Source of the DNA: the human T2T-CHM13v2.0 reference genome, Homo sapiens | Assembly (NCBI RefSeq): GCF_009914755.1 | Contig: NC_060941.1 | DNA length: 64,000 nucleotides | Direction: 5' to 3' (one strand) | Shown here: positions 1 through 64,000 of the stretch, one piece after another | Position numbering within the stretch: position 1 is the stretch's first letter | Layout: each line of letters begins with the position of its first letter | Made by a program: the position numbers and the translations under genes | Notes under the pieces: generated by a model | What the model saw: the letters and a program-made list of their open reading frames with translations, nothing else | What the model was told of the DNA's origin: nothing | Database searches by the model: none

Positions 1-300
<300 letters not shown>

Positions 301-746
301 TCATCAGGAGGAAAGTCCCTATTATGGCTAATTCTCAGCCTAGTATTCTAGAATTTCTGCAATTTGGGTTTACCACACATTTAATATCATTTCTCATAAA
401 ATTTACAAGAGTCATTCTTCCTGCTGTCCCCAGGTATACCACGTTTATTACTCTCTCCACACCTTCACTCTGCCCTTTTTCCCCCCGAAATTCCTTCTTT
501 GTCTACTTTTTCTTGACCTGGTCTTACTCAATTCTCAAAGCCTCTCCAATTTACACTCCTTTCAAGAAAGGTGTACTGATCATTCCAACTCTACTGTAAT
601 CCCTAACTTCCCTGAATTTCAGAACTTTAGTGTCTATTCCTCATTTGCCATTCCTGTTAATTCAAGAAACATCTAGTGAGTACCTATGATTGTCAGTAAG
701 TATTCTAAGCATTGAGGGTACAAAGTTCCTGTTTTCCATGAAGTTA

Positions 747-841
747 TTAGGGGTGGGCGCAAAAGTAATTGTGGGTTTTGCTGTTAAGTAATGGCAAAAC
801 CATTAACAGCAAAACCCACAATCACTTTTGTGTAAACCTAA
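747..841. mobile_element. MADE1 (Hsmar1-derived MITE; miR-548-type hairpin)
   Basis: ttagg..gcaaaagtaattgtgg ... ccacaatcacttttg..aacctaa terminal inverted repeats; TA duplications at 745-746 and 842-843. Confidence 0.9.
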
Positions 842-1274
842 TACATTCTCCGGGAGGGAGACAGAGAAAAGGAAAGAACTGAATTCAAATATATAAGAAA
901 AATTGGAGAAAAGTACTCTGTGATATAGAGGGTGAGGTAGTAAAGTGACTAGAAGAACATATGAGATTGTATGACAGTGATGGTCTCTGAAATTATGACA
1001 CTTAATCAGAGATTTAAATAAAAATAATTGGCTTCATGAAGATCAGCAGTGGTAGTATTTCAGGTGGATTCAAAGACTGAAAGTTGGCAGAAATAAGTTT
1101 GGCTTCTTTAAGAAAACTAAAAGTGGCCAATAGGTGTGATAATAGTAGATACAGGGGAGAGGCAGGCTAAAAATGAGGCCGGACAATGTAAGTAGCGGCC
1201 CAAGAGAAAGGTGGTGGTGGCTTCAACTAGGGCAGTGCTGGTGAAAATAGAACATCATAAGATTTAGATGAAGC

Positions 1275-1660
<386 letters not shown>

Positions 1661-3164
1661 TTAGTCTGAGTGACTAGATGTTGACAGTTACTGAGATGAC
1701 CAGGGAGACTAAGGGAGTAATTTGGGAGCATCTTCAGTCTCCTCATGGCTGCAACACTTTCTTTGTATATTTTTAACATATATTTTGCTATTACTTCTCT
1801 CTCCCTGACTAAATTAAAGCTGTCTCAAGGGTAAAAATGTTGTGCTTTGTCTTCCATAATGCAACACATATCGTAGGTACACTGGCACAGTGTTTGACAA
1901 ATATTTGCTTAATAAATCTAGGAAAGGGAGAATGACATGTGAACCTCCATTTATAAATGTTATTTACAAGTTTTATAGAAATATTCACTCTGATGACTAC
2001 CCTCTATGATTTCCTTGGAATAAGTTTAATGATAAAAGGTCCTTAGAATTCAAAGAAGAGTGTAACTCAATAATAGTGGAACACAAAAGAAAAGGGACAA
2101 AAAGATTACCTCTAATCTCTGTAATTTTAAGAGGGTAACTATAATTTTGCTTCTTTCACCAAACATTACGTCTTGTTTTTTCATTCTTATTTTTAATGTA
2201 CAGATACTAGTTATTTTAGTAGCTATGCCATAATTTACCAATTATTCCTTCCCTATTGGTTATCTAGTTGTTTGAATACTGCACTTAACCTTCTCAGGTA
2301 CAAAGCTTCCCTCACTCATCCTCTTTTAGACCTTTCTTTAGCACAGTGAGCCAAAATCACAGTCAAGGGACAGAAGTATATATGTTGAGTTACTTTGTAA
2401 AAAATGTTATAACAATCTGCATTGCCACAAAAGTATAAATTATTATTTCTCAAAGGAAAATTCTGGTGGTACTTTCAGGATAACTACATAATAAAATAAT
2501 GCTAACCATTTAAATATAATTTTGACTTCTGACAAATAGGCAACTTAAGAAGCATCATTAGTCTAATGAATGAATCTGTTCTGTCATCAGCTCATGAGAT
2601 GGACATTTCATAGAAATCTATTCCATATTTTTACTATTATTTATCTGTTTGGAATCAGGTATAGATTTATTCTCTGTAAATATTGTAGCTCCTTTTTGTA
2701 GTAGAGTGTATTTATGTTTTTAAACAGATGGATGAAACTTCAGATCCCAAGAGTACAAGTCCATGCCTAGGTTCATGCAGCCTCCCATAAATCATAGCAA
2801 TAAGGAAAATGTGTATGTGCTATATTCAGAATGCTAGGAGCATACTAATAACTCCATTTTTAAACTACAATTGGAAATAAACTACTGGTAATTCCTAAAA
2901 TCAATGGGTCAGTCAATTGTGGGGTTAATCTCATGTCACATAAAACTTTCTATTACAGCTGAAATCTCTGAATGAGACTAAAATCTCCTTGTATCTCTCT
3001 TAAGCTTGAATTCAGCAAGGCTAAATGCAACGAAAAGAAAGAAATCCAGCAGAATTGTTGGTTTGGGAGGCAGTGTGAAATGATGGAAAATACATGGCAC
3101 CCTGGGGTTAAATCACAAATTTGCTACTAATTGTGTCACTTTGGGCGAATTATTTCATCTCTTT

Positions 3165-3725
3165 TTAAAAAATGTTTATTTGTATAAATTTAAAAAGTAC
3201 AAATGCAGTTTTTTAAATACAGATATATTGCTTAGTGGTGAAGTCTAGGCTTTTAGTGTAACCCTCACCTTAATGGGTATATTATACTCCTTAAGGAATT
3301 TCCCATCCCTCATCCCCCTCACTCTCCCACCCTTCCAAGTCTCCAATGTCTATTATTCCACTATGTCCATGTGTATACATTTATAGCTTATAGCTCTCAC
3401 TTATAAGTATTTGTGATATTTGACTTTCTGTTTCTGAGTTATTTCACTTAAGCTAATGGTCTTCAGTTCCATCCATGTTGCTGCAAAAGATGTGATTTCA
3501 TTCTTTTTTATGGCTGAGTAGTATTCCACGGTATGGATATACCCCATTTTCTTTACGCACTTACCCATTGATAGAGACTTATGTTGATTCCATATCTTTG
3601 CTATTGTGAACAGTACTGCTATAAACATATGAATTCAGTTATCTTTCTGATGTAATTATTTCTTTTTTAGAGTAGATACCCAATACTGTGACTGCAGATT
3701 GAATGGTAGTCTATTTTTAGTTACC
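3165..3725 (-). mobile_element. L1MA-type LINE-1 3' end (ORF2 C-terminus remnant and 3' UTR)
   Basis: ORF 3401-3628 reads FIAVLFTIAKIWNQ...EYYSAIKKNEI.SFAATWMEL, the L1 ORF2p C-terminus. Confidence 0.9.
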
Positions 3726-4469
3726 AAGAAAACTCCTCTAAATTGTGAGCCAACTTGTGGAAGAAAAAAGATAGCCCTCCCTGACTGAAAAAAGACTTAA
3801 AGAGCCTCTGAGGACATTCGTGCCATTTGTGAGTCAAAGTACAGTCACTGAAGAAACTTGGGGAACAGAATATAAGACTTGCAGCAGGAAAAAAACTGAT
3901 TCAGGGAACTCATGCAGGAAACATGTGGTCTTCGCTGGGACAAAGCCCAGAGAAAGCCCAATGCCCGGTAGAAAAGTAGGCAAAATGACCTATTAAGTCA
4001 ATTTGCCATGGTGGGACATAAAGCCACATGCAAACCATAGGAAAAGGCCAGGGCAGATTTATTTTTTATGTATATCATAGCTCAACATAGTTTTGTCCTT
4101 CATTCTGATTCTGATCCACACAGCATTTGCTGAGCATGCACTATATGACAGGTGCTGTCACATACTTATAAGTGGTAGAGCCAGTGAATTATGACCATAT
4201 CTGGGCTTTCCACACAAGCCAAACTGGAGTTTCATTATATAAATAACCAAGACCAAACTAAAATTTGGAACTTGAATTGTCTGGAGAGTTGTATCTGAGG
4301 AGATTTGAGGACCATCCCTATCTCAGCTACTACTTCAATGAGGATGATTCTCAAATTTATATTCCCCACCTGGATTTTTTATTCCAGTTCCATGCAAGCT
4401 TTTCAGCAGCCTACTAATTAGAATACTGCTATTTTCCAGGACCTCATGATCACAACTGTCTTCTGCCCC

Positions 4470-4893
4470 TGTGGCAAAAATAGTGCTACTAAATCTCCCA
4501 ATATTTATTTCCCCTTCTTCCTTAACAAGGAAAACTCTGGTTTTAGTAAGACATCACAGAATACAGACTATATTAGCCATATCTCCTTTGTAGGTAGGTG
4601 TGGACATGTGAATAAGTTCTGGTTAATGAGATGTTAGAAAATGTATAAGAGTTCCAGGAAGTGCTAAAAGAAAATGCTATGCCTCTCCTCACCTCTTCCA
4701 GCAAGCCGGGATGTGGACATCATAGCTAGACTTCAAATAGCCATCCTGAACCATCATGCAAATGCCTTATTTTCAGCATCAAGATAGAAAGAGCTGGGAT
4801 CCCTGCATGGCCTACATTTATAAGATATAAATAAATCTCCATCTTATTTAGACTTATCCATCACTCATAGCTGAAACTAATCCTAGCTGATAC
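4470..4893 (+). mobile_element. MLT1J-like MaLR solo LTR inserted in an L2 remnant
   Basis: tgtggca...ccccttcttcctt...gtaggtgtggacatgtgaataagttctggttaatgagatg...ctaatcctagctgataca. Confidence 0.7.
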
Positions 4894-5974
4894 ACACTTG
4901 CCTTCAATACCCATGGAGTGAAGACATTGACTCTACTTCTGCTATAGCTCTAATCCATTCTTTCCTTCACATTTCTACTGCCTAGACACAGATCCTAGAC
5001 AAAGGCCCTCAGTGATTACTTAAATGGCCAATTATAGTGGCCTAATAACTGGACTCCTATGTCCATCCATGCTCCCTGCTGTGGTCTTCACACCTCCTGC
5101 ATGATTATGTTTCCTGTTTACAGCAGCACTGTGTCCATGTCGTCTTTCACTTTTGAGGGGTAGTGAAAGACATGCACAGAGTCTTCCTATGAAGCTCATT
5201 TACCAGCTATTTACACAGCCAGGTCCAAACTCATTGACCATCTTTCAAGTCTCTCTGCAAAGCCCTTCAATGACTCCCTATTGGTTACACGATAATGTGC
5301 AAGTGTTCCAATGAAACTTTCAACAAACTGTATGGTGTGGTTAACTTATCTGTTTTCCAAAACTCATCCTATCTCCTTTGGGCATCTTTTCTCTGTGCTC
5401 TCATGGCATTTATTATATACATTTACTTATAACATATATATTTTTCTTAAATAACCTCTTCATGAGATTGTCCTCCTGTCAGAATAGGTGCCCTGTAAAT
5501 GTATTTGGACTGAAGTAAATTTAGACATTTGTTTCTCACTGACCAACCCTAGTCAGACTGAACTATCTGCTCTTGGTGATGTTTGCCATGTGTTCACACT
5601 ATTTACTTTTACTGGAATATCATATTCTTTACTGTATATCCAAAGTAAACCAATATTTCAAGTGTTTGCTCAAACACTACCTTCTAAAAACCTTCCGTGG
5701 TTTCTCCAGATAAAAGAAAGCTCTATTATAATCTCTGAAGTTTCTTACCATATTGTATACAATTTATTTCATTTCAGTCCAATTCGATATGATTCAATTC
5801 AATCAAATCCAGAAAATATTAATATTTAGAACATACTCATTATGTTTGCATACTCATTCTAGGTCTTTATTTTGGAGTGGTTTACAGTGCAATGAGAAAT
5901 AAGGGGATGTCTTTAATATATTCTAGGCTAAAGTGTATGCAATATACAAATTAAGATAATGATAGTGTTGACAA

Positions 5975-6345
5975 TGCTAGTTTACCTGCGAGAACAGGCA
6001 AACTCTAAAATCTCAATGGCATAGTACAAGTTTATTTCTCATACATATAAATTTCCAAACTGGTTTTCCTGATTGGCATATAGCTCTCCAAGTCAGGGCC
6101 CAGGTTTCTTCTGTCCTGTGGCTCTGCTATCTGCAATACAAGACTTCAAAGGCCGCTATGCTGTGTAGGTCAAGCCAGAATGGAAAAAAGCGTGGAGGAT
6201 TTTTCAAAAGTTGTTTTCCTGGCTTAAACCTAGAAATAATATTCACTACTTCTGCCCACATTTCATTGACTAGAACTTGGCCTCTTTAATACAACTAAAT
6301 GTAAAAGGAGGCTAGGGAAATGTAGTCCAGCTGTGGACTACACAG
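5975..6345 (-). mobile_element. Old MLT1 (J/K-like) LTR fragment
   Basis: aaaatctcaatggc..aagtttatttctc...cccaggtttcttctgtcctgtggctctgc...cactacttctgcccacatttcattg...ggaggctagggaaatgtagtc. Confidence 0.65.
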
Positions 6346-6891
6346 TGGTGTTGGATTGGATAGAACTGAGGGAAGTCTTGTAGAATCCCTCACACACAAT
6401 GACACTGAAGAGAATTTGAAAGTTTTCCACTCCCTTAAAATGGACCAAGAAGAGGAGTAAATATTTTTTGGAGAACATGCAGCCAGAGTGGTTATAACTT
6501 CTAATTTGTCTAGAATATTCTATTTGCATTTGTTGTCCCAATATTGTTATAAAATGGGGTCTCAAAGATGTCCCAGTTTAGATGATAAATTATGTGATCA
6601 TCTCTACACTTAGCAGTCTTTTCCACATGCAGCTTTAGCCATTTTGAAGACTCTGTTGTAGGGCATTTAGGTTTCTACCAGATTATCCACATATTGACCC
6701 ATATTTTGTCTTGTGTGTTTGTTGCCTAAATGAAATCAAGAATGTGCACCTTCTCTCAATCCTCCTACAACCTATCTCTTTCCCCTGCTTTCTTACTCAC
6801 CATTTGCCAGCCAATAAGTCAATACAAACAACTCAATTGGCTACAGAAGACACAATTACTAGAAACCTGATGACCCAGATACCTTTTCTTG

Positions 6892-7211
<320 letters not shown>

Positions 7212-7732
7212 TTAAATGCTAGACAAAAAGAGGCAAATGTCAAGAAAGTAAGATTAGAGAAATTAAAGGTTCAGTGGTAGAAGGTATGGAGAATGGTTCC
7301 TTCTTCCCTGAATAACTTTTCTTCAACAGCAAATATTCAACATGACTCCCTATGCTGTCTTCAATTCTGTTCTATACAGTGAGAATAGCTGCCGGAATGA
7401 GTTGTATTACAACATATTGAATATAATAAGTTGTAATTATCTTATACAGAAATTATTTAATTACATTTAATTTTCTCCTAAATATGAAACAGCATGTTCA
7501 GAAAAATGAAAATACAACATAGAATTATACATGTGAAAGGGAGATTTAAGACAGTGTTTTATGCCCCCCTTATTTATCAGATGGGGAAACAGAGTCCTAG
7601 AGGAATAAAAACTTTCAGAAGAGTTAACGGTAGAAGCCAACACTATGAGGTCTCTGGTGACCAAATTGCTGCTCTATCAACTACATACAAAAGGATTTTA
7701 AAAGGAGCTGAAGGCCATTATCCTTAGTCATA

Positions 7733-8000
7733 GGACCAGAACACCAAATACCACATGTTTTCACAAGTGGGAGCTAAATGATGAGAGCACATGGACACAT
7801 AGCAGGGAACAACATGCACTGGGGCCTATTGGAGGATGGAGGGTGGGGAAAAGGGAGAGGATCAGGAAAAACAACAAATGGGTTCTAGGCTTACCACCTG
7901 GGTGATGAAATAATCTGTAAAACAAGCCCTCTTGACACAAGTTTACCTATGTAACAAACCTGCACATGTACCCTTGAACTTAAAAAAAGTTTAAAAAAAA
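7733..8000 (+). mobile_element. Old L1PA (about PA15-16) 3' UTR fragment
   Basis: accaaataccacatg...gggagctaaatgatgag...aaacctgcacatgtaccc..aacttaaa plus A-tail; TSD agtcata at 7726-7732 and 8001-8007. Confidence 0.85.
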
Positions 8001-9265
8001 AGTCATAAAAGGAAGAATTAGTTGTCAGCTAAACAGAACATCTGAATTCAGTTATTTAGGATAATTAGTTCAGTAGTCAGCAAACTCCAAAGTTTTTAAA
8101 TATCACATGCAGTCATTCTACCTAAGAAATGTGTAACAATGAGATTCTGTCTTGTTGGCTTATAGAAAAGTGACTCTAGAGGAGTATGTGCACCCTGTAT
8201 AGGAAAATTGAGTGGAAGAACAGTTTGGCAAGCTCCTGGGTCACAAGTTACAGTAAGCACCTTTTGTTCTTCCATTATTCACCTCCAGCACTCTACCACA
8301 TAACCTCAAGATCTACTCACTTTGTACATCAAAGACAGATTATTACAAATGAAAAGAATGAACCAATAGGAACTGCTTTCCTTGAGATCCCCCTCTAAAA
8401 GTTAATCTTTCAAGGAACAAAGGAAAATGCACTTCAAAATAGGCATTTTCCCCCTCAAACAATAGGTTTTCTCAAATTTCTGAGAATGCCAAGAACACTG
8501 TGTTTTTGTTATAAATGTTACATGCCAGCATATGATTACAAAAGCAAGAAATGAAAAGAAAAAAACCCTTACACTTTTTAAAATCACAGGTGAGGCAGAT
8601 GCCATTTGTAAGAGCTACAACATCCTTAACTTTCAGAAAAGAAAAAATTACCAAGCACAAAAGTGAAAAATACACTATAGATTATATACAAATCTGTCAA
8701 TAAAATGCTTTCATCATGGTGGCCAGGTTTCACAGATTATGCTTTGTTTAGAAAGTAAGCAATTCCATCATTAGGCTAATGCTCCACAGTGCTACAATTC
8801 TACTTCCTTTGGAACAGGCAGGATCATGTAATCACGAATTTCAAAAGATGGGCAAAACCAGACACAGAAAACGTTCCACATGCTGCTGATGCAAATGTTG
8901 TACTCTAATTTTCAAGGTCAAAAAGATAGGATAGGAAGATTACAGAAGTGTGCAAGAAATACACCAATATTGACCTTAACTGAGTTTTTGTGTCACTATG
9001 TGTACACTTACTATGGTGTTCAATGAAAAGATGCTGGTCTTGGTGAGTGTACAATGTGTGAAAGTGTCACCACAGGGACCAAGGGTGGGCTGGCATTAGG
9101 TCTTGGACTTGAGTTGGATTCCAAGGTTTTCTTAGCAGCCAAAAGTTAGCCAAGAGAAGAAATAAAAATAGCTAACATTTAAATAGCTTTTATAGGAAGG
9201 CACTGTTCTAAGCATTTTATATATGTATTGACTCATTAAATTCACATCAACTCTCTTTTGTGTTA

Positions 9266-9460
9266 CAGTATTCCTGCCTTCTCTGCAGGGGATTATGTTC
9301 CAAGAACCTCAGTGGATGCCTGAAGTCTCAGATAGCTGGTGACTATTTATACTGTTTTTTTTTTCCCTCTATACGTAGACACTTATGATAAAGTTTAATT
9401 TACAAATTAGGCATTGTAAGACATTAACAACAATAGCTAGTAAACAATAGAACAGTGATA
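9266..9460 (-). mobile_element. MER44/Tigger7 DNA transposon fragment
   Basis: cagta...gcaggggattatgttccaagaacctcagtggatgcctgaa...atgataaagtttaatttacaaattaggca. Confidence 0.75.
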
Positions 9461-9469
9461 ATATGAAAT

Positions 9470-11060
9470 GTATATATATTTTATATGACATTTATAATAT
9501 ACATATTTTAAAACTCTCAAAACTATAAATTTTATGCATGCATGCATATGTGGTAAAGTTATAAAACCATGGATACATATTAACTTGGAGAAATTGGTTC
9601 TCTATCTTGAGAAGAAGGGAGAGATGGGGAATACAATTTGGAAAGGATACACAGATTACTAAAATTTTATTTATTTGAAAATATCAGAAACAAATATGGC
9701 AAAATGTTAATATTTGCTATTTTAGAATGATGAGTTATTAGTATTTCACGTATTCTCAGTAGTTTTTCCAGTATGCTTAAAAGAAGCCATGATTTTAAAA
9801 TAGGCAAGGAAAAATAGGTATAGTTGTAAACAAACAAGTTATTAAGTAACTGTAAACGTGTTTTTAAAAATTAGCTAGAAAAAAGCAACCTCAGAAGGGA
9901 AGAGTAAGATAGATAAATCAGTAAGATAGAGATCAGTGAGAATCTTCATAGTTCAAAAGTGATAGGCCAAGTAGGCGTCAATTCTTAAATAGATGTAGTT
10001 TTAATGAAATCCTAATTCAGTAACATTAAGGGATTCTTCAGTAACTTAAAACTGTTTCCAAAATTACATGGAAGAACAAACAAGATTTTTTAAAAAGACT
10101 TACTTGTAGAGATATCAAAACTTTATAAAGTTATAATAACTAATATGATGAGGTATTGATAAGTAATTGACAGATCAATTAAACAGCATTGATGATGCTG
10201 AAATATTCCCTAGCATATTTTTGTATAAGATATAACAGTGTAAATATCAAAATCTACAGCAAAGAAGTGGACTATTTAACAATTACTAAGAAAATTGGCT
10301 AATTGTAACAAAAATTATTATATTTGTCATAATATACATCCTGGATAGATTTAAAAGTTAAATGTAAAATGAAAATTTTAAAATAGGTAAATAGAATATA
10401 ACTATTTTTTTCTGTAAATACAGCATCTTTAAGTTAATGTAGGTTCCTCTTTGTCCTAAACCTAAGGGTTTTTTATGCATTCTAGGTAGACCAGCAGTCT
10501 AACTCTCACAGAACATTCAGAGAAATTAAAATAAATTCTGCCCACACCCCTACATGAGATGAACTGGAACGTGGTGTAAAACTGGGTTACAGATCTATGT
10601 AGATTATCTGATGATCTGGGCTTCTTTAAAGGAAAGATAAGTGGATACCCCAGGGAAGTTACCATGAACCAAGGAAGACAAAGATTTATGTAAATAGCTG
10701 CTGACTACACACTCTTTTTAGTAAACTTACAAATAACAGGATTTTGAACAATACAGCATTAGCTAAATATATTATGGAACACTCACACTAAGAAATATTA
10801 AATAATGTTTTTTGAAGATTATGTAAAGACAGAAAAATCCTCACCAAAAAATACTATCTGAAAAAAATCAGGATATAAAAAAGTATATAAAATATGATCC
10901 TAATTTTGAGAAGGAAAAAATATCTGGAAGGAAATACAACCAAATGTTAAGTGAGGTTATTTTCAAGTGTTATGATGATGAAGTGAAGTTAATTTTCTAA
11001 CCATTATTTTCCAACTTTTTGTAATGTGTATTTTTTATGATTAGGATAAAAATGGTATAA
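9470..11060 (+). mobile_element. Cluster of ancient L1M fragments
   Basis: AT-rich L1M-like motifs (aaaattacatggaagaacaaa; gatatcaaaactttataaag; ggactatttaacaa; ctggaaggaaatacaaccaaatgttaa); boundaries approximate. Confidence 0.55.
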
Positions 11061-11804
11061 AAATTTTTAAAAAGGCAAAACCTCCCACTGTGTGCTGAGC
11101 TTCCCCGAACCAGTGAACTAGATTTCACTGAGGACCCTAACAACTTCTCAGTGGTAAAAATAATGAGTTTTCCCAACATTAAGATTTAATTTTCAGTGGT
11201 ATAGATGGGAGCAAGAAAGCCCAAAGGACATTGACCGTTTCTGAGCCTAATTTCTCACTCCCGCACATTGGCCACTGTGCTGCTGGCTAAACAATTTCCC
11301 CCCATTCTCAGTTACTCGTTTTGCTCATGCATAAAAGATACATGTTAAATCAGAGAAACCACCCTAAGGGTGATTGATGAGGAGGACAGCCTGGAGAGTT
11401 ACTTCAAGCTCTAAGCTCAGGGAACTTGGTAACACTTTGGACTCAATTTTGATTTGCAGTTGTACAAGACAATGAACATTGCTGTTGGAGGGGGACCTTG
11501 CTGTATACACTAGAATTCAATTTAGCAGGAAATGGCAAACACTTTAGGGAACCCAAAGACCATCTCCATGATACAGGGTTTCCTAAGAGGACTTCCTAAG
11601 AGGGCTGCACAATGAAACGAATGTGCCCTGGAAAGACCTGCTTTCTGCATAGCCAGTGAGGTTTTATAAGCCATGGGTAAAATGGGATAAATGTTACCTT
11701 TGAAAAGTATATGCCGCCTATGCTCTTCACATAGGGCTTCTAAATCACTACACAAACTTCTACATACCGATATATCTTTCTGTGGGAGGGATGAGTTAAA
11801 ACAA

Positions 11805-11985
11805 CCTGTCTTTCTCTTTCTCTTTCTCCGCCTGTCTGTCTCTGTATTTGTCCCTGTCTCCTTCTGACTCTCTCCTTTGTCTGTTTCTCCCTCTTTGTGT
11901 GCATTTCTATGAGTGTCTGTTTGTATTTTTCTCAGTGTCTATCTCTGTCTCATTCTCTGTATAACATTCCTTCTTTCTTGTCCAC
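11805..11985. repeat. CT-rich low-complexity tract
   Basis: Degenerate (TC)n/(TCTG)n run. Confidence 0.7.
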
Positions 11986-12667
11986 AGAATTTTTTCTTAA
12001 AAGGGAAGGGGACTAATATAGCATTTACTTTTTCTGGCACTATGTTACTTTATATACACTATTTAATTCAAGCCATTCAGCAATCCTAAGAGGAGGAAAA
12101 ACGTTTTTAAGAAAAAACCAAAAACTTTTCTTATAAATCAGGAAACTGAAGCTTACAGAAGAATTTTGTCCAAAGGCCACCTATTCACAGAAAATGGAAG
12201 ATGGCTGTTCGGTAATGAGTCCCCGTGGACCCCGGAGTAACACCCTTCTTAGTATGTGGACATGCTTGCAGAGTGCACCTTCTCCGTGATACAAGGCTAT
12301 TCTTCCTAATCCATGGGCTGGGAAATCCATGGCCTAAGATGCAAACTGACCTAACCCACAGGTATAAAGGCAGCAGAGCAACCAGCCCTCCATCCTTCCC
12401 ACCTCCATTCCTTTCCTGCCAGCTCTCTTTTTCACTTCCTGCAACCTGATTTTCATTCCTGAGACAAAATAAATGTATCCTTCACAGAGTTTTCTGATGT
12501 TGAGGACCCAATGTCCTTCACTCAGTCCTTACTGTACTTGCTCTCTGAGGATTGAATACCATGGAGCTCATCTTCTTAAACTGCTTTTTCCTTAGCTTCT
12601 GTAAGATAATATGGCATTTGATTTCTATCTATTCTCTGTAAAAAATAAAAGGTAAAATAATTTGTCT

Positions 12668-12875
12668 ATGTAAGTCCTCACTTAATGTTGTTGATAGGTT
12701 CTTAGAAACTGGAACTTTAAGCAAAACAATGTATAGTAGGTCCTTCAATAATATCATTTCCTTCAATGTAATGTTTTATCATGTTGACGAGAAAAAAAAT
12801 TGGTTTTGTTTATATGTTGTTTCACTTAAAGTCAGTTTCCAAGAATCTACTGGTAATATTAGTGAGGACATACTG
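12668..12875. mobile_element. MER6B (Tigger-family MITE)
   Basis: Long inverted ends gtaagtcctcacttaatg..gataggttctt.gaaactg / cagtttccaagaatcta...tagtgaggacatactg. Confidence 0.8.
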
Positions 12876-13729
12876 TTCATATATGTATATATGTGTAGAT
12901 ACATATGTACACATACATATATCAGGGAAGTAAAGAGGACATAGTTGGGGAAACCAAGCAACATAGAGATGGGCACATACTAGCTGCTTAATATATTAAT
13001 TTATTGAATTAATGAATTAACCAACTCATAGAATTATCTCCCAATCTTCATCTAAGCAAATCTTTCACTCCAGCCAACTAGAAAAGTGCCCCCTATAAAT
13101 GCAATGTGTTTTCTTGCTCACATTCATAGACCTCATCTGAGGTTTTTCCCTCTTTGTACAAATGCTATTTACATCCTGACCGAAACCATCACCAACCCAT
13201 GGAAAATCTCCTTTGTTGCTGTGAATTGAAACAACTCTTCCTCTCTAAATGTTTATGACAATGTTCACCTATTTAGCAATTTATCCTTTGCTTCCCTGTG
13301 GGGTTTTTAATCATCACTTAACTTTTGTGTTGTTATTTCACTCCTCTCTTGTTGTCATTGTCTCTTCAACTAAGAGAACCATACTTTTGTGTCTTCATTG
13401 TGCCCCTCTAAGAGAAGATGCTAGTATAAATAAATGTTTAATTTATTAATATTTTGAATGCAAGAGACCAGTGCTCCTAAGTATTGCTAGCTTTTATGCA
13501 GTAGAATGGAAAAGAGGGCAATAACTAAATTTTCTGAGAGTCTCCTCTGTACTAGATGTTTTGCAAGTATATCTTGTTTCATTCTCACCAGAAATTTATT
13601 AGGTAGTTTTTACCTTATTTATACATAAAGACACTGAAGTTCAAAGTTACTTGATCAGGGTCATTCATCTGGTAAGTTGGAAAGCTGGGGCCTGAAAGCA
13701 AGATTCAGCTCTAAAGATTACATCCTTAA

Positions 13730-14084
13730 GATGAGTTCATGTCCTTTGCAGGGACATGGATGAAGCTGGAAACCATCATTCTCAGCAAACTATCACAAGA
13801 TCAGAAAACCAAACACCGCATGTTCTCACTCATAAGTGGGAGCTGAACAATGAGAACACATGGACACAGGGAGCGGAACATCACACACTGGAGCCTGCGG
13901 GGTGTGGGGGCTGGGGGAGGAATAACATTAGGAGAAATACCTAATGTAGGTGACGAGTTGATGGGTGAAAACCACCATGGCACATGTATACCTATGTAAG
14001 AAAACTGCACATTCTGCACATGTAACCCATAACTTAAAGTATAATTTAAAAAAAACCTAAATAAATGTATAAAGCAAAAAAAAA
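13730..14084 (+). mobile_element. L1PA7/8-like 3' end
   Basis: Canonical L1PA ORF2 end and 3' UTR with A-tail; 17-bp TSD aaagatta(ca/tg)tccttaa at 13713-13729 and 14085-14101. Confidence 0.9.
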
Positions 14085-14114
14085 AAAGATTATGTCCTTA
14101 AAATTGTGTCACAC

Positions 14115-15242
14115 TAAACAATAAAGTTTCTAGAAGAATACATAGGAATGTATCGTCAGGAAACTGGAGTAAGCAAAGGCTTCGTTAGCAGGACACTAGG
14201 GGAAACAATTAATTGGACTTCTTTAAAATTAAAAACTTCTGTTCACCTAAAGATATCACAAAAGAGTGAAAATGTAATTCATGAGTTGGGAGAAGATATA
14301 TACATCCAGGCAAAATTATTGAATTTAGAATATACTGTATCCAAAATATACTCATACGGTATCCAGAAATACTTTAAAACTTAATAGGGAAAAGACGAAG
14401 TCTTTTGTTCATTTATGGGCAAGAGACTTGATAGATCCTTGATAAAGGAGAATATCCAAATGGGCAGTAAGCATATATAAACTTGCTCAACACTACTCAA
14501 ATTTAAACCCCAATGAAATGCCACTACCACCACCAGAATGGCTAAAATTAATACAATGGATAATAGCAAGTATTGGCAGGAATGTGGTGCAACTGGAATT
14601 CTCATATACTGCTGGTGGTAATATAAATTAGTATAGCCACTTTGAAAATGTGTTTGGCCTTATCTTCTACAGTTGATAAAAACTACAAATTTCATCTACT
14701 CTATGACAATAATTTCACTCCTAGGTATAGATGCAAAAAATATTAGTGCGCATGTCTACTAAAACACATGTACAAGAATGTTTACATCAGCTTTATTTAT
14801 CATAGCCAAAGACTGAACAACCCATATGTCTACTGACACCAGAACAGAGAAACACATTTTTGTACATTCATACAATGGCCTACAAATTACACATTAAAAG
14901 AATCAACAATTCCTACCTTGAACAACATAGGTGAGTCTCAGGTTGTAGAGTGAAAGAAGCCAGACACAAAGAGTACATTCTGCATGATGTTATTTATATG
15001 AAGTTTTAAAACAGGCAAAACAAGTTCATAGTTATAAAGGTCAGAATATTTTTTTCCTCTATTGGGTGAGGGCGAAGGGTGTTGGTAATTGACTGGGAAG
15101 GGATGGGGGTGAACCTATGGAGTGATGAAAATGTTCCATATTTTGATTGGTGTGATAGTTATGTAGTATATACATGTGTAAAATTAATTCATCTGTACAA
15201 TTAAGATTTGTGCATTTTATATGTTAATCTCAATTTAAAAAG
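14115..15242 (+). mobile_element. Ancient L1M (MD/ME-type) ORF2 end and 3' UTR
   Basis: aaaattaaaaacttctgttca; aatggctaaaatta; caactggaattctcatatactgctggtgg; gtgaaagaagccagacacaaagagtaca. Confidence 0.85.
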
Positions 15243-16439
15243 CAAGTAATCAACCAAACAGCACTCTGTCATGGCAAATGGAAATATATTTGTAACTATA
15301 CCAGTTTCCTGAATAAGAATTTATATGATCTATCCATTTTATATTAATAATTAAGGTCCAAGGAAAACATTTGTCTCTCCTGACACTCTGGTAAGATTCC
15401 CTTTATCAGATAATAAAACCATATATCCTGTCCTGTCTCACCTGTGTCAGGAAGCACACACGAATTCAATACTAAATTAATCATTTTAGCCTGGGTTTTG
15501 GTATATTTACTTTCATTCTCTCTTTCTGCTCCTCACTCCCCAAACTCCAGCCTCACTTCCCTTCTGATGAAAATGTTTTACGTATGCCGTTCAGTACCTC
15601 AAAACCATGTTGGATGTAGGTAAGGATATAACATGACGTGCTAAATGAACAAGGTGCTTAGCGCAGAAATTGAAAGGTGGTATAAAAGGAGAGTAATATT
15701 TGGTGTCAGAAAACTTTAGCTTGAGTCTAGATGTCCTTTTATTACCTGTGAAATCTTGGTTTCAATTTGTTGAACCTTTGCCCCCTCACCTCTAAAAACC
15801 AGGCTAGTCCTATTTACTTCCCAGGTATTGTGAATATCTCTTGGGATAATGCATGTGGGGAAAGCACCATGAGCTAGAAAGCATGGGTACTAAGGTTCAC
15901 CTGGCTGCCAATATAGGGGTACATAGGCTGACATAAAGAAAGCAGCAGGCCTGAGTGTCCACTACAGCTTGATTATCTCATTGCTCTCCATCTGTTGCTT
16001 TTTCTCTGACCCACATTTCCTTTCTGGAACTTAGTGGGTGTTCTCACTAATGAACACACACCTTCTACTGTCAGGAAGAAGGAGTCTCAACAAGAAGCCT
16101 GTGAGAGTGTCTTAAAAGGCTTGGCTGGATAATGACCAAGGAACTTGAACCACTGGTCTATCTTGTTTTCCCCATCTTTAGAGAAAAAGTTCCTGGACAC
16201 TCTGGTACATCCGATTACAGAAGAAAGAGATAAGAATTGGCTCTGAGGACAGAGCGAACAATCTTTTATCCCCCATCCTATCAACGGCTATGACAATTGG
16301 TATCCTTCAGTTTTTAAGAATTACTACATATCAGATTCCAAGAAGCTCAGGCAATAACATAATAGACACCAATGTCTCAAATATCCTTCTGGAAGAGCCA
16401 TTGATATTTTGCTAAATGTACTAAGATTTATTTCTTGAA

Positions 16440-17170
16440 AAAAATAATTACAGATAGGGTTGAAGTTCTACTATGTATGCTTTCTCTTTCTCTCCCCTCC
16501 CTTGAGGCATCTCATTTCTGAGGTTGGTCAAAGCCATTTGCAAATATGCTTTTGGTTTTCTATCCAAAGTCTTCACATAATATGCTATGAGGTATCATTA
16601 AAGTTATAGAAAATGCATCTAGCCCTATCTATCCTTTGTAACTTGCTTTTTTCATTTATCATAATGCAGATACAATTCATTCATTTTAACTGCAATGATA
16701 CAATTCATTCATTTTAACTGCAATGTATAAATGATCATGGATTTGTCCATTTGCTTACAAATAAATAGCTGGATCCACCCCACTTCTGCCATTTTTAGCT
16801 ATTTTAAATTATGCTGCAATGAATATCCTTGTGTAGATCTCATTGTTTATGAACTAGGATATCCCATTTTTAAAAAATCTAGAATGGATGCTGAGAAGCA
16901 GGATTGCTTAATTGTAGAGTATGCCTATCTTGGAACAAATTAGATCTCTCTAAAGTGGTTATAACAATTTAAAACACATCTTTTGGCCACAGTTGGTATA
17001 ATCACATTTTTAAATGTGTGTCAATAGATGGGTTTGTAATGGTATGCTACTGCAATTTTAATTTCCCCTGAATCCCAGTGAGGCTGAACAAATTTTTCAT
17101 ACATTTATGGCTGTTGGAATTTACCTATAAACAGTCTTGTTTATATATTTTGTACATCAAATGGTTTATT
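16440..17170 (-). mobile_element. Ancient L1M fragment
   Basis: aacttgcttttttcattta; ttcattttaactgc; atgctgcaatgaatatccttg; ttttaatttcccctga...gtgaggctgaaca. Confidence 0.6.
16669..16724. repeat. Perfect 28-bp tandem duplication
   Basis: gatacaattcattcattttaactgcaat x2. Confidence 0.95.
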
Positions 17171-18019
17171 AGACTGTTTGAATAATTCTGGTTCCAGAAC
17201 ATTTTACTTCTCCCAGAAAAGCTCAACCAATTTCTCTTGCACTTCTAATTTTCAGAAGTTTTTTAAAATTGAACCCAAATCTGTATTGTTGATATTTCTA
17301 TCCAGTACACTGGTTTTGCACTCTGGGTTGACACGGAATAAGTCTGACCTTTCTTTCATATCACTGCCTTACATATCCATTTGTTCATTGACTTATTCAT
17401 TCATTCATTCACATACTTACTCATTTATTCATTTCAGCAAACACAAATTAAGCACTCACCAAAGTCAGGAATAAAACCTGGGTCAAGTCATCAAGGAGAC
17501 ACAGTTTGATAGAGGAGACAGACATCAAATTAACTAATGATACAACATGGTAAGCCCAGTAATAGTGGTATGCACAAGAAACAAAGGTAGGACAGAATGA
17601 GGATGACTTTAACAGATATTCACCCTCTCACCACACCATTTATTAAAATAGACATTTCTATAAAACTTGCCTGCAATAAGTATCCACTGTCATAGTCCTC
17701 TTGTGTATCTTTCCCCCGTCACCTGGCCACTCTTCCAGCGGAGGCCCCCCAATATTTCTATATCAACTAAGGGGGTGGCAGGGTGTGGGAGATACACCAG
17801 GACCTTATGCCTGTGCTGCAGCTGGCCTGTTTTGATGGGTTGGTGCCCAGAACTGCTGTTACATATTTGACTGTCATATTTGGAAGGAGCTACTTTCACT
17901 TGTGTCCTGGTTACAGGTATTCTCACTGTCCCAATCACTCTCTGTCACATCTATCTTTATCCTTCATACATGATAGTGCTCAGAACAATACATAGGTTCA
18001 TGGAAAAATAGTCTAAGCA

Positions 18020-18186
18020 CAGTGTTTATCAAACCTCAGTGTGTGCATGAAACATCTACATTTTTTGAAAAAATTGTGGATATGACTCAGAAGGCCTGGG
18101 CTGGGGCCTGAGATTCTGTATTTCTAACAACTTGCCTGGTGATGCCAATGCTGCTAGTCTGAGGACCATATTTTGAGTAGCAAGGG
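18020..18186. mobile_element. MER5A (hAT-Charlie)
   Basis: cagtgtttatcaaacc...ggggcctgagattctgtatttctaacaa..ggtgatgccaatgctgct.gtctgaggacca..tttgagtagcaagg. Confidence 0.8.
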
Positions 18187-18619
18187 TATTTGCAGCTTAA
18201 AATGTAGTTGAACCAACACCAACATAATTCTGACCCAACAATAACGACCCAGCCCAGTGTCAAATCAGTTATCTGACAACAGTGTCACACTACAGACATG
18301 TACTGACCTAAGTCCTGTACTGACCTAAGTCCTCTAAGTCTTTTTAGGAAGAGCAAAAAAGTCAATACTACTTCATCTTCTATTTATGGAGATATGTTTT
18401 TGTATACACGTATCTCTTTGCAGCTACACTAGTTTGGAGGCTAGTGACGTCGGGAGGGGCCTGTGATACCTACCTGTTCCTCTACCGGGCCAGTCCATAG
18501 AGAAGGTATACCTAGCATGCATCCAACAATGCACCTGAGCTTCTTTAGCTGTACAAGGGCCCATTGCTATATTAAAGAAATCCTCCAGGGAGCTAAGGCT
18601 CTAAGACACATCTTTACAA

Positions 18620-20110
18620 TGTTTCATTCATTCCTTCAACAAATAGTGCGTGAGCATTCGTACCTGGTGGTCATTGCTTTAGGTACTGAGACAAAGTGCT
18701 TCCTCTCATGGAATTTATATTCTGCTGGGGTCAGATGTGCTCCAAAAATACATGAATAAATAAACAAGAAGAATTTCATATGGTGGTGTTATGCTGAAAA
18801 TAATAGCAAGAGGTGAGGGTGGCAGGGTGGCTCCTATGGACTGGGCAGTCAGAATGATGTCATTTAAGCTCAGACCTGCATTATTAGCAGGAAGACGCCA
18901 TGTATAGATAATAAGAAAAAAAAGGGTCACAGGCAGGAAAATAGATGGTACTAGAATTTGAAGCAGGAAAGAGCTTAATATGCTCACAGACTGGGAAGGT
19001 CAGTAAACTGCCTGGAGCATAATGAATGGGGGTTGGGATAGAACACACTGACATTGAAAAGGTAGAAAGGGGTTAGATCCTGCTGACCTACATAAGTCAG
19101 GGTCAGGAGTATAGATTTTATTCTAAGTGTGATATGTAGCCTTAGTGATCATTGAGGTTTTTGGATTTTAGAGGTAGACTCTGTAAGGCTCCAGATAGAA
19201 TTACTGGGTAGCTACTTTTTCTGTTTGTTTTTGGCATCAGCAGTCAGTTGGCTGTTGGGGTCACTTACTTGGTTGGGGAAAGTTGTTGTATGGGTGATGT
19301 TTGAGGAGAGAACACAAGAGTTTCATTGGATCATGGTAAGTTTCAGATGGCTGCCAGTCATCCACATGTTGGTGGCAAGCTGACTGTTGGAAATAAGAGT
19401 CCTGAAGACTCAATGTGCTGTCGGGCAAGAGCAAAAGACCTGGCATATTCAGCAGATGGTTCTTAAGGCATATCCATAGGGAATGTCATACTAACAGATT
19501 GATCAGAGGAGGAAAGACCAGCAAAGGAATTTGAGAAGTGGCCAGTTAAGTCAGAGGAAGACTGAAGATATGGAGTCTTGTGAACTCAAAGAAGTGTTTC
19601 AAGGAGGCAGGGCCTGACTATATGTGATGCTACTGTAAGGTCATGGTAGACAAGAACAAGGGAAAACCCTCTAGATTTGGCAATACATAGATCAGTGGTG
19701 ACCTTGATGATAGTGGCCCTAGTGGAGTGGTGGGGAGGAAAGTCTGATCAGATAGGTTAAGAATGTCAGAAAGGACGTAAAAATAATGATTGTAGATAAT
19801 AAGCTCAAGATTTTATGTGAACGGAGTGAAGAGAGTGGTAGTTGGAAGGAAATAAGAGATCAATTTTTTAATAGGAGAACCAAGAGCGTATTTGTATAAT
19901 AATGGAAATGGACTAGTTGAAAGGGATAATGTGATGATTCAGGAATAAAGGAAGATATAATTGCAGAAGCAAAGACCTTGAGAAGGTGAAAAGGACCGGG
20001 ATCCAGACCAAAGCATTAGGATTGATTTCTGATAGGCACAGAGATATCATCTTCATAGAAACAGTACTGAAAGAGACAGGATAGAGATACAGATAGTTTA
20101 TTTGGGCAGT
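18620..20110 (-). mobile_element. Long L2 fragment
   Basis: ttcattcattccttcaacaaata...tcctctcatggaatttatattct...ctagatttggcaatacatagatcagtggtgaccttga...gtggagtggtggggaggaaagtctga. Confidence 0.75.
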
Positions 20111-22122
20111 GAAAAGGTATAGGAGTTTCTGTCTGCCTCAATTTTCTTCTATATTTGAGAAAAAAACATAACCCATTCTCAAGGGCAACAGGACTCTCAA
20201 AAAAAACAGACAAGCCAACACCTAGTGGGACCCCACAAACTACAAGTGAAAACAAAAACAAAAGCAAAACTCTACATGAAAGTGGGCAAGAAAGAGGTAA
20301 GCAACTTCTGAACAGAGAAATGGGGAGAGGAAATGTGATATCCTCAACAGCATAAAAATGTCTTAAAATTACGGAACTACGTCTTATCCTGTCTCAGTTC
20401 TCCCACACCATTTCTGACACTTAAAATGGTGCCATTGACAGCCTTCTCCCCATATCTGGTCTCTCATGCTGGTATGCTGAAACTCTCACTCCTCCTCCAA
20501 GGAACATCTCAAATATATCACCCCCATCAAGCCTTTCCTGATATCCATCAGTATCACCCACCATCGATCTTGCCCTACTTTGATTTCTCACAGTTTTATT
20601 ACATGCTTAGTAAGGTCTTTCTTGTACTGTATTATAGCTTTGGTAGGCTTTTTGGAGGAAATAATGATATCTTCATTGTCTATGATGCCTTCTAAATATT
20701 TTTCGCTACTCTGACTTACAGTCCAGATATTAGCTAATCCTTTGCCCAGATAAGGCTTACTCTTTTTTGGTTCTAAGTCAATGTAGTTGCAAAATTCAGA
20801 CCTTCACATATTCCCCCAAGAATTCTAGTCTCGACAACCCTGAGAATAATGTAAGCTGATGCCACCATTCCCTGCTGGCAGGATTTTTTTGGGTACATGT
20901 TGATGGCCTCCAGTAATGAGATGCAAGTGAGAGCTAAGTCCCCTTCTCCCAACCCAGCCACTAGGTGAGATGCTGCAATGAAAACATGTATCTGACTAAT
21001 TTCTGCAACACATACATCCTTTTATTCATGAGCATGTACACAATTTTTTTTCTCATATGAGATGGCGAAGCACCATCTCTGTTAAGACACTTTCAAAAGG
21101 ACCCTTGTATGAAAAGATTACTTGAGGCAAATGTGACATCATGTCAGCAGCAGAATTCAGCCAGTATTCCAGTTAAAATCAGCCAAACAAATTCTCTGTT
21201 AAGTGGCAGGTCATAAGAATTATTAAATGGATCCCTAAGCGAGGGCCACCACTAGAAAGGAGCATACAGCTTTTGGACTTGCTAGATCCTCATACCTTAT
21301 TTATTCAAGGGCAGCTGTTCCTGTGTGATGCTTTTGACCAATCCACATGTCTTGAAGACCATCCATTTCACCAATAAAAAATTATAATATTTCTTATGTT
21401 AACCAACAAAGTCTCTAGGTAGAGATTTAGGTAAGGAGAGTTGATCACTTGTCTTGGCTGCCATTGAACGGTTGACTACTAATAAGTTTCTCTTCAGTGC
21501 TACCCTCTGGGGTGTGTATTCTTCTCAAGGGCACTTCAAATGTTAGCTATTCCTAGGGTATAGATAAAATCAACTTAAACATATATAGCATAGGGTTTAA
21601 ATAGAAATATTCAAAGGTAAATAATGAACACCTAAATTAATAAATTTCTCCCTCCCTTTTTTCTTTCCTTCCATTTTTTTTCTCTTTCTCTTCTGTTCAC
21701 TTTTTCCTTGGTCTTCCATACTGAAGAGTGATTGAGTCATTGTAAAGGATATTTTGGAGTGCATATTGTTTCCACTAAAATTTAAAATCCACAGACATTG
21801 TTGCTCTCCAAAGTCCCTCCTTAGCCACCCTGACACCAGCAGCTCTGCTTTCCTGAATCCTGTCCCCTCCACTTGTGGAATTTCAAATTACTTTCCCATG
21901 TATTCTAACTCCCTATAACACTCTCTCAGCTTTTAACTTGCCAACCTAAACACCAAGATTCTCAGGAAAACAGAGACTCCTCCAGAGAATTCTGGCCGGC
22001 CTCCTTAGAAGGCTGTTTGTGGAACATCTTTGTTTACTCAAACATGTCCTTGAGGTCTCTACCTTTTCTCATCTCCTTAGTAAACAACTTTGCTGAGCGA
22101 TTATTTCAAGCAAATGCAATGT

Positions 22123-22539
22123 TGTTAAAATAAACTAAAATGGAGACCAGGCATGAAAAATTCTAGAGAAGACAGAGATAGGCCTTGAAAGTGACCTTAA
22201 ACTTGTTTGAATCGCAACCACAAGTGGAACTTAACTTGAGCTATTTCTTATAAATGCCAACATTAAGAAACATGGAACTTTAACTGAACCAATCAAAAGC
22301 TGCCATCTAACACAGAGTTATGTAACTAGAAGCTTTCCAGTAGGACAGACAAAACGAGGCAACTACATAACCCAAACCAATCAGATATCTTCCTTGCCTT
22401 GCTTCTGTGTTCACTATAAAAGCCTCCCTCTTGGGCTTCTTCAGTGGAACCCTGAACCACTTGCTGCCTGATTCATGAGTCACTGTTTGCCCGAATAAAC
22501 TCTATACAATTTTATTGTGCCTCAGTTTATCTTTTAACA
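22123..22539 (+). mobile_element. ERV1 (MER57/MER95-like, MER4 group) solo LTR
   Basis: Termini tgttaaaa...ttttaaca; two CCAAT boxes, TATAAAA at 22415, AATAAA at 22494; gctgcctgattcatga motif typical of the group. Confidence 0.8.
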
Positions 22540-23946
22540 GTATTCTTCTCAAGAATGTAAATAAAATTTTCCTCAACCTCATTACTAAGAATGATGTTTC
22601 ATTCTTAGTGTTTAAACCTTACAAAAGGTCCAAAATTCATGTCATCCCACATATATTCTTATGTACCCTTCACCCTCTACGGAAGTCACTTACTGTTGAC
22701 ATGCATATACATCCTCAAGGGCTTTCATGTATTAGATTTTTTTTTTCCTGCTATGTGCACGCACTTCTCACTTCTTTTTGTTGTCCTTGGGTTTACACTT
22801 TTAGAATTGTCTCAGCCTAAGGTAATCATGAGAATAACCTGGAGATTTTGAAACTACAAAGAACGTCACTAGATCTTTTGAATCAGAGTCTGAGGGTTAT
22901 ACCCAGCACCTGTGTTTTGTAAAACCATCTTCCCTGGTAATTTTTGTACACAGCCCTAAGTAAGACTTCTCCACTATTTAGCGCAGGAGGATAGCGTTAT
23001 TGTTTTCTTTCTTTGGGAACCACCTGTGGTTAGATAATTAAGGCTTTTCAGTGACCACAAGCTCTGGCACTTGCTCCAGGATCAACTCCCTGCCAGTCAC
23101 TCTCCCAGTCGTCCACAGCACAATCCACAGTGACTTCTAAGGCCAGAGAGGCAAGTTTGCACTTGTTCACACATCATTTTTATACCATTGCTTGTCACCT
23201 GAATCTCATTCTTGCTCCCCCACAGGGAGCTGGTCAATCTTGCTGAAGAGTGAGTCTGGGTAAGCTCCCTCCTAATCAGAGCAACTCAGTAGTCTGTGCC
23301 TGTGCCCGAGACTGCTGACCCTTAAATTAGGGAAACTCAACATTTGCTAGCTTCCCTACTGGATTAGGTGGCCATGACTGTTTGATGCTGCAGCTAGGAT
23401 GAACTAGGGTGATTTTGGCATTGACGTTTGTCTTTAGTCACAAAGCTGGGAACTACTGTTGGTGATTCATATACACAAAATGAAGGGTGCAGTTCATCGC
23501 ATTTCTTCTTCCAAGGCTCTCATTTGTTTCAAGTTCATAGCCCAAGTTTCTCCTTACCGCAAGAGGCAGTCCCCCCAGCACTTGGGTGGTTAGGTGGATG
23601 ACATGACTTCACACTGGCATGGGCGCTGCCTCACACCTTAGATGTTTCCACATGGGCAGACTGATATAGTGAAGCAAGCTCGGGCTTTGGAGCCAGACTG
23701 ATCTAGGTTCAAACCCCAGCTCTGCAGAACCTAAAGTTCTGTGGCCTTGGGCCAATGACCATACTTTACTGAGATTCCATTTGCGATCCATAAAATGAGG
23801 ATAATTAAAAAATTAATAATACCTGCCTCACAAGTCTAATGGACTTAAGATAATATAAGGACATCTGTTAGGCAATCAGCACCTGCTCCTTCCTCCTTTG
23901 GCTCCCATACAAAGGAGGGTGGGGTCCCTCATCACACCTCCTGCCT

Positions 23947-24260
23947 TTTTTTTTTTTTTCTTCTCTGAGACAGTGTCTGGTTCTGGCTCTGTCACCTAGG
24001 CTGAAGTGCAGTGGCACAATCTCTGCTCACTGCAACCTTGGCCTCCCGGGTTCAAGCCAACCCTCCTACCTCAGCCTCCCGAGTAGCTAGCTGGGACTAC
24101 AGGTATGCGTCACCATGCCCAGCTAATTCTTGCATTTATTTGTGGAGACTGGCTTTCGTCATGTTGCCCAGGCTGGTCTTGAATTCCTGAGCTCAAGCAA
24201 CCCGCCTGCCTCAGCTTCCCAAAATGCTGGCATTATAGGTTTGAGCCACTGTGCCTGGCC
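23947..24260 (-). mobile_element. AluJ
   Basis: Diverged reverse Alu with J-type 'cctgagctcaagcaacccgcc'. Confidence 0.9.
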
Positions 24261-24429
24261 CTCCTGCCTTGTTCTTAGCTGTCTTTCTCAAACGAGGGCA
24301 CAAACAACAATAACTACTGGGAGAACTTTGTCAAAGCATCCATTCTCCCACCCCTAGATCCAACCCTCTTTGAAATCTCCAACCTTACCTCCTTCTCCTC
24401 CTCTCTTGGTGCCTTCCTGGAATGTTTCC

Positions 24430-24566
24430 CAGGTGCTGGACTCCACGGCACAACAAGTGAAGCACTGAGGGTACTGACTTAAAGAGGCATTCACCCTCTC
24501 CCAAGTCCTAAGCACTGACTCCTTGAATTGTGGGCCCTGGGTGCCTCTCGCTAGTCTTGGCCCTGC
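24430..24566. mobile_element. MER96-like palindromic hAT MITE
   Basis: caagtgaagcactgagggt...ttaaagaggcattcac / tgactccttgaattg..ccctgggtgcctc..ctagtcttggccctg. Confidence 0.6.
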
Positions 24567-25007
24567 TAGGGCTTTCCGTCGATTCATCATTTGCTGCACG
24601 GATGACAACCATTTCTTTTCTCCCAGTAGGTTAGATAAAGCTTAGATTAATTAACAGTAGAGCTTAGGCAACTTTTCTTGCTGGAGTACTTACAAAAAAA
24701 TAAGGGGTTCCTGAGAGCCACCCAGACTGATGAAAGATCAGCCTAGCTGCACTTTAGACTCACCTGAAGTCTAGACGCTCAGCTTCCAGGGATTCTGGTT
24801 CCATTAGGCTGGGGTAGGGCAACATGGGTAATTTTAAAAAGCTTCTCAGGTGATTTGTAAGATGATTAGGGTCCAATCACTGGCCCGGGCTCAGGGAATC
24901 TGTATTCAAGCTCCCAGATGATTCCTACATGCATTAAAGCTTCAAAACCCACTGGCTTCCTATTAAACTCTCCAGCTCTGAAATCAGACCCAGGTTCAAA
25001 TCCTCAT

Positions 25008-25298
<291 letters not shown>

Positions 25299-25931
25299 TC
25301 AAATCCTTATTCTTGCACTCACTACCATATTACTTTGAGCAAGGTTCTTACCCGCTTCTTCACCTACAAAATGACAATAATAACAGTACCTTCCACAGAA
25401 GTGTTCATGGGGATTAAGTAAGATGGAAATAAGTTAGCATACTGTATGACATACAGCAAGTCCCACTAAGTGATACCTTATTAACATGCTAAAGCATTTA
25501 TTGAGCCCTTCCTTATTGTGGATTAGCATTTTATGTGTGTGTGTATATGAGACATAGTGACTCATCTCCAGGCCTGTGACTTTGGGCTACTTAACACCTT
25601 TGTGCATCAGGAGATTATAAACAGCATAAAAGAAGTAAGTCATGAGGATTCAATGAAATATTGCATGAAAAGTGTTTAGTAGAGCCCTAGTACATAGTAA
25701 ATGCTCAGTAAATGCCAGCTGTTATAATTGCACATAATAGTCAATTTTCAATAAAAGTTGATAATTCTGGAGTATTCTTAATACATTTCCTGTCCAAGAA
25801 AATACCCAGCTTGGCTCCTAAGTAAAGCCAAAGATCTTTCTTGTGCTTATTTCTTAGATTTTGCTATAGGGGCTGGCCCGCATCACGGGTTTAAGGAAAG
25901 TTTTCTAAATGCACAAACGAATGGATTACTA

Positions 25932-25941
25932 GGGAATTTCC
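25932..25941 (+). promoter_or_regulatory. NF-kB consensus site
   Basis: GGGAATTTCC in non-repeat sequence. Confidence 0.35.
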
Positions 25942-26586
25942 ACTTGCCTTCACCCTCCACACTGATTTTGCCTGTGACTCAAGATCGTGAAAGTCTTCCT
26001 GACCACGGGGCCATTCATTCCGTTTCCAAATGCTGCAACCCGCCCATGGCTCTAATCAAGAGCAGAACTGATTTATGCTGGAAGTGGAGTGAGCCAGGGA
26101 GGTGGAATCCTCCACCGCTGATTTGTTTATTGCTGAGTCCTTGAAAATTGAATAGGGAGGAAAAGGGAGGTGTGAGAAATGAGTTAAGAGCTACTCCCCA
26201 TCACATTTGATAAGAGGTTCTTTCACTCTGGAAGAGTATAGCTTTTCGTTGTTGTTAATATGAAAATGCTATAAGTGCTACAAAAACACATGTCAAGTTC
26301 CATGCCTGTCTTCCACCTGATGGCCACCAAGAGCCCTGACAATGATGGAATAGCAAGCTGCCTGGATTTCTAGGGCTTAATTAAGGAACTGTAACAGGCT
26401 ATGCTACAACTCTGTAATACTCCTTGGTAAATGACTACAGTAGATAAAGAAAAATTGGTTTCCTCCATTTAGCAGATATTGATTACAGGGTTTGTTTTAA
26501 AACATTTAGACTAACTTGGTTCTTTGTTTTATTTATTCACTTCCATGCATTAATTGAAAGCCCACGGCTCAGATTGTATTAACTTG

Positions 26587-26604
26587 ATCGCCCTCTACTG
26601 GCCA
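26587..26604 (-). promoter_or_regulatory. CTCF binding motif
   Basis: Minus strand TGGCCAGTAGAGGGCGAT matches the core CCASYAGRKGGCR; CpG retained. Confidence 0.65.
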
Positions 26605-27909
26605 CATGCTGGAGTACATGCCTGTTTTTGACCTACCCTACAAAAACTACAGCTATTTTTAGAAACTATTGGCCTTTTCAAGTCAAACATACTTTTTCAA
26701 GGTCAATTATGAGTACGGTGGGGAGACTCCTGTATATAAAACCCCAAATTGTCTATTCTGTTTTTGAATATTCTGCTTCCTGAAAGATCTTTCGATTCCA
26801 TATATTTGATAATTTAAGAAGAACCATGACCAGGAGCCAGAAGATCTGAGTTCACATGGGCCTACCCTCTCATCTGTGAAAGGAGAAGGTTGAGGTAGGA
26901 CAGGCACAAGGCCCCTTTTTAATCTCTCAAGCTGGGGCGGTAGGGACTGCACCCCATGTTAGAAGCCAGGTGCCCTGCGATCGAGTCCTAATTTGAGATT
27001 TAGTTCTGATTCCCTTTTACTCTTGCTATAAAGTGAATAAGGAGGGTATGAAATCTCCAGGGTTCCTTTGAATTCCAATATGTTAGGACTCAATTCATAC
27101 TAACCTCGAGCACATATAAGTGACAGGGAGGAATTTTCGGAAAGATAATTCCTCTTAAAACCCCTTTAAAAGGTTATTTTTTCTTTTTTCCTATGACAAT
27201 TTTCTAGAAAACATAGGATTTATTCCTCACAAAGCTCCCCATACTTGTAGCTGAAACTATTGTCTCCACATGAACAGTTTGAATAAACTGTAACATTTTT
27301 ATTATCTAGAACATAGGAGAGAAAAAAATCCAACACCAGATTCTAGATGGAGATTTATTGCAGATTCTTATAATTTGGGGGGGAAAATAAAATGATGAGG
27401 CCCTTCAAGTCCAAGGGAGAAAAGCTGGCTCTGAGTCCCTAAGCAGAAACATTTTTTAAAAGCTGCTCTACTTCCCTCCACAAAGCAGATCTGCAATGTG
27501 ATCGGCAACCTTTTGCTTCCATCATTTTGGTGGATTACCCAGTCCCTAGTCACAGTTCAAAGAAGACATTTGCTCAGGTAGGGTGAGCACAGTGTAATCC
27601 TCCATCCTTGCAACAAACATTAAGAGCATTTAAGAAAGTCAGAGCAAGGCAATGCTGGAAGAACTTCTTTTCTACTATGAGAAAAAGCAGAAAATGCCAC
27701 ATACAACAATGTAAAATTGATTGACTTAGCAATAATCTGGCCTAGGGAAAATTTACCATGTTTCAAGAAAGGAATTTGTTTTTAAAAATAAAACGTCCTT
27801 GCATTTAATTAGCCACGCACTTATTCTATTATAAGAATAAGCCAGGCACTATTCTATCAGGCACTTTGAAATGAATAATTGTATTTGCTTTTTAAAAATC
27901 AATATTAGG

Positions 27910-27978
27910 TGTATATATATATTTTTAATATATTTTTATATATATATTTTATATATATATATATATATAATATGTATA
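27910..27978. repeat. (TA)n-rich microsatellite
   Basis: Interrupted TA run. Confidence 0.85.
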
Positions 27979-28660
<682 letters not shown>

Positions 28661-28699
28661 AAGTACAAACTTTTTTTTAAAAAAAGTGAAAAACACAGG

Positions 28700-28860
28700 A
28701 TCTGTATATTAAATTACAAATTGCTGATGAAAGAAATCAAAGAGACCTCAATAAATGGAGACATCCCTACTAGGTTCATGGATTGGAGGACTCAACATAA
28801 TAAAGCCATCAATTCTCCCCAAATTAATCTGTAAGTTTATTACAACAGCAACAAAACCAA
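28700..28860 (+). mobile_element. L1M ORF2 fragment
   Basis: ctgatgaaagaaatcaaaga..aataaatggagaca...ttcatggattggaggactcaacata..caattctccccaaattaatct. Confidence 0.75.
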
Positions 28861-30244
28861 TACTAGGAAGGGAGTCATAGGGGCATTACACTCATGTTGT
28901 AGATGATAATTAAGAAGATTATGTATCTTCCCTACAAAGACCAAATCCCACAGATAATAGTACTATTTTCTGATATTTAAAATTTTGCTCTAAGAGATTT
29001 TCGGAGAAAACATTCAAGTCCTTCTAAGGATGCTAGGGCTGTATGGATGCATACATGTGTATCTTCTTTTCCGAAGGGACAAAAAACAAAATAAACCACA
29101 TATTTCCAGGGGAAAACCAAAGCAATAGAGTAGAGAGAAGAAATGTTTGAGTTTGATTCTGCACTAACTTTTCCAAAGCAAGAGTTCTATTCAGTGTGAG
29201 TACCTTCCAGAACAAGGCACTGTGTGGGAAACATCGTAGAAGGCTGTAATCTTTCCCCAGATCATTTCCTGGTTGGGGAATAAACTATTGCAGATTAATG
29301 CAGATTACATTGTGTTCTCTCTGAGGACTGTAGACAAAATAGTGGCTATTAGTTTCTAGGGACTGGAAATTAATAGAGAGGGAGTTTAATGCAAGTCACA
29401 TTCAATCCCATGAGCAAGTCTTTAAAATCTATCAGGTCTAGTTCAAAAATAGGTCTCACATTCCATTATTCTCTCCATCTCCACTATTACTATCTTAGAT
29501 CAGTGGTCCAAAAGATAGGAACAGGAGCATTGACAGTGTGTTTCATGACTTTCAGGCAGTCAATTTCAGAGAAGGCAATAGCAAAGAAGAATCATGTTCC
29601 TTTCTGACTTAAAGAATTTGAGACCCTGTTCCTATTATCTCTGGAATCTAGAGGCATCACATCCCATGCATCCTCTGGCATCATGATCACAGAAGTTTTA
29701 TCTGCAACAGGTGTATGAGGAGCTTATATAACTGTGCATGCTCATACCCTCCTAATCTCATCCGCATGACTATTCTGCAAACACAAAGCATAAAATACCC
29801 CAGACTAGACACCGGCATGAGTCCAACTGAAAAAATTGACAGATCAGCATGGTCTCTGTATAAGCATGTGATAAAATCTCTACAGTCATGTTTTCCAACT
29901 GAATGCTAGCTCTCCCTCCCCTGGATCCCCATAACCTTTCTTCCATTCTCTGATAATAGCTTTTCATTTGCTTTCTCTGCCTGTTAAACTGTAAGTTCCT
30001 GTGGGTAGGGAGCAGGTATGATCACGTGCCTTACTTAACTCAGACAGCAGGATAAAATGAGTCCTCTGGAGTCTCACAGACCTATCCTGGAAGGCCAACT
30101 TTACTAACTGTAGGGCTTTGGGCCCTTAACCTCTCTGAGCCTCAATTCCAATAGGAAAACAGTTATTGTAAGTATCCAATGACATTTATGCAAATGGCTT
30201 AGCCAATGCTTGCCCCTAGCAATTGATGTGATAAATAATACCAC

Positions 30245-30684
30245 TGTATCCTAGGTTGGGCTCTCTAGAGTTAATATTTGAGATGGAGATTTGGGTGTCT
30301 GCGATTTACCTGAAGGAGAGGTCTCAGAAAGAAAGGAGTTAGGGAAGTAAGACAGAGTCGGGGGAGGAGCTAAGCTGAACTCTAGCTTCAGCCTGATCCC
30401 ACAGGGAGGTCTGAAGCATAAATTGCACCAAAAGGTTGGTTCCCTCTTGGGATGGGTCCAGCCATTTCTATCCTCCCCCCATTCAAACCCTCCATATCCA
30501 TTGGTTACTGGCTATAGGCTGCCTTCCTTTGTGGGCACAGAAGGACGTATCCTCCATGGCCAAGCAGCTCCCATGGCCAAGGACAGTTCCACGAAGAATA
30601 GGGCAGTTGTGAGCTGACAGTAACCTATACTCACAGCAACCATGTAAGGGAGATCTGGGAAAGGCACCAGAAACACCCACTACA
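30245..30684 (-). mobile_element. ERVL solo LTR (LTR16/LTR33-like)
   Basis: tgtatcctaggttgggctctc...tgagatggagatttgggtg...cagcctgatcccacaggga...cccactaca. Confidence 0.6.
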
Positions 30685-32051
30685 CTATTATTATATTTGT
30701 ATCATTCTATGTCCAAATATGAGCTTTTGACATGACAGGGACTCAATAAATAGTTGAACTAAATTGAAGAATCTAAATTGCATAGACTGTGCAAAGCCAG
30801 CATGAATAGCTTTTGTCTCATCCGCATATTCAAAATCTTTGGAGACAGCTGTCACATTCCTCCCCTTCACTGGCCCTCAGAATTGCCAAGACTACACAAG
30901 GTTGTAGCACACCCCTAAATTCCCAGGCACACTGATTATGTATGACGCTCACTTAACTGTAAATTTTCTTGCTTCTCTTGTTTCAGAGATTTTCTGGTGC
31001 TAATTACACCTACGCTTACATCCAAATATTTCATTGTGATGCAGATTATACTTGTAAGTGCATGAATTATTCTTTGAAGGCAAAAGGAATTAATAATGTT
31101 TCACCATTCACTGTGACATGTTTCCAAGCATGTAAGTGACAGGTGCACTTTTAAATAATGTACTTTTTCTTCTCCTTGACAAGCAAGAACCCAGATTTAA
31201 AGAGATAGAAGATGTGAAGGATTGTCTTGTGGATCTACTGATGTCATGCTTGGGTTTCCATCTCCATCAGCAAATGAATGAATAAGTAATGTATACAGGT
31301 CCCAGTACCTGCTCAGATTAGATTGTATCAGCAGCCTTACACTCTGAAATACCATTAGGACAAATCCCCAGGCACTCAGGGATAGAAAGAGAGAGCTGGG
31401 TTGGTCATCAGTAGGAATGGAGGAAAGCTTTTTGTAAATCACAAGGTGATTTATAAAGGTCAATTATTAGTATTAATTATTCTACTATCAACTTTATGTT
31501 CAGTGCTCCTGGCTCTACCTACATCTCCTTCTGAATTAATCAGCCCCTTCCAGAGATTTCACATCTGTTCAGGTGACTAGGGACAAATAAAAAGGAGCCT
31601 AAACAGGTTGAGGAACCTGCTCTTTTCTTGTACTTTTATCTAATACTCTCTCTACTGGTAGAGACTAAATTGAATTCAGAAAACAAATCTAGCAGGTGGT
31701 TCTAGAGCCTTAATTGTGAGTGGCCAATAGATAACATATAAAAGGAAATGGGGATTTTATACATCATCATCACCCTCATGAAGTCAAGGAAATGAATGCC
31801 TAAAGACTAGTTGTTGAATTTCAGAAGATTCATGTGTGTAAAACAAGTGGACCTACTGCCCCAATTCACCAGATTTCATTTTAGTTCTATTAGGATCATG
31901 AGGTATTTGAGAAAAGAAGAAAAAGAAAAAAAAAAAACTCACAATTTGGTATGGGCAATACAAAAAGTTCTCTCTCACATGTATTAATACATCCACTTTA
32001 ATGGCAAAAACAGACTTTAATTTTGGAAAGGAATATAGCTGAGCTCTAGAT

Positions 32052-32270
32052 TAGAAGCCCATAAACTATGGACCAAATCTCTCTTCTGCCTGTCTCTGTT
32101 AGTAAAGTTTCATTACAACACAGCCATGCCCATTCATTTACATATTGCCTATGCTTCTTTTAGGATAACAACAGTGGAGCTGAATAGGTGAGAAAAAGAC
32201 CACGCTGGCCACAATGCCAAAAAATAGTTATATTTGGCCCTTTATAGAAAATGTTTGCTGACTCTTGCTC
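32052..32270. mobile_element. MER58A
   Basis: gtaaagtttcattacaacacagccatgcccattcatttacatattgcctatg...tggccctttatagaaaatgtttgctgactcttg. Confidence 0.85.
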
Positions 32271-34683
32271 TACAGCCAAACTCCTTGATATTAAATACTG
32301 GTTCTATCACTTATTAGCTGTGGTACTTTCAGAAAGTTTCTCAATGTAATCATCGTGAAGAAATGAACACTATCTACCACTTAGGGTTGATAGGAAGATT
32401 GAGTAAGTTTAAATATCCAAAGTGCCTAGACCAGCATCTAGCATATATTCAGGATTCAATAACTATTAGCCATTATTATTATAAACAGCAAGAACAAATA
32501 TCCTTCTCCCCATACGCATTGTTGGCTCTCATGCCAAAAGAACCACCCAGAGGCCCTTCTGCCCTTTCTCATGGATAAGTTTGGAATGTCTCTCCAATGT
32601 TCTGAATGCACATAGATACTTTCTAGGTATTCTAGTTATTCTATAGCAGCTGCGCAGAAGGGAAGCCATTTCTTTTCTTTTCCTCTCTTTATTCTTGGAA
32701 GATGGCTTCAGTTAAAAAGCTCAAGCAGAGATTTCAAACCTCCTTCTTCTGTCTAAAATATTTAATGGCCAGCCTAACAACCCTGGCAAAACAACTGGTT
32801 TGTTTTCACAACTCACAGTGTTTTTTCATCTTTAGAATCAATTAGAGGTTCTAAAGATATTGTAGGATCAAAGATTGGCTTAGAATATAAACCTTGAATT
32901 CCTAAGAGAGCTTACAAGTTTGTCCAGATTAGATGCTCAAGATGAACAGAGGGCCCAGCCTCTGTAAGGTAGGAATGTAAAGTGGGGATAAAATTAGTAG
33001 AATTTTGAAAAACCCACCTTTTTGAGAAATACAGATGAATAAATAGATTACACTTCTTTCTCTCTCTCTTTCACTTCCTTTCCACCTTTTCCTTACGGCC
33101 AGGTTAATAATAAAAAGGTCAGTGTTCTGAGTTCTAAAAAAAAATGTATACTGATACCCATATGCATAAGGCATTGCCCTGGGCACCATGGAGAAATTCA
33201 ATGTGGTAAAATTCCCATCCTAGGGAGTTAATAATCTGCTTGAGAAAGCAAGACAAGCCCATGAAAAGTTAAATAGCAATTAATGAGTTCAATGACAGTA
33301 CAAGACAACAGTGGAAAAGATACTGCTATGCAATAAGTAATTAGTTGCTAAATTCAGATAGTTAATATTATAGAAATTTCAGGGGAAAATAAAATCCACA
33401 TGATGTAAATTTGTTAACCAAAACACAAGAAAATGGCCATCCTACTTCCTCTTACTGAAGGAAGATAAAAACACTAAAGTTAAATATGTATTTACATTTC
33501 AAGTGAGTAATTTGAGGTGTTTTCATTTAAAATAAACATTAATTAACTAGCTTCCCAGGCTAACAATGTGTGTTAATCAGTCGCTGAACCTTGTTTTCTA
33601 ACAACTTCAGCTGTAATGTGTAGGTTAGACCAAAAGATTCAGATGGAAATCAGAACACCAGGAATGGTGAAGTCTTAGAAGAAGGCATGCTCCTGTAGCA
33701 AAAACAGGAGGATGGGATGGGGTCCTGAACAGCATCAAAAGGCCCACAAGTTGACAGAACATAGCTGAATATCAGAGTAGCCTCCCCAGAGTCAGTACGA
33801 ATGAACAGGCATGGCTGAATTCTAAAACATTCTAGAAAGATTAAGCTAAAACATCTACAAGTGAGTCTCCTGAATGAAGCTTCTTTATCATATTCACCAA
33901 TTCACTGCATCCACCCTTATTTCCTAGATGTTTGGGGAAGAGGCTTATATCCAGATATGCCACCAAATTCAAATTTAACTACACCCTCAGATTTCTGCTC
34001 CTTTTGGACCACTAGAGTTCTTATTTTGGAGCTTGATGATCTGCTTGTATAAACTCCGTAAGCATAGCAGTAAAGAATGTGACTCCCAAACTAAACTACC
34101 TAGGTTCCAATCCCAATCCCACTGCTGTGATCTGGAGCAAATTGCTTATCCATCCACTGAGCCTCAGTTTGCCCAGTTGTAAATGGGAAGGATACTAGTA
34201 TTAAACTCATACAGTTGTCATTAGGGCCAAATGTGCTAATACATGTGAAGCTTTTTGAACTATACATAGTAAATTCCTTATAAATATAAGCTGGCATACC
34301 CTGTCACTGCTAAGTAAGAGGGCAGAATTAGTAATTCTTTTAATTACTTAACATGCCAGCTATAGAGGCAACCTGCCTCCTTCTCTGGGACCAACACTGG
34401 TCCTACAAATGGAGCTATAACAAGTTGGAGTTTATCAATTTGGTAGTCTTCTTTCTGGCCTTGTGTGTATCTTACCCCACTCCTTCCACTAATACGACCT
34501 AATTATAATATTATAATTAATTCAAAAATTGTCCTTCTACCTATCAGGTCCTGGCTCCAGACTACCTGTGTTTCTCTGGAAAGAGCTATTAGTGTTGACC
34601 AATGTCAGTGATTCTAAAAACTAAGTCATTGCATCCCAGCCATTCTCCATCCACTGGGGCCCCCTAATGCTATGCTCTGCCAC

Positions 34684-35081
34684 TGATATATGCAGGAGAC
34701 AGATAAGGAAGGGTCCCCAGAGAATTTCTGACCTGCCCCACAAGTGTTTACACCAGATGTTTTTGTGCAGATAAGGGAACCTGCACAGGGTCTTTCCTGG
34801 GCATGCCCACATGCACTGAAGGAATGGAGTGGAGCCACCAGGAATTCACACCTTATGCAGGGGAGGAGCCTGGCCTCTTCAGCTCCTGTGTGGTGGCCTG
34901 GTATTCAATCTGCGAGGTGGGAGCCTATTGGCAGGGCCCCTTCTTTCTTTGCTGAGAGATTTATTTTCGCCTAATACAACCACTTTCCTCACCCTTCAAC
35001 GTGTCTGTGTGCCTAATTTTTCCTGGTCTTGAGACAAGACCTAGATTTTAGCCAAGCTAAGGAGCAAAAAATCCTGCATCA
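34684..35081 (+). mobile_element. MER61-type 5' LTR
   Basis: tgatatatgcaggagacagataagg...ctaaggagcaaaaaatcctgcatca; 18-bp deletion relative to the 3' LTR. Confidence 0.88.
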
Positions 35082-35084
35082 TTT

Positions 35085-35102
35085 TGGTGGCCCATATGGG
35101 GA
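35085..35102 (+). other. Retroviral primer-binding site (tRNA-Ile)
   Basis: TGGTGGCCCATATGGGGA versus the tRNA-Ile(AAU) 3'-end complement TGGTGGCCCGTACGGGGA; both differences are CpG decay. Confidence 0.75.
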
Positions 35103-35545
35103 CCTGAGGAAGGGTGAGTAAAATACGGACCTGAATGTTTCTTTCCCTTTTGTTTTGGAGCCTTCTTGTTCTCAGATTTCTTCTAAAGGTAGAAAAAACT
35201 GAGACTTGCCTTGTCACTCTTGGGGGTCAGGAATGTTGGCCTCAGTCCAGCCCAGTTTTTTCTATGGCAATTTCCTTCTTTTTATTAGGACTGTAATGGC
35301 AGCTATCTTTTCTTTTACAATATTGGGGGTGTTCCACCCCCACCCCAATGGCCACAGGTGCATGCACAGGACAGATGGGTGAGCAGCAGCTCCCCGCCCC
35401 CCTCCCCTCTCGGTTGGGGCTGGGGCACATGGCCCAAGGGCCCTGCGTGGCTGGCTGGCCAGCATTCCCTGCCATGCACCGGGAGTCTTCCCCTCTCCTG
35501 GCCAAGGGGTCCACCTCAGTCCAACAGCAATTAAAAGTTTCTCTC

Positions 35546-35834
<289 letters not shown>

Positions 35835-38800
35835 AAAAGTTTCTCTCCCTGTTGGAGAAACCCATTTACATAAGAATAAGAGGTTATTCCCCCAGGCATC
35901 TTTCCAGTCCTGCACTTAAACTATTATTATTTTCTTCTTTTTTCACCCTATCAGGAGTTAACTTTTGTGTGAGAGATTTTTCCTTTTAGAAGGTGTTTTT
36001 ACTAGGCCAGGACCCCAATTCACAAGATGCTCTTTTCTCTCCCTTGTTGGAGGGGAACTTGGTTCCACAGCTTTGCCTTAACATTCAGCTTATAAGGAGT
36101 CCATGAAACCCCATGAGACACATTTTTGCCCCAAACTCCATTCCAAGCTTTGGAACTTGAAGGCTACTGACAGCAGGCGGGACATGGAGTTCATGGGTAA
36201 GAGCAGATAATCCCTCCCTCAGGCCCCCCTATTAACATGGGTGAAAGCCACATTGACACTCATGGGCAGCACCCTGTCATGGCCACTGGGATTCGGGAAT
36301 AAAAAGATGGAAGAAGGAAAAAGGATGCTTTTTCCTTCTCTCACTCATATAGCCTGGGTATTCACTAAAAAGAGAAAGGGACCAGGGGTGCCTGTTACCC
36401 CTTCTAGATGAGTAGCCATTCATCTTTAGTCTAGTTGGCTTGGAGTTGAGCTCAGGGGAAAGGAACCCAGAAGCCTGACATGCTGGCAAAAGGGTAAAAG
36501 TTTTTACCAGTTGGGCTTTTGGCTTCCCTCTCCCTGTGCACACCAGTAAGAGGAATGATAAGAATCACTGTTTATATTATCTGTGAAGTTCTGATTAATG
36601 AAAAAGGATATATGAGGTTGGTCTTAAGCTGTAGCCAATCTGGTATGCTTTGCGTGTCTTAATTGAGGTTTGTTGGTCCCACTGGTGAGGTTACTTTTGA
36701 TAAAGTTCAAAAGCTAGATACATCAGCTGCTTGGCATGGCTAAAGTGAACTAATAAGGGATTTAAAAGGATTTTCTTAAAGAGAGCTCAGCTTAATTAGA
36801 AGTGTATATCCAAGTTATAGGTATATTTAAAAGGCCTTTATGTTTTTCTCTTCTTGAATCTTATTTTGCTGAAAAAAGGGTTTTCCTCAGTTGACTGAAT
36901 TATTTTTCTCCATTTTGCCTTGCCACTCTTAATGCATGCATTAGAGCCCCTAAGATAATTTCTGATGGCCTGGGACTCCTTGGGAAAGACAGAAAAGACA
37001 CCACGGATTCCATTTTGGGAGAAACCTCTGTTTTCCTCATGGAAGCCCAGGAATTAGAAGCGGATAAATCCCTCTCAAAATCTGTTTTTGTCTTCCAGCT
37101 ATACCTGTTTATTGGGCCCTGGAAACAGCATGCTCTTAAAGGGCTCCATCCTGAGGCAAATAATCCAATTGGGATTGTTGAGATTGGGATTTTTTTTCTT
37201 TTTTCTCCACCCTGAGAATTGAGATTGGCAAATGAAAAATTTTATAGCTACTGGATCTTCTTCTGTCTGTGTAGTTATATATGTGTTGTGTGTGATGTCT
37301 ATAAAAAAGAGCTCTAATTAATTGGCTTAAAGAAAAATAAGCACTTAGATCAAACTTAGTCAAACTTTATTGATGCCTAGCACATAATTAAAACAACTTA
37401 CCAGATTTTACATTACAGTTAAAAATTCCTAAGAGTTACCACTATAACATGTAATTGAGACCACTGAAAATGGATTTACATACAAGGTGTGTAAGAACAG
37501 TAAAATGTGTTTTTAGTAAAAGATTATAAGAGGGCATGGAAATGTAAATTTTTGCCTAGGGCTAAAGAATTTTTTAAAATTAGATAAGATAAAGCTAAAG
37601 GTTTAAACACATTGTGGAAGGTTTCTAAGAATTAATCTTGCAAAAGAAATTCTGTGTTTGCACATTGACAAAATTCAAAGGGGTATTATATGGTTTTAAT
37701 TCAAAAGGGTATTATATGGTTTTTCTGTAAATGGAACATTGAAGTAAAAGCACAACAAGGTTTTCTTAAGGCACTAATCTGCTCTTTAGCAAAATTTGTA
37801 GAGGGTTATAAAAGGATTATAAGGATCTCACCTGGTGGTTAAACTGGTTAAGATAAGATAGAATTGTCTGTAAAGTTTCATTAGAAAATTGGGATAGACG
37901 TTAATAGTAAGGGTAAAATTACTATTAATGTAAGGGTAAAATTTGGCTTTCTCTCCCTTGTACAAGATTTTCACGTACTAGTAAAGGATAATGAGCGATT
38001 TTCATTTGCCTTGTGGATAGACTGCCAAGGAAAAGAAAGAGCAGACAAGAGAAAAATTTTTTGGAAAACAAAGTCTTCCCTGTTAATGAGTAAAGATTTT
38101 CTGCCTTGTTTTAAAATTCCTAAGTCATCGTTTTGGCAAAATAAATAACTTATGGTAATCTGAAATTCTATTTTATAGCATCAAGTGTTTTAAATTTTTA
38201 ACATATTTAACAGGCTTCCCTGAATCAAATTTCAGCTTCAGGTTGTCTTTTCTGACCTCAGCTTTTGGATGCTACAGATGGCCCCTGGAGCACCCAAAAG
38301 AGAGGTAAACAGGATTATTTGACATGTTGAGGTACATGGGATTGCCAAAATGATGTTTAATCTTCTTCAGGTTATAATTTAGGGAATAATATTAATATAT
38401 ATTCCAAAATTGTATGGGATTTCTAAAATTCTAATGTTTGGGTATATGCTATCAATCATGATTAAGGTTGATATTATGTTAAGTTATTGTAAACCACAGA
38501 GATAACCAAATTTCTTTGTCAATCGTGTTTTTGACTGTAACTACCCTAGAATTTTTTTTATTCACAGGCAATTGTTGTCTTGTTTTGATCCTGTTCAAAA
38601 GATGGTTTATAATCAGCTATAGAACTTTGACAGGTACTCTCAAATGCAGATTTCTTGTAATTTTGGAGATTGTGACATTGGAATAATGAATTCATGAAGA
38701 GCTGAAATGTTCATGAATATCAAATAGAACAAGAGTTAATGGAATGGACTGAACTAATAGAAAACTGAAGTAGCCTTTTTAAATGTTTGCTTAGAACACT

Positions 38801-40146
38801 GCTGATCCTTGTTTTGTTTTTCAGAGTCAAGGAACCTTATGTTCAGCTATTTATGGCCTTTAATAATTGAATAAAGTACAATTCTGTGACAAAATTTGGA
38901 GCATATTTGTTTCTCTTTGCCTGGTTTCTCCAGAATTTGGAAACTAGTCATGAGTATTCATGACTTATGGCAGTATTCATGACTTATGGCAAAATAGTTA
39001 TTTGTGTCAGTGCAATAAGAATCCATTTTCTTTTGCAACAGAATGCAAGTGGAGAAACTGGTTGTTTTACCAAAGCTTTGACTGGAAGGGTATGCATCCC
39101 GTTAAGGAATCAAGCTTGACTTGCAGAGCTGATAAAAGTCCCTTGGGAAAACTGGCCTCACACCTTGTATTCACAGTCCCTGTACAGGGTTCCTGACCCA
39201 TGGTAAGTAAAGAATGTTGCTTTCTAACAAGTCCAGGAATCACATGTTCTTGGACCTCAAGAAGAGAGGAGTTTATGCAACTCAGGTATTTGAGGGTACA
39301 AACTCATGGCTGGGCTCAGCTTTAAAAAAAAGAAGAAAAAGTCTTATCTCAGATTCCTTGTGGAACAGAGTTCCATCAAAGCCAATCTGAAAGGCCTATG
39401 TAAAAATAATTATTTGTGCTGTACTTTATGCAAATAATCAGGCCAAGTATAAGACTAAAGTCTATTTTTCAAACAACTCAGTCCCATCATGATTTCTTTT
39501 TGACAAGAATGAGGACTGGAGAGAGATAAATTATGTTCCAAAACTTAGACATTTGTCATTAAATTCTAGACTCATTAGCTGTTTTAATTTTTTTTCCCCC
39601 ACATTATAAGTTAACTCTGATTATTCCTGTGAACCAACCAGTGATCTCCAACTGCAGCTCAGAAGAAACAAAAGAGATGAGTAATGTAAAAATCTGGATC
39701 AAATAGTCTAGTTCTGGGCAATTACCTTGCAAATCCTGGCAGGTGATAGGAGTAAATAGGGTGCCCATCACCCAGAGGTATCCTTTTTGAGAAAATAAGA
39801 CCAAGGGAGCTAACCAAAGTCAAGCCCCATGCACCCAAATCTTAGCAAGCATAACTATAGCCACCAGTTATCTGTGTGTGCCAGCAGCCTTGGGATTTTT
39901 GAGCTGCCCTTACCCATCCCTTTTTGTTTCATTTTGATACATGTTTTCCAATAACCCAGTTTGTCTCTTCTGGCCTTCAGGCCATCAAACTCCAAATACT
40001 CCAAATAGTCCTGCCACCGGAGCCTTTGATGATCACCCCTTTTACCAGGGACCCTTATATAGGCCTATGAGGGAGATCTGATTGCTGATTCCCCAAAACA
40101 GCACCCCTGTCAGCAGGAAGCAGTTAATATTGGTCTTCATCCTTAA

Positions 40147-40206
40147 CCTTATCCTTATCCTTATCCTTATCCTTATCCTTATCCTTATCCTTATCCTTAT
40201 CCTTAT
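40147..40206. repeat. (CCTTAT)10 hexanucleotide microsatellite
   Basis: Ten perfect units, followed by a perfect 27-bp tandem duplication at 40210-40263. Confidence 0.95.
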
Positions 40207-40277
40207 CTTTAACCTAAGGGCATTTAGATGTACTTCTAACCTAAGGGCATTTAGATGTACTTCTTTAGTAGGGGGAA

Positions 40278-40695
40278 TGATAGATGCAGGAGGCAGATAA
40301 GGAAGTGTCCCTGGAGAATCTCTGACCTGCCCCACAAGTGTTTATGCCAGATGTCTTTGTGCAGCTGGGGGAACCTGCACAGGGTCTTGCCTGGGCATGC
40401 CCACAAGGGACTGGTGGCCCATGTGCACTGGGTCAATGGGGTGGAGCCACCAGGAATTCACGCCTCATGCAGGGGGAGAAGGCTAGCCTCTTCAGCTCAT
40501 GTGTGGTAGCCTGGTATTCGATCTGTGAGGTGGGATCCTGTTGGCAGGACCCACTCTTTCTTTGCTGAGAGCATTCTTTTCACCTGATAAATCTACCTTT
40601 CTCACCCTTCAATGTGTCTGCATATCTAAGTTTTCCTTGTTGTGAGACAAGGACCTGGATTTTAGCTGAACTAAGGAGGAAAGAATCCTGTATCA
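40278..40695 (+). mobile_element. MER61-type 3' LTR
   Basis: tgatagatgcaggaggcagataagg...ctaaggaggaaagaatcctgtatca; about 85% identical to the 5' LTR by manual alignment. Confidence 0.88.
40383..40402. promoter_or_regulatory. p53 response element in the 3' LTR
   Basis: GGTCTTGCCT GGGCATGCCC, zero spacer, 19/20 match to (RRRCWWGYYY)2. Confidence 0.65.
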
Positions 40696-41388
40696 TTACC
40701 TTCTGAGAACTTGTTTATGGTAGGACTGCTCAAATGATGACTACATATTAACCTGGATACCTTCCACTGTTCTGTTGAAATCTTCACCCATCACTTCCCT
40801 GCCTCCAAGAATCTGACTGGTTTCCATGTCTTTGCCATATGTGGTTTGGTGTCTAATCTACTTAAATGCTGTCAGAGTTTTCCATATAGCAGATAGCCTC
40901 AAAAGGCTGAATCACCTCCTCTCTTGCAGACGTTATGGCAAATACGCTAAGAAATCCTTCCAAGCACTCTCAAAGGATTCACCTTCTCTGCCTCATCTCT
41001 GGTTAGTTGGTTTGACAAAATGAGAAGACGAGGGTGACATTCAGAACTCCTTGATTCTGCTATTATTGGCAAAACTGTCTCATTAGCATTAAAATAGGGA
41101 GAAGACCTAGGTTGGAAGGGATATTGCTTAAAAAAGAAAAAAAAAGACTTCTGCTTAGCATGCAAACTAAAGCCTAATACTTAGTATGTGCTGCAGAACA
41201 GAGTTGCTGAATAGTTCTGCCATAAATCATTCTACAATGCTTAGGTATGTGAAGCTGTAAACCCATTCCATAATTTTCATTAGAAAGAGACCTTCATTTC
41301 AAAAAAAAAGAATTGCAGCCCCTCAGTAGAGATCCTCTGGAAATCACATAAAATGGAAAAAAATGAGGGAATCTCTATCTATCTCTAA

Positions 41389-41428
41389 ACACACACACAC
41401 ACAGATACACACACACACACACACACAC
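41389..41428. repeat. (CA)n microsatellite, interrupted
   Basis: acacacacacacacagatacacacacacacacacacacac. Confidence 0.9.
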
Positions 41429-41889
41429 CAGGGCAAAATATTAACTTCCAATCACTGCTAGAAGGCACTAGGTCAATCACAGCTCAGAACACAGTGAAAA
41501 TTGTGTTACAAAAGCAAGCCCGTCTCCCAGACAATCCTGCCCCTGCTGCACACCTGTGCTGCCTTCTCATCCAATGGCCTCCAGAAACCTGTAGGCAAGA
41601 AGCTGATCATTAGGAGCCTTGACCTACTCACTCGTCCCCAACCTCTGGTGCATCTCTCAGAATGTAGCAATTATTATCCTAGCACCAACAGCAGCAAACT
41701 AACATCTCACCCACAAATATACTTCTTACTGCCTTTCATCGTGTAGCAAATATCCTTTTATGCACACCTCAATCAGAATTACCCAAACAGCCATTAACAC
41801 AGCTTGGAGAGGGAGAAGAGTAAGAAAAAGTTCTAAAACCAGACAAATCAACTGCAAAGTCAAATTTGTATTAAGAACCCACAGATGCT

Positions 41890-42303
41890 GGGGGCTAGTT
41901 GATGGAAGTTAGGCAGGTAAGGCAAAATTTAAGGTGCATTAAAAAGCTCAGTGACTGAGATAGATAAATTATATTCTAATGCAATACATTTTTTAAAATA
42001 GAAGTTAATACAGATAAATTCATTGTGAACCAAATATCAAAATTTTAAATAATAAAATTCAGCAGTACCATAATGAGCCATTTTAAAGCCTAAGACAAAA
42101 GAGAAAATCAGTGATGCTGATCGTGTTTTCATTAAATATTTGGATATTTCATTCATCATGGATTTTTTTTGCATGAAGTTTGATTTTTTAAAAATGTTTT
42201 ATTAAAATATTACATATCTTGATTTAGGAGTTTCCTGGTGGCACCCTCTTAAATTTGCACCCAAGGCAAGCTCCTTGCTTATCCCATGCTTATCCCTGCC
42301 CTG
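41890..42303. mobile_element. MER96B-like hAT element
   Basis: gcaaaatttaaggtgca...aatgcaata...aatatcaaaattttaa with inverted counterpart ...cttaaatttgcacccaaggcaag...ccctg. Confidence 0.7.
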
Positions 42304-43045
42304 CTCCAAATTACTGATAATTCTTGTATCACTAGAAAGAACAAGTATTGTCTTCTGATATAGCCTTCCATAATATTGCTACCCATCTTATCTTAAAAAG
42401 TCAGAGGCCCCGGAATTAGTACAAGTGGAATGGAGGGCAGATCCTACTTAAGCATTCTTAAACAGCTTAAATACGCCTCTTGGGTTCAACTGCTATGGCT
42501 TTTATTCAAGAGAAACTGTAATTGGAAAGTCACAAATTTAACATTAACTTTTCCATTTCTGCTGTATGTTGGGTTTAGTTTCACAAACAAGGTCCTTTTA
42601 GATCAGTAATTCCCAGGCTTTATACCATCAAAGACTCTTTTTCTCCCCACCTGTAACCAGGGCTTGTGTTTTGAAATACTTTTTTTTTGCCAAACATTTA
42701 TGAATGAATTTATGCATAAATTCTGTCCACCATTTAATAGGCCAAGATATCTGAATTTGCCAATCATATATTCTGATCAGTGGGAGATCACCTATGATTG
42801 CCAGAGGGAACCAGCACAATTGTGATCAAAGGCGGAGATACTTGACCTGCAACTCAGCCTGCCAAGCTTCATCAAGGATGCCACAATTTCATTAGATATT
42901 TTGAAATACTGAGTTCTCAAAAATAATTATAATGAAATATTAACTTAAAAGAGTGACATGAAAGAAATGGTAGGTATACCATGTTTTCACCTAGCTTTAT
43001 AAAACTGTAATGTAAAAAAGTTTGGTATAGTAGTAACAGGATTAC

Positions 43046-43084
<39 letters not shown>

Positions 43085-43103
43085 TATATATATGGGGTGT
43101 GTG
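43046..43103. repeat. Compound (TA)n/(TG)n microsatellite
   Basis: Two (TG)n runs separated by TA/GG. Confidence 0.9.
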
Positions 43104-45002
43104 TGTGTGTGTGTGTGTGTGTGACGTTTTCATTTAAAAGTTGAAAAATAATCCAGATCTCCATTACCAGCTTTCTAGTTCTTTGGGGACCTAAGGACCT
43201 CCTATGTAGGAACCATTGTTTTGTTGAAACAAATCAGCTATGGCAAACAACTGAAAGAGATCTGGTAGAGCAATGAGTTTCTGAGCAAGTATGAATGAAT
43301 ACAAGGCTTATAAATGTATGGAAGGAAAGCAGACCAAGGGACCCAAAGCCATTGATCGAAGCCTGACATAATTCATTAAGAAAATAACATTTCCAGAAGT
43401 TTTTCAAGATTATCTACTAGAATGTAAGCTCTCTGAGTTGCAGGAACCACCTGTGTGGCCTAATATCCTGCAGCGTTCTCCCTGGACAGACTCAATGCAT
43501 ATTTATTGAATAAATAAATGAATGAGGAGTTCCTTCTTTTATCACCATTGTTTTAACATCCGAATAAACTTTAAAAGGCATCAGGATTAGAAAACCATAT
43601 TAAGATAGATATGGGCATCCAATAGGAGCAGACCCTTGGGACCCTGTTTAAAAAAAGCATCTTGTCAAGAACAATCATTAAGAGACATTATAAAGCACCT
43701 CATTCATTCACACCTGTTGGCTAACAAATCAATGACATGTTCCACAGATGCTTCCTCTTGGATTTGTCCCACTTGAACTCTCCAATATCTTGTTCAAGAT
43801 AGTATACAACCTTAACCACACTCATTTATTCTTCATTTTCACTATGGTGCTCCATCCTGTATTTCCTGCCTCTCCAACACACTAGTTTACCCTCTCTAGT
43901 CCTGCATTTATCCTCTCTCCTTCATCCCATTTCCCACCTACAGAATTTGGTCCAGCATGGGTAATTTCTTGCACACTTTTTGAGTGATTCCTCATAACAA
44001 TTCTATGAAGAAGGCAATGCAAAACTTATTATTGGTCCCATTCTATGGATGGAGAAATTGAAGGTTAGAGATTTAAGAGTGATGACCTCAGATTTCAGTA
44101 AGTGATAGATCTGGGATTCAGAACCAGGTCTCCTTTCCCCAGGATTCTGTTACATTACCAAGGACCTCAACATGGTATACAGCATGCAGTTGCTCAAAGC
44201 CTGACAAAATGAATGATATAAGTCATGTAAGAAGGTTCAGATGATACTAGAGAGCTCTATCTTCCTGTGCCTATGGAATAAAAATATAATTCTTTAGCAT
44301 GATATATAAGATATTCATAATTTGGCTTGTCTGACTTTCCTGCTTTTTTCTCCATGACTGCTCATTATTCCCACAGTACCCAAACCATGCTAACCTGGCA
44401 GGATCCCTTGTCCTCCACCTTCATGCCTCTAAGCCTTTGCCTATGCTGTTTCATCCTCAATGCCTCTCCCACCTTGTTCACCTAGCAAGTTCCAACTCAT
44501 CCTTCTAGAACCTGTTAAGTATGACTTAGGAATCTTTCTCACTGAATGAGGCTTGCTCTCCTCTGTGCCCACAACACTGTTACTTCAGCAGCTTCCACAG
44601 CTCTCAGGATAAGGTCCATATCTTTCTACATGGCAGTCAAGGCCCTTCATGATCTAGATCTTGCTTACATCTTCAGTGTTTTCTTCTCCTATACCTACCA
44701 TGCCCTCTGATGCTATTATCTCTCCATAATGAAATACTTATGGTTTTCACATACACATCACTGTCTGTCTCTCCTCACAGCTTTTGCACACACAGCTCCC
44801 TCTGCCTCCCTCATCACTTTTGCTAGGAAAATTTCAACTTGGTGTTTGTGAGGTCTTAGCTGACGTGTCACATTCTTCTGGAAGCCCGCTGAGTCAGCGT
44901 TGGTGTCAGTCTTCCTTGCTGCCTGAGTGCTTCCGCCATCGTGGTACCTCCTTGCTAGTGTCTCATTGATAAGTACTTAGTGACTGACTTTTCCAGTGCT
45001 AC

Positions 45003-45395
45003 TGTAGTGTGAAGGATCCCCCATCAGGTTACTTAAGGGTGTATATCCACTGCCTGCATCTTGACAGCCGGCTGGTTGGTGAGCTGAGGTCACGGTGACC
45101 AGCCAAAGAGCAGGTGTCCCTGAGAACCCAAACATCCCAGAGTATCTAAGAACCTATCAAGGAAAACAGTCCCATCATGCATGCACAGTAGGCCTAAGAG
45201 CCAGAGAATTAGCTTAAAAGCAGCTTAGAGGTGGGAAGTGGGGCGGATCTCTAGAGGTGCCTTCCTGCCTGCCATCCAGGAGTACCCTATATGTAAATCT
45301 TAACTCATCTGCTTGCCAAGCTGCACTTGTCCAAATCATTCTTCGGTCTCTTGACACCTTCCTAGTTTGGGGATGAAGGTGTTTTTCCCATAACA
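45003..45395 (+). mobile_element. LTR47A-like ERVL solo LTR
   Basis: tgt...caggttacttaagggtgtat...gagcaggtgtccctgagaacccaaacatccc...aattagcttaaaagcagcttagag...taaca; degenerate 5-bp TSD gctac/gttat. Confidence 0.75.
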
Positions 45396-45534
45396 GTTAT
45401 CCTTATAGTTTTTTTTCTTCTTTAATATATTTCCTGCCTTTCCCAGAAGAGTCTGTGATCAGTTTCTCCTTTATTTTCCTTATTGTAGATTCATTTCCAT
45501 CTTTTCAGGTTCCATTCTTCACAGAGTGCTTCCA

Positions 45535-45608
45535 TTGTTTGGGGGTGACTGATGTTTGGGGGTGACTGATTGAGGGTGACTGATGCTATTGTTTGAGGGT
45601 GACTGATG
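45535..45608. repeat. Short minisatellite, 4 copies of g(g/a)gggtgactgat
   Basis: tgtttgggggtgactga x2 followed by two ttgagggtgactgat variants. Confidence 0.85.
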
Positions 45609-46714
45609 TGGTGGAAAGAATGCTGGATGGGGTGCTAGCTCAGGCTCAAGTCCTATCCATTCACTCATTCATTCATTCTTTCAACAGCTATTTACAGAAT
45701 ACTTTCTACCTAAGTGCTAGGTACTATTCTAGGTGATGAAGGGAATAAGCAAAGCCCCTGCCCTCAAAAGGTTTTCCAGTAAGGGAGTTAGACCAGATTA
45801 AAAAAAGATAATCACATATACAATGTAATATATACTAGTGGTAAGTGTTATGTGAAAAAACATTGCTATGATATTGCTCATCCTATCCTGGACAAACCTG
45901 TTAAAGCTCTCTGAAACTAAATGTTATAAAATAACATTCTAAAATGGTGCTAATAATATCTGCTCTAAATAACTAGCAAGGGTGGCTATGAGGCTCACAT
46001 ATGAAAGAATAGAAATGCATTTTTGAAAACAGATGAAGTATATGCCTTTATTGTTATTATTTTAATTTTGATGTAATGCAGTGTCTATTTGCCCTTTCCA
46101 AGAGCCAACACATGAATTTTAAAAAAATATCCATCAGTCATTTAGATGTTTGAAAATGAGCAAATGTCTGGCTGACAGCCTCAGTCTTCATCTGAATGTT
46201 TGGTTAACCTATCTGCATGGTTGGAAAAGTCATGCGTTTACTGCTGTGCCCTTGAAAGCATCAATCTCTAGGATTATTATTTTTTTCTTACACTATTGAG
46301 ATAATGGTAATTTTCCTGTCTAAATATAAATTTTAAATGGGCATTTTCATGCCCACTTTGAAAAACAAGCTAAGCAGGACTGTCCATCTCACATAAATGT
46401 TATTTATATTTCTATGTAGCTCGTTTTTATTTGGGGCATATGTGAATTCCAACAATGTGTAGGAGAATATTAAATCATTACCCATGAAACTTAGGAATCA
46501 AATTTAATTTTGCAACTGTTTGCAAAATTTCAAAAAATTGCAGCATACTTTATGTAGCTTTATAAAGGATTAATACATAAAAATAAACTAAGCAATGCCT
46601 TTTCTATATTACATTTTGCTAAAGAATGTTTTGATGTCAACTTTTTTGAAAGCTGACTAGAAGTGAGGAGAGAATGTAGCAAATAGAGGAGAGCACTGGC
46701 CTCTTTACTTATAT

Positions 46715-47290
46715 ATTTGTATATTTATTTGCAATTATACAATAAGATGTGAACACATGCTCACAATAATTCAGACAGTAATTAAAAGGCTCAAGTTCCT
46801 TTTACCTATTCTGTTCCCTCATCATAACCTTACCCCAACCATGAAGTGATTACTGTTATCAATTTGGTATGTATCCTTCTAGAATTTTTAGTATGTAATC
46901 ACAAACATATATATGGATTTTACATAAATAGCACGCTATACATATTGTCCAGCAAGTTTGTTTTTGACATATGTCTTGGAGACTTTACCATGTGGGGACA
47001 TCGAGTTCTAGCATATTCTTTTTCACTGTGGCATAGTATTGTATTACATGGATCCACTACAGTTTACCTACCCCATTTCTGGTGGGTGGGCTTTTGGGCT
47101 GTTTCTGATGTACTATGCTGTATATGGTTCCCAGCACACATGCATGCATATTTCTCCAGGGTATACACTGAGAGGTATAATTGTGGCTTCAGAAGTATTC
47201 ACTTCCTTTCCTCCATTTAAATTTAAATAGACACTGCAGACTTGCCCTCCAATAATGAAGTAACAATGTACACTTCCACCAACAGAATCC
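46715..47290 (-). mobile_element. L1ME-type fragment
   Basis: tactgttatcaatttggtatgtatccttc; gcatagtattgtattacatgg; tttctccagggtatacac.gagaggtataattg; ttgccctccaa. Confidence 0.7.
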
Positions 47291-49554
47291 ACTCCAGTTA
47301 AGCATCTCTGTGGTATTCTAGGGAGGTAGTCAGTTGGGCAGAAGAGGCTGGTGTCCTCTAGCTCTCTGAGGGTTATGAACATACATTCAGTAGGTAAATC
47401 CCAAGAGGTGAAAGGATCTCAGCTGGCAATGGTTCTCCCCTTTTCATTTCACTAGAGTGAACTCCTTTTTAATGCTTCTTTGTCCTTTCTTATTTCGGTT
47501 TTTAGCTGAAATAAGATGTGACATGCTCACAATAATTCAGACAGTACTTAAAAGGCTAGATCTTTGATAACAGATATCCTGTGAACCTGTGTTTCACCTG
47601 ACCATTAAAATCGTTCTTTGGAATTAATAACAACTACCGTTGATTAACTGACACACACTTTGGATGTACTATCTCAATACATCCTCAAAATACATCCTCA
47701 GAATAACTCTGTAAGATAGGTATTGCTTTGATCTACATTTTTCAAATGAGTACACAAAGAGGTATGTAAATCTACCCAGGGACATAAGGGCTATTAAGAC
47801 ATAGAGCAGAAATCTGAATCTGGGCTGGGTGGTTTCCAACCCCAGTTCTGGGGCTATGAGCCACTGGGCTCTACTGCAAGCAATCATTCCCTTCTCTGCT
47901 CTCCTAAGCCTGTTTATCTCTGCCTCCCTTGCATCAGGCATTGCTTTCTACCTTTTATTAGTTATTTGTCAATAGGATTTATCTTATCTTTTAGCCTGTT
48001 AGCTTCTCAACTGAAAAATGCATGGATGAGTCACCTCTGTCTCCAAGACCATTTCAAAAAATACAGTACCTCAAACACAGTAGGAACTTGATAAATATAT
48101 CTTGAAAGAAAGATGTACTTACCACTCAGCTTCACAAAACTTCTCCCTTACAATCCAAGATCACTGACTGTCCCCCTGCTGAATCTGACAATGGCCTTCA
48201 TGGGTCGTCCACTGTGGCATCTTTTCAGGAGGTAATTCTCATATCAGAACTTCTAGATACGAATGGCTTCTAATCCTATCTCTACCACTGAGAACCATTT
48301 TCTTTATGGCCCATTCTCACACGACACCACTGATGCAGGATCTGATGTCTTCATGTGAGTTAATTTATCTGATACGTTAATTAGAATTAATTTGCCTTAA
48401 TTGATCAATTGGAGACATTCATATCTTGCAGCCCTTCACTTCTAAACCCTGTTTTCTAACTTTCCCTCCCAGACCTCTTCTTCTAGCATTTAACCCCAGA
48501 TTTTAGTCTTTTGGGCATGCCTTTATTCTGCTTTCCAGCTCAGCTGCTGAGGGAAATCCTGATTTGACTGCCTGGCTTCCATGGCAGCTAAACATCTGGA
48601 TACTATCTTTTGAATCACCTTCCAATTCATGCTCTAATTCCCATGGGTGAATCACACCCTACCCATGACTAAGGCAAATCCTCACTATTTCAGTTAGACC
48701 CAGCATCTTGAGTTCCTGTTTATTCGAATGGTAACTGAAATAACATATAACAAACACTGTAACAAGGACTATCAGTGTTCTATTGAAAGAAGTGGCCCTC
48801 GTGTAAAGAAGACTAAGCCACCACTTTCTCCTCTACCTCTCTGTAGCCTACTCATCCTGAAAGCCATAGTCCATGTTGCCTTCCTCAACTGTCCCCAACA
48901 GTTATTAGGATACTTATTAACTTCTGATATTCATCAACCAAACTAGCATTTAATTATATATGGTCTTATATTGTTTTATGTGATCTATCATCTCCCTTAT
49001 TAAGCAAAAAGCTTCTTGTAGCAGGGAACAAACATATTGCCATACTCTCCTTTATCATCATTGTCCTCTTCACCATTGCAAATATTTTCTTTAACTTATT
49101 GAGTGCAGAATGCTTTACATGAATTAATTCATTTAATCTTCACAAGAACACTATGAGGTAGATGCCATTGCTATCCTCGTTATGGATATGAGAAAACTGA
49201 GCACAGAGAGGATAAGTAACTTGCTTAAGATCACATGGATATACTATGTGGTGAATCAGGTATTTGAATCTTGGCAGCCTGGTTCTAGAATCTAAGAGCT
49301 TAACCAGTGAGACTTTCTTTCATGTGATCCTTTTATAGTACCAAAAACAGCTGAGAACGTACATAGTACTAAATAGTAATAAATAAGTACAAAGTAAGTA
49401 CTCATTAGATGCCTAATTTACAGTTTGATGCCCATGGGCTTTTCAGTGTCCTTGAGTCCTCTCTATCATCATCTCAAGACTCAACTGCATATAGTTCAAC
49501 TACTTAACATAGGCCTGGACACAGGGAAGGGGTCAGACTGGAACAAGATTTGTT

Positions 49555-50828
49555 GACAATTCTGCACAGAAAAGGAAACAGTCAACAGAATAAAGACAAC
49601 ACCAGTAGAATGGAAGAAAATATATGCAAACCAGATATTTGATAAGGGGTTAATATCCAAAATATACAAGAAACTCAATAGTAATAAAACAACTCACTTT
49701 AAAAATAGCCAAAGGACCTGAATAGACGTTTTTCAAAAGAAAGCATATAAAGAGCTAACAGGTATAAGAAAAAATGCTCAACATCACTAATCATTAGTGA
49801 AATGAAATAAAAATTTAAACCACAATGAGATATCACCTTATTCATGTTAGAATGTCTCTTAATAAAAAGATGAAAGATAACAAGTGTTGGTGAGGATATG
49901 GAGAAAAGGGATCCCTTGTGCACTGTTGGTGAGAATGCAAATTAATACAGCCATTAAGAAAAAAAGTATGGTGGTTCCTCAAAAAATTTAAAATAGTACT
50001 AACATATGACCCAGCAATCCCACTTCTAGGTGTATATCCAGAGTATATGGGATCAGAGGTTGAAGAGATATCTACATTCTCATGTTTACTGCAGCACTGT
50101 TCACAGTAGCTAAAACATGGAATCCATCTAAATGTCCATCAATTGATGAATGAATAAAGAAATGTGGTATACACACAAATAGAATACTATCCAGCCTTAA
50201 AATAGAAGGAAACTCTGTCATTTGCAACACCATGTATAAACCTAGAGAACACTACATTAATTGAAATAAGTCAGAAAAAGACAAATATCGCATTATCTCA
50301 CTTATATGTGGAACGTAATAAAGTTGAACTCATAGAAGCAGAGAATAGAATGGTGGTTACTAGCGACTAGATGGTGCAGGGTTGGGGAGATGGCGGTCAA
50401 AGGATATACATGTCTTTTTTTCTTCTTTCTTTCTTTTTTTTTGAGATGGGGTCTTGCCCTGTTGCCCAGGCTGGAGTTCAGTGGCACTATCATAGTTCAC
50501 TAAAGCCTCAGACTCTTGGGCTCAAGTGATCCTTCCACCTCAGCCTCCTGAGTAGCTGTGACAACAGGCACACACCACCAAAGGATATAAATTTCAGTTA
50601 GACAGCAGGAATCAGTTCAAGAGATCTATTGTACACCATGGTGACTATAGTGAATAACTATGTATTGTATACTCGAAAATTGCTAAAGGAGTAGATTCTA
50701 AGTGTTTTTTAAAAATAAGAATGTGAGGTAATGCATATGTATAATTAGCTTGATTTATCTATCCCACAATGTATACATAAATCAAAACACAATATTACAT
50801 ATGATAAATATATACTATATTTATTTTT
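49555..50828 (+). mobile_element. L1MA (about MA6-8) ORF2 end and 3' UTR; terminal bases resume at 51917-51950
   Basis: ttctgcacagaaaaggaaacagtcaacaga...gacccagcaatcccacttctagg...ttcaagagatctattgtacaccatggtgactatagt. Confidence 0.9.
50413..50578 (-). mobile_element. FRAM / 5'-truncated AluJ right arm inside L1MA
   Basis: atcatagttcact...gggctcaagtgatcc; TSD caaaggatata at 50398-50408 and 50579-50589. Confidence 0.85.
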
Positions 50829-51916
50829 ATTTTATTTTTTTTTAGACTATAAACATAAATATTATTGTTTGGCATTACCCCAAAGTTCCCCTTTAAAAAA
50901 ACAAATAAATGGAAATAATATATATTTGAGTGTTCTGTCTCTACTTTCTTTGAACCAAGGAGGCCTCATACTTTATGAGTTTGTTCCACCCTCTTCTAAT
51001 ATATCTGTCAACAGAGCATGGCAACAGTGTTACAAAATTTAATGTTTTAAAATTTTGAACAAATTAAAAACATGAAATTTATATTTCTCTTACATTTTAC
51101 TATTCTCTAATGAGGGAAAATGATTTAAATTTTGGACTAAATGCAACCAGTATATAAAATAATTCTCTTCTGAGTGATAGTGAAACAATTACTGAATTAC
51201 AACTATATGCAGAAAGTATTTTTGCCTAACATGTTTTCCATGTGACTAACATTATAGCTCATTGCAAGTGGTTTATTTGTTTTATAATTAATAAAGAAGT
51301 CCAGGTGGAGTTTAACACAAAAACAGAAGATAGAGAGCATTTAATTTTGTAGAGAGCTTTCAGTACTAAAATAGGTAGTCAGAATTTTCTGACTTTAATG
51401 GAGTCAGAAACTGGGTAACTTTCATTCTTTTAACTTAAATCAGTTTCTGGATTTAGTTTATCAAAATAGACTATATTGTATGTGTATTGGTGAACTAGAA
51501 ATAGATCAGCTCTCAAGAAAATGTGGCACATATACACCATGAAATACTATGCAGCCATAAAAAATGATGAGTTCATGTCCTTTGTAGGGATATGGATGAA
51601 ATTGGAAATCATCATTCTCAGTAAACTATAGCTAGGACAAAAAACCAAACACTGCATGTTCTCACTCATAGATGGGAATTGAACAATGAGAACACATGGA
51701 CACAGGAAGGGGAACATCACATTCTGGGGACTGTTGTGGGGTGGGGGAAAGGGGGAGGGATAGCATTAGGAGATATACCTAATGCTAAATGATGAGTTAA
51801 TGGGTACAGCACACCAGCATAGCACATGTATACATAGCACATGTATACATGTATACATAGGGCACATTATGTACATGTACCCTAAAACTTAAAGTATAAT
51901 AATAATAAAAAAAGAA
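50829..51916 (-). mobile_element. Composite insertion: poly(A) tail, ~670 bp non-repeat sequence and inverted L1PA3-like 3' end (putative twin-primed 3' transduction)
   Basis: 17-bp TSD atactat(a/t)tttattttt at 50812-50828 and 51917-51933; T-rich tail to 50843; TTTT/AA endonuclease site. Confidence 0.7.
51515..51916 (+). mobile_element. L1PA3-like 3' end
   Basis: aagaaaatgtggcacatatacacc...ggatgaaattggaaatcatcattctcagtaaacta...ggacaaaaaacc...gcattaggagatatacctaatgctaaatga...ccctaaaacttaaagtataataat. Confidence 0.9.
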
Positions 51917-54777
51917 ATACTATTTTTATTTTTAAATTAAAAAAATTAAAACAGCTTGTCCCCAAGAGCTGTGGAAGCAATGGAGAGGCAGACTCAGAGG
52001 AAGACGCTGCAAGAGAGATGGTTTGACTGGAGAGGCACTGAGCATGACAACAACAGGATATGGTCCAGATGTGGCAGACAGTAAAGCACATGGGGGGCTA
52101 AGAAAATGGACTTTGAAAGAGGACTGCCTAAACTGGAATCCCAGTGCCACAGAGTGCTACTCATGGAACTGTTGTGAGCTATGTGAGTCAATTCTTCTAA
52201 AGTACTAAGCACAGTAAAGGAGAAAGGTGTGCTGTACCTGTTAACTGCTATATTATTCTGAATAATTAGAATGAAGACCAATATCTGACTTCTGGGTTTC
52301 TGACTTATATGTGGGGCACAGCAACAGGGAATGAAGGCACAGTGAACATGCAGAATTCAGCATCTTTCCTCAGGCTCTGGCCATCTGAGCACACTTGGTT
52401 TTAGTGAAGTTAGCTTATAGGCAGTTCTAGAAACAAATTTAGGGAGGATTTGGGGCCCTAAGCCTAGAGATTCCAAGGTCCTTGTATAGGTTAACACAAT
52501 AGAAATGCATGTACCAGGTACAGAAGAGAGGGCCCTCATCAGGACTGGGGTACAAACTGGGGACTTGGTCCAGACACAGGTGACATCTCGTGGCTCAACC
52601 GAGGCACAGGACCACAGTGAGACAACAGCAAGGGTACCTTGGAGCAGAGCCTAATATATGGGGTGGAATTACAGGGCTTAAATCAGTGCTACCTCTTCTC
52701 AGGAGTAGCGCAGAGGACCATGGGCAGGCTGAGTATGCAGATAAGGATTATATGACTCCAAAGGTAAGGAAAAGCTGGGAGTTGGGCTGGACCTAATCCA
52801 TGTTGCATGGAGCTGCTTCACTGCCCTGTCTGGGCCTCACCTTCTTGGTGAGCAAGCAATCTGGTACCATGCCCTTTGGTGAAATCAGGCATGGAACAGG
52901 TGACTGACCTTGGGGAACGAAAGCCAAGCTGCCATTCATCACAGCCCATGGTGCAAACCTCTAAGGTAAGCCTTGGAGCCTCCAGCGCCCCAGCGGTGGG
53001 GCATCCGTCCTCTGGGCAGGGAGCTTCAATTCACACAGCAGGAGAGCCATAACATAGCAGGAGACACACAGAAGGCCTTTAAATGTCTATTTTTTAAAGT
53101 GGTTAGCAAAGCAGGAGAGAAACTGTCAGAGATCCGCAATGCAGAGTTTAATCTGGAAAGTCAGCGAAGAGGTGGAAGGAAACAGAAAACAGGAGACTGG
53201 AAGAAGAGGCTTCAGGATTTGGGGAGAGCAAAGCAAAAAGTGTTAACAAGAAAAAAAAAACAGTTGCATATCAGAAACTGCTCAATTCTCATGTCAACAT
53301 TTACAGAACACTGTTTTCCATTTTTCCGACTGCTCTATGCATTTGACAAATTTTTACTTGTTCTTAATTCTAGCTCAAAGTTCACCTCCTTTAGACAAAG
53401 CCATACCCTCTTCTGGCCTCTGTTTTAATAGATACAATGTTTGTAATAGCATATTTCAAAATATTGTGTAATGAATTGTGACTCTGGATATTATAGCCAC
53501 TCATCATTTTCTTGAGGATATTTATCCTTATATCCCCAGGACTTAGTAAAGTTCCTGGCACATATTAGCTAATGGTCAATTAATGGTCACTTAATGAATA
53601 GAAGATTAATGAATGAAGAAGGAACCAAGGAGGGAAGATGCTTTATGACTGTACAGGGTGCATGCGAGGGGAGGCAGGAAGTGAGATCTATAAAGGTGTC
53701 TTAGCATATCATGCTGGTGATGTGAGCCAAGCTAAGCATTGCAGCTTTCATCCACTGGCAAGGTAGCATAATAAAAGGCTGTAAAGCAGAATGTTTCAAA
53801 GAGCTGTTCCCCCAGTGCCATCTTCACTCTATACGTTATTAATCTCATTTCTTCCCTACTTCGAACTAATGTGCTCACATTCAAAGATTTGGCATATATA
53901 GACCCATTTAAAACAAAATGTTTCAAGTTCTCCAGAAAATAATCCTAAACCTCAACTTCTTCAAGAAATAATCCTAAAATAACCTCCCATCAGCTTCTTT
54001 GTTACTCAGTATTTTATTCTTAACTTATTGTAACCTTGTACCTATTTATTTGTCCCTTGGGAGATGATGGTTTTCTTTAAGAGTTATGAGTGTACTTTCT
54101 AGTGCCAAACTTGGGTTCAAAGCCTAGCTCATCCACCCACAAGCTTTCTGTCTTTAACTAAATTATTTAATATCACTGAGTCTCAGTCTGTTCACCTCTA
54201 TAGGCATGATAAATAATGCCTATCCACATGATTTCGGTAAGAATTGAAGGCTATTGTAAAGTTTAAACATGAACTAAACAATCAATACCAGCAGCTAGTA
54301 ATAGTGGTTCTGCCAATATTAGTTAAAAATAATAATAATAGTAAGTTTGTTCTTATGCCCTGGCATACTCTCTGGGAGAAAGAATCATCTTCTCTTTCTT
54401 AGGTTATTATTTCTTTTTCTCTCCCCTCCTACAACTGCACATCTGCCTCTTCCCTTCACAGTATTTTGCAATTCTCTGTGTGACTCAAAGCAGAGCTCAG
54501 GTTATGCATGACAGCTGCCTCTTCCACTGTGCCCTGGCACCATGGATGTCACTGCCATCCTCCACCCCATGCATGAGCCAGAACCCTGGGCTCCTTCTGA
54601 CTCACCATTCTCCCTCACCCCCACCATACACAGTTCATCAGGCTCTGTGAATCCACATCCTGAACGGCTCCTGATGCTGGCCATTGCTCTCCATGTGTGC
54701 CATCACCTTCAACAGGTTACCTGCATCTCCAACCCAGACTGCCACCAGAGCCTCCTGACTGCCCTCCTGAGGTCGCC

Positions 54778-55465
54778 TGTGAGAAATAAAAATGGAATCC
54801 TAAGCCCCCCAACTGAATGGACCCTCTATTGGCCAAGGGGACCCCAGATTAACCTTAAAAATTGAGTTCTCAGCCATGACAGGATGAGAGGTCAGACATG
54901 CCTCAGTATATCCCTCCCTCGCTAACCATGTTAGGCTTTCCTCCCTAAGGGATAAACAGAAACTAGCTCTTTGGAAAGACTCCACTTTTGATACCAACAA
55001 ACCACCTGATGCTGCCCCTCCTTTTTTTGCCTGAGAAAAGACCACTGACCATGCAGTGGTTCTGGCCAGTCTATGGAGAATGTGCAGTAAAGGCTTTTGT
55101 GTCCTCTGCTTCACCTTTTGACATCAGAGAGCTCAAAACTCCACCCTTGGATCATGCTAATGCTACCATTTTTTTTGTACATGGGACCCACAAATGGGCA
55201 TGAAGTTCAATTGCACAGGACCACGTTTCTCCTTTCATGAATATTCATGACTCCTCCTATAGCTTATTAAATATGTATATTTGGCCACCTTGCTCAGCGC
55301 ACGTTCCTATTCCCTTTACCTCTCCCTTGAAGTGTCTGTTTCTAGCTTCTGGCAAGAGGCTATGCTTCCTAGCCTGTGGGAATGGGCACCCTGCAGGCTG
55401 CAACACTTTATGAGAAATAAAGCTGTTTTCCCAAATTTATGAATCTTGTCATTCTTCAGTTGATA
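54778..55465 (+). mobile_element. MER50 solo LTR (ERV1) inserted in L2
   Basis: tgtgagaaataaaaat..aatcctaagccccccaac...ggccaaggggaccccaga...gcaggctgcaac..tttatgagaaataaagc...cattcttcagttga. Confidence 0.85.
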
Positions 55466-57335
55466 CTTGTCTCCCTCTCTGCTTCTCATTACTGCTCAAT
55501 TCTCCACTCTGTAGCTGGAGGGGTCTTCTTAAAGCATAACTACGATCATGTGAAACCCCCACCCTAAGGCCCTCTCCTGGCTTCCCCATTGCTCTTAGCA
55601 TACACATCCAAGTTGTTAAACATGGCTGTTTAATAATCATGCTTATTATCTGTGCTGGAGCCACACTGACTTTATATCAGGTCCCCTCTTTGCATAGGCT
55701 GCTATTGTTTCCTCCAATAAGCTCTCCAAATAAATAAGCCTTGCATAATACTGCTTAAAACCAAAGTTAAGTCCTGAACTCTGAACTAGGAAGGTCTCTT
55801 TTTAGTTCAGGATACTGTATGTCACTGATATAAAGCACTGTGTGGAGACAAGTCTCAGAGAAAAAGACGAGGCTGGCAGAATATAAGAGAAAGTGACGGA
55901 TGGAGGAACTGGATGCCTAAAAGCACTTCATTTCACTTTTCTAAATGTGCCCTGTCAAAATGAAGGGAGCAGACCCAGTAAGGCTGAAGTTAGTGGTTGC
56001 ACAATAAAGTAGAATATTTATCTTCGCTCTGGAGCTGCAGACCATTAGCATTAGAAAACACCACCAAGTCTGTCTCCTAACATGCCTGGGGCCCTCGGAA
56101 TGGGGAGGATCCTGATTTAATGAGCAAGTTACACCATCTGTCAACAGGACGGCTGAGAGGTAATTCAGCCAACAGCAGCTCCCAGAATTTAAGGAGCAAA
56201 ACACTTGTGTGCTATTTGTGTAAGACATGGCCCCTAGCTTCACGGTCAAGGAATCCTACGCACCCTAACTACTCAAGCTGGGAGTGAGGGGTGGTATCTG
56301 TGTGTCTTGCTCACAGTCCAGCCAGCTTCAGCTTTTTTGTGTGGGTGCTTGATGAGCTTTGCAGAAGGGAGACATCCAGCTAGAAATAGGGTCCTGGAGA
56401 GTTCCCTCTGCCCCCCTTTCTGAGCCTAATAATTTCTGGCAAGAGGCTACAACACGTATTAACATAAACAATATCACTGGCCAAAGTATTCACACTGTTA
56501 TGGATGGAAGGAAGGAGGTGACAGAAGAGAGTATATTTCATGTATATTCCTTGTGAGACACGATTTTGAAATGGAAATAATCTAAGAGAATAAATTTTGC
56601 ACCTAGATTAGTGAAAGCAACATGGAGTTGCTTTGGAAAATACCTCAGTTGTAAAATAATGTGATCTTTTACTAAATGAACTGGTAATTAATATCAAAAT
56701 GAGGAATTTTTTCCCTGTAAAAATTAGTCAACTTGGAAATCTATATAAATTCTTCTTCTGTATTTCTATAGCTCATTTTATAATACTTATTAAATTTTGA
56801 AGTTTACGGATGTGGGGATTTTTTTTTTTTCACACACACTTGTGAGTCCCTAGGCCAGAGCTTGGCACACAGGGAGGTAGGGTGGCAAAAGTGTATGGAC
56901 CCAAAAGTCAAATAACAGGAAATTCAAATCCCAGCTCTCTTACCTAGCAGTATGAATTTGGTCATATTTCCTAAGCCTCAGCTTCCTCATCTGCAGAATG
57001 GGGAGAACAACTATCCATTTCTCCAGGGTTGATGTGACAATTAAATGAAATAAATAATATAAAATATTACTATTATCTGTAACACACAGGAATCACTCAA
57101 TAAATATTGACTACTGTTAGATATTCAAGTGAAAATATTCATTTCAGCATAATGCTTTTATGCATAAATTGTTGTGAAATCATCTTGACATCCTAACTCC
57201 CATTGTTCAAAACAAACAATATAAATTTGGGTAGGATTTGATATGAAGAGACAACTGAAAATCAGTTAAATATAAGCCTGGTATCTATGAACTTCTTGAC
57301 TGTCAGCTTTGAGTCTTACTCTCTTATTCTCCTTT

Positions 57336-57417
57336 GAAGCTATAATATCTTTCACAGTGCTTGGCACTCAGCTCCAGAAGCTATAATATCTTTCACAGTG
57401 CTTGGCACTCAGCTCCA
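57336..57417. repeat. Perfect 41-bp tandem duplication
   Basis: gaagctataatatctttcacagtgcttggcactcagctcca x2. Confidence 0.95.
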
Positions 57418-57622
57418 GTAAATATTTATTTAATAAATGGAACATTTGTTGAATAAATCACGGGGTGAATAAAGTGGGTGAACAATCTGAACAATCACAA
57501 GCAATTTTACTTAGCTTGTTTACCCAACCTAGCTTTAGGAATCTATTAGAATGCTATCAAAAAGTAGAGAGCACTGGATGCGGGAAATATTAATAATTTT
57601 TCTAGCTTTCCTTCACCACAGC

Positions 57623-58630
57623 TGTGGTGGACATTTGTCATGCTCCCTGGACTGTCATCACATTCTGAATACCTATCCTATGTGCATCAGTTTCCCATTG
57701 CTGCTGTAACAAATTACTACACATTTAGTAGCTTAAAACAACACAAATGTATTATCTTACAGTTCTGGAGCTCAGAAATCTGAAATGAATCTTAAGGGGC
57801 TAAAATCAAGGTGTCAGCAGGCATGTGTTCTTTCTTGAGGCTCCAGGGAAGAATTAATTTCCTTGTCTTTTCCAGCTACTGGGGATCTTTTGCATTTCTG
57901 GTAACTCCCTTCCTTCCTCTTCAAAGCACATCAATCCAACCTCAGCTTCTGTTCTCACATCTTCTTTTTCTGACTCTGATCATTCTGCCCCTCTTTTATA
58001 ATGACTTTTGTGATTACATTTGGCCCACCCAGATAATCTAGGATAATCTCCCAATCTCAAGATCTTTAATCATGAATGCTAAATCCCTTTTACCATGTAA
58101 AATAAACATATTCATAGGTTCCTGGCATTAGAATTAGGACACAAACATCTTTGGGAGGCTATTCTTCAGCCAACTCACTATATTTGGAGTATTTCCTGCC
58201 TTTTGTATCCAGTCCCACCCAGGTAGAAACCTGTACTTTACTTTGGACAGGATGCAGGCATGTGACTGAACTTAGTCATTCAGATGCCTGAGATTATGGT
58301 TCTAAAGTGAACAGCATGAGCAAGCAGGTTTGATATCAAATCCATCTTCTGGTGAGGTTGGTAGCAGCAGTGTCCAGCTTTCTGGATACCAATGGTGTAT
58401 AGAGCTCAGTCCACACCAGTGATGAGATCTGGCTGTTTCTACACAGCAGTGGCAGGAGTCTTTTTTTAGAGCAATGCCATAATATACCCTTGTAAGTACA
58501 ATTTCCAATTACTATTTTTTGGCCTACCCTCAGACTCTGTGAGCACCTCAAGTGCTTTAATAAAAAATTTTTTCTGCTTATAGTAGTCCTGAAGGTTTCA
58601 TTATTTATAACTAAGGAACCCAGTGGACAC
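57623..58630 (+). mobile_element. Old ERVL LTR (LTR33/LTR41-like) split by MLT1D
   Basis: tgtggtggacatttgtca... resumes after 58180 ...gcaggcatgtgact...ctctgtgagc...ttaataaa..tttctgctta...aactaaggaacc..aca. Confidence 0.55.
57683..58178 (-). mobile_element. MLT1D MaLR LTR
   Basis: agtttcccattgctgctgtaacaaattac...cttacagttctggag...gggctaaaatcaaggtgtcagcagg...acatctttgggaggc. Confidence 0.85.
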
Positions 58631-60011
58631 AGCCTCCTGTGCTAGGTTGTAAGAAGCGCTTGCAGGGAGGCTGACGGAGTGCTCCTAGAAAATTGGAACA
58701 GCAGACAATCATTTGGGGCACCATTTAGGTGCCAAGTACTTAGTAAAAAAGGCCCTGAAGAAATGGAATGCAATCATTCAAACTAGGAGTTGGTAAATTG
58801 CGCTGTTCTTTATAATACCCGGTGTAGGGGGAGGAGAGAAAGAGAATATCCTATGGAGGTCTGTTCTGAGACTTTGATCTTCATCTCTTCTCAATATGAC
58901 AGACCAATTCAGATAGAATTCTGTTTGTGAAGGAACAGCAAGAGAGATTTTGATTACTGATTCTGGTCAGCATGGATGCACCCCTCAGTGATTTTCAAAG
59001 CACTTTATGGCCTTTAGTTGTTTACATTAAATTAAATAGTCTTGGATATCCATTAGTTTAGAAAGCAAAATTATATCTGGCTTAAAACTGCTTTTTGCCT
59101 ACTGCCTCATTCGCCTCTGCATTATCTAGAACTTGCTCACATATGGCTCTTACTTTATCCATCTGTAAGACAAGGTGATTTTTTTTTTTTTTTCGAAATA
59201 ATGCATTTCCATCCCTCTCTGTTCGGTGTCTTTTGCTTGCAGTTTGGAGAGCTTGGTTCAAATCCTAACTCTAGCAGTTAGTAGCTGGGTGACTTGAACT
59301 AGTTACTTAACCTCTCTGAGCTTCCTTTTTCTACAAAATGTTGATAATATACTCCCAAACAGACTTGTAGTGAAGATTGAATAAGTATGTGATATGGTGG
59401 CTGAGCTCAGACTCTGGATTCAGACAGGTCCACATTCAAATCTTAGCTTACATCTTAACAGCTGTGTGCTCCTCAGTGTTACCTGGGTGCCTGTCTCCTC
59501 TCAATAGAATCAGAGATGGATAAGAAGTCCCTCATAGGGTTAGAGATAAAATGAGATAATAAATGGACAGCACTTTGCACAGTGCCTGTTAGGTTCTAAT
59601 ATTATGAACAGTTAAGTGGCTGTTTGGAGTGGGTGTTTGGAGTGAATTAAGGAATTATCAAACGAAAGAATAAAATCAACTTCATGTTTTCAAACACCCC
59701 CACCACCACCTTCTCTCAACACGGTCTCTAGTGATCTGAAATCCTTTCTAAATAATTGTTTAAAAGTTGTTACCACTAACAGAGATCAGATCTGTGGTTG
59801 CCTGCACAAGGATTGGAGAGGGACTGACTACAAAGAAACATACAGAAATTTGGGGAGTGATAAAAATGTTCCACATCTTAGTTGCGGTGGTGGTTATAGG
59901 ACTATCTTTTTTACCCCAAACTCATCAAACCATATAATTAAAATGAGTGCATTTTATGTTTAATGTACTTCAATAAAAGTTTATATTAATTAATGTATTA
60001 TGCTTCTAGAG

Positions 60012-60366
60012 CAAGGGTTAGCAAACATTTTTCTGGGAAGGGACAGATAGAAAGTAATTTGAGCTTTGCCGGCCTTAGGCTCTGTTGCAGCTACTCAACT
60101 TTGCCCCTACGGTGTAAATGTAGCCATCGAAAATAGATACTAGACAGTACATAAATGAATGAGTGTGGTTGTTTTCAATCAAACACAATTCATGAACCAA
60201 AATTTGTTTTCATATAATTTTCATGTGTCATGAAATATATTATTTCCTCTTTTGATTTTTTTCCCCAACTATCTGAAAATGTAACAACCATTCTTAGCCC
60301 CTGGGCCTTACAAAGACAAGGCAGTAGGCTGGATTTGGTCAGTGGGCCACTGTTTGTCAGCCCCTG
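60012..60366. mobile_element. MER58B (hAT-Charlie)
   Basis: caagggttagcaaac...gtttgtcagcccctg; 8-bp TSD (t/c)tctagag at 60004-60011 and 60367-60374. Confidence 0.88.
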
Positions 60367-61214
60367 CTCTAGAGTTCCAAAGAGGCTTTGTTACGCAGCG
60401 TTATGAAATCTGCTTTAGGGACTTAGTGCAAATACCATGTCTAAGAGGACTGGGAGTCCAGCTCCTGTGAGCCCTGTAGGGTCTTTGCCAGAACCCACTC
60501 TCTCTGTGGCCAGCCTAAGCCGCTGCTTCTTGACTTCAATTTTGCCATCTGTGCAGAGAGGACAACAATCATCTCTCAGAGCCTGGTAAAGCTCATTCAG
60601 CTTGTTATTTGAGAGAAAATGCTCTACCAAGTGCAGAAGCTGATCATGGCCTGGGTTATGAGTCTGGCCTGTCTCAATCATCAGGGGGAAAGTTTGATTT
60701 CTCAGGTTGTCATTCCTAAAATTGCTTGTTCTCCAGGTGATGTTCTTATTTCTGAATATGGTCTGACCTTCATTCCCCAAAGAGAAGGGTTATGTTTTCA
60801 AAGAGCTGGCAGAAGAAGAGTACTCAGAAAGCTTGCTCCTTCCCTGCCGAACTGCCATCCCAGCACAAACCATGCCTTAGGGGAGGGTGACTTTCCCCCA
60901 TAATGTTTACCTGGATGGGACCAGAGCTACTCTAAGCTCCTCTGAGAGCAAAGGGAGCTTTATAAATGCAAACCAGCACAAACTGAGGTTTCTTGTTTTT
61001 GGTTTCTGACAGTAGAAGGTGCTTGAAGCATTACTTTGGGGTAGTAAAATGGCCAAGGTATCCACAAAAGTCAAGACAGTTCTGAGGTTCTTGAAGCTTC
61101 CGAGCTTTTAAAAATTGACTATTACATGTAAAATTCAATCAATCCCTTACTGAAGAAAAAATCATTATTCAGGTACCCAGTTTATCCTCCTACCTGTTGG
61201 AAGCATTTGATTCA

Positions 61215-61452
61215 ACTGTTTCTCAGAAATGTTTTTTTGTAAAGAGGCAGAGAATACATGTTTTAGGCTTTGCAGGCAGTATGGTCTCTGTTGCAACTAC
61301 TCAATGCTGCTGCTGTGATGTAAAAGAAGCCCTAGACAATACATCAATGAATGAGCATGACTGTGTCCCAGTACAACTTTGTTTTCTAAGTTGTAAACAA
61401 ACAGGTTGTGGGCTGGATTTAGTCCACAGGCTGTTGTTTGCTGAGCTCTGGT
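61215..61452. mobile_element. MER58A
   Basis: ttttaggctttgcaggc..tatggtctctgttgcaactactcaa...aatgaatgagcatgactgtgt...gggctggatttag. Confidence 0.8.
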
Positions 61453-62241
61453 CTGAGTTGTGTTATATCTAGAAGGGACTTGGTGGTTTAGGGAAGAGAA
61501 AAAAACCTAAATCAGCAGAGACTACTGGTGAGAATGTGGAAAAACCTATCATTACGGATTGGAGAGTAAAACCCAACCAATGAGCATGTTGCATTAGGAG
61601 TAGGATGGGGATACCCTAGATGAATCCTGGCCATGGTGAATTTTCCTGATGAAAGTAGAAAGGCAGCCAGTGGATGGGCAGCACCGGGGACAAGAAGAGC
61701 CGATGGGGCATTATGGGGAGATACTGCTGCTGGCTGGACTGCTCATAACAGTGTTCACAAAGAAGCCTCTGGTTGAACATGTGAGAACCTATGAGTAAGC
61801 CATGTAGGATTCAGGTGGGTCAAAATAAGGTAAAAACCACAGCATGAGCAAAAGCACAGGTAAGTGTCTGCAAGGTGCCTTCACAGAATCCTGAGTTGGA
61901 AATTGGAGCAAAGTTGGAAAGGTCAGTCTATGGCACATCATGGAAGACTTTAAAACATCACTTTCAACAGTGTGAACTCTTCATTTTTAAGAGTCAGTGA
62001 CAGGTACTGAAGGTTTCTGAGCTTGTAGTACCATATCCCCTACAAAGCAGCTAACTCAAATAGTCTTCCTCCTTTACAAAGAGACTATGGTTGGCTGCAT
62101 CTCACATGTTATGAATTTGATGCTAATACCAGATCACATTTATTAAGCCATTATTATGTGCCTGATAATACTGTACTAAATGCTTTACTTTCATATGTCA
62201 TTTAATAATGCTTATAAAAAATCACTGATGGGGTTATTTTT

Positions 62242-62508
62242 TTTGAAAATACTTGGAAAATGGTTTAATGATGTTTTACAACAGAAATGAACTGTACAGT
62301 TATGGTAAGTTTAATATATATATAAAATTACAGCAGACAAATGCATCTACACAAAATCTACCATTTCATTCTGATTCACTGTCACCTACACAATCTTTCC
62401 CAAGCCTACAACCCCTGCAGGCAGCCCTAGGAGGGGGAATCATCTAAAGGGCACATTGAGAGAGACAGCACCGCTCATATTCCTCACAACCTCCTCAGGC
62501 CTCAGGAG
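62242..62508 (-). pseudogene. 5'-truncated retrocopy of an unidentified transcript 3' end (or orphan L1 transduction) inside a MIR
   Basis: Perfect 17-bp TSD ctgatggggttattttt at 62225-62241 and 62509-62525; short T tail; minus-strand ATTAAA (62264-62269) about 19 nt from the tail; MIR sequence continues on both sides. Confidence 0.75.
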
Positions 62509-64000
62509 CTGATGGGGTTATTTTTATCTCCATTTTACAGATTAGAAAACTGAGATCCATAAGAAGTTAACTTACCCAAAGCCAACCAGCTTGTAAGAGG
62601 CAGAGTGTGGGTTTAAATGCAGCTCTTAATCATTCTCAACTCAAGCTATATGGCATCTCAGTGGATTTAAACATATTTCTGCATTTTAATAGTTAAATAA
62701 AATACTTTTAACATCATTTCTAAATTGTTTCTCCAGTGTTCCCTCTCCTCAAAGATCTCCAATACTATAATTACATTTGTCATCCTTTTATCTTCCTATG
62801 AATTATTTTTTAAGATCACCAGATTAATAATAAAATATTTGTAAATTTAAATTTTGTTCAAATTTAATACAATCCCAGTGCACTGCTTTAGTATTAAATC
62901 TTGATTTCCATCAATGACATATCTATCCATCTATGTATATAATTATTTTCACATTATTTGGGCTATATTTTAGGAGGATGTTGCTTTAATGAACACAAAC
63001 CATATATTTATCTGACATGAATTTTTGGCCACACACAATAATGTGATATAATTTTAAATAAGTAAAAAATGCTTATATAAGTAAAAGCTTAGAAAGAAAC
63101 AAACCAGAATATTAATAATAGTTGTATTATGGTTATGTGATTATAAGTGATCTGTTTTTTCTCTTTTTTCCCAATTATTTTAAATTGGATTATGTTAGTG
63201 TTAAATTTTTAAAATATAATCATGTGAAAAATGTTCTTTTTAAAAAAAGAGAAGTTATAAAATAATCCAGTGGGAACTAATCAGCAACTAATGAAATAAT
63301 GCCCAAATGCAAAAAGTGATGATGTTCCATGAAGGTTCCATGTACTTAAAGCTACTGGATCTCATTAAATCACTGGGACCTAAAATCAGGCTGGCTGGGG
63401 TGGGTCTACACTCAGCTTCTCTAAGTACAATCAATTTAAGAGAAACAGGAGTAGGGGTTTAGTGGATTAGTCACAGCAGGCCATTAATCTCTGCATTCTC
63501 AGTTGTAATCCAGCCTCTACCAACGAGCTTGGAGGAAAAAAATCCCACAAAAAAACCAAACACTGGGAAAAGCTCTAAAGCAGGCTCCCTAGAGACAGAC
63601 ATACTCAGGTCACAGTTTGCTTGTCTTTACTTAACATCAATACAGTATTTATCATCTGTCCTATTTCTTGTTGGTTTCCCTTTTATGCCTTTTGCTGAAA
63701 TGCTCAGATCAGATATATTTGAAAAGGAACCATACTGCAATCTCAGGAATAGCTCAGCATTTAATTATCATTTAAAGAAATCCTTCTCTCAAGTGAATAT
63801 GAAACAAATCAAAGCTATGTTTTCATGTTGAGAATAGGTTGAAAAAAACATGGGTAAGGTTACCACAAACACAAATTAGTGCTTGGGGAAGCAGGTAAGT
63901 CTGAACAATGAAAAGGGAATAGAGTAGCCAAATTTCAGTAAAAATGAGTGACAGTTTCAAAAATTGCAGGGTAAATAGTGTATCTTTTATCATAAATGGA

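What the first reader, a model, noticed from the sequence alone, without database searches (positions are those of the whole stretch)
50812..51933. Hidden L1 3' transduction with twin-priming inversion carrying ~670 bp of foreign DNA
Seen: the last bases of an old L1MA are duplicated as a 17-bp TSD (atactatWtttattttt, 50812-50828 and 51917-51933) ending at TTTT/AA. Between the copies lie a T-rich tail (to 50843); ~670 bp of AT-rich sequence I cannot match to a repeat (50844-51514), with a minus-strand AATAAT 17 nt from the tail; and an oppositely oriented L1PA3-like 3' end (51515-51916) that stops at its own A-tail and has no TSD of its own. Known: L1 read-through mobilises 3' flanks, and twin priming inverts the 5' part of an insertion. 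Inference: one RNA (L1, A-tail, flank, polyA) was primed at the terminal poly(A) and again at the internal L1 A-tail, copying a piece of another locus here during ape evolution. A repeat annotator would likely report only a lone plus-strand L1 fragment. The transduced tag should identify the source L1.
Basis: partly seen in the sequence, partly recalled or inferred. Interest (0 to 1): 0.8.

Follow-up and report, generated by a model that had tools for sequence, protein, structure and literature searches.

The report
Twin-primed L1 insertion carrying chr11 DNA
One ancient LINE-1 jumping event in an intron of CA10 pasted in a 671-base copy of chromosome 11 sequence joined back-to-back to a LINE-1 tail; this is a tidy example of a well-known process, with the twist that the LINE-1 expected at the chromosome 11 source is not there.

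Summary
A 17-nt direct repeat (16 of 17 identical) at 50812-50828 and 51917-51933 brackets four parts. These are a T-rich tail, 671 nt of non-repeat DNA on the minus strand, a plus-strand LINE-1 3' end, and that end's A-tail. The repeat ends on a canonical endonuclease site, TTTTT/AAA.

The 671 nt has a 97% paralogue at chr11:10239252-10239921. That copy is colinear with its flanks and has no tail, so it is the parent. Two further tailed, 5'-truncated copies of the same strand lie on chr1 and chr8.

So foreign DNA was moved here by RNA, in one event with twin-priming geometry.

The key prediction fails in this assembly. No young LINE-1 lies next to the chr11 parent or within 20 kb upstream of it. 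"3' transduction" is therefore inferred, not shown.

I favour a source LINE-1 that was polymorphic and later lost (about 0.6). The rival is twin priming on two separate RNAs, a chr11 transcript and a LINE-1 RNA (about 0.25).

Divergence of 2.4-3.6% suggests roughly 10-18 million years. The primate empty-site test could not be run with these tools. The kind of event is well described, so interest is low to moderate.

The parts
50585..50811 (+).
   Evidence: query 50585-50828 matched 39 other places at 78-82% identity (40 of 3864 candidates scored); alignment of 19 of them.
50812..50828 (.). Left copy of the 17-nt target-site duplication; it carries one T>A change relative to the family form
   Evidence: One search shows that the right copy is closer to the family's sequence.
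50829..50843 (-). Poly(A) tail of the non-inverted cDNA, read as ATTTTATTTTTTTTT on the plus strand
   Evidence: The chr11 parent has no such run at this point.
50844..51514 (-). 671-nt copy of chr11:10239252-10239921 (RNA sense = window minus strand); the first-strand, poly(A)-primed cDNA
   Evidence: 97% over 1-671; 16 mismatches and 1 gap column in 671. AATAAT 17 nt before the tail.
51515..51906 (+). Young LINE-1 (L1PA-type) 3' end: the last ORF2 codons (51515-51631, stop at 51629-51631) plus the 3' UTR; the inverted, second-strand-primed cDNA. One base (51515) is shared with chr11 as microhomology.
   Evidence: best non-self copies 93% (40 of 4051 candidates scored).; a relative's ORF aligns to LINE-1 ORF2p 943-1275, E 3e-213.
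51815..51872 (+). Scrambled stretch inside the L1 3' UTR: a 15-nt tandem duplication plus 9 clustered changes, private to this copy
   Evidence: (D9); no other place in the genome spans it (30 of 30 candidates scored).
51907..51916 (+). A-tail of the L1 piece (AAAAAAAGAA) abutting the right TSD copy; the site where the second primer started
   Evidence: One search gives the relatives' ends for comparison.
51917..51933 (.). Right copy of the TSD. The plus strand reads ...TATTTTT/AAATT at 51933/51934, which is the first-strand endonuclease nick.
   Evidence: Motif classes TTTT/A and others as listed in PMC12016303.
51934..51952 (+). Remaining A-rich end of the old L1 (AAATTAAAAAAATTAAAAC), continuing the element interrupted at 50828
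   Evidence: 18 of 19 family members continue with a ..AATTAAAAA..-type end directly after the TSD-homologous bases.

Best explanation
This is one LINE-1-mediated retrotransposition into the tail end of an old L1 in a CA10 intron.

Steps of the event:
1. The endonuclease nicked the plus strand at TATTTTT/AAATT.
2. That T-rich end primed on the terminal poly(A) of an RNA and copied 671 nt of chr11-derived sequence (50843 to 51514).
3. After the second strand was cut 17 nt away, its 3' end primed a second cDNA at a LINE-1 A-tail and copied about 400 nt of L1 3' end (51916 back to 51515).
4. The two cDNA ends were joined, sharing 1 nt. This is twin priming.

Most likely both cDNAs came from one read-through RNA, of the form L1 - A-tail - chr11 flank - poly(A). 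That RNA would have been made by a young L1 sitting on the plus strand of chr11 at, or a few tens of bases upstream of, 10239252. It would have been polymorphic about 10-18 million years ago and then lost.

On this reading the window holds a partnered 3' transduction with a 5' inversion, and the chr1 and chr8 copies are orphan transductions from the same source.

Shown: a single event, its geometry, the chr11 origin, and RNA mediation. Inferred: that an L1 once stood at chr11.
For: Single event:
- An anchored 17-nt TSD, 16 of 17 identical, found nowhere else in 64 kb; 0 of 100 shuffles gave a match.
- 18 of 19 relatives of the host L1 read straight across the site.

Orientation:
- TTTTT/AAA lies at the nick that primes the flank's tail.
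- The nick an L1-first insertion would need reads ..GTAT/ATAT. Motif classes are as.

Origin:
- chr11 matches at 97% over all 671 nt, is colinear beyond both ends and has no tail.

RNA mediation and recurrence:
- The chr1 copy (query nt 1-503) and the chr8 copy (nt 1-290) are of the same strand and 5'-truncated.
- Both end about 125 nt further on, 14 nt past an ATTAAA, and both carry tails.
- The chr8 copy splits an Alu, with TAATTTTT.. duplicated.

Phylogeny:
- It is star-like. In 288 shared columns the private changes are chr17 0, chr11 5, chr1 4, chr8 5, with no (17=11) versus (1=8) sites.
- The L1 piece is of compatible age: 3 private changes in 300 nt, against a mean of 2.6 for 29 relatives.

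Base rates, from passages read:
- 30% of partnered transductions carry a 5' inversion, and sources with long transductions give 36-50% orphans (PMC13009371).
- Only 2 of 17 unique-RNA/L1 chimeras in hg38 are antisense (PMC13174262).
- In 54% of twin-primed L1s (155 of 287) the two cDNA ends lie more than 20 bp apart (PMC12016303).
- A GGTT|AAAA site lies 32-34 nt upstream of the chr11 junction.
- Lost ancestral source L1s are invoked in print.
Against: - No young L1 is present at the chr11 junction. The 402-nt L1 piece finds only one hit in chr11:10219300-10246000, at 73% over 265 nt, 7.3 kb upstream. That is an older family.
- The junction itself (..CTCAGT|GACAGC..) is not endonuclease-like, so either a non-canonical site or an internal deletion must be assumed.
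- The proximal end used by the chr17 copy has only a non-canonical AATAAT. One AATAAA and three ATTAAA inside the flank were read through.
- No sibling L1 sharing this piece's private 3' UTR scramble was found.
- Only one human haplotype and no other primate could be examined.
Confidence: 0.6

Rival explanations
1. Twin priming on two separate RNAs. A non-L1 transcript of the chr11 plus strand, polyadenylated at two alternative sites, was mobilised in trans three times. In the chr17 event the first strand was primed on that transcript's poly(A). The second-strand end primed on the terminal poly(A) of a separate LINE-1 RNA, perhaps the one that supplied ORF2p. No L1 ever stood at chr11.
For: - The chr11 parent shows no L1 and no endonuclease-like site at the junction.
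- Both tails face outward, as expected if each cDNA began on a terminal poly(A).
- Antisense RNA/L1 chimeras attributed to twin priming are reported (PMC13174262).
- An old repeat spans the chr11 junction, so the junction need not be an insertion site. It could be a transcript start or an arbitrary truncation point.
Against: - Such chimeras with unique RNAs are very rare: 2 antisense of 17 in hg38. Inverted partnered transductions are common, at 30%.
- Three retrocopies arose from an AT-rich region with no RNA family and no ORF of 100 aa or more.
- The canonical first-strand site is used by the non-L1 RNA, although ORF2p prefers its own RNA. In the published model the L1 is the primary integration.
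- No promoter evidence could be obtained.
Confidence: 0.25
2. Two successive insertions. One possibility is an orphan retrocopy of chr11 first, then an L1 fragment landing exactly between its 5' end and the right TSD copy. The other is the reverse order. The second insertion would leave no TSD of its own.
For: The two segments have no demonstrated common RNA. Their private-change counts differ nominally: 2 in 498 columns for the flank and 3 in 300 for the L1 piece.
Against: - The second event would have to hit the one junction base, leave no TSD and no endonuclease site, and still produce exact twin-priming geometry.
- The private-change counts do not differ significantly.
- No second pair of repeats flanks either segment.
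Confidence: 0.05
3. The 17-nt repeat is a chance match in AT-rich DNA. On this reading the 671 nt is old resident sequence or a DNA-level duplication, with an unrelated L1 fragment beside it.
For: The region is AT-rich and low in complexity. NCBI's mask runs from 50697 to 50869, across the left copy (hub annotation).
Against: - 0 of 100 shuffles give any match with up to 1 mismatch.
- Both copies abut tails, and the host L1 family reads across the site in 18 of 19 relatives.
- The chr17, chr1 and chr8 copies end in A or T runs that the chr11 parent lacks, and they are nested 5' truncations.
Confidence: 0.02

Closest known systems
Partnered L1 3' transduction with 5' inversion (twin priming), as catalogued in tumour and population long-read data (PMC13009371, PMC12350158; passages read)
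   Same: A unique downstream tag with its own poly(A) at the endonuclease-site end; L1 sequence inverted at the other end; one TSD; sibling insertions sharing the tag, some of them orphan.
   Different: The source locus carries no L1 in the assembly examined. The inverted cDNA starts in the L1's own A-tail, not inside the L1 body. This is an old fixed copy, not a somatic or polymorphic one.
Orphan 3' transductions
   Same: The chr1 and chr8 copies: tag only, 5'-truncated, tailed, and ending after an ATTAAA.
   Different: Without a source L1 they cannot be told apart from retrocopies of an ordinary unspliced transcript. The chr1 copy has no clear TSD.
Antisense RNA/L1 chimeric insertions ascribed to twin priming on a second RNA (Law and Burns 2026, PMC13174262; abstract, section 13 and passages read)
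   Same: Non-L1 and L1 segments in opposite orientation inside one TSD.
   Different: There the L1 is the primary, endonuclease-site integration and the partner is usually a small RNA or an mRNA piece. Here the non-L1 segment holds the primary site and has its own poly(A). This locus was not found in their four held supplementary files.
Processed retrocopy with 5' inversion
   Same: Trans-mobilised RNAs can also be twin-primed: 3 of 23 processed pseudogenes in PMC12016303.
   Different: In those cases both segments come from the one cellular RNA. Here the inverted segment is L1.

Membership tests
Endonuclease-dependent L1 TPRT insertion | Target-site duplication flanking the whole insert | tested here: met
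   17 nt, 16 of 17 identical; unique in the window; 0 of 100 shuffles gave a match.
Endonuclease-dependent L1 TPRT insertion | T-rich/A endonuclease motif at the first-strand nick | tested here: met
   The plus strand reads TATTTTT/AAATT at 51933/51934. Motif classes are as listed.
Endonuclease-dependent L1 TPRT insertion | Poly(A) tail next to the TSD at the primed end | tested here: met
   A 15-nt T-rich run at 50829-50843 that is absent from the chr11 parent.
Twin priming (5' inversion) | Two segments of opposite orientation inside one TSD, with the inverted one abutting the TSD copy at the far end from the poly(A)-primed tail | tested here: met
   671 nt on the minus strand and 402 nt on the plus strand, both between 50828 and 51917.
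Twin priming (5' inversion) | Both segments derive from one RNA, with the inverted one lying just upstream of the direct one | tested here: inconclusive
   The parent locus of the direct segment has no L1 upstream in CHM13. Colinearity therefore cannot be shown or excluded.
L1 3' transduction | The non-L1 segment maps uniquely to another locus that lacks the tail | tested here: met
   chr11:10239252-10239921, 97%, colinear on both sides.
L1 3' transduction | A source L1 lies immediately upstream of the tag, in the same orientation | tested here: not met
   Nothing stands at the junction. Within 26.7 kb there is only a 73% hit to an older L1, 7.3 kb upstream. One haplotype only was examined.
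L1 3' transduction | The tag ends 10-30 nt after a polyadenylation signal | tested here: inconclusive
   chr17 copy: a non-canonical AATAAT ends 17 nt before the tail. chr1 and chr8 copies: ATTAAA 14 nt before the tail.
L1 3' transduction | Sibling insertions share the same tag | tested here: met
   The chr1 (nt 1-503) and chr8 (nt 1-290) copies. No others were found.
LINE-1 (young primate L1PA-type) 3' end | Homology to the ORF2 C-terminus and 3' UTR of LINE-1 | tested here: met
   92-93% identity to many genomic copies. A relative's ORF aligns to LINE-1 ORF2p 943-1275, E 3e-213. Reading frame.
LINE-1 subfamily L1PA3 specifically | Subfamily-diagnostic positions | not testable with these tools
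   No repeat library is on hand. The only pointers are a mean branch of 1.6% among the 29 closest copies and 2.4% divergence of the flank from its parent. Both point to a young ape-age L1.

The most novel reading that the evidence does not exclude
The insert is a two-RNA twin-priming product. A non-L1 chr11 transcript took the canonical endonuclease-primed first strand, and a separate LINE-1 RNA was captured by its terminal poly(A) at the second-strand end. This would be the mirror image of the antisense chimeras described so far. It would also imply a germline-expressed, repeatedly retrocopied transcript at chr11p15 that needed no source L1.
Probability: 0.25. Interest if true: 0.4.

Novelty: new member of a known kind. 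Interest (0 to 1): 0.25.

Why it matters
This is a cleanly resolved fossil of two textbook LINE-1 behaviours acting together. It shows that a repeat annotation reporting only 'a short L1 fragment' can hide 671 nt of DNA moved between chromosomes. The tag links four loci (chr11, chr17, chr1, chr8) into one family. If the favoured reading is right, the family records a productive L1 that left three fixed offspring but was itself lost. That is a useful caution for source-tracing studies that expect the progenitor to be in the reference. It has no evident functional consequence for CA10.

Tried and rejected
- L1 piece much more mutated than the flank. One search gave a 4.5% branch. I withdrew this: a strict count gives 3 private changes in 300 nt against a mean of 2.6 for the relatives. 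The excess came from variable columns and one scrambled stretch.
- chr17 flank 'too clean' (2 private changes against 8 for chr11). On the correct three-taxon tree this is 2 of 10, one-sided p about 0.055, so not an anomaly.
- chr11 junction as the edge of an old repeat or of an old L1 5' end, which might hint at an antisense promoter. Rejected: the repeat shared with 5 other loci runs across the junction.
- Splice-acceptor reading of ..TCTCAG|T at the chr11 junction. The pyrimidine tract is weak and nothing supports an upstream exon, so I left it as unsupported.
- Search for siblings carrying the private L1 3' UTR scramble. None found.
- Search for shorter or longer offspring of the chr11 RNA. 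None beyond chr1 and chr8.
- Rfam. Nothing reached a gathering score; 3 weak hits at E 0.25-0.41.
- Pfam on the 38-aa ORF2 end and on three relatives' ORFs. No family. The solved-structure search did identify ORF2p.
- Ostertag and Kazazian 2001 is not held. It is cited here only through papers that cite it.
- chr1 copy. No convincing TSD; the best direct repeat is 7 nt.
Full report
**What is in the window**

- ATACTATATTTATTTTT (50812-50828) and ATACTATTTTTATTTTT (51917-51933) are direct repeats, 16 of 17 identical (family D2).
- With up to one mismatch the 17-mer occurs at these two places only in the 64-kb window. None of 100 dinucleotide-preserving shuffles gave a single match.
- Between the copies lie four parts: a T-rich run (50829-50843), 671 nt of 29% G+C sequence (50844-51514), a plus-strand LINE-1 3' end (51515-51906) and its A-tail AAAAAAAGAA (51907-51916).
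- The LINE-1 piece opens in frame with KKMWHIYTMKYYAAIKNDEFMSFVGIWMKLEIIILSKL*.
- In the 8 of 29 genomic relatives whose flanks I printed, the element runs on upstream of this point.
- An ORF in one relative, covering the part homologous to the start of this piece, aligns to solved human LINE-1 ORF2p residues 943-1275 at E 3e-213.

**A substitute for the empty site**

No primate genome is available here, so I used the host repeat instead.
- The query 50585-50828 matches an old L1 3' end family: 39 other places at 78-82% identity, with 40 of 3864 candidates scored.
- In 18 of the 19 copies fetched, the bases homologous to the TSD are followed directly by a ..(GTC)AATTAAAAA.. end.
- In the window that continuation (AAATTAAAAAAATTAAAAC) appears only at 51934, after the right TSD copy.
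- So the family reads straight across the site, and 50829-51916 is an insertion into the last bases of that element.
- The right TSD copy is the closer of the two to the family form, so the single mismatch is a later T>A change in the left copy.

**Which end was primed first**

- On the plus strand the empty site reads ATACTATTTTTATTTTT/AAATTAAAAAAA. A nick there leaves a ...TTTTT-3' end. In the window that end is extended by the T-run and then by the antisense of the 671-nt segment.
- This is the canonical endonuclease site. The motif classes TTTT/A, TTTT/G and TTTC/A are as tabulated in PMC12016303.
- An L1-first insertion would need a nick at ..ATAGTAT/ATATTT on the other strand, which is not endonuclease-like.
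- So the 671-nt segment's poly(A) was the primary primer site. The LINE-1 A-tail is where the second-strand 3' end began a second cDNA.
- The two cDNAs meet at 51514/51515, with one shared base.
- This is exactly the geometry of twin priming as described.

**Where the 671 nt comes from**

A search of the window's own assembly (4 of 4 candidates scored) finds three places besides the window itself:
- chr11:10239252-10239921, 97% over nt 1-671;
- chr1:190828746-190829244, 97% over nt 1-503;
- chr8:50091878-50092167, 98% over nt 1-290.

The chr11 copy has no tail and is colinear with unique sequence on both sides. It is the parent.

The chr1 and chr8 copies have these features:
- They extend about 125 nt beyond the chr17 copy's tail end, matching chr11 (nt 1-134 and 1-126 at 97%).
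- They stop at the same point, 14 nt after an ATTAAA, and then carry A-rich tails.
- They are progressively 5'-truncated.
- The chr8 copy splits an antisense Alu, with TAATTTTT.. duplicated. The chr1 copy has no clear TSD.

No further copies exist upstream or downstream of the segment. The 15 and 5 extra hits in those searches are short matches to unrelated old repeats.

So one strand of the chr11 locus was transcribed, polyadenylated at two sites, and retrocopied three times.

**Ages**

- In the 288 columns shared by all four copies the private changes are chr17 0, chr11 5 (plus one indel), chr1 4 and chr8 5. No sites group chr17 with chr11 against chr1 with chr8.
- In the 498 columns shared by chr17, chr11 and chr1 the private changes are 2, 8 and 10.
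- chr17 and chr11 differ at 16 of 671 columns, plus one gap (all).
- The tree is star-like. The 2-versus-8 split is not significant (one-sided p about 0.055).
- Pairwise divergence is 2.4-3.6%. With ape substitution rates of about 1e-9 per site per year (recalled, not from a call), this corresponds to roughly 10-18 million years.
- The L1 piece has 3 private substitutions in its first 300 nt, against a mean of 2.6 (sd 1.2, maximum 5) for the 29 relatives. That is compatible with the same age.
- My earlier impression that the L1 piece is hypermutated came from variable columns and from one scrambled stretch at 51815-51872. That stretch has a 15-nt tandem duplication and nine clustered changes. 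It is private to this copy.

**The failed prediction**

- In RNA sense, chr11 reads ..GGATTCAGTCTCAGT|GACAGCTGATC.. at the junction, with ordinary sequence on the left.
- The 402-nt L1 piece finds one hit in chr11:10219300-10246000, at 73% over 265 nt, 7.3 kb upstream. That belongs to a much older family.
- The junction is not endonuclease-like. It is also not a repeat boundary: an old repeat shared with five other loci runs across it.

**Choosing between one RNA and two**

Both models give the observed geometry. I favour a single read-through RNA from a source L1 that has since been lost (about 0.6), for four reasons.
1. Inverted partnered transductions are common, at 30% of partnered transductions. 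Sources with tags of 671-818 nt give 36-50% orphans (PMC13009371, Table 1 and section 8 passages). One inverted partnered copy plus two orphans is therefore what such a source should leave.
2. Antisense chimeras of L1 with unique RNAs are very rare, 2 of 17 genome-wide in hg38 (PMC13174262, section 13).
3. The terminal poly(A) of the non-L1 part holds the primary endonuclease site. That is natural for a read-through L1 RNA. It is the reverse of the published two-RNA scheme, where the L1 is primary.
4. A gap between the internal primer and the end of the poly(dT)-primed cDNA is usual. In 54% of cases (155 of 287) the two ends lie more than 20 bp apart, and the mechanism is described. A GGTT|AAAA site lies 32-34 nt upstream of the chr11 junction.

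Loss of a polymorphic source is an argument already used in print for other L1 chimeras.

Against this reading:
- The source is simply not observed.
- The proximal end has only a non-canonical AATAAT.
- One AATAAA and three ATTAAA inside the tag were read through.

The two-RNA model (about 0.25) needs no lost element. It does need a repeatedly retrocopied transcript from an AT-rich region with no RNA family and no ORF of 100 aa or more, plus a rare kind of chimera.

**Comparison with what is known**

3' transduction, orphan transduction and twin priming, and their combination, are extensively catalogued. This locus is one more, older and fixed, example.

I found no mention of it:
- The four supplementary files held for PMC13174262 contain no row near the estimated hg38 position and no CA10 or SBF2 entry. 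The hg38 position was estimated from recalled CA10 coordinates, so that search is weak.
- One full-text search was run ('twin priming', 'transduction', 'LINE-1'; 66 papers, 25 listed).

**What remains open**

- The primate empty-site test.
- Whether an L1 is present at chr11 in other haplotypes or species.
- The subfamily names L1MA and L1PA3.

Noticed in passing
window 50400-50589: An antisense Alu-like element with a leading T-rich run (about 50409-50580) sits inside the same old L1. It is flanked by a 9-nt direct repeat, AAGGATATA, at 50400-50408 and 50581-50589. This looks like an ordinary Alu insertion with its TSD. I read it only.
   Followed up: no
window 51815-51872: The L1 3' UTR has a 15-nt tandem duplication (CATAGCACATGTATA twice) followed by nine clustered substitutions. 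No other copy in the genome spans it. It may be post-insertion slippage or a reverse-transcription artefact.
   Followed up: partly
L004 (chr8:50091762-50092167): This sibling retrocopy of the chr11 RNA sits inside an antisense Alu and splits it, with TAATTTTT.. duplicated. The Alu reading rests on my recall of the Alu sequence.
   Followed up: partly
L003 (chr1:190828622-190829244): This sibling retrocopy has a tail (AAAATAAAATAAAATAA in RNA sense) but no convincing TSD; the best direct repeat between its flanks is 7 nt. It may have extra bases at its 5' junction or may lack a TSD.
   Followed up: partly
window 50844-51514, minus strand: The insert's RNA-sense strand is the same strand as CA10. 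The intron therefore carries one AATAAA and three ATTAAA in the sense orientation. All of them were read through by the original RNA.
   Followed up: no
L002 (chr11:10237752-10241421): In the parent locus an old L1, antisense to the retrocopied RNA, begins about 150-200 nt upstream of the junction. A G+C-rich block of about 700 nt lies some 250 nt beyond the distal poly(A) site. Neither was characterised.
   Followed up: no

What the first reader, a model, noticed from the sequence alone, without database searches (positions are those of the whole stretch)
62225..62525. Orphan 267-bp retroposed transcript end inside a MIR
Seen: a perfect 17-bp TSD (ctgatggggttattttt) interrupts a MIR at a TTTT/AT site. 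The insert read on the minus strand ends ...ctgtacagttcatttctgttgtaaaacatcATTAAAccattttccaagtattttc-An, looks like a GU/U-rich 3' UTR end, and contains no Alu, L1 or SVA sequence I can recognise. Known: L1 machinery produces 5'-truncated retrocopies and orphan transductions with these hallmarks. Inference: a very short processed-pseudogene fragment of a germline-expressed mRNA, too short and non-coding for most pseudogene catalogues. I could not identify the parent gene.
Basis: partly seen in the sequence, partly recalled or inferred. Interest (0 to 1): 0.7.

Follow-up and report, generated by a model that had tools for sequence, protein, structure and literature searches.

The report
Stray copy of POU2F1 mRNA tail
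A 267-base insert in the first intron of the human CA10 gene is a 95%-identical copy of DNA 11.5 kb behind the POU2F1 (Oct-1) stop codon, likely the last bases of that gene's mRNA pasted in by LINE-1 machinery in a primate ancestor and likely functionless: an ordinary processed-pseudogene fragment.

Summary
An exact 17-bp target-site duplication (62225-62241 / 62509-62525) flanks a 267-bp insert at a TTTT/AT site inside one old ~230-bp interspersed repeat (MIR by recall). The insert has one other match in the genome: chr1:166,778,412-166,778,679 (+), 95% identical (11 substitutions, 2 indels). That stretch lies 11.5 kb behind the POU2F1 stop codon. Similarity stops at a CA 25 nt after ATTAAA, where the parent runs into a GU/U-rich tract and the copy into an A-run. 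So it is a severely 5'-truncated L1-mediated retrocopy of the distal end of the POU2F1 3' UTR, not an orphan. No full-length or young L1 was found in 50 kb upstream of the parent site, so transduction is unlikely. Divergence excludes a human-specific origin; the likely age is about 10-35 My. It lies sense to CA10 intron 1 and carries two ATTAAA, but lacks the parent's GU-rich downstream element and shows neutral-looking decay. I found no paper on this copy; RetroSeeker's human tables could not be read. Ordinary kind; low interest.

The parts
62225..62241 (.). Target-site duplication, copy at the 3' (tail) end of the insert; its 5 T overlap the A-run
62509..62525 (.). Target-site duplication, copy at the 5' junction; followed by A, giving the TTTT/AT endonuclease-type site
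   Evidence: motif class from PMC4859970 passages
62244..62508 (-). Copy of the last ~268 nt before the inferred distal poly(A) site of POU2F1 (G000:C1:166778412-166778679 +), 95% identical
62237..62244 (-). 8-A run: poly(A) remnant (2 A non-templated, 1 parent-aligned, 5 shared with the TSD)
   Evidence: the parent has only 3 A in the 20 nt from the junction
62264..62269 (-). ATTAAA poly(A) signal copied from the parent, 25 nt before the junction
62310..62315 (-). Second ATTAAA (71 nt before the junction in the parent)
62119..62241 (-). Left part of the old interspersed repeat that received the insert (MIR family and its strand by recall)
   Evidence: profile positions 18 to about 130 in the empty-site alignment
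62509..62626 (-). Right part of the same repeat
   Evidence: 21 scattered genomic matches to this flank; profile positions 126-243, 74.6 bits

Best explanation
The insert is a 95%-identical copy of the 268 bases on chr1 that end 11.5 kb behind the POU2F1 stop codon, and was likely made by LINE-1 proteins reverse-transcribing the polyadenylated POU2F1 mRNA in a primate germ line or early embryo, leaving a likely functionless fragment. Steps: (1) shown: the copy ends at a CA 25 nt after ATTAAA, where the parent continues into a GU/U-rich tract; inferred: this is the cleavage site of the long POU2F1 3' UTR. (2) Shown: the target reads TTTT/AT inside an old repeat; inferred: L1 ORF2p nicked there and the T-rich end primed on the poly(A) tail. 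(3) Shown: only 265 aligned nt are present, joined to the TSD with no microhomology or inversion; inferred: reverse transcription or integration ended early (5' truncation). (4) Shown: 17-bp TSD; inferred: a staggered second-strand cut. (5) Shown: 11 substitutions, 8 of them G/C in the parent and A/T in the copy; inferred: neutral decay over about 10-35 My.
For: A single paralogue, E 9.8e-114, 2 of 2 candidates (reciprocal). POU-domain exons at C1:166741059 and 166747647, and two exons matching PF19536 POU2F1_C, the last ending in a stop near 166767153, all on the same strand. Junction 11,526 nt behind the stop. Only 2.8% of positions in 14,346 nt of parent DNA lie 16-36 nt after an A(A/T)TAAA start, and 0.14% also end in CA. 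The parent's next 40 nt hold 20 T and 12 GT/TG. The parent is not A-rich at the junction (3 A in 20 nt), so the A-run was added on RNA. TSD length and YYYY/RR-type sites, including TTTT/AT in Table 1, are described in PMC4859970 (passages). L1 pieces in the 50 kb upstream are 65-68% identical to a young L1 for the 3 sense fragments measured, with no credible 5' UTR/ORF1 match; the nearest ends 18.7 kb upstream.
Against: No exon junction lies in the copy, so the classic intron-loss proof is unavailable. Only 2 A are unambiguously non-templated. No transcript or poly(A)-site database could be queried: that this site is POU2F1's annotated 3' end is inferred from motifs and agrees with recalled hg38 spacing to CD247, but was not looked up. 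No primate genomes were available, so the empty site and the age are not shown directly. The G/C-to-A/T skew is borderline (8 vs 2, p = 0.055). The genome search skips common words, so further copies are not excluded.
Confidence: 0.91

Rival explanations
1. Orphan 3' transduction: an L1 or SVA upstream of the chr1 site read through to the same poly(A) signal, and the copy lost the element by 5' truncation.
For: It gives the same hallmarks (TSD, A-run, endonuclease site). Sense L1 remnants lie in POU2F1 introns at about 166,735,991-166,737,559, 166,757,362-166,757,947 and 166,758,684-166,759,998.
Against: Those remnants are 65-68% identical to a young L1, far older than a 4% copy. They hold only ORF2/3' parts, and the nearest is 18.7 kb and two coding exons away. 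The only repeat reported in L004 (10 kb of the UTR) is an Alu-sized element at 3510-3800; SVA was not probed separately.
Confidence: 0.03
2. Same L1 mechanism, but the template was a separate short RNA from the 3' UTR (an internally initiated or cleaved UTR RNA), so the 5' junction marks an RNA end rather than a truncation.
For: The 5' junction is clean, with no microhomology, and only UTR sequence is present.
Against: 5' truncation is the usual outcome of TPRT (PMC5470649 passages). No second copy shares this 5' end.
Confidence: 0.04
3. DNA-level templated insertion (repair-mediated capture of chr1 DNA) with a fortuitous duplication.
For: The non-templated tail is only 2 A, and there is no intron to lose.
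Against: The end coincides with a poly(A)-site configuration (2.8% by chance; 0.14% with CA); the 17-bp TSD sits at a TTTT/AT site; the parent's downstream DNA is absent.
Confidence: 0.02

Closest known systems
L1-mediated processed pseudogenes (mRNA retrocopies), 5'-truncated class (PMC4859970, PMC5470649; passages and one section read)
   Same: TSD of 4-20 bp, YYYY/RR-type site, 5' truncation, poly(A) remnant, 3' end at the parent's inferred poly(A) site, primate age.
   Different: It holds no coding sequence and no exon junction: about 2% of an 11.5-kb UTR. Pipelines that need two adjacent parental exons, such as Navarro and Galante's (PMC4558860, passage), cannot list it.
L1 orphan 3' transductions
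   Same: Unique-sequence insert with TSD and A tail and no element sequence.
   Different: No source element was found upstream; the donor is the 3' end of a host gene's last exon.
RetroSeeker 'novel retrotransposons' (PMC11727581; abstract, Methods and passages read)
   Same: That method finds inserts by alignment gap + TSD of 7 or more + poly(A) of 5 or more, which this insert could meet.
   Different: Its two POU2F1 passages concern a retrotransposon that made an exon of POU2F1, not a copy of POU2F1. Two supplementary tables, probably including the human list, were too large to read, so a listing there is not excluded.

Membership tests
L1-mediated processed pseudogene | Parent locus is a Pol II gene and the copy matches its exonic sequence in sense | tested here: met
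   sense match 11.5 kb behind the POU2F1 stop; that the UTR is continuous to this point is inferred
L1-mediated processed pseudogene | Similarity ends at the parent's cleavage/poly(A) site | tested here: met
   ATTAAA at -25, CA, GU/U-rich tract downstream; motif-based, no 3'-seq data
L1-mediated processed pseudogene | Non-templated 3' poly(A) | tested here: inconclusive
   8-A run absent from the parent, but 5 A belong to the TSD and 1 to the parent
L1-mediated processed pseudogene | Target-site duplication of 4-20 bp | tested here: met
   17 of 17 nt
L1-mediated processed pseudogene | L1 endonuclease site YYYY/RR-like | tested here: met
   TTTT/AT; this variant is listed in PMC4859970 Table 1
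L1-mediated processed pseudogene | Loss of introns | not testable with these tools
   The copy spans no exon junction
L1-mediated processed pseudogene | Empty orthologous site in outgroup species | not testable with these tools
   No primate genomes held; the in-silico empty site is collinear with a repeat profile
L1/SVA orphan 3' transduction | Full-length, age-matched source element upstream of the donor sequence | tested here: not met
   only old L1 remnants in 50 kb; SVA not probed separately
Known transposon or structured-RNA family | Many dispersed copies or an Rfam match | tested here: not met
   2 loci in the genome; 3 Rfam hits at E 0.4-1.3, all far below gathering scores
MIR (host element) | Match to the MIR consensus | tested here: inconclusive
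   A ~256-position dispersed repeat is shown; the family name is recalled, no Dfam model was available

The most novel reading that the evidence does not exclude
The retrocopy transplanted POU2F1's distal poly(A) module (two ATTAAA, six UGUA) in sense into intron 1 of the neuronal gene CA10, 15 kb behind exon 1, and, helped by a U-run in the flanking repeat, acts as a primate-specific intronic poly(A) site that attenuates CA10.
Probability: 0.05. Interest if true: 0.55.

Novelty: new member of a known kind. Interest (0 to 1): 0.2.

Why it matters
Little on its own. It is a molecular fossil suggesting that the most distal poly(A) site of POU2F1, giving an 11.5-kb 3' UTR, was already used in the germ line or early embryo of a primate ancestor. 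It also illustrates a class of UTR-only retrocopies that exon-junction pipelines miss, and it could serve as a presence/absence marker in primate phylogeny. It would matter more only if its poly(A) signal proved active in CA10 intron 1.

Tried and rejected
Rfam scan of 61800-63000: 3 hits, all chance-level. Stop-to-stop ORFs over the region: 18, the longest 66 aa, none suggestive; not searched further. Search for more POU2F1-UTR copies: the last 2.4 kb found only the parent and this copy. The 10-kb query was swamped by an Alu-sized repeat (39 of 7999 candidates scored, self-hit not listed), so it says nothing about other copies; about 0.85 kb of the UTR next to the stop was not queried. The first repeat profile missed the left flank; the iterated profile found it. 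Internal A-rich priming rejected: 3 A in the 20 nt from the parent junction. Human-specific origin rejected: 3.2 differences expected at 1.2% against 11 seen, P = 0.0005 (the 1.2% is recalled). Literature: POU2F1 + processed pseudogene, 8 papers listed; POU2F1 + retrocopy, 2; POU2F1 + long 3' UTR + polyadenylation, 2; CA10 + intronic polyadenylation, 2 with 1 listed; retrocopy + intronic polyadenylation + host gene + premature, 0; POU2F1 + CA10 + pseudogene, 0. No listing concerned this insert; of these papers only RetroSeeker was opened. PMC2584115 passages gave nothing specific.

Full report
Observation. The window shows an exact 17-nt direct repeat at 62225-62241 and 62509-62525 around 267 nt. 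Exact repeats of 17 nt or more at 50-1000 nt spacing form only 4 runs in the window: two in a (TG)n tract, one in a longer duplication at 46755, and this one. On the minus strand the insert ends with ATTAAA, 19 further bases, and an 8-A run that overlaps the TSD. The reconstructed target reads TTTT/AT. PMC4859970 (passages) gives TSDs of 4-20 bp and the L1 endonuclease site as TTTT/AA, more broadly YYYY/RR, and lists TTTT/AT among real insertions.

Host repeat. The right flank matches 21 scattered places in the genome (23 matches less self and chr1). A profile from 8 of these found further copies in the window but not the left flank. After three iterations with the locus masked (28 sequences, 256 positions), the in-silico empty site aligned collinearly over positions 18-242 at 95.6 bits; the right flank alone gave 73.6 bits and 100 left-flank shuffles at most 81.9. 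So the insert splits one old element of about 230 bp. Calling it MIR rests on my recall of that family, not on a library match.

Parent. A whole-genome search with the insert gave 2 of 2 candidates: itself and G000:C1:166778412-166778679 (+), 95%, E 9.8e-114. The reverse search with 2.4 kb of the chr1 locus gave only these two. Upstream on the same strand lie POU-domain exons at 166741059 and 166747647 and two reading frames matching Pfam POU2F1_C (E 3e-31 and 3e-34), the last ending in a stop near 166767153. The junction is 11,526 nt behind that stop. On the other side, a minus-strand frame ends at 166783035 in a peptide I recall as the CD247 C-terminus, with an AATAAA at 166782014, 3.3 kb from the junction. 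I recall a spacing of about 3.3 kb between the annotated ends of POU2F1 and CD247; this was not looked up.

Junctions. The alignment covers 265 columns with 11 substitutions and gaps of 1 and 2 nt. At the 3' end similarity stops at a CA 25 nt after the start of ATTAAA. The parent continues with 20 T and 12 GT/TG in 40 nt, the look of a downstream cleavage element, and has only 3 A in the 20 nt from the junction. Only 2.8% of positions in 14,346 nt of parent DNA lie in such a position behind a hexamer, and 0.14% also end in CA. At the 5' end the copy meets the TSD with no microhomology and no inversion. The direction is chr1 to chr17, since only the chr17 copy has the TSD and A-run and interrupts another element.

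Mechanism. Most likely L1 ORF2p engaged the poly(A) tail of the long POU2F1 mRNA, nicked the T-rich site, primed reverse transcription there, and integration ended after about 265 nt, leaving a 17-bp TSD. The hallmarks are shown; the enzymology is inferred from established L1 biology (PMC5470649 passages; PMC4859970 passages). For transduction, I scanned 60 kb of the chr1 locus (50 kb upstream of the junction) with a young L1 from this genome. Seven fragments were hit in these chr1 loci. The three sense fragments upstream are 65-68% identical to the probe. The probe's first 2.3 kb gave only two weak hits there, to probe bases 5-157, that is flank or the extreme 5' end (E 0.001 and 0.005). The nearest sense fragment ends 18.7 kb upstream. 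A source element since deleted cannot be excluded.

Age and selection. Distance is 4.2% (95% interval 2.1-7.4%). Eight changes are G/C in the parent and A/T in the copy, against 2 the other way (p = 0.055), hinting that most arose in the copy. One TG/CA pair at 62304-62303 suggests an ancestral CpG that mutated in both. With recalled rates of 0.12-0.22% per My the age is 9-35 My. A human-chimpanzee-level distance is excluded (P = 0.0005); a simian-ancestor age is allowed only if the parent hardly changed (P = 0.21). A perfect TSD is unremarkable at this age (P 0.23-0.5).

Function. The hub annotation puts the window in a CA10 intron on the minus strand. The CA10 start codon and exon-1 donor lie near window position 77,500, so the insert is in sense about 15 kb into intron 1. 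It retains both ATTAAA and 6 of the parent's 7 UGUA, but its new downstream 40 nt have 14 T and only 2 GT/TG, and 27 other A(A/T)TAAA occur in the 16,492 nt upstream on that strand. Nothing points to selection. Activity as an intronic poly(A) site is possible but unlikely (5%).

Literature. Six targeted searches listed no paper on this insert; the library lacks most subscription journals and no genome-browser track could be read. The Navarro and Galante pipeline needs two adjacent parental exons (PMC4558860 passage), so it would miss this copy. RetroSeeker (PMC11727581: abstract, Methods, passages) could find it; three supplements were searched without a relevant hit (the large one shown was the fly table), and two were too large to read.

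Verdict. A real, neatly preserved, UTR-only 5'-truncated retrocopy of POU2F1: a new member of a well-known kind, probably inert. Interest 0.2.

Noticed in passing
window 46740-46800 and 47509-47565: A direct repeat of about 55 bp (with a 17-nt exact core; 82% over 105 aligned nt) flanks about 710 bp of sequence that looks to me like an old L1 remnant (recall; not hit by the young L1 probe). Too long for a normal TSD; perhaps a small tandem duplication or a repair-type insertion.
   Followed up: partly
G000:C1:166767153-166782014 (L003-L005): POU2F1's inferred 11.5-kb 3' UTR holds 18 A(A/T)TAAA hexamers and an Alu-sized repeat, and ends about 3.3 kb from the convergent gene on the minus strand (CD247 by recall).
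   Followed up: partly
window 51512-51917, 13728-14064, 49560-50396: L1 3'-end fragments; the first two are 90.5% and 86% identical to a young L1.
   Followed up: no
window 1259-1589: Exact 16-nt direct repeat 315 nt apart around the masked stretch 1270-1585, consistent with an Alu and its TSD.
   Followed up: no
G000:C1:166786100-166786850 (L005): GC-rich tandem repeat giving long low-complexity reading frames on both strands, inside the neighbouring gene.
   Followed up: no
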